Positions 1-40,374 of a stretch of DNA of 40,374 bases are shown in pieces. The stretch is from contig JAUMBO010000101.1 of the NCBI GenBank assembly GCA_032119635.1, positions 1 to 40,374 on the forward strand, in the 5' to 3' direction. The position numbers were made by a program, and so were the translations under genes. The notes below the pieces were generated by a model. That model did not search any database, was not told the origin of the DNA, and was given only the letters and a program-made list of their open reading frames with translations. Source of the stretch: Solirubrobacterales bacterium (GTDB lineage Bacteria; Actinomycetota; Thermoleophilia; Solirubrobacterales; 70-9). How positions within the stretch are numbered: position 1 is the stretch's first letter; each line of letters opens with the position of its first letter.

Positions 1-1
1 C

Positions 2-220
2 TATGTGATTCCGACCTACATCGTGATGTGTGAGTCGGGCGGCAACTACTCGGCCCTGAATCCGAGCAGTGGTGCCGGTGGGGCCTACCAGATCATTCCT
101 TCAACCTGGGAGGCTTACGGAGGCAAGGGACTCCCGCATCTCGCGCCCAAGGCCGAGCAGGACAGGATCGCCCGCCTGATCTGGGAGAACGACGGCCCCG
201 GAGCCTGGGTCTGCGCCTGA
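2..220 (+). CDS. Transglycosylase-like (Rpf / resuscitation-promoting-factor type) domain protein, C-terminal fragment; the 5' end lies outside the window
   Basis: The frame is open to the window edge. It contains a CESGGN motif (catalytic Glu context), GAYQIIPSTWEAYGG and a C-terminal GPGAWVCA, all typical of the Rpf-type transglycosylase-like domain. Stop TGA at 218-220. Confidence 0.6.
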   Translation, partial: YVIPTYIVMCESGGNYSALNPSSGAGGAYQIIPSTWEAYGGKGLPHLAPKAEQDRIARLIWENDGPGAWVCA

Positions 221-229
221 GCCCGTCGC

Positions 230-667
230 TCAGCCGAAGAGACCGAGCAGGTCGGGACCGGCGAGCAGCTCGAGTCGGGATCCCCGCACGACGGCGAGTC
301 CGCCCTTCCTCATCCGGACCGACCCGCCGGTAAGCCTTCCCACCTCAGCTGAAAAGGTCGGTTCGTGACCGACCAGCAGGACGACCTCACCCGCTGCGGC
401 GAGTCTTTCGGCCCGGAAGCCGCCCTGTCCGAGGCCCGGCTCGACCACCGGCTCCAGCCCGAGCTCCAGGCAGGCCAGCCGGGCAGTCTCGGCAGCCCGC
501 ACTCTGGGGCTGGTCAGGCAGAGGTCGGGGACCAGGTCGAGCCGTCCGAGCGCCCTGCCGGCGGCCTCGGCCTGTCGGACCCCTTTCGGGGTAAGCGGCC
601 GGGCCGCGTCGCCGTTGCCGTCGTCGTCTTCGGCCTGCCCGTGCCTGAGGAAGATGATCGTGGCCAC
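230..667 (-). CDS. sixA: Phosphohistidine phosphatase SixA-like (histidine phosphatase superfamily), about 145 aa
   Basis: The N-terminus (M)ATIIFLRHGQAE carries the RHG catalytic motif, followed by LTPKGVRQA and a LVGHEP second-His motif. I chose the GTG at 667 because it places RHG at residues 8-10 and is preceded by TACGAT-N7. The tracked ORF runs up to 1165, and ATG 781/778 are alternative starts. Confidence 0.75.
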   Translation of the reverse strand: MATIIFLRHGQAEDDDGNGDAARPLTPKGVRQAEAAGRALGRLDLVPDLCLTSPRVRAAETARLACLELGLEPVVEPGLGQGGFRAERLAAAGEVVLLVGHEPTFSAEVGRLTGGSVRMRKGGLAVVRGSRLELLAGPDLLGLFG

Positions 668-674
668 CGGTCGG

Positions 675-680
675 ATCGTA
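675..680 (-). promoter_or_regulatory. Putative -10 hexamer TACGAT, 7 nt upstream of the sixA GTG (leaderless architecture)
   Basis: The minus strand reads TACGAT-ccgaccg-GTG. The same TANNNT-N6/7-start pattern recurs at other operon-first genes in this window. Confidence 0.35.
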
Positions 681-817
681 TAGCCGAAGGGGGGTGCGAC
701 CCGGAACTCTCCCCAAACTCCGAACCGGCGGGCCGGCCACCCGGCCCACCTCCGGATTGCGTCGTCCCCGGTTGCCATCATTGCCGGGTGGCAGGGTCCG
801 AACCCGCAAGATCCCAG

Positions 818-3800
818 GTGGCTCACCTGCATGTGCACAGCGAGCATTCGGTGCTCGACGGCGCCTGCAACATCGGGCAGATGGCAGCCCGTGCCGCCGA
901 CCTCGGGATGCCTGCCCTCGGCCTGACCGATCACGGCGTGATGAACGGCGCGATCGACATGTACTCGGCCTGCCTCGACCAGGGAATCAAGCCGATCCTC
1001 GGGATCGAGGCCTACTTCGTCGACGACCGGAACCTGCTGCCCGACGCCGGGCGATACGAGCGCAACCACCTGACGCTGCTGGCGATCAGCGACACCGGCT
1101 TCCGCAACCTGGTCGCGCTCAGCTCGGATGCCTTCCTCGAAGGTTTCAACCGGGGCAAGGCCCACACCGACCTCGAACTGCTCGAGCGCTACTCGGAAGG
1201 CGTCATCGCCCTGACCGGCTGCCTGCAGTCACGTTTCGTCAGGCGAATCGTCGAGCGGCGTCCCGACGAGGCCCGCGAGCACCTCGACGCATTGATCCAG
1301 GTCTTCGGCCCCGAGCAGGTCTATCTCGAGGTCCAGAAGAACGGGATCGAGGATCAGGACTTCGCCAATGAGGAGATCGCGAGGGTCGCCCGGGAGGTCG
1401 GACGGCCACTCGTCGCGACCGCCGACGTTCATTACCTGAGGCGCGAGGACTTCGACAACCATCGTGCCCTGCTCTGCGTCCAGACGAAATCCACCCTCGA
1501 CGCCCCGAAGATGTCGTTCGACACCAACGAGTACTACCTCAAGGACGCCGACGAGATGGCTGCCGCCTTCGCCGAGTGGCCCGACGCCGTGCCATCGACG
1601 ATCGAGATCGCCGAGCGCTCGCAGATCGAGATCCCACTCGGCCAGATCCTGGTCCCCGATTTCCCGACCCCGGACGGAACGGAACCGGGCGACTTCCTCA
1701 GGGCGACCGCCACCGAGGGGTTGCGCGAGCGCTACGGCGACCCGCCCCCGGCCGAGGCGGTCGAGCGTCTGGAGCGGGAACTCGCCGTGATCGGAGAGAT
1801 GGGGTTCCCCTCCTACTTCCTGATCGTCTGGGACTTCGTCCGTCACGCCCGGGAGCAGGGGATCTCGGTCGGTCCGGGCCGTGGCTCGGCCGCCGGCTCG
1901 ATCGTCTCCTACGCGCTAGGCATCACCGACATCGATCCACTGGAGCACGACCTGCTGTTCGAGCGGTTCCTCAACCCGGGCCGGCGGAGCATGCCCGACA
2001 TCGACATCGACTTCTCGGTTCGCGGCAGGGACGAGGTGATCCGGTACGTGACCGACAAGTACGGCCAGGACTCGGTCGCCCAGATCATCACCTTCAACAC
2101 GATGGCCCCGCGGGCTGCGATCAGGGACGCCGCCCGGGTCCACGGGTTCGACTACCAGTTCGGCGATCAGCTGGCGAAGCGGATACCCGAGCCGGTGATG
2201 GGGCGCTCGCCCAGCTTCGAGGAGGTCCTCGGCCCGGACGGCGACCTGCGCGAGGCCTACGAGGCCGAAGAAGACGCTCGTCGGGTGATCGACACCGCCC
2301 GCGGGCTGGAGGGCAAGATCCGAAACACTTCGATCCACGCCGCTGCGGTTGTGATCTCGGGCCGGCCGCTGAAGGAGATCGTCCCGCTCCAGCTGGTTGA
2401 GGACCGCTCCGCCCAGCCGGCCCGCGACGAGTCCGGAAGGCCGGTCCGTCAGTACAAGACGGTGACCCAGTATCCGATGGGACCGGTCGAGCAGATCGGG
2501 CTCCTGAAGATGGATTTCCTCGGTCTGCGCAACCTCGACGTGATCGACGACGCGCTCGACGTGATCGAGCGCTCCCGGGGGGAACGGATAGAGATCACCG
2601 AGATTCCGCTCGACGACGCGAAGACCTATGAGATGCTCGCCAGGGGCGATTCGACCGGGGTCTTCCAGCTCGAGTCAGATGGCATGCGGGAGGCGATGAA
2701 GAAGGTCGTACCGACGATCTTCGACGACATCATCGCCCTGGTCTCGCTCTACCGGCCGGGGGCGATGTCCGAGATTCCGCGCTACGCGGCCGGCAAGGCC
2801 GATCCGTCGTCCGTGTTCTATGAGGACGAACGGCTGAGGGAGATCACGGAGTCGACCTATGGCTGCCTCGTCTACCAGGAGCAGCTGATGGCGATCGCGG
2901 TCCGGATCGCAGGCTTCGACCCGGCCCGGGCCGATGACCTCCGCAAGGCCATCGGCAAGAAGCTTCGGGACAAGATGAAGGAGCTCAAGGGCGAGTTCAT
3001 GGACGGCGCGGCCGCCTCCGGCACCGAGTCCTCGGTGGCCGAGCGGCTCTGGAAGACGATGGAGAGCGCTGCCGACTACTCCTTCAACAAGTCCCACGCG
3101 GCGAGTTACGCGATGATCGCCTACCGCACCGCGTGGCTGAAGGCGAACTACCCGGCCGAGTTCATGGCCGCCGTGATCTCGTCGGTGATGTCGACCAAGG
3201 ACAAGGTGCCGTTCTTCATCAGCCGGTGTGCCGAGATGGGGATTGCGGTCCTGCCGCCGGACATCAACCAGTCCGACCACGGCTTCGTGGTCACCGACGA
3301 GGGCATCCGTTTCGGGCTCGACGCGGTCAAGAACGTCGGACACTCCGCCGTCGAGGCGATCATCGAGGCCCGCGAGGAGCGGGAGTTCTCCTCGCTCTGG
3401 GACGTCTGCGAGCGGGTCGATGCCCGGGCCGTGAACAAGAAGGCGTTCGAGTGCCTGGTCATGTGCGGCGCGCTCGACTCGCTGCCGGGCTCGCGCAAGG
3501 GGATGCTCGAGGTGCTGCCCGAGGCCCAGGCCTCCGGGAGCCGGGTCCAGGCCGACTCGATCGCCGGGCAGGGCTCCCTGTTCGAGATGGAAGGGGCTGG
3601 CGACGACCTCGGCGGCAGCGCGTCGAACCCCCCGATCCCTGAGGGGGAATTCGACGAGGCCGACCTGCTGGCCCTCGAGAAGGAGACGATGGGCACCTAC
3701 CTTTCGGCTCACCCGCTCGATGGCCTTCGGGAGGCCATCTCGGTCGCGGCCGACTGCCCGATCTCGGAACTCTCCTCGAAAAAGGATGACGAGTGGGTCA

Positions 3801-4321
3801 CGATCGGCGGCCTGGTCACGGAGTACCGCAAGGTCCGGACCCGCGCCGGCAAGCAGATCGCCTTTGCGACGCTGTCCGACGTCGAGTCCGAGATCGAGCT
3901 GCTGATTTTCAACCCTGACGACTCCGGCAAGACGGCGGCGATCCAGCCCGATGCGGTGGTCATGGTCAAGGGCCGGATCGACCACACCGACCGGGGAACG
4001 AAGTTGGTCGTTCAGGGCGCCGATCCCTTCGAGCCCGACCCGGAACAGATCGAGGAGGCGAAGCGCCGGGTTGCCGAGCGGGACCAGCCGCTGTCGCTGA
4101 CGATCGACGAGCATCGCTTCTCGGCCGACGCGCTCGAAGACGTCAAGGCCCTGCTAGAGAACCATCGCGGAAGCACCGACGTCGAGCTTCTTGTGGTCGG
4201 CCCGGACCGCGAGACCAAGCTCCGGCTCGGCCCCGACTTCCGGGTCGCCCGCTCCCAGGTCCTGATGGCTGAGCTGGACGAGATCCTCGGCCCCCAGGCC
4301 AGCTTCAGTCAGGCTGCCTGA
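818..4321 (+). CDS. dnaE: DNA polymerase III alpha subunit DnaE (about 1167 aa)
   Basis: It starts with a PHP domain ((V)AHLHVHSEHSVLDGA) and contains GRGSAAGS, PDIDIDF, polymerase core motifs (HAAAVVIS, FQLES) and a C-terminal OB-fold region. The tracked ORF begins at 365, but 365-817 is antisense to sixA and has no DnaE similarity. The in-frame GTG at 788 is an alternative start. Confidence 0.93.
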   Translation: MAHLHVHSEHSVLDGACNIGQMAARAADLGMPALGLTDHGVMNGAIDMYSACLDQGIKPILGIEAYFVDDRNLLPDAGRYERNHLTLLAISDTGFRNLVALSSDAFLEGFNRGKAHTDLELLERYSEGVIALTGCLQSRFVRRIVERRPDEAREHLDALIQVFGPEQVYLEVQKNGIEDQDFANEEIARVAREVGRPLVATADVHYLRREDFDNHRALLCVQTKSTLDAPKMSFDTNEYYLKDADEMAAAFAEWPDAVPSTIEIAERSQIEIPLGQILVPDFPTPDGTEPGDFLRATATEGLRERYGDPPPAEAVERLERELAVIGEMGFPSYFLIVWDFVRHAREQGISVGPGRGSAAGSIVSYALGITDIDPLEHDLLFERFLNPGRRSMPDIDIDFSVRGRDEVIRYVTDKYGQDSVAQIITFNTMAPRAAIRDAARVHGFDYQFGDQLAKRIPEPVMGRSPSFEEVLGPDGDLREAYEAEEDARRVIDTARGLEGKIRNTSIHAAAVVISGRPLKEIVPLQLVEDRSAQPARDESGRPVRQYKTVTQYPMGPVEQIGLLKMDFLGLRNLDVIDDALDVIERSRGERIEITEIPLDDAKTYEMLARGDSTGVFQLESDGMREAMKKVVPTIFDDIIALVSLYRPGAMSEIPRYAAGKADPSSVFYEDERLREITESTYGCLVYQEQLMAIAVRIAGFDPARADDLRKAIGKKLRDKMKELKGEFMDGAAASGTESSVAERLWKTMESAADYSFNKSHAASYAMIAYRTAWLKANYPAEFMAAVISSVMSTKDKVPFFISRCAEMGIAVLPPDINQSDHGFVVTDEGIRFGLDAVKNVGHSAVEAIIEAREEREFSSLWDVCERVDARAVNKKAFECLVMCGALDSLPGSRKGMLEVLPEAQASGSRVQADSIAGQGSLFEMEGAGDDLGGSASNPPIPEGEFDEADLLALEKETMGTYLSAHPLDGLREAISVAADCPISELSSKKDDEWVTIGGLVTEYRKVRTRAGKQIAFATLSDVESEIELLIFNPDDSGKTAAIQPDAVVMVKGRIDHTDRGTKLVVQGADPFEPDPEQIEEAKRRVAERDQPLSLTIDEHRFSADALEDVKALLENHRGSTDVELLVVGPDRETKLRLGPDFRVARSQVLMAELDEILGPQASFSQAA

Positions 4322-4326
4322 GGCGC

Positions 4327-4341
4327 CCGTCCGGCCGACGG
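4327..4341 (+). terminator. Short GC hairpin 6 nt after the dnaE stop (ccgtc-cggcc-gacgg); no U-tract
   Basis: 5-bp stem CCGTC/GACGG with a 5-nt loop. A near-identical 15-mer follows the ilvC stop at 35509-35523. Confidence 0.25.
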
Positions 4342-4359
4342 CCCGGGTGCCCCGGTTAG

Positions 4360-4365
4360 TACCCT
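4360..4365 (+). promoter_or_regulatory. Putative -10 hexamer TACCCT, 6 nt upstream of the acyl-CoA dehydrogenase ATG
   Basis: TACCCT-gatgtc-ATG(4372). There is no Shine-Dalgarno sequence between them. Confidence 0.35.
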
Positions 4366-4371
4366 GATGTC

Positions 4372-5670
4372 ATGAGCACAGAAACCAGTACCGAGTCCGT
4401 GGAAACCTCCGAGGCAGGAAACGGCGCCGTGCCAGCGGCCAATGGCGACAGCGCGCAGCCGATTTTCTCGATGGAGCTCAATCAGGACCAGAAGGACCTG
4501 CAGGAATGGGCCCATGGGTTTGCCGAGTCCGTCCTCCGGCCAGCCGCACACGAGTGGGACGAGCGGGAGGAGTTCCCCTGGCCGATCGTCGAAGAGGCGG
4601 CCAAGATCGGGCTGTATGGCTTCGAAGGACTGGCGCAGATGTTTGCCGACGAGTCCGGCCTGACCCTGCCGATCGTCAACGAGGAGATCTTCTGGGGCGA
4701 CGCCGGACTTGGCATGTCGATCTTCGGCACGACGCTCGCTGCCGTGGCGATCGTTGGACAGGGAACGCCCGAGCAGATCGGTGAGTGGATCCCGCGGTGC
4801 TTCGGCACGGAGGGCGACATCAAGGTCGCCGCCTTCTGCTCCTCGGAGCCTGACGCTGGCTCCGACGTCTCGGCGGTCCGGACGACCGCCAAGTACGACG
4901 AGGCGACGAACGAGTGGATTCTGAACGGCCAGAAGGCATGGGCGACCAACGGTGGAATCGCCGACGTCCATGTCGTCGTTGCCTCTGTCGACCGTGAGCT
5001 CGGTTCGCGCGGGCATGCCGCCTTCGTGATCCCGATCGAAACCCCCGGGATCGAGCAGGGCGCGAAGGTGAAGAAGCATGGGATCCGCGCTTCGCATACG
5101 GCCGATGTGCACCTCGACGACTGCCGGATTCCGGCGGACAACGTACTCGGAGGCAAGGAGAAGCTCGACGAGCGTCTGGCCAGGGTCCGAGAGGGCAAGA
5201 AGTCGAAGTCCCAGGCCGCGATGGCGACCTTCGAGGCAAGCCGGCCTACGGTCGGGGCTCAGGCGATCGGCATCGCCAGGGCCGCTTACGAATACTCGCT
5301 CGAGTACGCAAAGGAGCGGGTCCAGTTCGGCAAGCCGATCATCGAGAACCAGGCGATCGCCTTCACCCTCGCCAGGATGAAGACCGAGATCGACGCGGCC
5401 CGGCTGCTCGTCTGGCGAGCCTCCTGGATGGGTCGCAACGAGATCCCGTTCGAGAACGCCGAAGGGTCGATGTCGAAGCTGAAGGCCGGAGAGGTCGCGG
5501 TCTGGACGACCGAGCGAGCGATCCAGATCCTCGGGGGCAACGGCTACACCCGGGAGTACCCGGTGGAGCGGATGCACCGGGACGCGAAGATCTACGACAT
5601 CTTCGAGGGCACGGCAGAGATCCAGCAGCTCGTGATCGCCCGGGCGATCTCGGGCCTGAAGATCACCTAG
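4372..5670 (+). CDS. Acyl-CoA dehydrogenase (432 aa) with a ~30-aa Ser/Thr/Glu-rich N-terminal extension
   Basis: Full-length ACAD architecture: [10 protein letters not shown] in the N-terminal domain, [12 protein letters not shown] in the middle domain, and [34 protein letters not shown] in the C-terminal domain. Confidence 0.9.
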
Positions 5671-5682
5671 CCGAGTCCCGGC

Positions 5683-7053
5683 TCAGTAGCCGACGCCGGT
5701 GTGGGCGGGAGTCTTTCCGTCCGTGCCGCCGTGCTTGCGGAGCTGGGCGATGGAGGCCTCGTAGTCGGCTAGCAGGGCATCGACCAGCTCCCGGGTCTGG
5801 TTGATCTTGACCAGCATCCGGATGATTCGTGTCTCCTCGTTGTCAGGCGGGAGCTGGTAGGCCGGGATCAGCCAGCCGCGCCGTCGGGCAAGCTCCCCGA
5901 CCAGGTCGTTCTCGTCGAAGGGCTCGCCCTCCTGGACTCTGGCGATGGTCAGCGGCAGGGTCGGGCCCTTCGAAGGGACGACTTCGACCCCGTCGAGAGC
6001 CTTCAGCCCGTTGGTCAGGGTCGAGGCGTTCGCGTCCATCGCCCTGACCATGGCTTCGTACCCCGGCCTTCCGAGGTGGAGGAAGTTGAAGTACTGGGCG
6101 AGGACGAATGAGCTGCTGCCGGAGAAGTTGAGGGTGAAGGTCGGATCCTTCTCGCCCAGGTAGTCCTCGTAGAACACGAGGTCTTCCGGGAGCTGCTCAT
6201 CGTCGCGGAAGACCAGCCAGCCGATGCCGGGGTAGACCAGGCCGAACTTGTGGCCCGAGGTATTGACCGACTTGACCGAATCGAGTCGGAAGTCCCAGGT
6301 GAAGTCGGGGTGCGAGAATGGGAATACGAAGCCTCCGCTTGCGGCATCGACGTGCATCGGGACCTCGAGGCCCTTGCCGGCCAGCTCACCGAGCAGCCTG
6401 TCGATGCCTTCGATGTCGTCGCACTCCCCGGTGAAGGTCGTCCCGGCGACGGCCACCACCCCGATCGTGTTCTCGTCGATCTTCCCCTCGAAGTCCTCCG
6501 GCCCGACGACGGTCTGGCCCTTCGGCAGGTTCACCTGTCGCGGCTCGACGTCGAAGTAGCGGCAGAACTTGTCCCAGACCACATGGACGTCGGCGCCATA
6601 GACCAGGTTGGGGGTGTCGGTCGCCTTGCCCTCCTTCTTGCGTCGCCCGCGCCACCGCCACTTCATCGCCAGCGCCCCGAGCATCACCGCTTCGGAGGAT
6701 CCGGCGCAGGCCGCCCCAGGGCAGTCGGGCTCGCCATCCCCGTGGAAGAGCTGGTGGAGCATCCGGACGCACCGCCTCGAGATCTCGGCGGTGCGCGGGT
6801 ACTCGGCGTGATCGATGTAGTTGCGGTAGAGGTTCTCGGCGATCACCGCCCTTGCCTCGGGGGGCATCCACGTGGTGACGAAGGTGGCGAGGTTCTTGGC
6901 CGGGTCTCCGTCCAGGAGGACCTCGGCCTGGATCGCATCGAGGGCCTCCCTCGGCGGAAGGCCCTCGGCCGGAAGCTCGCGATCGCTCGCCGGCTCGGTG
7001 AGGAAGGAGTACATCGAGCCGCGATCGCCACCTCGGTTACCGGCTTCAGACAT
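5683..7053 (-). CDS. gadB: Glutamate decarboxylase, PLP-dependent (456 aa)
   Basis: SGHKFGLVYPGIGWLVFRD (PLP-lysine motif of group II decarboxylases/GAD), NLATFVTTWMPPEA and NYIDHAEYP. GAGGGG Shine-Dalgarno 10 nt upstream of ATG 7053. Confidence 0.88.
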   Translation of the reverse strand: MSEAGNRGGDRGSMYSFLTEPASDRELPAEGLPPREALDAIQAEVLLDGDPAKNLATFVTTWMPPEARAVIAENLYRNYIDHAEYPRTAEISRRCVRMLHQLFHGDGEPDCPGAACAGSSEAVMLGALAMKWRWRGRRKKEGKATDTPNLVYGADVHVVWDKFCRYFDVEPRQVNLPKGQTVVGPEDFEGKIDENTIGVVAVAGTTFTGECDDIEGIDRLLGELAGKGLEVPMHVDAASGGFVFPFSHPDFTWDFRLDSVKSVNTSGHKFGLVYPGIGWLVFRDDEQLPEDLVFYEDYLGEKDPTFTLNFSGSSSFVLAQYFNFLHLGRPGYEAMVRAMDANASTLTNGLKALDGVEVVPSKGPTLPLTIARVQEGEPFDENDLVGELARRRGWLIPAYQLPPDNEETRIIRMLVKINQTRELVDALLADYEASIAQLRKHGGTDGKTPAHTGVGY

Positions 7054-7111
7054 GGTTCGCTATCCCCTCTCGGCCCGTCGGATCACGGGGTGGATTCCCC
7101 GCGCGTCGAGG

Positions 7112-8008
7112 CTAGCGCCCGGCGGGCTTCTTCCGTCGGCCGGTCTTCCGCCTTCGGGCGGTCAGTCCCCGCTTCCTGAGGGCGAAGGCGTGGGCGACTT
7201 CGTCGGCGGTCGGACCCTTCTTGTCGGGACCCGGTGTCTCCAGGGTGGCCGGGAGGCCCTCGAAGCGGGGCTCCGAGAGAAAGCAGGCGATCCCCCGGTC
7301 ACCGATCTCGCCCTCGCCGAGGTCTGCGTGGCGGTCTCGGCGAGAGTCGAAGCCTTCGCGGGAATCGTTGACGTGCAGCGCCCGCAGCCTTCCCTTGCCG
7401 AGCCTGGCCTCGACTTCGTCGATCACGCCGGTCAAGCTCTCCGGAGTCCGGACGTCGTAGCCGGCGGCGAAGAGATGACAGGAGTCGAGGCAGAGGCCGA
7501 GCCGCTTTCCGCCGCCGGCCGCATCGGTGATCGCCTCCACCTCCTCGAGGGTCGTACCGAGGATCCCCTTGTGGCCGGCCATCTGCTCGATCAGCAGCGG
7601 GCAGCGCTCGGAGTCGGACAGGGACTCGGCGATCAGCTTTCCCGAACGGGCGATCGCCGGGTCAAGCGGGGCGTCCTTGCGTGCCCCGGGGTGGAGGACG
7701 ACGCCGTCCGCCCCGATCGCATCGCCGATTCGCAGGGCATGGGTCAGCGAGGCCCGCGACTTGGCTGCCAGCTCCCGGTCCGGGGTCGCGCAATTGATCA
7801 GGTAGACGGCGTGGATGATCACGCTCTCGACCGGCGACTCTGCCATCCGCTCCCGAAAAAGGGCGAAGTCGTCCTCGTCGTAGGCCGTCGCCTTCCACAT
7901 CCTCGGACTCTGGTTGAAGATCTGGATCGACTCGCACCCGAGGTCCGTCCCGCGGGCCACGGCCTTTTCCAGCCCCCCTGCTGTGGAAACATGGGCTCCA
8001 ATGAGCAC
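7112..8008 (-). CDS. nfo: Endonuclease IV (deoxyribonuclease IV, AP endonuclease), about 298 aa, with an Arg/Lys-rich C-terminal tail
   Basis: (M)LIGAHVSTAGGL matches the canonical Nfo N-terminus; also HAVYLINCA, VLHPG and LDSCHLFAAGYD (metal ligands). I prefer the GTG at 8008, with GGAGG 12 nt upstream at 8025-8021. The ATG at 8065 is an alternative start that adds 19 aa. Confidence 0.85.
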   Translation of the reverse strand: MLIGAHVSTAGGLEKAVARGTDLGCESIQIFNQSPRMWKATAYDEDDFALFRERMAESPVESVIIHAVYLINCATPDRELAAKSRASLTHALRIGDAIGADGVVLHPGARKDAPLDPAIARSGKLIAESLSDSERCPLLIEQMAGHKGILGTTLEEVEAITDAAGGGKRLGLCLDSCHLFAAGYDVRTPESLTGVIDEVEARLGKGRLRALHVNDSREGFDSRRDRHADLGEGEIGDRGIACFLSEPRFEGLPATLETPGPDKKGPTADEVAHAFALRKRGLTARRRKTGRRKKPAGR

Positions 8009-9389
8009 GACTGGCAACGACCTCCGAGTCCGATTCGCACCTTCACCCACCGGCGCCTTGCACATCGGCGGGGCGAGGACGGCACTTTACAACTGGCTCG
8101 CGGCGCGAAACTCGGGCGGCACGTTCCTGCTCAGGATCGAGGACACCGATCGCGAGCGCTCGACCCAGGAGAACGTGGATCAGATCCTCGAGGCGCTCGA
8201 GTGGCTCGGGCTCGACTTCGACGAAGGTCCCTTCTTCCAGCACGACTACGAGACCCAGCACAGGGCCGCAGTCGAGAAGCTGCTTGCGGACGGGATCGCC
8301 TACCGCGACTCTGCTACCTCGGAGGAGGTCAGGTCGTGGAAGGACGAACACGGAGCGGATCGCGGCTACCGCGGAACCCCGTCGGAGTCGGACGAGGGTG
8401 CGATCCGGCTCCGGGTCGAAGACGAGGGGGACGAGGTGGTCCACGACCTGATCCGCGGAGAGATCAGGTTCCCGAACCGGAACCTCGACGACTTCGTGAT
8501 CGCCCGGGCCGACGGGTCGCCCCTCTACAACCTGGCGGTCGCGGTCGACGACCACGAGATGGGGGTCGACCTGGTGATTCGCGGGGACGATCACATCTCG
8601 AACACCCAGAAGCAGGTCAAGGTGCTCGAGGCGCTGGGTGCCGGGATCCCTGACTACGCCCATGCTCCCCTGATCCACGGGGCCGACGGCAGGAAGCTCT
8701 CCAAGCGGGAGAACGCGGCATCGGTCCAGGGCCTCCGCGACGCCGGGTACCTGCCCGAAGCCGTGCTCAACTATCTGGCCCTGCTCGGCTGGGGGCCGGA
8801 GGACGACGAGACGGTTATCCCGTTGCCTGAACTGATCGACCGGTTCGACCCGAAGGACATCCGGAAGTCCTCCGCCGTGTTCGATGAGAAGAAGCTCCGC
8901 TGGATGAACGGCAGGTACATGAGGTCGATGGATGCCGACGAGTACCTCGAGGCAGTCGCACGCTACCTCGACCGGGAGCCGGACGAACGACTCGCCCTCG
9001 CCTGCTCGATAGCCCAGGAGAAGGCCCAGACGCTGGACGAGGTCTGGCCGCTGGTCGCCTTCCTGTTCGAACCACCGGTCGACGATCCCAGGGCCTGGCG
9101 CAAAGTGATGAAGGGCGATGCCGCGACAGTCCTGGGAGAGGCTCGGGATGCCCTGGCCGACCTCGAAGGCTTTGGGGTAGAGGACGTCGAGGCGGCACTC
9201 GATCCGTTGCCGGAGAGGCTCGGGATCGGCGCCGGCAAGGTCTACCAGCCGATCAGGGTGGCGATCAGCGGGACCACCGTCTCGCCCGGGATCTTCGAAT
9301 CGGTTTCGGCCCTCGGAAAGGACCGGACCCTGGAACGGATCGATGCGGCCATCGGCAGGATCGGCTCCGGCGAAGGCCAGGAACCCTGA
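8001..9389 (+). CDS. gltX: Glutamyl-tRNA synthetase (462 aa)
   Basis: RVRFAPSPTGALHIGGARTALYNWL (HIGH motif) and a KLSKR (KMSKS-type) motif. The ATG at 8001 is the only plausible in-frame start near the conserved N-terminus. Confidence 0.93.
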   Translation: MSTTGNDLRVRFAPSPTGALHIGGARTALYNWLAARNSGGTFLLRIEDTDRERSTQENVDQILEALEWLGLDFDEGPFFQHDYETQHRAAVEKLLADGIAYRDSATSEEVRSWKDEHGADRGYRGTPSESDEGAIRLRVEDEGDEVVHDLIRGEIRFPNRNLDDFVIARADGSPLYNLAVAVDDHEMGVDLVIRGDDHISNTQKQVKVLEALGAGIPDYAHAPLIHGADGRKLSKRENAASVQGLRDAGYLPEAVLNYLALLGWGPEDDETVIPLPELIDRFDPKDIRKSSAVFDEKKLRWMNGRYMRSMDADEYLEAVARYLDREPDERLALACSIAQEKAQTLDEVWPLVAFLFEPPVDDPRAWRKVMKGDAATVLGEARDALADLEGFGVEDVEAALDPLPERLGIGAGKVYQPIRVAISGTTVSPGIFESVSALGKDRTLERIDAAIGRIGSGEGQEP

Positions 9390-9420
9390 GCGGAAGCCGC
9401 CCTGTTGTAGAAAGACGAAG

Positions 9421-9819
9421 ATGATTTCGGTCACTTCGAAGTCGCGCTACGCAGTAGTCGCCCTCGCCGAGCTGGCCCGCTCGGGCGAACACCCGGTGCC
9501 CGTCAAGGAACTGGCCGAGCGTCGCGCCATGCCGGAACAGTTCCTCGAGCAGCTTTTCTCGACTCTCCGCCGCGCCGGTTTTCTGGAGAGCCACAGGGGG
9601 AGCAAGGGCGGGTACACGCTGGCCCGGGCTCCTGAGGAGATCACCGTGCTCGAAGTCGTCCAGGCGCTCGATGGCGTGATTGGCCAGGAGGCCGAGGAGG
9701 CCGGCGGGATCTGGGCCGAGGGGGTCGAGTCGCTCCGCTCGGTTTTCGGGGCAACCACAATCGCCGAGATCCTCGAGCGGGAGTCGGCTGAGGCGCGTTC
9801 GGGGATGTACTTCATTTGA
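9421..9819 (+). CDS. Rrf2-family transcriptional regulator (CymR-like by context), 132 aa
   Basis: MISVTSKSRYAVVALAELA...VPVKELAERRAMPEQFLEQLFSTLRRAGFLESHRGSKGGYTLA is a typical Rrf2 winged-helix domain. It lies directly upstream of cysK-cysE and overlaps cysK by 4 nt. Confidence 0.85.
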   Translation: MISVTSKSRYAVVALAELARSGEHPVPVKELAERRAMPEQFLEQLFSTLRRAGFLESHRGSKGGYTLARAPEEITVLEVVQALDGVIGQEAEEAGGIWAEGVESLRSVFGATTIAEILERESAEARSGMYFI

Positions 9820-10736
9820 TCGCCCCGCAGGCATCGGCGACGGTTGGAGGTACTCCGCTCGTCTGGCTGGCCCGACTCGGGGAGGGACTCGAGGCGGACG
9901 TCTGCGGCAAGCTCGAGTACTTCAATCCCGGCGGCTCGGTCAAGGACCGGATCGGTGCAGCGATGATCGGTGCGGCCGAGGCCGAGGGGAAGCTCGAGCG
10001 TGGCAAGTCGGTGGTCGTCGAGGCGACCAGCGGCAACACCGGGATCGCCCTGGCGATGATCTGTGCCGCCCGGGGCTACGAACTCGTAGTGACGATGCCG
10101 CAGGGCATGAGCCGGGAACGGGCGAAGCTCCTACGGGCCTATGGGGCGACGGTGATCGAGACCGAGACGACCGGGGGAATGGACGAGTCGGTCGACCTTG
10201 CCCGCGAGATCGCCGCCGAGAGGGGCGCCTTCATGCCACTCCAGTTCTCGAACCCGGCCAACCCCGAAGCGCACTTCCGGACCACCGGGCCCGAGATCTG
10301 GGCCGACACCAAGGGCGAGATCGGGGCCTTCGTGGCCGGCGTCGGTACCGGTGGCACCATCACCGGGGTCGGTCGCTACCTGCGGGAGCAGGATTCCGAC
10401 GCTCTCCTGGTCGCGGTCGAGCCCGCAGGCTCACCGGTCCTTTCCGGCGGCCGTGTCGGCCCTCACCGCCTCCAGGGAATCGGCGCCGGATTCGTGCCCG
10501 GCGTGCTCGAGGTCGACCTGATCGACGAGATCATCAAGGTCGATGACGAGAAGGCGATCTCGACCGCTCACCGGCTCGCCTCCGAGGAGGGAATCCTGGG
10601 TGGGATCTCGGCCGGGGCAAACGTCGCCGCCGCACTCGAGCTGGCAGAACGACCCGAGTTCCGGGGCAAGCGGATCGTGACCGTGATCTGCGACTCGGGC
10701 GATCGGTACATGTCGCTTCCCTTCTTCGCCCCTTGA
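9816..10736 (+). CDS. cysK: Cysteine synthase A / O-acetylserine sulfhydrylase (306 aa)
   Basis: GKLEYFNPGGSVKDRIG (PLP lysine), EATSGNTGIALA and GVGTGGTITG. TTG start in a TTGA overlap with the Rrf2 stop. Confidence 0.92.
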   Translation: MIAPQASATVGGTPLVWLARLGEGLEADVCGKLEYFNPGGSVKDRIGAAMIGAAEAEGKLERGKSVVVEATSGNTGIALAMICAARGYELVVTMPQGMSRERAKLLRAYGATVIETETTGGMDESVDLAREIAAERGAFMPLQFSNPANPEAHFRTTGPEIWADTKGEIGAFVAGVGTGGTITGVGRYLREQDSDALLVAVEPAGSPVLSGGRVGPHRLQGIGAGFVPGVLEVDLIDEIIKVDDEKAISTAHRLASEEGILGGISAGANVAAALELAERPEFRGKRIVTVICDSGDRYMSLPFFAP

Positions 10737-11503
10737 CTCGCGTGTCACGCCCCCCGGAGGAAGAGGGAAGCGTCGAGGCGGACCGGCCGAAAGGGCCGGG
10801 CGGCATTCGGTCCGAGGTCGAGGTAGCGCGGGAACGCGACCCGGCTACCGAGGGCGTATCGAACGCGACGATCGTCGCCGGTTGGCCCGGGGTCCAGGCC
10901 GTACTGGCCCACCGGCTCGCTCACTCCCTGATCGAGTCCGGCGTGCCCTTCCTGCCCTACTTCGTCTCCTGGCTGGCTCGGGTCATCACCGGGGTCGAGA
11001 TCCATCCCCGGGCGAAGATCGGACGGCGGTTCTTCGTCGATCACGGCTCCGGGGTCGTGATCGGGGAGACGGCCGAGCTGGGAGACGACGTGACGATCTA
11101 CCAGGGAGTCACCCTCGGGGGAACCGGATTCGAGGGCGGCAAGCGGCACCCGACCGTCGATGACAACGTGACGATCGGGTCCGGGGCGAAGCTTCTCGGT
11201 CCGGTCAGGATCGGCCACGGGGCAAAGATCGGCGCCAACGCTGTGGTGATCGACGACGTTCCCCCCAACTCGACCGTGGTCGGCAATCCTGGCCGGCCGG
11301 TTCGGGTCGAGGGCCGGCGCCCTGAAGGTCCGGATGCCGACTGGATCCACCTTCCCGACCCGATCCAGGAGGCCGTCCAGGCACTCTCCGACCGGATCGA
11401 CGAGCTCGAACAGGAGGTCGCCGGGCTCTCGGGACGCAGTGCCCGCAAGCCGCCGCTCGAGGACCGCGAGCCTCGTCAGGGGCGGTCCCCGGCCGGGGGC
11501 TGA
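10733..11503 (+). CDS. cysE: Serine O-acetyltransferase (256 aa; the GTG at 10742 is an alternative start)
   Basis: Left-handed beta-helix hexapeptide repeats: GVEIHPRAKIGRRFFVDHGSGVVIGETAELGDDVTIYQGVTLGGTG...GKRHPTVDDNVTIGSGAKLLGPVRIGHGAKIGANAVV. TTGA overlap with the cysK stop. Confidence 0.9.
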   Translation: MTRVSRPPEEEGSVEADRPKGPGGIRSEVEVARERDPATEGVSNATIVAGWPGVQAVLAHRLAHSLIESGVPFLPYFVSWLARVITGVEIHPRAKIGRRFFVDHGSGVVIGETAELGDDVTIYQGVTLGGTGFEGGKRHPTVDDNVTIGSGAKLLGPVRIGHGAKIGANAVVIDDVPPNSTVVGNPGRPVRVEGRRPEGPDADWIHLPDPIQEAVQALSDRIDELEQEVAGLSGRSARKPPLEDREPRQGRSPAGG

Positions 11504-11520
11504 CGCGCCTCGCCCGCCGG

Positions 11521-11526
11521 TATCCT
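11521..11526 (+). promoter_or_regulatory. Putative -10 hexamer TATCCT, 6 nt upstream of the pcrA GTG
   Basis: TATCCT-cgcccg-GTG(11533); no Shine-Dalgarno sequence. Confidence 0.35.
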
Positions 11527-11532
11527 CGCCCG

Positions 11533-13740
11533 GTGGGAGCGTCCGCCACAGTCGAGAGCCTGAATCCCGAGCAGAAGAGCGCCGTCGAGTACGGCGACGG
11601 TCCGCTGCTGGTGATAGCCGGAGCTGGGTCCGGCAAGACGAGGGTGCTCACCCACAGGATCGCCCACTTGATCGACACCGGCCGGGCAAGACCCGGCGAG
11701 ATCATCGCGATCACCTTCACCAACCGGGCTGCCGAGGAGATGCGTGAGCGGGTCGGGGCCCTGCTCGGTCGGACCGCCGCCGGGATGTGGGTCTCGACCT
11801 TCCACTCGGCCTGCGCCCGGATGCTCCGTGTGGATGCTGAGCTGCTCGGCTATGGCCGGTCGTTCACGATCTACGACGAGGCCGATTCGGTCCGGATGGT
11901 CAAGCGGGCGATGGAAGAGCTCTCTTTCGATACCAGGGAGCTGCCCCCGAAGACGGTGAAGCGCCGGATTTCCTCGGCCAAGAACGAGCTGATGGACCCT
12001 GCAGCGCTGACTGCATCGGCGCGAGGCCCGTTCGAGGAGCAGATCGGCGAGATCTACGCGCTCTACGAGCAGCGGATGCGCGAGAGCAACGCGATGGATT
12101 TCGACGACCTCCTGATTCGCACGGTGGAGATGCTCGAACGGTTCGACGACGTTCGCGAACGGTGGCGCTCTACCTTCCGCCACGTGCTGGTCGACGAGTA
12201 TCAGGACACCAACCACGCCCAGTACAGGCTCCTCGTCCAGCTGGCCGGCGAACGGGGCAACCTGACCGTGGTCGGGGACGAGGACCAGTCCGTTTACGGG
12301 TTCAGGAATGCCGACATCCGGAACATCCTCGAGTTCGAGCGCGAGTTTCCCGACGCCGGCGTGGTCAAGCTCGAACAGAACTACCGCTCGACCCAGACGA
12401 TCCTCTCGGCCGCGAACGGAGTCGTCCGCAACAACCACGACCGCAGGCCGAAGGAGCTCTGGACCGACCAGGGCGAGGGCGAGCCGGTCGAGGTGCTCGG
12501 ACTGGCCGACGAGCACGAGGAGGCCAGGTGGGTGGCCGACCGCGTCGAGAAGTACGCCGAGCTCTCGGAAGGGGGGCTGGACGACGTCGCGGTCTTCTAC
12601 CGGACCAACGCGATGAGCCGGGTCCTGGAAGACACCCTTGTCAGGTTCGGGGTCCGTTACCGCGTGGTCGGTGGGACCAAGTTCTACGACCGGGCCGAGG
12701 TCAAGGACGCCATCGCCTACCTCCAGTACCTGGCCAATCCGGCCGATTCGGTGGCCTTTGCGAGGATCGTGAACACGCCGAGACGGGGCATCGGCAAGAC
12801 CTCGCTGGCGAAGGTGACGGCCCATCTCAACACGGTCGGTGAGCCGATCTGGGACCTCGCCTCCGAACCGGAGCGGATCCCCGGGCTCGGTCCGGCCGCC
12901 GTCAAGGCGCTCGACGCCTTCCAGCAGATGATGGGTGAGCTCCGGGACCAGGCCGACTCGGGAGGGGTGGGGGAGCTGCTCGAGGCGGTGCTCTCGAAGT
13001 CCGGTTATCTCGAGGCGCTCGAGTCCGATCGCTCGGTCGAGGCTCAGGGGAGGATCGAGAACCTCGAGGAGCTGGTCTCGGTCGCGCGAGAGTTCGACTT
13101 GACCGATCCAGCCGGGGACCGGGCCGACGGAACCGTGCTGGAGGGGTTCCTCGAGCAGATCGCGTTGCTGACCGACCGCGAGGGCGAGGAGGAGCAGGGC
13201 GAGACGCTCAGTCTGATGACCCTCCACAACGCGAAGGGTCTCGAGTTCGACTCGGTGGTCATGATCGGGTGTGAGGAGGGTCTGTTTCCCCACGGACGCT
13301 CGCTCGACGAGGGCGGAGAAGAGGAGGAGCGGAGGCTCTGTTACGTCGGCATGACCCGGGCCCGGCGGCGACTGTCGATGAGCTGGGCGCTCTCGCGGGG
13401 CTTCCACGGCGAGTCGGGTGGACCGTCACGCTTCCTCGATGAAATCCCTTCGGAACTGGTCGAACGTCACGAGCCGGACCGCCCGGCCCGTTCCTTCAGG
13501 AGCTACGGCGTGCCGGGTCGGGTCATGGGGTCCGGCGGGATGCCGGCACCTCCGAAACCGCGCGAGCCCGGCGAGATACCGGCGGTCACGGTCGGCGACG
13601 ACGTCGAGCACGAGAGCTTCGGGACTGGCGTCGTGATTGGAACCGAACCCGGCGGACTGATCGTTGTCCGGTTCTCGGCCGACGGGACCGAGCGCAAATT
13701 GATGGCCGAGTACGCCCCGATCGTCCGGAAGGCCGGATGA
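11533..13740 (+). CDS. pcrA: ATP-dependent DNA helicase PcrA/UvrD family (735 aa)
   Basis: SF1 helicase motifs: AGAGSGKTRVLTHRIAHL (Walker A), VDEYQDTN, TLHNAKGLEFD and YVGMTRA. The C-terminal Tudor-like tail is VGDDVEHESFGTGVV. Confidence 0.92.
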   Translation: MGASATVESLNPEQKSAVEYGDGPLLVIAGAGSGKTRVLTHRIAHLIDTGRARPGEIIAITFTNRAAEEMRERVGALLGRTAAGMWVSTFHSACARMLRVDAELLGYGRSFTIYDEADSVRMVKRAMEELSFDTRELPPKTVKRRISSAKNELMDPAALTASARGPFEEQIGEIYALYEQRMRESNAMDFDDLLIRTVEMLERFDDVRERWRSTFRHVLVDEYQDTNHAQYRLLVQLAGERGNLTVVGDEDQSVYGFRNADIRNILEFEREFPDAGVVKLEQNYRSTQTILSAANGVVRNNHDRRPKELWTDQGEGEPVEVLGLADEHEEARWVADRVEKYAELSEGGLDDVAVFYRTNAMSRVLEDTLVRFGVRYRVVGGTKFYDRAEVKDAIAYLQYLANPADSVAFARIVNTPRRGIGKTSLAKVTAHLNTVGEPIWDLASEPERIPGLGPAAVKALDAFQQMMGELRDQADSGGVGELLEAVLSKSGYLEALESDRSVEAQGRIENLEELVSVAREFDLTDPAGDRADGTVLEGFLEQIALLTDREGEEEQGETLSLMTLHNAKGLEFDSVVMIGCEEGLFPHGRSLDEGGEEEERRLCYVGMTRARRRLSMSWALSRGFHGESGGPSRFLDEIPSELVERHEPDRPARSFRSYGVPGRVMGSGGMPAPPKPREPGEIPAVTVGDDVEHESFGTGVVIGTEPGGLIVVRFSADGTERKLMAEYAPIVRKAG

Positions 13741-14594
13741 GCGCCCGGATCCTCGACGGCAAGACGATCGCGGCCGCGGTCCGGGCCGATCTCGTTTCCG
13801 AGGTCCAAGCGGTGGCCGCTTCGCTGGGTCGCCCCCCGGCGCTGGCGACCGTGCTGGTCGGTGAGGACCCCGCTTCGGAGGTCTACGTGGCGAACAAGCA
13901 CAAGGCCTGTGAGGAGGTCGGGATCGCCTCGGTCCACCGGGCAGTCCCGGCCGACGTCGGCCAGGCTGGCCTGGAGGAGATCGTTGCCGGGCTGAACCTC
14001 GACCCCGAGGTCGACGGCATCCTCGTCCAGCTTCCCTTGCCGGACGGGCTCGACTCCGGCCCGGTTATCGATTCGCTGGACCCCGCCAGGGACGTCGACG
14101 GCCTGACCGCGATCAATCAGGGGATGCTCGCCTCGGGCGATCCGGGACTGGTTCCCTGCACGCCGGCCGGGGTGATCGAGATCCTCGATCGCTCGGACAT
14201 CGGGATCTCCGGTCGTGAAGCGGTGATCGTCGGCCGTTCCAACCTCGTCGGCAGGCCACTGATCAGCCTCTTCCTGGGTCGCGATGCGACCGTGACCGCG
14301 GCACACTCGCGGACCACTGACTTGGTCGCGGTCTGCCGCCGGGCCGACATCCTGGTTGCCGCGGTCGGGGTGCCGGGTCTGATCGGGGCCGAGCACGTCA
14401 AGCCCGGGGCGACCGTGATCGACGTCGGGATAAACCGGACTGACGATGGCCTGGTCGGCGACGTCAGGTTCGACGAGGTGGCGGAGATCGCGGGGGCGAT
14501 CACCCCGGTTCCGGGAGGCGTCGGTCCGATGACGATCGCGATGCTCCTCGCCAACACCGTGCGGGCCGCCGCGGCAGGGGCCGGGAGCCGGTGA
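13737..14594 (+). CDS. folD: Bifunctional 5,10-methylenetetrahydrofolate dehydrogenase/cyclohydrolase (285 aa)
   Basis: ILDGK...LATVLVGEDPASEVYVANKHKACEEVGI, LVQLPLP, VIVGRSNLVGRPL and PVPGGVGPMTIAML. ATGA overlap with the pcrA stop. Confidence 0.93.
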   Translation: MSARILDGKTIAAAVRADLVSEVQAVAASLGRPPALATVLVGEDPASEVYVANKHKACEEVGIASVHRAVPADVGQAGLEEIVAGLNLDPEVDGILVQLPLPDGLDSGPVIDSLDPARDVDGLTAINQGMLASGDPGLVPCTPAGVIEILDRSDIGISGREAVIVGRSNLVGRPLISLFLGRDATVTAAHSRTTDLVAVCRRADILVAAVGVPGLIGAEHVKPGATVIDVGINRTDDGLVGDVRFDEVAEIAGAITPVPGGVGPMTIAMLLANTVRAAAAGAGSR

Positions 14595-14971
14595 AGGCCC
14601 GACACAATCCCGTGATGCCGGTCGATCTGCTGATCGGTGTCGGGGGCACCGTGCTCCTGATCGCGCTCGGACTGGACTGGTCGGGCGGAGAGAGCGGCTA
14701 CGCGTCGCTCTCGGTACTCAAGGTCATCCTCATCCTCTTCGGGATCGGGACACTGCTCGAGCCGGTGGTGCTCCTGATGACCCGAAAGACGGACGTGCCG
14801 GTCGTCTGGCAGACCCTCCTGTTGCTCGCCGGGACGGTGCTCTCCCTGGTCCTGGTCGGCAAGGCGGTGTTGCCGCCCGAAGCGGAATTCGAGACCGGCT
14901 TCTATCTCGGCCTCGCCGGCCTGCTGGCCGCGACGGTCGGGATCTGGATCACGGTTTCGCGCGAGAACTAG
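14591..14971 (+). CDS. Hypothetical small integral membrane protein (about 126 aa, about 4 predicted TM helices)
   Basis: Four hydrophobic segments and a GTGA overlap with the folD stop. I recognise no family; the ATG at 14615 is an alternative start. Confidence 0.5.
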   Translation: MKARHNPVMPVDLLIGVGGTVLLIALGLDWSGGESGYASLSVLKVILILFGIGTLLEPVVLLMTRKTDVPVVWQTLLLLAGTVLSLVLVGKAVLPPEAEFETGFYLGLAGLLAATVGIWITVSREN

Positions 14972-14995
14972 GCCGCCTGCCCGATTTGGCTGGAC

Positions 14996-15001
14996 TAGAC
15001 T
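14996..15001 (+). promoter_or_regulatory. Putative -10 hexamer TAGACT, 7 nt upstream of the gatC GTG
   Basis: TAGACT-caggccg-GTG(15009). Confidence 0.35.
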
Positions 15002-15008
15002 CAGGCCG

Positions 15009-15299
15009 GTGATCGACCGTGAGCAGGTAGTGCACGTGGCCCGCCTGGCCCGACTCGAGCTCGGGGAAGGCGAGGTCGAGGCCCTGTCCGGCGAGCTCTC
15101 CTCGATCCTCGACCACGTCGACCGGCTGTCCGGAGTCGACGTCTCGGGCGTCGAGCCGACGACCCACGTCGTCCCGCTGGAGAACGTCCTCAGGGACGAC
15201 AATCCGGGCGAGGAGCTGAGTCCGGAGGAGGCCCTCACCCCGGCCCCGAGCACCGAGGATGGTGCCTTCCTCGTACCCTCACCCCGCACCGAGGGCTGA
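15009..15299 (+). CDS. gatC: Asp-tRNA(Asn)/Glu-tRNA(Gln) amidotransferase subunit C (96 aa)
   Basis: VVHVARLARLELGEGEVEALSGELSSILDHVDRL...VEPTTHV is a typical GatC. It is followed by gatA and gatB. Confidence 0.9.
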   Translation: MIDREQVVHVARLARLELGEGEVEALSGELSSILDHVDRLSGVDVSGVEPTTHVVPLENVLRDDNPGEELSPEEALTPAPSTEDGAFLVPSPRTEG

Positions 15300-15302
15300 G
15301 GC

Positions 15303-16736
15303 TTGGCCGACGACCGGCTGACCGCCGAATCCGCCTGCGCGACCGGTGATGCGATCCGGTCTGGTGATATCGACGGGGCCGAGTGCCTGGCAGCCTGGTC
15401 GGAGCGGGCCGGGGCAGATCGCCTGAACGCCTGGCTCTGGAGGGGCCCGGAGCCGACTGACCGGGAGATCACCGGGCCGCCGGTCGCAGTCAAGGACATC
15501 TTCTGCACGAAAGGCATCCCGACCACTGCGGGATCGCGGATCCTCGAGGGTTACCTGCCCCCCTTCGATGCCACCGCCGTGGCCCATCTGCACGAGGCCG
15601 GGCTGCCCGTCCTCGGCAAGACGAACATGGACGAGTTCGCGATGGGGTCATCGAACGAGAATTCCGCCTACGGACCGGTCCTCAACCCCTGGGACAGGAC
15701 CCGTGTTCCGGGTGGCTCCTCGGGCGGGTCAGCTGCCGTCGTGGCGGCGGGGGAGGCACCCTGGGCGCTCGGCACGGACACCGGCGGCTCGATCCGCCAG
15801 CCTGCCGCACTTTGCGGAATCGTCGGACTGAAGCCGACCTACGGCGCCGTTTCGCGCTTCGGGATGATCGCCTTCGCCTCGTCGCTCGACCAGTGCGGGA
15901 CCTTCGCACGGAGCGTGGAGGACGCGGCCGAGCTGCTCTCCATCGTCGAGGGGAGCGACCCCCGTGACGCGACCTCGACCGGAATACCCGGGGGCATCGC
16001 GCGTCCGGGCGCGACCGACCTCCAGGGCATGACGATCGGGGTGCCCAGAAAATTCCTCGAGGCCGGGGTCGAGCCGGGCGTGGCCCAGAGGTTCGACGAA
16101 GCCCTTGCCCGGATCGAGGATCTCGGTGGCTCGGTCCGTGACATCGAGCTCCCACACGCCGAGCTGGGTATTTCGGCGTACTACGTGATCGCACCGGCCG
16201 AAGCCTCGACCAACCTCTCCCGCTACGACGGGGTCCGGTACGGGATGCGGGTCCCGGCCGACGACCTGGTCTCGATGTACGAGCGGACCAGGGGGGAGGG
16301 CTTCGGCCCGGAGGTCAAGCGCCGGATCATGCTCGGCACCTACGCCCTCTCCTCGGGGTACTACGACCAGTACTACGGCACGGCCCAGAAGGTCAGGACG
16401 ATGATCGTGCGCGACTTCGCAGCCGCCTTCGACGAGGTGGACCTGATCGCGACCCCGACCACGCCCGGGGTCGCCTTCGAGCTCGGGGCGAAGACCGACG
16501 ACCCGTGGACGATGTACCTGAACGACCTCTTCACCGTTCCGATGTCGCTGGCCGGCATTCCGGCGATCTCGATTCCGGCCGGCCTTGCCGCACCGCCGGA
16601 AGGCGGAGAGGAGCTGCCGGTCGGCCTTCAGCTTGCAGCGCCCGCCTTCGCCGAGCAGCGTCTGCTCGAGGCGGCCCATGCGCTCGAGGCGGCGATCGGG
16701 TTCGATGGCCGCCCGGGGGAGGAGTCCGGGGCGTGA
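15303..16736 (+). CDS. gatA: Asp-tRNA(Asn)/Glu-tRNA(Gln) amidotransferase subunit A (477 aa)
   Basis: Amidase signature: [31 protein letters not shown] and [14 protein letters not shown]...[15 protein letters not shown] start. Confidence 0.93.
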
Positions 16737-18187
16737 CCGACGGCCTGCCCGAAGACCTCGAGGCGGTGATCGGGCTGGAGATCCATGTCCAGCTGGCGAC
16801 CGAGACGAAGATGTTCTGCGGCTGTCGACTCTCGTTCGGAGACCCGCCGAACACCCATACCTGTCCGGTCTGCCTCGCCCACCCCGGGGTGCTCCCGGTG
16901 CCGAACCGGAGGGCGATCGAGTTCGCCCTCCAGATCGCCCTCGCCCTCGGCTGCGAGGTCGCCCCTCACTCGATCTTCCACCGCAAGAACTACTTCTACC
17001 CGGACAACCCGAAGGCGTACCAGATCAGCCAGTACGACGTTCCGCTTGCCTCCGGAGGCGAGCTCGCCGGCGTCCGGATCCACCGTGCCCACCTCGAGGA
17101 GGATGCGGCCAAGATGATCCACATCGGTGAGAGCGGCCGGATCCAGGGTTCCAGCGGGTCGCTGGTCGACTTCAACCGGGCCGGCACGCCTCTGGTCGAG
17201 ATCGTCACCGAGCCAGACATCCGGTCGGCTGCCCAGGCGCGGGAATGGGGCCAGCTGCTGCGGGAGACGGTCAGGCAGCTCGGGGTCTCGGACGTGAACA
17301 TGGAGGAGGGCAGCCTCCGTTGTGATGCCAACGTCTCGGTTCGGCCGAAGGGGAGCTCCGAGCTCGGAACCAAGACCGAGCTGAAGAACATGAACTCGTT
17401 TCGCTTCCTGGAGAAGGGGATCGTCGCCGAGCTGGCCCGCCAGGCCGATCTGGTCGGGGCAGGGGGGAGGGTGGTCCAGGAAACGCTCCACTTCGATCCC
17501 GGAACCGGGGCCCTTCATCCGCTCCGCTCCAAGGAGGAGGCTCACGACTACCGCTACCTGCCGGAGCCCGACCTGGTCCCGCTCGGCCCCGACGCCGAGA
17601 TGCTCGACCGGGTGAGGGATGCCCTGCCGGAGCTACCGGAGGCTCGGGCCAAGCGGTACCGGGAGGAGCTGGGCATTCCCGACGACCAGGCCCGGCTGCT
17701 CTCCACCGAGGCAGAGTGGGCGTCCTTCCTCGAGCAGATGCTGGCCGCCCCGGCCGGGCCCGAGCCGAAGGCGGCCGCCACCTGGCTGACCGGGGAGTAC
17801 GCCGGCGAGCTCCGTCGTCAGGGTGACATCGAGCCCGACGCTTCCCCGGTGACGCCCGAGAGCCTTGCCAGCCTCGTTTCGATGGTTCAGGCGGGTCGCA
17901 TCTCCCATGGGACGGGCAAGGAGCTGCTGGCCCGGATGGTCGCCGACGGGATCGATCCCGAGGCGACGGTCGAAGCAGAGGGCCTCGCCCAGCTCTCCGA
18001 CTCGGGCGAGCTGGCCAGGATCGTCGAGCAGGTGATCGCTGAGAATCCCGGGCCGGCAGAGGAGGTCCGCTCCGGTAACCGGAAGGCGATCGGGGCACTG
18101 GTTGGGGCCACGATGAAGGCGACCGGGGGACGGGCCGACGGCGGCGAGGTCAACCGGATCCTGAAGGAGAAGCTGGGGTCGGACTGA
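16733..18187 (+). CDS. gatB: Asp-tRNA(Asn)/Glu-tRNA(Gln) amidotransferase subunit B (about 484 aa)
   Basis: EAVIGLEIHVQLATETKMFCGC, NTHTCPVCLAHPGVLP, NYFYPDNPKAYQISQYD and a C-terminal GatB/YqeY domain. GTG at 16733 in a GTGA overlap with the gatA stop. The tracked ORF start at 16505 lies inside gatA. Confidence 0.92.
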   Translation: MTDGLPEDLEAVIGLEIHVQLATETKMFCGCRLSFGDPPNTHTCPVCLAHPGVLPVPNRRAIEFALQIALALGCEVAPHSIFHRKNYFYPDNPKAYQISQYDVPLASGGELAGVRIHRAHLEEDAAKMIHIGESGRIQGSSGSLVDFNRAGTPLVEIVTEPDIRSAAQAREWGQLLRETVRQLGVSDVNMEEGSLRCDANVSVRPKGSSELGTKTELKNMNSFRFLEKGIVAELARQADLVGAGGRVVQETLHFDPGTGALHPLRSKEEAHDYRYLPEPDLVPLGPDAEMLDRVRDALPELPEARAKRYREELGIPDDQARLLSTEAEWASFLEQMLAAPAGPEPKAAATWLTGEYAGELRRQGDIEPDASPVTPESLASLVSMVQAGRISHGTGKELLARMVADGIDPEATVEAEGLAQLSDSGELARIVEQVIAENPGPAEEVRSGNRKAIGALVGATMKATGGRADGGEVNRILKEKLGSD

Positions 18188-18200
18188 GCCGTCCTGGCCC

Positions 18201-18216
18201 CTCCGGCCTGCCGGAG
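18201..18216 (+). terminator. GC hairpin after the gatB stop (ctccgg-cctg-ccggag); no U-tract
   Basis: 6-bp perfect stem with a 4-nt loop, 14 nt after the stop. Confidence 0.25.
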
Positions 18217-18224
18217 CGCCCTCC

Positions 18225-18230
18225 TATACT
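18225..18230 (+). promoter_or_regulatory. Putative -10 hexamer TATACT, 6 nt upstream of the ndh ATG
   Basis: TATACT-cgggct-ATG(18237); no Shine-Dalgarno sequence. Confidence 0.4.
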
Positions 18231-18236
18231 CGGGCT

Positions 18237-19550
18237 ATGGCCTGGAACGTTGTAATTGCGGGTGGCGGCTTCGCCGGCGCCAATGTGGCGAGGAGACTGG
18301 AAGGGCTCCTGCCGCCCCAGTCGGCCCGGCTGATCCTGGTCAATGACGTCAACTTCATGCTCTACACCCCGTTCCTGCCGGAGGCCGCGGCCGGGACGCT
18401 CGAGCCGCGTCACGTCGTCACTCCGCTGAGGGAGATCATCAAGAGGGCGAACATCAGGCTGGGGGCCGTCGAGGGCCACGATCCGGCGACCCGTCAGGTC
18501 GAGATCTCCACCCACGACGGGGGCAGCGAGACGGTCCGTTACGACCAGCTGGTCCTCGCGCCTGGTTCGATCTCCCGCTTCCTGCCGGTTCCGGGGCTGA
18601 GCGAGCACGCGGTCGGCTTCAAGAGCCTCGCCGATGCGATCTGGGCCCGCAACACGGTGATCGAGTCGCTCGAGTTGGCCAATGCGACCGAGGATCCGGA
18701 ACTGAGGGACCAGCTGCTCCGGTTCGTCTTCGTCGGCGGAGGCTACGCCGGCCTCGAGGCACTGGCCGAGCTCCAGGACTTTGCCGCCGATGCGATGCGC
18801 CACTACCCGAAGGCCCGCCTCCACGGCATGCACTGGCTGCTGGTCGAGGCACGCGACCGGGTCCTGCCCGAGATCGACGAGGTACTGGCCGAGTATGCGG
18901 TCAGGGAGCTGAGGGGAAGGGGCATCGACATCCGACTCAACACGACTCTCTCCGAGGTCACGGCCGACGCGGCCACGCTCTCGACCGGCGAGGTACTGCC
19001 GACCCGGATGGTGGTCTGGACGGCCGGTGTGGTTCCCCATCCGAGCCTGAAGAACCTCTCGGTCCCGCTCGATGATTCCGGCCGGGTCGTGGTCGACAGC
19101 TCGCTCCGGGTCGACGGCCTCGAGGGCGTCTGGGCCCTGGGGGACGCCGCCGCCGTGCCGGATCCCGACGGAGGGCTCTGCCCGCCGACCGCCCAGCACG
19201 CCGTCCGCCAGGCTTCCGTGGTGGCCCGCAACGTCGCGGCGGGACTCGGGATCGGAACGCCCGCTCCTTACAAGTACCGCAGCAAGGCGGCCTTCGTGAA
19301 CCTCGGGCGGTACAAGGCCGTGGGCATGCTCGGGGACCGGACCTTCAGCGGCTTTCCGGCCTGGTGGATGGCACGGACCTACCACATGAGCCAGATCCCG
19401 GGAGGAGCCAGGAAGTTCCGCGCGGTACTCGACTGGACGGCGAGCCTCCCGTTCGGCCGCGACCTCTCCGAGGTCGGCTCGATCGGCCGGCCGGGAGTCC
19501 TCTCGACCGAACGGTACGAGCGCGGCGGCTCTCATCGCCCAATCGACTGA
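18237..19550 (+). CDS. ndh: Type II NADH:quinone oxidoreductase (NDH-2), 437 aa
   Basis: N-terminal VVIAGGGFAGANVARRL (FAD Rossmann fold), a second dinucleotide fold FVFVGGGYAGLEALAEL, and GVWALGDAAAVP. Confidence 0.88.
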   Translation: MAWNVVIAGGGFAGANVARRLEGLLPPQSARLILVNDVNFMLYTPFLPEAAAGTLEPRHVVTPLREIIKRANIRLGAVEGHDPATRQVEISTHDGGSETVRYDQLVLAPGSISRFLPVPGLSEHAVGFKSLADAIWARNTVIESLELANATEDPELRDQLLRFVFVGGGYAGLEALAELQDFAADAMRHYPKARLHGMHWLLVEARDRVLPEIDEVLAEYAVRELRGRGIDIRLNTTLSEVTADAATLSTGEVLPTRMVVWTAGVVPHPSLKNLSVPLDDSGRVVVDSSLRVDGLEGVWALGDAAAVPDPDGGLCPPTAQHAVRQASVVARNVAAGLGIGTPAPYKYRSKAAFVNLGRYKAVGMLGDRTFSGFPAWWMARTYHMSQIPGGARKFRAVLDWTASLPFGRDLSEVGSIGRPGVLSTERYERGGSHRPID

Positions 19551-19553
19551 CCC

Positions 19554-19850
19554 GTGGGCTACGAGTGGATATTCATCGCGGTCGCGTTCGGCATCGCTAC
19601 CGGGATCATCGGCAAGGCGAAGGGGAACTCCTTCCTGCTCTGGCTCCTGATCGGCACCGTTCTGCCGGTGCTCGGCCTGATCGCCGTCCTGCTCTCCCGT
19701 AACGAGGAAGTCGAGCCCGAGCGGCAGTGTCCGAACTGCCGGAAGATCGTCAAGCTCTACGTTCAGGTCTGCCCGAGGTGCGGCGAGGAGCTCTACCTGC
19801 CGGACCCGTCGGAGACCCGGATGCCCCCGCCGCGTCGCGGCTCTACCTGA
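19554..19850 (+). CDS. Small membrane protein with a C-terminal zinc ribbon (98 aa)
   Basis: Two hydrophobic helices, then CPNCRK-X12-CPRCG (a CxxC...CxxC zinc ribbon). GTG start 3 nt after the ndh stop. The 3' end overlaps the converging GT2 gene by 8 nt. Confidence 0.5.
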   Translation: MGYEWIFIAVAFGIATGIIGKAKGNSFLLWLLIGTVLPVLGLIAVLLSRNEEVEPERQCPNCRKIVKLYVQVCPRCGEELYLPDPSETRMPPPRRGST

Positions 19851-20913
19851 GCCAGGTGCGGAAGATCGCGTTGGCGAAGCCGACCCCGTAGCGAAATACG
19901 GCCGGCTTCTTCGAGGTGCCGTGAAGCCGGGCGACCACCGTAACCGGCACCTCTTCCGACGGGACGCCCCTCTTGATCGCCTCGATCAGGAACTCCGAGG
20001 TGTGGAACTGTTCCTGACGAAGGACGAGCTGGGGGAGGACGGTGGTCCGGACGGCGCGGTACCCGTTCGAGCAGTCGGTGACCCGGGTACGGGTGATCAG
20101 GGAGACGAGCCGGTTGAAGAAGACGATTCCGGCCTCCCGTACCGGGTGCCCCTTCTCGGCAGAGCCGAGGATTCGGGATCCGTGGGTCACGTCGACCGTT
20201 CCGTCGAGGACAGGAGCCACCAGTCGGGGCATCTCCGACGGCAGGTGCTGTCCGTCGGCATCCATCGTCACCGTCACCTCGGCGCCCGAGTCGACCATCA
20301 GGCGATAGCCGGTCCTCATCGCCGCCCCACCGCCCCGGTTGACGGCGTGCCGGGCGACGACGGCGCCGTGGTGCTCGGCCGCGGTCGACGTCTCGTCCCT
20401 CGACCCGTCGTCGACCACGAGCACGGCGGTCGGGAGTCCGCAGACCTCGTCCGGGATCGCGTCGAGGACCTCGCCGATGTTCTCGGCCTCGTTGTAGGCC
20501 GGGATCACGATCCCGACCCGGCCGCGAAACCTTTCCCGGTGGCCTTCGGCCCGGAACTGCTCGGATGCCAGTCCCTCGAGTGCTTCGGACAGCTCCCGCC
20601 GGTTGCGGGCCCCGACCGAGAGCGCTCGGATCGAGACGACGAACAGGACGATGATCGCGAAGACGGCCAGGCCGAGGATCCGCCCACCGTTCCCCCGTTC
20701 GAAGGAGAAGGCCGAGAGCACCCGGTCGGTCAGCTCGGTCCCCGAGACGACGACCAGTCCGAGTCCGCAGGCGAGCAGCAGGAGCACGATCGCGTTGGCC
20801 AGCGCCTTCCTCCGGGCAAGCGCGTATACCAGCAGTCCCAGGCCGAGCAGCAGGCCGAAGATCCGGAGTGCGGTCAGCTCCGGCGGAAGGATCGAGCCCG
20901 TGATCAGACTCAA
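19843..20913 (-). CDS. GT2-family polyprenyl-phosphate glycosyltransferase (DPM1/GtrB/ArnC-like) with an N-terminal extension of about 110 aa and 3 TM helices (356 aa)
   Basis: The catalytic domain contains VGIVIPAYNEAENIGEVL, VLVVDDGSRDET, NRGGGAAMRTGY and TMDADGQHLPSEMPRL (a DxD-type DAD motif as in dolichyl/undecaprenyl-phosphate sugar synthases). TTGA overlap with the upstream GT-C gene. Confidence 0.8.
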   Translation of the reverse strand: MSLITGSILPPELTALRIFGLLLGLGLLVYALARRKALANAIVLLLLACGLGLVVVSGTELTDRVLSAFSFERGNGGRILGLAVFAIIVLFVVSIRALSVGARNRRELSEALEGLASEQFRAEGHRERFRGRVGIVIPAYNEAENIGEVLDAIPDEVCGLPTAVLVVDDGSRDETSTAAEHHGAVVARHAVNRGGGAAMRTGYRLMVDSGAEVTVTMDADGQHLPSEMPRLVAPVLDGTVDVTHGSRILGSAEKGHPVREAGIVFFNRLVSLITRTRVTDCSNGYRAVRTTVLPQLVLRQEQFHTSEFLIEAIKRGVPSEEVPVTVVARLHGTSKKPAVFRYGVGFANAIFRTWLR

Positions 20914-22304
20914 GGCGCCGAGTCCCCTTCAGATCGCGGGGCATTGGGCAGCAAGGAGCCACCCGCTCCGGCAAGCTGTCGCCATCCGGCCGAGATCGCC
21001 GTCGCGCCGAGAACGAGGACGAGGGTCATGAGTACCTCGTTCCTCCTCGGGGGTGCCAGGGTCAGGACGCCGATCGCGCTAACGACGATGATCGGGATGG
21101 TCAATGGAATGACCTCCCAACGACGGGCGGCGCCGAGCATGATCGCCCCGGCAAGCCCCGCCAGGACCAGGTACAGCTGGACCGCCCTCCCGGGCGGGCT
21201 GGACATCGCTTCGCCTATTCCCGAGCTCCACATCCTCGTCCCCTTCCGGACCAGCATCCCGAAGTAATCGAGGGGTTCCTCGCGCAGGTAACGGGAGAGG
21301 TTCTCCCTGCCGATGCGTCCGAGTGCCTCGTCACGGTCGAGCTCAGGGTATTGGGCGGCCACCCGGTCGAAGAGCGGGGCCGGATCTACTTCGTCCAACC
21401 CCTCGGAGCCGACCGGCAGCGAGACTCCCTCGAATCGTTCCAGCAGGTCGGCCTTGACCGCCTGGTACTCACCGTCGGCCGGCAGGTAGGTGCCGACGAA
21501 GAGCGCCTTGCCGCTCCCCGTCGTGATCGGCACCACTCGTTCGAGGGTGACCACGTTGTGGATCGTCCAGGGAACGATCGGGATCAGCAGAGCGACCGAG
21601 AACGAGGCGGTCGCGAGCAGGGCCCTCGACGGCCCGGAACGAAGCCACTGGCGAACGACGAGGAACAGCGCCATCACGAGGCTGGCGAAGAGGTATTCGG
21701 GCCTGATCAGCGAGGTCAGGCCGAACAGCAGGCCGGGCAGGATCCAGGCCAGCGGTGCCACCCGGCCGCCGACCGAGTCGGCCCACAGGAATGCGAGGAC
21801 CGCAGCGGGCAGCATGAAGATCGCGGCTGGCTCGCTCATCAGGGATCCGACCGAGTGGATGAACGGGGGATAGAGGGCGACCAGGCCGGCGGCCAGCAGG
21901 GGAGCGGTCGGCCCGGGGTCGAGTCGGGCGGCGATCAGGAAGACGATCAGGACCGCGGCCGTTCCCAGCAGCGCCTGGATGCCGCGCCCGACACCGTCGT
22001 TCACCTCGCCGGCGACAAAGTGTCCTGCCGCGAAGAGGAGTGGGGCACCGGGTGACCAGTCGCCCGGGTCGCGGAAGTCGGGGCCGCCGTAGCTGCCGTC
22101 TTCGTAGAGGGACTCGGCCAGGGCCCGGTAGGCGAGGGCATCGTCGCCCGGAGCGGGGTGGGGATTGACCACGCGATCCATCCGCAGGCCGAATCCGACG
22201 GCGACGATCACGAGGAGGATGACGGCCGCCCTGTTTCCGTAACGGATAAAGGGCGCCAGCACTGCCGGGCCCCGTCGGGGCTCGTTTTGATCCTGCTTGG
22301 CCAC
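20910..22304 (-). CDS. GT-C fold membrane glycosyltransferase, ArnT/PMT_2-like (GT39/GT83-like), paralog 2 (about 464 aa)
   Basis: Multi-pass membrane protein with a first-loop motif GDDALAYRALAESL that resembles the DExRYA loop of ArnT-type enzymes. It is colinear with the upstream paralog (WILPGL.FGL...RPE, PWTI.N, VPI.TG.G.ALF.G.YLP.DG). I chose the GTG at 22304, 8 nt after the upstream stop. The tracked ORF extends to 22529, inside the upstream gene. Confidence 0.7.
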   Translation of the reverse strand: MAKQDQNEPRRGPAVLAPFIRYGNRAAVILLVIVAVGFGLRMDRVVNPHPAPGDDALAYRALAESLYEDGSYGGPDFRDPGDWSPGAPLLFAAGHFVAGEVNDGVGRGIQALLGTAAVLIVFLIAARLDPGPTAPLLAAGLVALYPPFIHSVGSLMSEPAAIFMLPAAVLAFLWADSVGGRVAPLAWILPGLLFGLTSLIRPEYLFASLVMALFLVVRQWLRSGPSRALLATASFSVALLIPIVPWTIHNVVTLERVVPITTGSGKALFVGTYLPADGEYQAVKADLLERFEGVSLPVGSEGLDEVDPAPLFDRVAAQYPELDRDEALGRIGRENLSRYLREEPLDYFGMLVRKGTRMWSSGIGEAMSSPPGRAVQLYLVLAGLAGAIMLGAARRWEVIPLTIPIIVVSAIGVLTLAPPRRNEVLMTLVLVLGATAISAGWRQLAGAGGSLLPNAPRSEGDSAP

Positions 22305-22312
22305 GGGGCCGG

Positions 22313-23647
22313 TCAGGGTAAGGGACGGGGTCCCGTCCGACGCTCGATCAGCCGCGCCGGAAAGGAACCGGCCAGGGCCGCACCGGAGCCGGCGAGAGCG
22401 GCTATGACCGGCCAGATCGAGAGTGCCCGGCGGGGCGATGCGATCAGCAGCAGCCCGAGCACGGCCACGGAGACCACCACGGCGGCCAGGACCCGGAACT
22501 CGGTCGGCCGGGTCCTCCACGCCTGCCACAGGCCGACCAGGAAGAAGGCGATGATCGCCCAGTGGACGAGCCGGCCCGGCAGGCTTCCGGTCAGGCTCGC
22601 ACGGCCCCTGAGCCAGACGTGGTAGGTCTTCTGGGCCATGAGGCCGGCCAGCCGGAGCGGGGTTCCGGTCAGGGCATCGAGGTACTGCTCCCTGCCGAGC
22701 CGGGCGAGGGTCGCATCAGGTTCGGCCCCGGCGTCCTCCCGGAGCGCCAGGGCGGTCAGGACCTGGTCTTCGGTTGGAGCCTCGCCGGGCTCGGGTGGGG
22801 CTCCGGTTGCCTCGATCAGGACCGCGGTGCTCGCCAGGGCAGGCCGGCGTTCGAACAGCTCCGGGAGGAGCCTCTGCGGATCCCCGTCGGTCGGCAGGTA
22901 GCTGCCGGTGAACAGCGCCTGGCCTCCCCCGGTCGAGATCGGGACGAAACGCCCTAGCTCGGCTGCGTTCCGGATCGTCCAGGGGGCGATCACCAGCACC
23001 GCCGAAGCGAGCAGGATCGCCGGCCCGGCAAGCGCCTCGAGGTAGCCATCCCGGCGACGGCCGATTGCGACGACCGCCGCGGTCACGACCGCCACGGCGA
23101 GGAACTCCGGTCGGACCATCGCGCCCAGGCCGAAGAACAGGCCGGGCAGGATCCAGCCCGGACCGGGGCCCTCTCCCTCGACCCGGAACAGGGCCAGCAG
23201 GGCGAGGGTGATCAGGAGACCGCCCAGCCCCTCGGTCAGGACCATTCCCGAGTCGGCGATCAGGGTGGGGTAGAAGGCGACTATGGCGGCCCCGGTGAGA
23301 GCCCCGCCGTAGCCGGTCAGCCTCCGGCCCAGCAGGAAGGTTGCCGGGATGGCCAGGGTGCCGAGCAGCGCGAGCAGTATTCGTGCGGTCCGGGCGTCAT
23401 CGGTGCCGAGTACTGCGTAGAGCCCGCCCACCAGAAGTGGGAGGCCGGGCGAGTAGTTGCTCGCCGGCTGGGTCCAGGCCGGCAGATCCGGCCCGATTTG
23501 CTCGAACATCCCCTGCTCCGCCACCCCGCGGGCGAGACGCTCGTAGGCGGCCGAGTCGGGCAGGTTCTCGTCGGCTCCGTCCATGGCCTGATCGAGGCGA
23601 AGTCCGAACCCGGCCAGAACGATGAGAAGGAGCGCTGCCAGCCTCAC
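22313..23647 (-). CDS. GT-C fold membrane glycosyltransferase, ArnT/PMT_2-like, paralog 1 (about 444 aa)
   Basis: Multi-pass membrane protein with the loop motif PDSAAYERLARGV and shared blocks with paralog 2. I prefer the GTG at 23647 because TAGGAT-N7 precedes it. The TTG at 23668 (tracked ORF start) is the alternative. Confidence 0.7.
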   Translation of the reverse strand: MRLAALLLIVLAGFGLRLDQAMDGADENLPDSAAYERLARGVAEQGMFEQIGPDLPAWTQPASNYSPGLPLLVGGLYAVLGTDDARTARILLALLGTLAIPATFLLGRRLTGYGGALTGAAIVAFYPTLIADSGMVLTEGLGGLLITLALLALFRVEGEGPGPGWILPGLFFGLGAMVRPEFLAVAVVTAAVVAIGRRRDGYLEALAGPAILLASAVLVIAPWTIRNAAELGRFVPISTGGGQALFTGSYLPTDGDPQRLLPELFERRPALASTAVLIEATGAPPEPGEAPTEDQVLTALALREDAGAEPDATLARLGREQYLDALTGTPLRLAGLMAQKTYHVWLRGRASLTGSLPGRLVHWAIIAFFLVGLWQAWRTRPTEFRVLAAVVVSVAVLGLLLIASPRRALSIWPVIAALAGSGAALAGSFPARLIERRTGPRPLP

Positions 23648-23654
23648 CGGCCCG

Positions 23655-23660
23655 ATCCTA
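23655..23660 (-). promoter_or_regulatory. Putative -10 hexamer TAGGAT, 7 nt upstream of the GT-C paralog 1 GTG
   Basis: The minus strand reads TAGGAT-cgggccg-GTG(23647). It sits back-to-back with the TAGGCT of sqdB. Confidence 0.35.
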
Positions 23661-23678
23661 GTGCGCAACGGGAACCGC

Positions 23679-23684
23679 TAGGCT
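23679..23684 (+). promoter_or_regulatory. Putative -10 hexamer TAGGCT, 10 nt upstream of the sqdB ATG
   Basis: TAGGCT-gccgtctgtc-ATG(23695). The spacing is longer than at the other sites, which implies a very short leader. Confidence 0.3.
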
Positions 23685-23694
23685 GCCGTCTGTC

Positions 23695-24888
23695 ATGCGG
23701 ATCCTCATCCTCGGTGGAGACGGCTATCTCGGTTGGCCCACGGCCATGCGCTTCTCGCAGGCCGGTCACGAGGTGACCGTGGTCGACAACTTCTCTCGCC
23801 GGCGGTGGCACCTCGCCCAGTCGACCGACTCGCTGACTCCTATTCATCCCCTCGAGGACCGGATCGAGGCCTGGGAAGAGGTCTCCGGCAAGCGGATCGA
23901 GGCCCGGATCGGCTCGATCGAGGATGCGGAGTTCCTCGACGAGGTCGTGGCCGAGGCGCTGCCCGAGACGATCATCCACTACGGCGAGCAGCCTTCGGCG
24001 CCCTACTCGATGAAGTCCCGCCAGGCTGCGGTCGAGACCCAGCAGACCAACGTGATCGGAACCCTCAACCTGCTCTTCTCGATGCAGTCGTACGTTCCGG
24101 ACGCCCACCTGATCAAGCTCGGGACGATGGGGGAGTACGGAACCCCGAACATCGACATCGAAGAGGGCTACATCGAGATTGAGCACAACGGCAGGAAGGA
24201 CACGCTGCCCTTCCCCAAGCTGCCCGGCTCGCTCTATCACTGCTCGAAGGTCCACGACTCGACCAACATCCACTTCGCGACCCGCATCTGGGGCCTGAGA
24301 GCCACCGACCTCAACCAGGGGGTCGTCTACGGGATCGAAACCGACGAGACGGTGCTCGACCCCCGTCTCGCCACCCGCTTCGATTACGACGAGACCTTCG
24401 GCACCGTGCTGAACCGGTTCTGCGTCCAGGCCGTGGTCGGTCACCCGCTGACCGTCTACGGCGGCGGCGGACAGACCCGGGGGTACCTGAACATCCGCGA
24501 CACGCTGCGGTGCGTCGAGCTGGCGACGATGAACCCGGCCGATCGGGGCGAGTTCCGGGTCTTCAACCAGTTCACCGAGCAGTTCTCGGTCACCGAGATC
24601 GCCGACCTTGTCGCCGAGGCCGCCGGTCGGGTCGGAATCGACGTGACGATCGAGACCTTCCCCAATCCCCGTGTCGAGCTCGAGCAGCACTACTACAACG
24701 CCTCGAACCAGAAGCTGCTCGACCTCGGGCTCGAGCCCCATTTCCTGGGTGAAGAGCTGGTCCACTCGATGCTGAAAGAGATCGACCGGCACCGCGATCG
24801 GGTGATCTACCGTGCGATCACGCCGAAGACCAAGTGGAACCCCGGGGAGCTCGAGGGCGGAGCCCTCTCTGCTGCCAGGGAAACCTGA
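23695..24888 (+). CDS. sqdB: UDP-sulfoquinovose synthase (SQD1/SqdB/Agl3 family SDR), 397 aa
   Basis: Long colinear identity blocks with plant SQD1 as I recall it: GGDGY.GW, HYGEQPSAPYSM, NVIGTLN.LF, KLGTMGEYGTPNIDIEEGYI, YH.SKVHD (catalytic Y-x3-K), LRATDLNQGVVYG, NRFCVQA.VGHPLTVYG.GGQTRGYL.IRDT, EFRVFNQFTEQFSV and NPRVE.E.HYYNA. Confidence 0.9.
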   Translation: MRILILGGDGYLGWPTAMRFSQAGHEVTVVDNFSRRRWHLAQSTDSLTPIHPLEDRIEAWEEVSGKRIEARIGSIEDAEFLDEVVAEALPETIIHYGEQPSAPYSMKSRQAAVETQQTNVIGTLNLLFSMQSYVPDAHLIKLGTMGEYGTPNIDIEEGYIEIEHNGRKDTLPFPKLPGSLYHCSKVHDSTNIHFATRIWGLRATDLNQGVVYGIETDETVLDPRLATRFDYDETFGTVLNRFCVQAVVGHPLTVYGGGGQTRGYLNIRDTLRCVELATMNPADRGEFRVFNQFTEQFSVTEIADLVAEAAGRVGIDVTIETFPNPRVELEQHYYNASNQKLLDLGLEPHFLGEELVHSMLKEIDRHRDRVIYRAITPKTKWNPGELEGGALSAARET

Positions 24889-24913
24889 CCTCGTTGCTAG
24901 GATTAGCGGTCCT

Positions 24914-26593
24914 GTGAGAGGCGCCGACGCACTGATGGAAGCCCTCGTTCATGAGGGCGTCGAACACATTTTCGGGATTCCCGGTGGGGCCAACCTGCCC
25001 ACCTACGACGCGCTGGTCGACGCCGACCTGAGGCACATCCAGGCCCGCCACGAGCAGGCCGCCGGTCACGCTGCCGAGGGGTACGCCCACGCCTCCGGTC
25101 GGACTGGAGTCGCCTTCGGGACCTCGGGCCCCGGCGCGACGAACCTCGTCACGGCGATCGCCGACGCGATGATGGATTCGATCCCGACCGTTTTCATCAC
25201 CGGCCAGGTCCGGTCCGACCTGATCGGGACGGACGGCTTTCAGGAAGCCGACATCGTCGGCATCACCCTGCCGATCGTCAAGCACTCGGCCCTCGTTACG
25301 GAGGCATCGCAGATTCCCGAGTACGTCCACCACGCCTTCCGGATCGCATCGACCGGTCGTCCCGGGCCGGTCCTGGTCGACATCCCCTCCGACCTGATCA
25401 GGGAGGAGATCTCGTACACCCCGCCGACCGAGCCGGTCGAGCTCCCGGGCTATCGGCCGATCGTCGAGGGCAACGCCAAGCAGGTCCGTCTCGCGGCAAA
25501 GGCGCTGGCCAACGCCAGGCGGCCGGTCATCTACACCGGTGGTGGCGTGATCCATGCCGAGGCGTCGGCGGAGCTCAGGGAGTTCTGCATGGCTGACGAC
25601 TTCCCGGTCACCTCGACCCTGATGGGCCTCGGGTCATTCCCGTCCGACTCGGACCAGTGGCTCGGGATGCTCGGCATGCATGGGACCCGGGCGGCGAACT
25701 ACGCGATGGACGAGGCTGACCTGATCGTCGCGATCGGGGCTCGGTTCGACGACCGGATCACCGGCAAGCTCTCGGAGTTCGCGCCCAACGCCAAGATCAT
25801 CCACATCGACATCGACCCGGCCGAGATCTCGAAGAACGTTCCGGCTCACATCCCGATCGTCGGTGACGCGAAGCTGATCCTGCCGAAGCTGACCGGCGAG
25901 TACCGCGCCCTCCAGACCGACTCGGAACGACTCGAGGGCTGGTGGAACCGGATCAGGGGGTGGCGGGAGGAGTACCCGCTCACCTACGAGCCGGGCCAGG
26001 ACGGGGAGATCAAGCCCCAGTTCATGATCGAGATGCTGCACAAGGTCACCGGGGGCGACGCCTTCGTCACCTCGGACGTCGGCCAGCACCAGATGTGGGT
26101 CGCCCAGTACTACGGCTTCAACGAGCCCCGCCGCTGGATCAACTCCGGCGGCCTCGGGACGATGGGCTTCGGTCTGCCTTCGGCGATCGGCGCCAAGGTT
26201 GCCTGCCCGGGAGAGGAGGTCGTCTGCGTCGCCGGTGACGGAAGCCTGATCATGAACGTCCAGGAGCTTGCCACGGCCGTTACCGAGGACATTCCGGTCA
26301 AGGTCTTCCTGATGAACAACGGCTTCATGGGCATGGTCCGGCAGTGGCAGGAACTCTTCTGGGACGGCCGGTACAGCGGCGTCGACAACGGGACCAGCCC
26401 CGACTGGGCGAAGCTTGCCGAGGCTTTCGGCGCGAAAGGCCTGAGGTGCGACGACGAGGCCGACCTCGAGGAGATGATGAGGGCGACGCTCGAACACGAC
26501 GGGACCGCGCTGCTCGACGTCCGGGTCAGCCCACGCGAGAACTGCTACCCGATGATTCCGGCCGGAAATGCGGCCAGGGACATGGTCGGCTGA
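24914..26593 (+). CDS. ilvB: Acetolactate synthase (acetohydroxyacid synthase) large subunit (about 559 aa)
   Basis: GADALMEALVHEGVEHIFGIPGGANLPTYDAL and the ThDP motif GLGTMGFGLPSAIGAK...GDGSLIMNVQELAT...NNGFMGMVRQWQ. It is followed by ilvN. I chose the GTG at 24914 because the tracked ORF start at 24812 lies inside sqdB. Confidence 0.9.
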   Translation: MRGADALMEALVHEGVEHIFGIPGGANLPTYDALVDADLRHIQARHEQAAGHAAEGYAHASGRTGVAFGTSGPGATNLVTAIADAMMDSIPTVFITGQVRSDLIGTDGFQEADIVGITLPIVKHSALVTEASQIPEYVHHAFRIASTGRPGPVLVDIPSDLIREEISYTPPTEPVELPGYRPIVEGNAKQVRLAAKALANARRPVIYTGGGVIHAEASAELREFCMADDFPVTSTLMGLGSFPSDSDQWLGMLGMHGTRAANYAMDEADLIVAIGARFDDRITGKLSEFAPNAKIIHIDIDPAEISKNVPAHIPIVGDAKLILPKLTGEYRALQTDSERLEGWWNRIRGWREEYPLTYEPGQDGEIKPQFMIEMLHKVTGGDAFVTSDVGQHQMWVAQYYGFNEPRRWINSGGLGTMGFGLPSAIGAKVACPGEEVVCVAGDGSLIMNVQELATAVTEDIPVKVFLMNNGFMGMVRQWQELFWDGRYSGVDNGTSPDWAKLAEAFGAKGLRCDDEADLEEMMRATLEHDGTALLDVRVSPRENCYPMIPAGNAARDMVG

Positions 26594-27129
26594 TGGGCTC
26601 TGCCGACATGGTCAGACTCGAGGACCTCAGGACCGGTCGATCGCTCACCGGCCGAAAGCATGTGCTCTCGATCCTCGTGGAGAACCGCCCCGGTGTGCTC
26701 GCGAGGGTCGCCGGACTGTTCTCGCGTCGGGGCTTCAACATCGACACCCTTGCCGTCGGCCCGACGGATGACCCCGAGGTTTCCCGGATCACCCTGACGC
26801 TCGACGGCGCGGTGCACCCCATCGACCAGGTGACCAAGCAGCTCCACAAATTGATCAACGTCCTGAAGATCCGGGACATGGAGCCCGAGTCGACCGTGGC
26901 CCGCGAGCTGGCCCTCTTCAAGGTCAGCGCGGCGGTCGAGAGCCGGGCCGAGATCGTCCAGTTCGCCGAAATTTTCCGGGCAAAGATCGTCGACGTCTCG
27001 CGGCGCGCCCTGATCATCGAAGTCACCGGCTCCCACGACAAGATCGAGGCTTTCGAGGCGATGGTTCGCCCGCACGGACTCTTGGAGATGGTCCGGACGG
27101 GTGAGGTCGCCCTCTCCCGGGGCGAGTGA
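26593..27129 (+). CDS. ilvN: Acetolactate synthase small (regulatory, ACT-domain) subunit (about 178 aa; the ATG at 26608 is an alternative start)
   Basis: HVLSILVENRPGVLARVAGLFSRRGFNIDTLAVGPTDDPEVSRITL is the canonical IlvN ACT domain. The ATG overlaps the ilvB TGA. Confidence 0.9.
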   Translation: MGSADMVRLEDLRTGRSLTGRKHVLSILVENRPGVLARVAGLFSRRGFNIDTLAVGPTDDPEVSRITLTLDGAVHPIDQVTKQLHKLINVLKIRDMEPESTVARELALFKVSAAVESRAEIVQFAEIFRAKIVDVSRRALIIEVTGSHDKIEAFEAMVRPHGLLEMVRTGEVALSRGE

Positions 27130-28529
27130 GACCCGGGGCAGGGGTCCTCGACCGACTGACCGGGGCTCTCCGGGGGGCAGTCGAAGAGGCCTCCCTCAGG
27201 GGCCGAAAGAGTGTCGTGTCGGTGACCTGCCGATCCGACGTCGTCGATCCCGTCGCCACGGTCTTCGCCTCCCGGAGAGCAGACGACGAATGGTTCTGCT
27301 GGGAGCAGGCGGGCGGAAAGGAGTCTCTCGCCGGCCTCGGGACCGCCGAAGCCGTCGTCTCTCGAGGGCCCGATCGCTTCACCGACCTTGCTTCCGAGTG
27401 CGCCCACCTCTCGGGGGAGGCGATCGTGGTCGACCTCGACGACTGCTCGATCAGGACCGGGCCGGTCTGGCTCGGTGGCTTCGCCTTCGACGACGACGGC
27501 AGGAGTCCCGAGTGGATCGCCTTCCCGCCGGCGAGGATGGTCCTGCCCGAGCTCCTGCTCGAGCGCAGCGGGGATCGAACCACGATGACCGTCAATCTGG
27601 TCGTTTCTGGGGGGACCGAGACCGAGGGGGCCGTCGGGTCTGCCCTGACCAGGGTCGCCGGCCTGGTCGAGCGGGACCTGCCGCTGCTCGATCCGGCTCC
27701 TGGCAGTTCGACCACGATCGAAAGCAGCGGGGATCCCGGTCACTTCGAACGCTCCGTCGCCGAGGCGTCCCGCAGGATTCGAACCGGGCGCCTCGACAAG
27801 GTCGTCCTGGCCCGCAAGGTGACCCTCGACTCGGTCGTCCCGTTCGACCCTGCAGCGCTCTTCGGAGCGATCCGGGAGGGTTTTCCCTCCTGCTTCAACT
27901 TCTGCGTCGGAACACCGGAGAGTGCCTTCATCGGGGCCAGCCCGGAGCTCCTGGTCAGCTCCGAGGGCAGAACGGTCGCCGCGGTCGGTCTCGCCGGATC
28001 GAGCAGGCGTAGTTCCGACCCGGCGGTCGACGACCACCTCGGGCAGCGCCTGCTGGCGAGCACCAAGGATCGCTCCGAGCACGAGTTCGTCGTTCGCAGG
28101 ATCGTCGATTCACTGGCCAGGCTGAGCATCTGGGTCGAGGCAGCTCCCGAGCCCGAGGTCGTCAAGGTGGCAAACATCCAGCACCTCGCGACCCCGGTGG
28201 TGGCCCAGCTGGCCGAGCCGAAGACGGCGATCGAGCTCGCCGGCAAGCTCCACCCGACGCCTGCCGTCGGTGGGGAGCCGTGGGACGAGGCCCGGCGTGT
28301 GATCGACGAGGTTGAGGGACTGGACCGGGGCTGGTACGCCGGCCCGGTCGGCTGGATGGACGGGTCCGGCGACGGTGTCTTCTGTGTCGCCCTCAGGAGT
28401 GCGCTCCTCGAGGGCCGGAAGGCGCGGCTCTACGCCGGAGTCGGCGTGGTCGCCGATTCGGACCCCGAGTCCGAGCTGGCCGAGACCGAGATCAAGCTCG
28501 GCGCCCTGTTGCCGCTGCTAGCCGACTGA
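27126..28529 (+). CDS. menF: Isochorismate synthase (467 aa)
   Basis: Chorismate-binding C-terminal domain: KVVLARKV, LHPTPAVGGEP, RGWYAGPVGW and ALRSALL...YAGVGVVADSDPESELAETEIK. It adjoins the men genes. GTGA overlap with the ilvN stop. Confidence 0.85.
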   Translation: MRPGAGVLDRLTGALRGAVEEASLRGRKSVVSVTCRSDVVDPVATVFASRRADDEWFCWEQAGGKESLAGLGTAEAVVSRGPDRFTDLASECAHLSGEAIVVDLDDCSIRTGPVWLGGFAFDDDGRSPEWIAFPPARMVLPELLLERSGDRTTMTVNLVVSGGTETEGAVGSALTRVAGLVERDLPLLDPAPGSSTTIESSGDPGHFERSVAEASRRIRTGRLDKVVLARKVTLDSVVPFDPAALFGAIREGFPSCFNFCVGTPESAFIGASPELLVSSEGRTVAAVGLAGSSRRSSDPAVDDHLGQRLLASTKDRSEHEFVVRRIVDSLARLSIWVEAAPEPEVVKVANIQHLATPVVAQLAEPKTAIELAGKLHPTPAVGGEPWDEARRVIDEVEGLDRGWYAGPVGWMDGSGDGVFCVALRSALLEGRKARLYAGVGVVADSDPESELAETEIKLGALLPLLAD

Positions 28530-30200
28530 TCAGCCGGGCCGGCGGTCCAGCTCGTACTCGATTACGAGCGGTCCTTCCCGCTCCAGTGCCGCCCCGAGCC
28601 CCGGCCCGTCGATCACCCGTGTCCACTCGATCCCGGCAGCCGCGGCGATCCGCTCGATCGATAGGTCCGACGGAGCGAGCATCAGGCGTTCGAACTCCCC
28701 GGGCGCGAGGACCTCGGCCGCCGGGAGGGTCTCGAAGATCCTGCCGCCGCCATCGTTCACGACCACGACCTTGACCCGGGCACCCGGCCTTCGGGACAGG
28801 GGAAGGCTCGACATGTCGTGGATCAGGCCGAGGTCCCCGGTCACCACGATCACCTCGCGACCGGATCCGACCGAAGCACCGGCCGCCGACCCGACCAGGC
28901 CGTCGATCCCGTTCGTGCCTCGATTCGCAAGGAAGAGGAGGTCGGTCGCGCCGGGGGGGAGGAGTGCCTCCTGGTCTCGGATCGCGAGGCTCGATGCCGT
29001 GTAGATGATCGTCCCGTCGCTCCCCGATCCAGCGACGGCGCGGTGTATGGCGGCAAGGCCACCGTCGGGCTGGTTGCCGGCCTGGGCCTCGAGCCAGGTA
29101 TCGAGGTAGTCCCTCGATCGGCCGCCCTGGACTCGCTCGCCCAGGGCCTCGAGCGTCGGGACGAGGTCCGAGCGGAGGATCGTGCCGGCGATCCGCGAGG
29201 GGTCGTACCAGTCGCCCTCGGGCCGTATCACCAGCTGGGCTGTCTCATCCAGGCCGGCCAGCCACCTCCGGAGTCCCGCCGAGGTCGGTGTCTCGCCGAT
29301 CCGGATCACCGCATCCGGAGTTTCGATCTTGGAATCCTGAGCGCTGAGTATCGAGCCGTAGGTCCAGATCACGGAATCACGCCGGTGTGGTCCCCATCTG
29401 AGTTGCGAGGTCGGCTCGGCCAGGATCGGAGCCCCCAGCGCCTCGGAGAGTTCGACCACCGGCTCACGAACGCCCGGGTCGGTGAGTCGCCCGGCGACGA
29501 TTGCGATTCGCTTACCGCCGTCGAGCACCTCGACCGCCCTGCGGATCGCCGTCTCGCCTGGATTGCGGACCGGGTCCAGGACGACGGTCAGGGGCCCATC
29601 GGACCTGCCGGAAGTCGAGAGCTCCCTCGTCGCCGTAATGGGCTCCCCGCCAGGGCGCGGGGCGAGCGGCTCCCGGAAAGGGAAATTCAGGTGGACCGGT
29701 CCGGGCAGCGGATCGCCCTTCGCGGCCGCGAATGCCCGGCAGGCGAGCTGGCGCACGTAGAGCAGGCCGTCATCGTCGCCCGCCGGCGTCCCGGCATCGG
29801 CGAACCACCGGACCGCATCCCCGTAGAGCTTGAGCTGGTCGATCGCCTGTCCCGACCCGATCCCCCGGAGCTCGGGTGGTCGGTCCGAGGTCAGGACGAG
29901 CAGGGGGATGGACGAGAGGTCTGCCTCGACGACCGCCGGGTGGTAGTTGGCGGCGGCGCTTCCGGAGGTGCAGACCAGCACGACGGGATTGCCCGTGGCC
30001 TGGGCGGCCCCTAGGGCGAAGAAGGCGGCCGAGCGCTCGTCGAGCACGACTTCTACCTGGATCGCGGGATTTCGCTCGAAGGCGAGCGCCAGCGGGGTCG
30101 AACGCGAACCCGGGGAGACCACGGCCAGCCTCACTCCGAGCCGTGACAGCTCTTCGGCAAAGACGCGTCCTACTGCCGAATTGAGGTTCTGGTCGTTCAC
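28530..30200 (-). CDS. menD: 2-succinyl-5-enolpyruvyl-6-hydroxy-3-cyclohexene-1-carboxylate (SEPHCHC) synthase, ThDP-dependent (about 556 aa)
   Basis: N-terminus NLNSAVGRVFAEELSRLGVRLAVVSPGSRSTPLALAF is MenD-like; the ThDP-binding region is NRGTNGIDGLV...GDLGLIHD. GTG at 30200 is 10 nt after the menC stop; the tracked ORF start at 30353 overlaps menC. The stop abuts the menF stop (TGATCA). Confidence 0.85.
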   Translation of the reverse strand: MNDQNLNSAVGRVFAEELSRLGVRLAVVSPGSRSTPLALAFERNPAIQVEVVLDERSAAFFALGAAQATGNPVVLVCTSGSAAANYHPAVVEADLSSIPLLVLTSDRPPELRGIGSGQAIDQLKLYGDAVRWFADAGTPAGDDDGLLYVRQLACRAFAAAKGDPLPGPVHLNFPFREPLAPRPGGEPITATRELSTSGRSDGPLTVVLDPVRNPGETAIRRAVEVLDGGKRIAIVAGRLTDPGVREPVVELSEALGAPILAEPTSQLRWGPHRRDSVIWTYGSILSAQDSKIETPDAVIRIGETPTSAGLRRWLAGLDETAQLVIRPEGDWYDPSRIAGTILRSDLVPTLEALGERVQGGRSRDYLDTWLEAQAGNQPDGGLAAIHRAVAGSGSDGTIIYTASSLAIRDQEALLPPGATDLLFLANRGTNGIDGLVGSAAGASVGSGREVIVVTGDLGLIHDMSSLPLSRRPGARVKVVVVNDGGGRIFETLPAAEVLAPGEFERLMLAPSDLSIERIAAAAGIEWTRVIDGPGLGAALEREGPLVIEYELDRRPG

Positions 30201-30210
30201 GGGCTTGAGC

Positions 30211-31257
30211 CTAGAGCCGAAACCGTTCGAGGGCCGCCTGGTCGAGCTCGACTCCGACCCCCGGCCCCTCGGGCAGCCTGAGGATCTCACGATCCATCCA
30301 GGCCTCGACGGTGGCAATCGTTCCGTCGAACAGCCCGGCCGTGGCAAGGCCATGGAAGACCGGCCCGGTCGGACCTTCAGTCGGCATCGTCGCCGCGAGA
30401 TGCCCGGCGGCAGCGATTCCGACAGGGCCGTCGAGGGCGCTGGACAGGTAGAGCGGCAGGTGTCCGCCGAGCGTTCCGTCTAGCCCCCCGACCTTGGAGA
30501 TCTTGACCGTCGCGGCGTCGCAGGCCTTCATCCGGGCCGCAGCGAGTGCCTCCCCGGGAGTCGAGACGGACTCGTCGGCGACAATCGCGATCCCGGCCGA
30601 AGACCGTACGGCCGCCATCCCGGCGAGGTCGGGGGTCGGCTGTTCGAGCAGCTCTACCCCTTCCGGACCGATTCGCTCGACGAATGCGAGAGCCTCCTCC
30701 GGGGTCCAGGCTCCGTTCGCGTCGAGCCGGAGGAGGACCCGGTCTCCGACCTCGCGCCGGACCGCCTCGACAGCCTCGCGATCTCCCGGTAGGCCGACTT
30801 TCAGCTTCACCCGGGTGAATCCCTGGTTGGCCAGTTCGCCGGCCCGCTCGGCGACCTCGGCCGGACCCCCGGCCCCGATCGTCGCGTTGCAGCGGACCTC
30901 CTGCTCACCTCCGCTGCCGGCGAGCAGCTGGTGGAGGGGAACACCGAGGCGTTTTGCCTCGAGGTCGGCGAGCGCCGTGGCGACCGCGCACCGGGCCGGC
31001 GGGGGACCTTCTGGCGGCCCGGCCGACCCCTGCTTTGCCTGGGCACCCCAATCCTCGAGAGCAGCGACCACCCCAGACAGGTCGGCACCGCCTCTCAACG
31101 AGAGCGGTACGGCTTCGCCCAGACCTTCTAGTCCGTCCTGGTCGCGGAGCTTGAGCAGGACGAGCTCGCGCTGCCGGATGCTGCCCGGGGCCGCCGTGTA
31201 GGTCTTCCGGAACGGCAGGGCGTAGGGGATCACCTCTACGGCCAGCCGGGGACTCAC
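30211..31257 (-). CDS. menC: o-Succinylbenzoate synthase (enolase superfamily, MR/MLE subgroup), 348 aa
   Basis: Enolase-superfamily pattern (KLKVG, LRLDANGAW, LEQP, IVADES) in men-cluster context. GTGA overlap with the menA stop. I cannot exclude N-succinylamino-acid racemase promiscuity from sequence alone. Confidence 0.75.
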   Translation of the reverse strand: MSPRLAVEVIPYALPFRKTYTAAPGSIRQRELVLLKLRDQDGLEGLGEAVPLSLRGGADLSGVVAALEDWGAQAKQGSAGPPEGPPPARCAVATALADLEAKRLGVPLHQLLAGSGGEQEVRCNATIGAGGPAEVAERAGELANQGFTRVKLKVGLPGDREAVEAVRREVGDRVLLRLDANGAWTPEEALAFVERIGPEGVELLEQPTPDLAGMAAVRSSAGIAIVADESVSTPGEALAAARMKACDAATVKISKVGGLDGTLGGHLPLYLSSALDGPVGIAAAGHLAATMPTEGPTGPVFHGLATAGLFDGTIATVEAWMDREILRLPEGPGVGVELDQAALERFRL

Positions 31258-32135
31258 CGGAAGATCACCAGCCCGAGTGAGGCCCCGATTCCGAACAGGG
31301 CGAGCGAGATTCCCATCTCGGCCAGGGCCCGGTTGAGGGACGGCCCGTCGGTACGGGTGTCCACGGCCCTCAGTGCCCTGATCGCGAAGGGCACCCCGGC
31401 GATGCCGAGCAGTGCGCCCTCGAAGGAGCGATCCAGCGCAACCGTCGCCAGCAGTGCGATCAGGCCTGCGACCAGCACTGCCCTGAACAGGCGCCTCGTC
31501 CAGGTGCGGCCGAACCGGGCGGCGAGGGTCAGCTTGCCGGCCCTGCGGTCGCTATCGAGATCGCGGACGTTGTTGATCACGAGGATCGCCGTGGCAAGCA
31601 TCCCGACGGTCACCGAGAGTCCGAAGGTACCGGGATCGACGGTCTCGAGCTGGACGTAGTACGACCCGTTGACGGCGACCAGGCCGAAGAAGAGGAAGAC
31701 GAAGACCTCACCAAGGCCTGCATAGCCGTACGGCTTCGGGCCCCCGGTGTAGAGCGTGCCGGCGGTGATCGAAAGCGCCCCGATCAGCAGGATCACCGGA
31801 CCGGCCAGCCAGGCCAGGTAGAGCCCGAGCAGGATCGAGAGGCCGAATGCGATCCAGGCGGCCCACAGGACCTTCGACGGGGTCGCGAGCCCGGTGGCGG
31901 TGACCCTCACCGGCCCGAGCCGGTCGGGGGTGTCGGCGCCCCTGCGGGCATCGGAGTAGTCGTTGGCCAGATTGGTGCCGATCTGGATCAGGATCGAGGC
32001 GAGCAGGGCGGCCGCGAACCCGAGCGGGCGGGGAACCGAGCCCGAGGTGGCGACCACCGCCGCCGTACCGACCAGTACCGGTGCCACCGCTGCCGGGAGA
32101 GTGCGGGGGCGGGCGGCGGTTAGCCAGATTCGCAT
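31254..32135 (-). CDS. menA: 1,4-dihydroxy-2-naphthoate polyprenyltransferase (UbiA family), about 293 aa
   Basis: MRIWLTAARPRTLPAAVAPVLVG and NLANDYSDARRG (the UbiA Asp-rich motif NxxxDxxxD-like), in a polytopic membrane protein. The ATG at 32135 is 6 nt after the menB stop; the tracked ORF start at 32348 lies inside menB. Confidence 0.85.
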   Translation of the reverse strand: MRIWLTAARPRTLPAAVAPVLVGTAAVVATSGSVPRPLGFAAALLASILIQIGTNLANDYSDARRGADTPDRLGPVRVTATGLATPSKVLWAAWIAFGLSILLGLYLAWLAGPVILLIGALSITAGTLYTGGPKPYGYAGLGEVFVFLFFGLVAVNGSYYVQLETVDPGTFGLSVTVGMLATAILVINNVRDLDSDRRAGKLTLAARFGRTWTRRLFRAVLVAGLIALLATVALDRSFEGALLGIAGVPFAIRALRAVDTRTDGPSLNRALAEMGISLALFGIGASLGLVIFR

Positions 32136-32140
32136 CGTCT

Positions 32141-33019
32141 TCAGGGTCGCTTCGGGAATCGCCCGAAGTCGGGCTGGCGACCGGCCTTGAAGGAGTCCCT
32201 TCCCTCCTGGCCTTCCTCCGACATGTAGAAGAGGAGTGTTGCGTCGTGGGAGAGCTGCTGAAGTCCGGTCAGCCCATCTTCCTCCGCGTTGAAGCTCGAC
32301 TTGAGCAGCCGGAGGGAGAGGGGGGAGAGGTGACCCATCTCGCGGCACCAGGCGACCGTTTCGGCCTCGAGGCGCTCCAGCGGCACCACCGTGTTCACCA
32401 GGCCCATCTCGACTGCCTCTTCCGCGTCATAGAGTCGACAGAGGAACCAGATCTCCTTCGCCTTCTTGACGCCGACGTTCCGCGCCAGCAGGCTGGCCCC
32501 GAACCCTCCGTCGAAGCTTCCGACCCGTGGTCCCGTCTGGCCGAAGCGGGCGTTGTCGGCGGCGATCGTCAGGTCGCAGACCAGGTGGAGGATCTGCCCC
32601 CCGCCGACTGCGTACCCGGCGACCATCGCCACGACCGGCTTCGGCAGCCTTCGGATCTGGACGTGCAGGTCGCCCACGTCGAGTCTGCCGACCCCGCTCT
32701 TTGCGACCTCGTCGTCCCCGATGTAGCCATCATCACCCCGGATCCGCTGGTCGCCGCCCGAGCAGAAAGCCTTGTCGCCGGCACCGGTGAAGATGACGCT
32801 GCCGACCCCGGTGTCGTCCCGGGCCCGGTTGAAGGCGTCACGAAGCTCGGCCAGGGTCTGAGGGCGGAATGCGTTCCGCACCTCTGGCCGGTTGATCGTG
32901 ATCTTCGCCATCGATTCCGCCCGCTCGTAGAGGATGTCCCCGTACTCGGCCGCGGACTCCCACTCGATGGGGAGGTAGAGAGTTTCTTCTGGCGGAGAGA
33001 GAGGGTGTCGTTCTGGCAC
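32141..33019 (-). CDS. menB: 1,4-dihydroxy-2-naphthoyl-CoA synthase (crotonase fold), 292 aa
   Basis: [60 protein letters not shown] and a C-terminal [20 protein letters not shown] start with GAGG 6 nt upstream. Confidence 0.92.
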
Positions 33020-33101
33020 GGCTGGCCTCGCGTTCTGGCACGTCTGCCCGGAAGGGCTGCGTCGGAGTCCGAAAGATAGCCGGGATCGTCAGGATTGAGG
33101 C

Positions 33102-34442
33102 ATGACGCCCCACGACTGGCTCCACACCGCAGCAGTCCGCAATCCGACCGCCTTCGCGGTTGGGGACGGGCGCAGCGACCTGAGCTTCGCCGAGCTCGAT
33201 GCGCGCGCGTCCGAGGTCGCATCCCGGCTGCTCGGGCAGGGAATCGAGCCGGGCTCTTCTGCGCTGCTCGAACTCGGTGAAGGGATCGACAAGATCGTCC
33301 AGATCCACGCCCTGATCCGTCTTGGGGTCGCAGTCGTCCCTATCGATTCCGGACTGCCGGTCGGGGAGCGGGAGAAGGCGCTCGACGCCTTCACTCCGGA
33401 TCACCTGCTCGGAGCGGTAGACGGCCTGTCCGGCCCTGCCGGACCGGAGGTCGAGCGACCGAGCCCAGATGGGACGGAGGTGCTCTGCCGAATCCTCACC
33501 GGGGGATCCACCGGTCTCCCCGAGGCGGTCTCCCTGACCAGGGACAACCACTTCATGAGTGCGGTCGGATCGGCACTCAATCTCGGCCTCGAGGCAGGTG
33601 ACAGGTGGCTCTGCCCGGTAACGCTTTCCCACGTCTCGGGATTCTCGATCCTCATCCGTTCGGCGATCTACGGGACGGGATTCGTGCTGCTCGACGAGTT
33701 CTCGACCCAATCGGTGTTTGAGGCGATCGAGAAGGGTGGAGCCACGGGAGCTTCGCTGGTCCCCACCATGCTCGCCCGGCTGTTGGCCGAGGGCACCGTT
33801 CCGGAGGGTCTCCGCTTCGCCCTGGTCGGCGGCGGACCGGTCCCGGCAGGTCTGATCCTCGAGGCAGCGGAGCGGGGATTCCCAGCGGTTCCCACCTACG
33901 GCCTGACCGAGGCCTGTTCGCAGGTTGCGACCGCGACCCCGGGGTCCGCAGCGGCCCGCCCCGGAAGCGCCGGCCTGCCCATCCCGGTCACCGACGTCAG
34001 GATCGAGGGGGGCGAGATCCAGGTCAGCGGGCCGACCATCTCCCCGGATGCCGTCTCGGAGGATGGCTGGCTCCGAACCGGCGACCTCGGCAGGCTCGAC
34101 GACCAGGGACGCCTGTACGTCGAGGGCCGGAAGGATCGCCTGATCCTGAGTGGGGGGGAGAAGGTCCAGCCGGCCGAGGTCGAGGCGACCCTGACCGCCC
34201 TCCCGATCGTCTCCGAGGCAGCGGTCATCGGCATACCCGATCCCGATTGGCAGCAGGCCGTGGCCGCCGTGGTCGTGCCGGCCCCCGGAACGACTCCGGA
34301 TGAGCGGGAGCTGAGGTCGGCCTGTCGGGCGACGCTCGCCGGGTTCAAGGTGCCGAAGCGGATCGTCGTGGTCGAGCAGATGCCCCTCAACCGGGCCGGC
34401 AAACCGGACCCGGAGGAACTCGCCGAGCTGCTCGGCGGGTGA
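33102..34442 (+). CDS. menE: o-Succinylbenzoate-CoA ligase (adenylate-forming enzyme), 446 aa
   Basis: ANL-superfamily motifs (LTGGSTGLPEAV, YGLTEA, TGDLGRLDDQGRLYVEGRKDRLI, AGKPD). It is small and divergent from menB. Confidence 0.8.
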   Translation: MTPHDWLHTAAVRNPTAFAVGDGRSDLSFAELDARASEVASRLLGQGIEPGSSALLELGEGIDKIVQIHALIRLGVAVVPIDSGLPVGEREKALDAFTPDHLLGAVDGLSGPAGPEVERPSPDGTEVLCRILTGGSTGLPEAVSLTRDNHFMSAVGSALNLGLEAGDRWLCPVTLSHVSGFSILIRSAIYGTGFVLLDEFSTQSVFEAIEKGGATGASLVPTMLARLLAEGTVPEGLRFALVGGGPVPAGLILEAAERGFPAVPTYGLTEACSQVATATPGSAAARPGSAGLPIPVTDVRIEGGEIQVSGPTISPDAVSEDGWLRTGDLGRLDDQGRLYVEGRKDRLILSGGEKVQPAEVEATLTALPIVSEAAVIGIPDPDWQQAVAAVVVPAPGTTPDERELRSACRATLAGFKVPKRIVVVEQMPLNRAGKPDPEELAELLGG

Positions 34443-34483
34443 CACCCCGGGCCGACCGGGAGGCGGCCGAACCGCCCGGGCCG

Positions 34484-34489
34484 TAGCAT
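34484..34489 (+). promoter_or_regulatory. Putative -10 hexamer TAGCAT, 7 nt upstream of the ilvC ATG
   Basis: TAGCAT-ccaatcc-ATG(34497); no Shine-Dalgarno sequence. Confidence 0.4.
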
Positions 34490-34496
34490 CCAATCC

Positions 34497-36711
<2,215 letters not shown>

Positions 36712-36738
36712 GGTGAAGTCGGGAAGGGGGGTCGAGCG

Positions 36739-38319
36739 GTGAAGGTCCTGGTCAAGGAGCAGATAGCGGAGTCGGGCATCGACCTGCTGCGCGAGCAGTT
36801 CGAGGTCGAGCTCGGGTTCGACATGTCGGACGAGGAGCTTGCCGAGCGGATCGGGGAATTCGACGCGATCCTGATCCGGTCGGCGACTACGATGACCCCC
36901 GAGCTGATCGCGGCGGCCGACAGGCTCAAGGTGATCGGACGTGCCGGTACGGGAGTCGACAACGTCGACATCCCGGCCGCCACCGAGCGCGGTGTGATCG
37001 TCGCCAACGCCCCCGAGTCGAACTCGGTGGCCGCGGCCGAGCACACGCTTGCCCTCGCGCTGGCCCTGTTCAGGAACGTCCCGCAGGCCCACTCGTCGCT
37101 GGTCGGCGGCGAATGGAACCGCTCGGCCTACAAGGGGGCGGAGCTCTATGGGAAGACGCTCGGGGTGATCGGTTTCGGCCGGATCGGCCAGCTCGTAGCC
37201 AGGCGGGCGCTGGCCTTCGAGATGGACGTCCTCGCCTTCGACAAGTTCGTCTCGCCGGAGCGCTTCGAAGAGCTCGGCGTCGTTGGTGTCGACGACGTCG
37301 ACCGGCTCTATGAAGCCGCCGACCTGATCACCATCCACCTGCCGAAGACTCCAGAGACCGTGGGCTGGATCGGTGCGGAGTCGATCTCGAAGATGAAGAC
37401 CGGGGTCAGGATCGTCAACTGCGCCAGGGGCGAGCTGGTCGACCTCGACGCGGTCCTCGAGGGGCTCGAGTCCGGCCGGCTCGGGGGTATCGCGCTGGAC
37501 GTCTTTCCGGAGGAGCCATTCACCGGGCATCCCTTGTTCGGGCGCGGTGACGTCGTCGTGACGCCCCACCTCGGCGCCTCTACCGCAGAGGCTCAGGATC
37601 GGGCCGGAACGGATACCGCCGAGCAGGTCACGGCGGCATTGACCGGTGGAGTGGTGACGAACGCGGTGAACATCCCGGCGGTCGATCCCGCGACGATGAA
37701 GGCGCTGGCACCCTACGTACCCGTCTGCGAGATGCTCGGGAAGGTCGCGGCCGGACTGATCGACGGTCCGCTCGGCTCGGTCGAGGTCGAGTTTCAGGGC
37801 GGTGTCGCCTCGAACGACACGAGGCTGCTCGGTGTGGCGGTCCTCGCCGGGATACTGTCCGGCCACACGGAGCAGCAGGTGAACCTGGTCAACGCCTCAC
37901 AGCTGGCCGAGGCCCGGGGAATCGAGATCGCGGGAACCAGCGCCCCCGAATCGGGCGACTTCACCGACCTGATCACGGTCACGGTCGGAGAGGGTGGGGG
38001 ACAGGTCTCGGTAGGTGGAACGGTCGCCGGGCCGAATCATGCGCCTCACCTGGCCTCGGTCTGGGAGGAGGAGTTCTTCATCCCGTTCGAGCCGCATATG
38101 GCGATCTTCCGATACTCCGACAGGCCCGGGATGATCGGCGCCGTCGGTCAGGTGATCGGAGATGCCGGCATCAACATCGGCTCAGCCGCCGTCGGCGCCG
38201 AATCCGATGGCGAGCAGGCGGTAATGGTGCTGACCATGGACCGTCCGCTGACCGAGTCGGCGATGGAGCAGATCCTCTCGCTCGAAGGCTTTGCCGAGGG
38301 CTCGGCCCTCGACCTCTGA
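36739..38319 (+). CDS. serA: D-3-phosphoglycerate dehydrogenase, long form with ASB and ACT domains (526 aa)
   Basis: GKTLGVIGFGRIGQLVARR (NAD fold), NCARGELVD, TPHLGAST and a C-terminal ACT region (MAIFRYSDRPGMIG). GTG start with a G-rich Shine-Dalgarno sequence. Confidence 0.92.
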   Translation: MKVLVKEQIAESGIDLLREQFEVELGFDMSDEELAERIGEFDAILIRSATTMTPELIAAADRLKVIGRAGTGVDNVDIPAATERGVIVANAPESNSVAAAEHTLALALALFRNVPQAHSSLVGGEWNRSAYKGAELYGKTLGVIGFGRIGQLVARRALAFEMDVLAFDKFVSPERFEELGVVGVDDVDRLYEAADLITIHLPKTPETVGWIGAESISKMKTGVRIVNCARGELVDLDAVLEGLESGRLGGIALDVFPEEPFTGHPLFGRGDVVVTPHLGASTAEAQDRAGTDTAEQVTAALTGGVVTNAVNIPAVDPATMKALAPYVPVCEMLGKVAAGLIDGPLGSVEVEFQGGVASNDTRLLGVAVLAGILSGHTEQQVNLVNASQLAEARGIEIAGTSAPESGDFTDLITVTVGEGGGQVSVGGTVAGPNHAPHLASVWEEEFFIPFEPHMAIFRYSDRPGMIGAVGQVIGDAGINIGSAAVGAESDGEQAVMVLTMDRPLTESAMEQILSLEGFAEGSALDL

Positions 38320-38323
38320 TTCA

Positions 38324-38357
38324 GCCGCCACTCGTTCGGCTAGCTGGCGGTGGCGGT
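38324..38357 (+). terminator. Hairpin just after the serA stop (gCCGCCAC ... GTGGCGGt); no U-tract
   Basis: 7-bp stem (38325-38331 pairs with 38350-38356) plus one G-U pair; 18-nt loop. A TGGCGG TGGCGG direct repeat offers an alternative register. Confidence 0.25.
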
Positions 38358-38361
38358 GCGC

Positions 38362-38367
38362 TACGCT
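38362..38367 (+). promoter_or_regulatory. Putative -10 hexamer TACGCT upstream of the leuA leader ORF
   Basis: TACGCT lies 8 nt before ATG 38376 and 5 nt before the in-frame GTG 38373. No Shine-Dalgarno sequence is present, so the leader ORF may itself be leaderless. Confidence 0.3.
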
Positions 38368-38375
38368 CCGTGGTG

Positions 38376-38447
38376 ATGAATCCCGTTTCGGCAAACCACG
38401 ACAGGGCCGGACTTCTCCTTCTGCTGCTCCCCCTCCGGGGGGAATGA
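38376..38447 (+). CDS. Leucine-rich leader peptide upstream of leuA (23 aa: MNPVSANHDRAGLLLLLLPLRGE)
   Basis: Hand translation of atg aat ccc gtt tcg gca aac cac gac agg gcc gga ctt ctc ctt ctg ctg ctc ccc ctc cgg ggg gaa tga. It has six consecutive Leu codons plus a seventh, and ends 64 nt before the leuA ATG. It is below the ORF-track size cutoff. Confidence 0.65.
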   Translation: MNPVSANHDRAGLLLLLLPLRGE

Positions 38448-38506
38448 TCGCCGGGCGGCGCGTAAGCCGCGAGCAGACAGGGATTCAGAATTCGAAGCAG
38501 AAGGAG
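38415..38506 (+). promoter_or_regulatory. Candidate anti-SD:SD long-range pairing in the leuA leader
   Basis: 38415-38425 CTCCTTCTGCT (inside the Leu-codon run) is the exact reverse complement of 38496-38506 AGCAGAAGGAG, which contains the leuA Shine-Dalgarno AAGGAG (ATG at 38512). Confidence 0.45.
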
Positions 38507-38511
38507 CAAGG

Positions 38512-40101
38512 ATGAACGGCGACCAGGCCGTCAACGACGCTAATCGCGTCCATATTTTCGACACCACATTGCGAGATGGCGAGCAGTCGCCGGGAATCTC
38601 GCTGAACACATCCGAGAAGGTCGAGATCGCGACCCAGCTGGCCAAACTCGGGGTCGACGTGATCGAGGCAGGTTTCCCGATCACCTCGCCGGGTGACTTC
38701 GAGGCGGTCGAGCGAATCGCTCGACAGGTCGAGGGCCCGGTGATCTGTGGCCTCGCTCGCGCCCAGAAGGGAGACATCGACGCCTCCTGGGAGGCGATCA
38801 GGGACTCGGAGCGGCCGAGGATCCACACCTTCATCTCGACCTCGGACATCCACATCCGCCACCAGATGAGGAATACCCGGGAGGACGTGATCAAGGGGGC
38901 GCGGGCGGCCGTGGCGCACGCCAGGTCGCTCTGTGAAGACGTCGAGTTCTCACCGATGGATGCGACTCGGGCTGACGTCGAGTTCACGGCCGAGGTCTGC
39001 GCAATCGCGGTCGAGGAGGGTGCGACCGTCGTCAACATCCCGGACACGGTCGGGTACACGACCCCGGAGGAGTACACGAAGTACTTCGAGGACCTGTACC
39101 GCTTCGCCCCGACGCTGGCAGGGGTCGAACTCTCGGTCCACTGCCACGACGACCTCGGGCTGGCGGTGGCCAACTCCTATGCCGGGTTGCTCGCCGGGGC
39201 GCGTCAGGTCGAGTGCGCTGTCAACGGCATCGGCGAGCGGGCCGGAAACTGCTCGCTGGAGGAGATCGCGATGCTGCTCAAGGTCCGGGGCGATGTCCAC
39301 GGCCTCCACACCGGTATCGAGACCCGGGAGCTGGCGAGGACGAGCCGCCTGGTCTCGCGCTTGACCGGCTACGCCGTGCCGCCGAACAAGGCCGTGGTCG
39401 GCCGTAACGCCTTCGCCCATGAATCGGGCATCCACCAGGACGGGGTGCTGAAGGAGCGCTCGACCTTCGAGATCATGGATGCGACCGAAGTCGGGTTCGA
39501 CTCGAACCAGATCGTGCTCGGCAAGCACTCCGGGAGACATGCACTCCGGGATGCCCTCGAGCAGCTCGGCTTCGTGGTCGAGGGCGAGGCGCTGAACCGT
39601 GCCTTTGCCCGGTTCAAGGAGGTGGCCGACCGCAAGAAGCAGGTCACGGCCCTCGATCTGGAGGCGCTGGTCTCCGACGAGATGCGCCGCGAGGGAGACT
39701 CCCATGAGCTCTCCTCATTCGAGGTGACCTCGGGTTCCGACCGTGACGCGGCCGCCACGGTGACGATCGCGCTGCCGGACGGAAAGACGAGCACCGCGAC
39801 CGCCGGTGGCGACGGGCCGGTCGACGCGATCTTCCAGGCGGTCCGCGATGCAACCGGGATCGAGTCCGAACTGCGGGAGTACAGGGTCGCCGCCGTCACC
39901 GGCGGGGAGGATGCCCTCGGCCAGGTCACGGTCGTCCTTCGCCAGCAGGGCGTGACCGCCTCCGGGCAGGGGGTGTCGACCGACATCCTCGAGGCATCGG
40001 CTCAGGCTTACGTCCGGGCGCTCGCCAACCTGGTGGCCGAGGTCGAGGCGAGGGACCGTGCCGGGACCGAAGCCGAAGGCAGCGCCGCCAAAGGTCCCTG
40101 A
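38512..40101 (+). CDS. leuA: 2-isopropylmalate synthase (529 aa)
   Basis: IFDTTLRDGEQSPG, HCHDDLGLAVANS, NGIGERAGNC, FAHESGIHQDG and a C-terminal LeuA dimerisation/regulatory domain. Strong AAGGAG Shine-Dalgarno 5 nt upstream. Confidence 0.94.
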   Translation: MNGDQAVNDANRVHIFDTTLRDGEQSPGISLNTSEKVEIATQLAKLGVDVIEAGFPITSPGDFEAVERIARQVEGPVICGLARAQKGDIDASWEAIRDSERPRIHTFISTSDIHIRHQMRNTREDVIKGARAAVAHARSLCEDVEFSPMDATRADVEFTAEVCAIAVEEGATVVNIPDTVGYTTPEEYTKYFEDLYRFAPTLAGVELSVHCHDDLGLAVANSYAGLLAGARQVECAVNGIGERAGNCSLEEIAMLLKVRGDVHGLHTGIETRELARTSRLVSRLTGYAVPPNKAVVGRNAFAHESGIHQDGVLKERSTFEIMDATEVGFDSNQIVLGKHSGRHALRDALEQLGFVVEGEALNRAFARFKEVADRKKQVTALDLEALVSDEMRREGDSHELSSFEVTSGSDRDAAATVTIALPDGKTSTATAGGDGPVDAIFQAVRDATGIESELREYRVAAVTGGEDALGQVTVVLRQQGVTASGQGVSTDILEASAQAYVRALANLVAEVEARDRAGTEAEGSAAKGP

Positions 40102-40153
40102 GCCCCACGAGCGGCGTCCCCGGCGCTGTCCGCGATAGCGGATGATCGTGTGT

Positions 40154-40159
40154 TATCGT
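40154..40159 (+). promoter_or_regulatory. Putative -10 hexamer TATCGT, 7 nt upstream of the XRE-regulator GTG
   Basis: TATCGT-gatcgca-GTG(40167). It is flanked by a 9-bp inverted repeat. Confidence 0.3.
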
Positions 40160-40166
40160 GATCGCA

Positions 40167-40374
40167 GTGACGACGATCATCGAACAGGCCCCTGAATCTC
40201 GATCCCCAGCTTCCCCACCGCCGGTCGGCGAACGGGTGAAGGCGCTCAGGGAGGGCCTCGGACTCTCCCTCCGCGGCCTTTCGGAGCGGAGCGGAGTCAG
40301 TCCGACGATGCTCTCGCAGGTCGAGCGCGGCGAGACCAGTCCGACCCTGGTGGTCGCCGAGCGGATCGCGACCG
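40167..40374 (+). CDS. XRE-family helix-turn-helix transcriptional regulator, N-terminal fragment (runs off the window end)
   Basis: Hand translation gives ...GERVKALREGLGLSLRGLSERSGVSPTMLSQVERGETSPTLVVAERIAT, a canonical HTH_3/XRE motif. An in-frame stop lies at 40143-40145, and candidate starts are GTG 40158 and GTG 40167. It is absent from the ORF track because it has no stop inside the window. Confidence 0.7.
   Translation, partial: MTTIIEQAPESRSPASPPPVGERVKALREGLGLSLRGLSERSGVSPTMLSQVERGETSPTLVVAERIAT

Follow-up and report, generated by a model that had tools for sequence, protein, structure and literature searches.

A leucine-codon leader upstream of leuA in Thermoleophilia, probably a lineage-specific version of the LEU element

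Introduction

In 2005, Seliverstov et al. (BMC Microbiol 5:54, PMC1262725) predicted an RNA element upstream of leuA in Actinobacteria, the LEU element, in which Leu codons pair with the Shine-Dalgarno (SD) sequence of leuA. In the text of that article, the authors favored a protein-binding model, and they cite an earlier observation (Craster 1999) that mutation of the Leu codons left leuA regulation in Streptomyces coelicolor unchanged. The genome set described there is without Thermoleophilia. RNA-seq mapping in other actinobacteria has yielded LeuL1 (MRFGLLLLSCRGEGL), the leuA leader of S. lividans TK24, which is leaderless and lacks a Rho-independent terminator (PMC8079986), and cg4015 of Corynebacterium glutamicum, a leaderless leuA leader peptide (PMC4046766).

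Here, we analyzed the region upstream of leuA in a 40,374-nt stretch of DNA from a Solirubrobacterales bacterium (contig JAUMBO010000101.1; hereafter, the window). The initial annotation had assigned this locus to an element class that is not new, while presenting its explicit codon-run/anti-SD architecture as clear and testable; such an architecture had already been described as the LEU element in the 2005 article (PMC1262725). The sections below set out how the Thermoleophilia leader compares with these systems, how it is conserved, and how it may act.

The leader locus in the window

The leader and its regulated gene comprise the following features, given 5′ to 3′.

38357–38367, + strand: extended –10 box TGCGCTACGCT, with the hexamer TACGCT at 38362–38367; its G/T/A/T positions do not vary among 59 aligned relatives
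38376–38447, + strand: leader sORF, MNPVSANHDRAG-LLLLLL-PLRGE*; translation could alternatively start at the in-frame GTGs of 38370 and 38373
38377–38384, + strand: strand A, UGAAUCCC, at the start of the sORF and with the last two nucleotides (UG) of its AUG; pairs with 38480–38487
38412–38429, + strand: six-codon Leu run (CTT CTC CTT CTG CTG CTC), the proposed sensor
38415–38425, + strand: strand B, the anti-SD strand inside the Leu run, CTCCTTCTGCT; perfect 11-nt complement of 38496–38506
38427–38442, + strand: hp1, a C-run/G-run hairpin directly after the Leu run, preceding the sORF stop at 38445–38447
38455–38470, + strand: hp2, GCGGC-GCGUAA-GCCGC, within a near-invariant core at about 38443–38475
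38480–38487, + strand: strand A′, GGGAUUCA, 8 nt upstream of B′ and covarying with A
38496–38506, + strand: strand B′, with the leuA SD sequence (AAGGAG at 38501–38506, 5 nt before the ATG at 38512)
38512–40101, + strand: leuA, the proposed regulated gene, encoding 2-isopropylmalate synthase of the bacterial type (NF002086, 753 bits; TIGR00973, 702 bits)

The leader ORF extends from its ATG at 38376 to the TGA at 38445–38447, encodes MNPVSANHDRAGLLLLLLPLRGE in 23 codons plus stop, and ends 64 nt ahead of the ATG of leuA, whose two profile scores both exceed the family cut-offs. The positions reported in the initial annotation for this Leu-rich ORF, for the TACGCT hexamer ahead of its start codon, and for the perfect 11-nt complementarity that includes AAGGAG all proved correct upon re-examination. 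A companion leader before ilvB was also sought in the window and none was found; ilvB appears leaderless.

The hexamer is located 8 nt upstream of the sORF ATG in the window, and the distance from the extended –10 box to the ATG amounts to 6–11 nt in all 59 relatives. The box fits the actinobacterial TGnGnTAnnnT pattern, and transcription from the predicted promoter would make the sORF leaderless or almost so. As box and start codon are 10–11 nt apart in many relatives, the mRNA may have a 3–4 nt leader instead of being strictly leaderless. As to public RNA data (Logan contigs), metatranscriptome contigs 100% identical to the window span 38399–38528 and continue from the leader into leuA, implying that the Leu run is transcribed and shares an RNA with the start of leuA; as the contigs begin at 38399, they reveal the leader in RNA without 5′-end resolution.

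Comparison with described leuA leaders

Like the LEU element as portrayed in PMC1262725, the Thermoleophilia leader precedes leuA and contains a short Leu-run ORF that pairs with the SD sequence as the base stem of a compact structure. In both, a classical terminator is missing, the stop codon falls in or beside a GC-rich hairpin that follows the Leu run, and the mechanism is unproven. The inner domains appear to differ: in Thermoleophilia, a C-run/G-run hairpin is followed by a second one, as opposed to the ...S-C-R-G-E.../GCCGCGGCG-type hairpin, described as a pseudoknot, of the Actinomycetes leaders that we retrieved. We found no conserved pseudoknot inside the Thermoleophilia base stem; its inner domain consists of the two separate hairpins hp1 and hp2. 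With leaders from Streptomyces-, Mycobacterium- and Micrococcales-type genomes, the Thermoleophilia leader has only the Leu run in common. The downstream genes differ, too: leuA is of the bacterial type here (TIGR00973), whereas those sampled model Actinomycetes that have a yeast-type LeuA (TIGR00970) lack TIGR00973.

LeuL1, cg4015 and the Thermoleophilia sORF are all short Leu-run peptide genes positioned directly at a promoter before leuA, and the leader ending ‘...LLLL-x-x-R-G-E’ resembles the ‘LLLLLL-P-L-R-G-E’ of the window. In nucleotide sequence and in the way hairpins are arranged past the Leu run, the Thermoleophilia leader differs from LeuL1 and cg4015, and homology could not be established. 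Transcription starts of LeuL1 and cg4015 were mapped experimentally, whereas that of the Thermoleophilia leader is predicted from the conserved –10 box.

Conservation across the Thermoleophilia

The initial annotation had proposed checking related genomes for a Leu-rich sORF and for its complementarity to the SD sequence, and both turned out to be kept. About 59 distinct Solirubrobacterales relatives carry the leader layout upstream of leuA and retain the sORF, the pairing and both hairpins, and the layout recurs in 11 of 11 Thermoleophilia genomes from a 151-genome sample of the phylum. The conserved order reads extended –10 box, putatively near-leaderless sORF, Leu run, hp1, hp2, a spacer of variable length, and an SD sequence complementary to the Leu run; the position of the leader before leuA is the same in all relatives examined.

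A covariance model of the element (R1) matched 14 of 15 genomes of the order, including that of the window itself, as well as five other genomes of the class. The quasi-palindromic nature of the element led to many true matches being assigned to the wrong strand. Among ~360 genomes outside the class, R1 gave only two weak matches, neither of which adjoins leuA; more generally, the search of 401 genomes returned nothing credible outside Thermoleophilia and no link to published LEU elements.

Length variation in the leader is compatible with translation of the sORF. Among the 59 aligned relatives, the ATG-to-hairpin distance takes six distinct values, all of one frame class, i.e. the indels within the sORF are all frame-preserving; the non-coding spacer upstream of leuA occurs in 10 lengths representing all three frame classes, its length being unconstrained. 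At the aligned start codon, 57 of the 59 sequences have ATG and two have GTG. The N-terminus of the peptide is variable, unlike the conserved Leu run and the nucleotides that directly follow it, and the 28 distinct Leu-codon strings found among the relatives differ at third positions only. CTT, a rare codon, is enriched, making up 32% of the leader Leu codons vs. 7% in the genes of the window. Across the class, sORFs span 14–41 codons and possess very different N-terminal sequences. Judged by these patterns of change, the sORF is evolving as a coding sequence.

The anti-SD:SD base stem

CTCCTTCTGCT and its reverse complement are found in the 40 kb only at these two sites (chance expectation, 0.05). 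The B:B′ duplex has an energy of –23.9 kcal/mol in the window, and the base stem was found in nearly all relatives, with energies from –18 to –26 kcal/mol. In the minimum-free-energy fold of the window leader, the anti-SD:SD helix is extended to ~14 pairs and both small hairpins form.

Column-wise covariation within the order (MAFFT alignments) was nil, a measure that is uninformative here given the near-invariant sequences and a repetitive Leu run whose pairing register differs between clades. As substitutes, we compared cognate with non-cognate duplex energies and drew on class-level comparison. By the duplex energies, B:B′ is only weakly clade-specific (p = 0.03). Its flanks covary with the Leu codons, e.g. 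CUA:UAG in two relatives (L003 and L005), CUU:AAG in the majority, and CUGCU:AGCAG in the window.

The folding z-score of the whole leader is modest (only –1.5), and the case against chance thus comes from conservation. If chance were at work, a pyrimidine-rich anti-SD stem would repress leuA constitutively and just happen to read as Leu in one frame; indeed, any CUYCUY anti-SD gives Leu in one of the three frames, and column-wise covariation of the helices is absent within the order. However, frame, start and stop position are retained over the six length classes and throughout the class, despite the divergence of N-termini and sORF lengths. Leu runs also reach past the paired segment (most of the final CUG CUC of the window run is outside it), and the element is single-copy in the genome and sited before a leucine-pathway gene only. 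We consider a coincidence of this kind very improbable.

Inner hairpins and the near-invariant core

The initial annotation had noted only small local hairpins between the paired segments. Both hairpins are present, but their minor status did not hold, since both are conserved and integral to the element. All Thermoleophilia leaders examined have hp1, whose loop occurs in 15 versions, and the sORF stop codon is placed either just past hp1 or within its loop (e.g. CCCCCGCUAGGGGG). The hp2 sequence is invariant within the order; class-wide, seven distinct, perfectly paired stems occupy the same position, indicating that hp2 is covarying across the class.

A third helix was considered as well (GCCCGGC before the Leu run with GCCGGGC after the stop in clades b–e; GCGCU:AGCGC in clade f). 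We rejected it as it is missing in the clade of the window, where only CCGG:CCGG would be possible at this site.

The inner domain bears on a rival explanation, according to which a protein acting in trans, a small ligand or a tRNA binds the structured leader and opens or closes the base stem, translation of the leader being secondary or irrelevant. Such a factor might account for the core at 38443–38475 (UGAUCGCCGGGCGGCGCGnnAGCCGCGAG), which is nearly invariant though the LeuA proteins of the relatives are only ~72% identical and the adjacent spacer has diverged freely. The compact multi-helix domain with a base stem overlapping the SD sequence likewise has a riboswitch-like shape, and the result of Craster 1999, as cited in PMC1262725, points the same way. 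Yet, the strictly in-frame sORF, the synonymous-type variation of its Leu codons and its invariant start after a conserved promoter would be superfluous for a pure aptamer or protein site. Besides, beyond the order it is the hairpins alone that are conserved, not the core sequence, and a cmscan of 38200–38650 against 4227 Rfam families gave no match at E ≤ 10. Altogether, we deem a purely trans-acting mode of control unlikely, even though the near-invariant core around hp2 is not obviously explained by plain attenuation.

Predicted switching and proposed mechanism

Constrained partition-function folds allowed us to compare the leader with and without a ribosome on the Leu run, as the initial annotation had suggested. 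In the window, the predicted probability of an unpaired SD sequence is 0.00 in the free RNA, rises to 0.71 once a ribosome occupies the Leu codons, and falls back to 0.00 when the ribosome is placed at the stop codon; the corresponding medians for 53 relatives are 0.01, 0.63 and 0.00. In a consensus scan, no terminator-like site was detected between 38447 and 38512, in agreement with the earlier remark that a hairpin-then-U-tract attenuator is absent between sORF and leuA. Together with the conserved in-frame sORF and the complementarity with its covarying flanks, the constrained folds support the translational reading proposed at the outset, namely that a stalled ribosome frees the SD sequence of leuA. 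The conserved extended –10 box ahead of the sORF is likewise in keeping with the leaderless start considered there.

The folds also revealed an additional element that had gone unnoticed in the initial annotation, the A:A′ helix, which is part of the minimum-free-energy fold only if the Leu run is covered by a ribosome. At the clade level, cognate pairing of A with A′ is distinguished from non-cognate pairing (permutation p = 5e-5), with covariation exemplified by AAUGGCCUUU:AAAGGCCAUU in clade f and by L003, in which the helix reaches 12 bp. In clades b, d, h and i, A:A′ is weak. For the LEU element, no such helix between a start region and a pre-SD segment is mentioned in the text or figure legends of PMC1262725.

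Taken together, we favor the view that the leader is a leucine-responsive translational attenuator of leuA, which we regard as likely; we infer its transcription start, the translation of the sORF, stalling, and the regulatory output. Transcription would begin a few nucleotides after the extended –10 box, and the 23-codon leader would be translated from a leaderless or near-leaderless end. In the free RNA, the Leu codons at 38415–38425 would pair with the leuA ribosome-binding site at 38496–38506 and block leuA initiation, with hp1 and hp2 stacking within the base stem. Every leader ribosome would have to melt this stem when reading the Leu run. With ample Leu-tRNA, it would soon arrive at the stop codon after hp1, leaving the Leu run behind it, and the stem would re-form. 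With scarce Leu-tRNA (chiefly the tRNA reading CUU/CUC), it would linger on the run and cover the anti-SD, such that leuA could initiate. In this stalled state, the freed start region (38377–84) may pair with 38480–87 just upstream of the SD sequence, and A:A′ might thereby stabilize the open form and limit reloading of the leader.

In translational attenuation of the ermC/cat type, stalling of a ribosome on a short leader ORF exposes a downstream SD sequence by opening the hairpin that sequesters it. There, stalling results from a drug in combination with the nascent peptide instead of from amino-acid supply, and the anti-SD is not formed by the stalled codons. The attenuator proposed here resembles enterobacterial leuL (RF00512, Leu_leader) in that consecutive Leu codons would sense charged tRNA-Leu via ribosome stalling. 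Unlike leuL, which acts on transcription through a terminator and an antiterminator, the Thermoleophilia leader has no terminator, its Leu codons would form the repressing strand, and the proposed output is translation initiation. A literature search returned nothing specific on experiments with this mechanism in Thermoleophilia or on direct tests in mycobacteria.

As an extension of translational attenuation, the main output might be transcriptional: an untranslated leuA could be ended prematurely, either by Rho or by a weak hairpin plus U-rich tract at leuA codons 9–17 (38536–38559), with SD masking as the trigger. In the consensus scan, 38536–38550 plus CATATTTTCG was the only terminator-like site of the region. 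The His-Ile-Phe codons there read CAT ATT TTC, and 35 of 58 relatives use ATT or ATA, yet ATC accounts for 90% of the Ile codons in the genes of the window. One metatranscriptome displayed a contig depth of 20–40 over the leader vs. 0–15 over the leuA body, although depth of this kind is not a good measure and the contigs show no 3′ ends at the site. In mycobacteria, premature termination is shaped by translated uORFs and Rho, as outlined in a preprint (bioRxiv 10.1101/2022.06.01.494293). However, the stem at codons 9–17 comprises just 5 bp (about –7 kcal/mol) and is dictated by the conserved amino acids D-A-N-R-V, and the U-tract is interrupted as well as missing in clade f (ATC TTC). We see a transcriptional output as possible, if rather doubtful.

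A bolder proposal, which we consider speculative and rather unlikely, joins several of these elements into a reciprocal switch between two start sites. The Leu codons would mask the leuA SD sequence while the sORF start is free, or A:A′ would mask the sORF start while the SD sequence is free, and leader ribosomes would re-sample Leu-tRNA over the life of the mRNA. In this scheme, a trans-acting factor might dock at the hp2 core that is invariant across the order, or the terminator-like site at leuA codons 9–17 might turn the outcome at the level of translation into a truncated transcript, or both.

Discussion

The Thermoleophilia leader is real and, as a lineage-specific version of the LEU element, probably works as a translational attenuator, on a principle that is not new. 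For the LEU element, leader-peptide attenuation and a protein-binding pseudoknot have been the alternative modes of action since 2005. Thermoleophilia keep both features on which the attenuation model depends, the in-frame sORF with its Leu run and the pairing of that run with the SD sequence, even though the inner domain appears to differ from that of the Actinomycetes leaders retrieved and leuA is of the bacterial type. This argues that selection maintains the codon-run/anti-SD logic. For the annotation of the poorly studied Thermoleophilia, the locus provides an unannotated sORF and an RNA motif without an Rfam family. Because its perfect stem is long, a terminator is absent, the alternative helix can be tested, and start-codon, frameshift and compensatory mutants have clear predicted effects, the leader offers a clean model for amino-acid-sensing translational attenuation.

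A leucine-rich leader between serA and leuA

On recheck of its coordinates, the initial annotation of a leucine-rich small open reading frame (sORF) ahead of leuA proved correct to the base. The features of this leader are, in forward-strand positions:

38319: end of serA (TIGR01327)
38357–67: promoter-like box GCGCTAnnCT, here TGCGCTACGCT
38376 to 38445–47: leader sORF, ATG to TGA, 23 codons, product MNPVSANHDRAG-LLLLLL-PLRGE
38412–38429: Leu run, CTT CTC CTT CTG CTG CTC
38415–38425: CTCCTTCTGCT, the anti-Shine-Dalgarno (anti-SD) strand B
38496–38506: reverse complement of B, strand B′, with the Shine-Dalgarno (SD) AAGGAG at 38501–38506
38512: leuA start, 5 nt past AAGGAG

CTCCTTCTGCT and its reverse complement are the sole two copies in the 40-kb window (0.05 expected by chance). 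The box fits the actinobacterial extended –10 pattern TGnGnTAnnnT. As already remarked in the initial annotation, the region between sORF and leuA holds no hairpin with a U-tract. An Rfam search of the leader returned no family match even at E ≤ 10.

Right behind the serA stop and just ahead of the leader promoter lies an inverted repeat (CCGCCAC ... GTGGCGG, 18-nt loop, 38324–38356), which may be a serA terminator lacking a U-tract; one relative's contig from a marine metatranscriptome nevertheless runs through serA, leader and leuA despite this repeat. At ilvB (GTG at 24914; region 24880–24916), a TAGGAT box ~10 nt upstream leaves no space for a leader peptide, and within the branched-chain pathway of this genome the leader seems to occur at leuA only.

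Conservation and distribution

A search with the window's LeuA gathered 65 loci, of which nearly all bear the label Solirubrobacterales (class Thermoleophilia); their upstream regions are strikingly alike and share one order of parts: the GCGCTAnnCT box; a start codon 6–11 nt past it (ATG in 57, GTG in 2 sequences); a variable N-terminal stretch of 8–14 codons; five to six Leu codons; a C-run/G-run hairpin (hp1); the sORF stop codon; a near-invariant segment with a second hairpin (hp2, GCGGC/GCCGC); a spacer variable in length and sequence; and ribosome-binding sites of the AGAAGGAGAAG kind, complementary to the Leu run.

A covariance model derived from 55 of these upstream sequences and searched against 401 Actinomycetota genomes matched 14 of the 15 genomes of the order (including the window's own, with exactly one match) and five further genomes of the class; outside the class, ~360 genomes yielded only two weak matches, neither adjoining leuA. 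All true matches lie upstream of leuA once re-oriented. Most of the distant true elements (loci L070–L085) were placed on the strand opposite leuA, because the quasi-palindromic element (base stem plus hairpins) scores nearly equally in reverse complement; the orientation of this motif therefore has to be read from its gene context.

Direct reading of leuA upstream regions in a 151-genome sample of the phylum revealed the same architecture in 11 of 11 Thermoleophilia genomes, four of which the covariance-model filters had missed. Leaders in this sample range from 14 to 41 codons, and in more distant families the stop codon falls inside the hp1 loop (CCCCCGCUAGGGGG), the peptide ending in ...LLLLPR. 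Both the Leu-rich sORF and its complementarity to the ribosome-binding site, whose conservation had been proposed as a check, are thus kept across the order and in all 11 sampled genomes of the class.

The sORF as a coding unit

Three observations argue that the sORF is a real coding unit. First, six different start-codon-to-hp1 distances occur among relatives, and every one belongs to the same class modulo 3 (chance without coding constraint, ~(1/3)^5), whereas the non-coding spacer from hp2 to the SD has ten lengths covering all three classes. Second, the 28 distinct Leu-codon strings differ at third positions only (CTA/CTG/CTT/CTC), preserving both Leu identity and pyrimidine-rich character. 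Third, an invariant start codon follows the conserved promoter box at a short, constant spacing. Experimentally mapped leaderless leader peptides of Streptomyces lividans have this layout, and the leuA leader of that species, LeuL1 (MRFGLLLLSCRGEGL), is leaderless by experiment and likewise lacks a terminator (PMC8079986).

Residues past the Leu run (P-L-R/W-G-E/D/N) vary with the hp1 loop while C-run and G-run stay fixed, so this part is constrained as RNA rather than as peptide. Of the leader Leu codons 32% are CTT, versus 7% in the window's genes, owing to its complementarity to AAGGAG; the proposed sensor also comes to rely on a rarely used codon in this way.

RNA structure and covariation

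In the minimum-free-energy fold of 38376–38530, the B:B′ helix extends to ~14 pairs and encloses the two small hairpins described initially, found at 38427–42 (hp1) and 38455–70 (hp2). As the whole-leader folding z-score is only –1.5, folding energy alone proves little. RNAalifold on a MAFFT alignment recovered base stem, hp1 and hp2 independently, with no compensatory changes in the order-level alignment, whose sequences are too alike.

Nearly all relatives have B:B′ duplex energies of –18 to –26 kcal/mol. The helix flanks covary (CUA with UAG in L003/L005, CUU with AAG in the majority, CUGCU with AGCAG in the window, and CUU with GGG via wobble pairs in sequence clade f; clade-level permutation, p = 0.03). 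Across the class, hp2 occurs at the same place as seven distinct, perfectly paired stems: GCGGC/GCCGC, GCGCC/GGCGC, GCCGG/CCGGC, GCCCGG/CCGGGC, GCGCCGG/CCGGCGC, GCCCGC/GCGGGC and GUUUGCC/GGCAAAC. Within Solirubrobacterales, the hp2 segment UGAUCGCCGGGCGGCGCGnnAGCCGCGAG (38443–38475) is near-invariant although the LeuA proteins are only ~72% identical, and the adjoining spacer has freely diverged; other Thermoleophilia families keep the hairpin but not this core sequence.

A further helix, absent from the initial annotation, joins A, the sORF start region (38377–84, UGAAUCCC), to A′ (38480–87, GGGAUUCA), which lies 8 nt ahead of the SD strand. Relatives retain such pairing with differing sequences, for instance AAUGGCCUUU:AAAGGCCAUU, AUG included, in clade f, a 12-bp helix in L003, and CUCGG...AUGAAUC with GAUUC...CGAG in L012. 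Cognate partners pair much better than cross-clade ones (clade-level permutation, p = 5e-5); clades a, e, f and g support the helix well, clades b, d, h and i weakly. A:A′ crosses B:B′ and, where A′ abuts the SD strand (some clades), both cannot fully form; we therefore read them as alternatives.

A predicted leucine-responsive switch

Partition functions were computed with a 28-nt ribosome footprint forced single-stranded.

Predicted probability that the leuA SD is unpaired (window; median of 53 relatives)
Free RNA: 0.00; 0.01
Footprint with A-site at the Leu run's first, middle or last codon: 0.71; 0.63
Footprint at the stop codon: 0.00; 0.00

The minimum-free-energy structure gains A:A′ whenever the ribosome occupies a Leu codon; once it has reached the stop codon, it no longer covers the Leu run, and the SD is hidden once more. 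The constrained folds thus reproduce, in the window and 53 relatives, the proposal that stalling opens the SD, and in these models stall-dependent opening is a general property of the leader family. During Leu decoding, hp1 would stand at the ribosome entrance and may lengthen dwell time; hp2, directly past the stop, may prevent ribosomes that terminate there from slipping forward to the leuA site. Within the limits of computation, the interpretation as a translational attenuator is supported.

Transcripts of the leader and early leuA

Freshwater metatranscriptome contigs (run X26, unstranded) identical to the window (100%) cover 38399–38463 and 38434–38528, and a close relative's leader is likewise present in metatranscriptome contigs. 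These contigs show that the Leu run is transcribed and shares one RNA with the leuA start, which excludes a promoter downstream of 38425, the start site that would have contradicted the proposal, as only source of leuA mRNA.

The leader contigs in run X26 are short, with adapters on their flanks, and depth is 20–40 over the leader versus 0–15 over the first 100 nt of leuA, weak evidence that leader RNA may survive as a stable, structured piece or be produced in greater amount than full-length mRNA. The region's only terminator-like site by scan is a hairpin (GACGC-UAAUC-GCGUC, then CAUAUUUUC) at 38536–38559, leuA codons 9–17, where His-Ile-Phe is encoded by rare CAT ATT plus TTC. Among relatives, this Ile is ATT or ATA in 35 of 58 (ATC being 90% of Ile codons in the window's genes) and the Phe is TTT in 20 of 58 (TTC, 92% of Phe codons). 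The hairpin could act as an intragenic terminator that responds to translation, or as a site for an RNase, and, with its U/A-rich rare codons, might couple leuA translation to transcript completion.

Relation to LEU elements

The initial annotation had called the explicit codon-run/anti-SD architecture clear and testable. This architecture is not new, being already contained in the 'LEU element' of Seliverstov et al. 2005 (PMC1262725), described in that paper's text and figure legends as comprising an upstream ORF that includes a run of Leu codons, a base stem pairing these codons with the leuA SD box, an interior pseudoknot or alternative hairpin, and no terminator. According to the same text, leader-peptide attenuation was doubted owing to Streptomyces mutagenesis (Craster 1999), and a protein-binding site was favoured. 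The 2005 genome set was without Thermoleophilia. Relative to this text and its legends, helix A:A′ is new.

Compared with the retrieved leaders of Streptomyces, Mycobacterium and Micrococcales type (...LLLL-S-C-R-G-E with hairpins of the GCCGCGGCG type, or forms bearing a terminator), the present leader has an inner domain of different sequence and arrangement, and the covariance-model search did not link the Thermoleophilia leader with Actinomycetes LEU-type leaders. The putatively regulated gene here encodes a bacterial-type LeuA (TIGR00973), whereas those model Actinomycetes that carry the yeast type (TIGR00970) gave no TIGR00973 match in the sample. Other Actinomycetota families also have LEU-like leaders ahead of a bacterial-type leuA, which means that the kind of element does not depend on the kind of enzyme.

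In the 151 sampled genomes, leuA is of bacterial type in 123 and of yeast type in 15. Several families outside Thermoleophilia whose leuA is of the bacterial type (L104–L138) have classical LEU-like leaders (...LLLACRG, ALVLSCR, or LVLLLVL and a stop, then UGAUGCCGCGGCG); L121, L127 and L130 have Leu leaders with clear terminators, and many loci in this range show no recognisable leader.

Inside its base stem the Thermoleophilia leader has two separate hairpins, with no conserved pseudoknot seen there, and its covariance model did not reach the Actinomycetes leaders. We file it as one that would work like a LEU element, its homology to LEU elements not being demonstrable. The principle of Leu codons serving as anti-SD was already known; this lineage's version of the leader is different.
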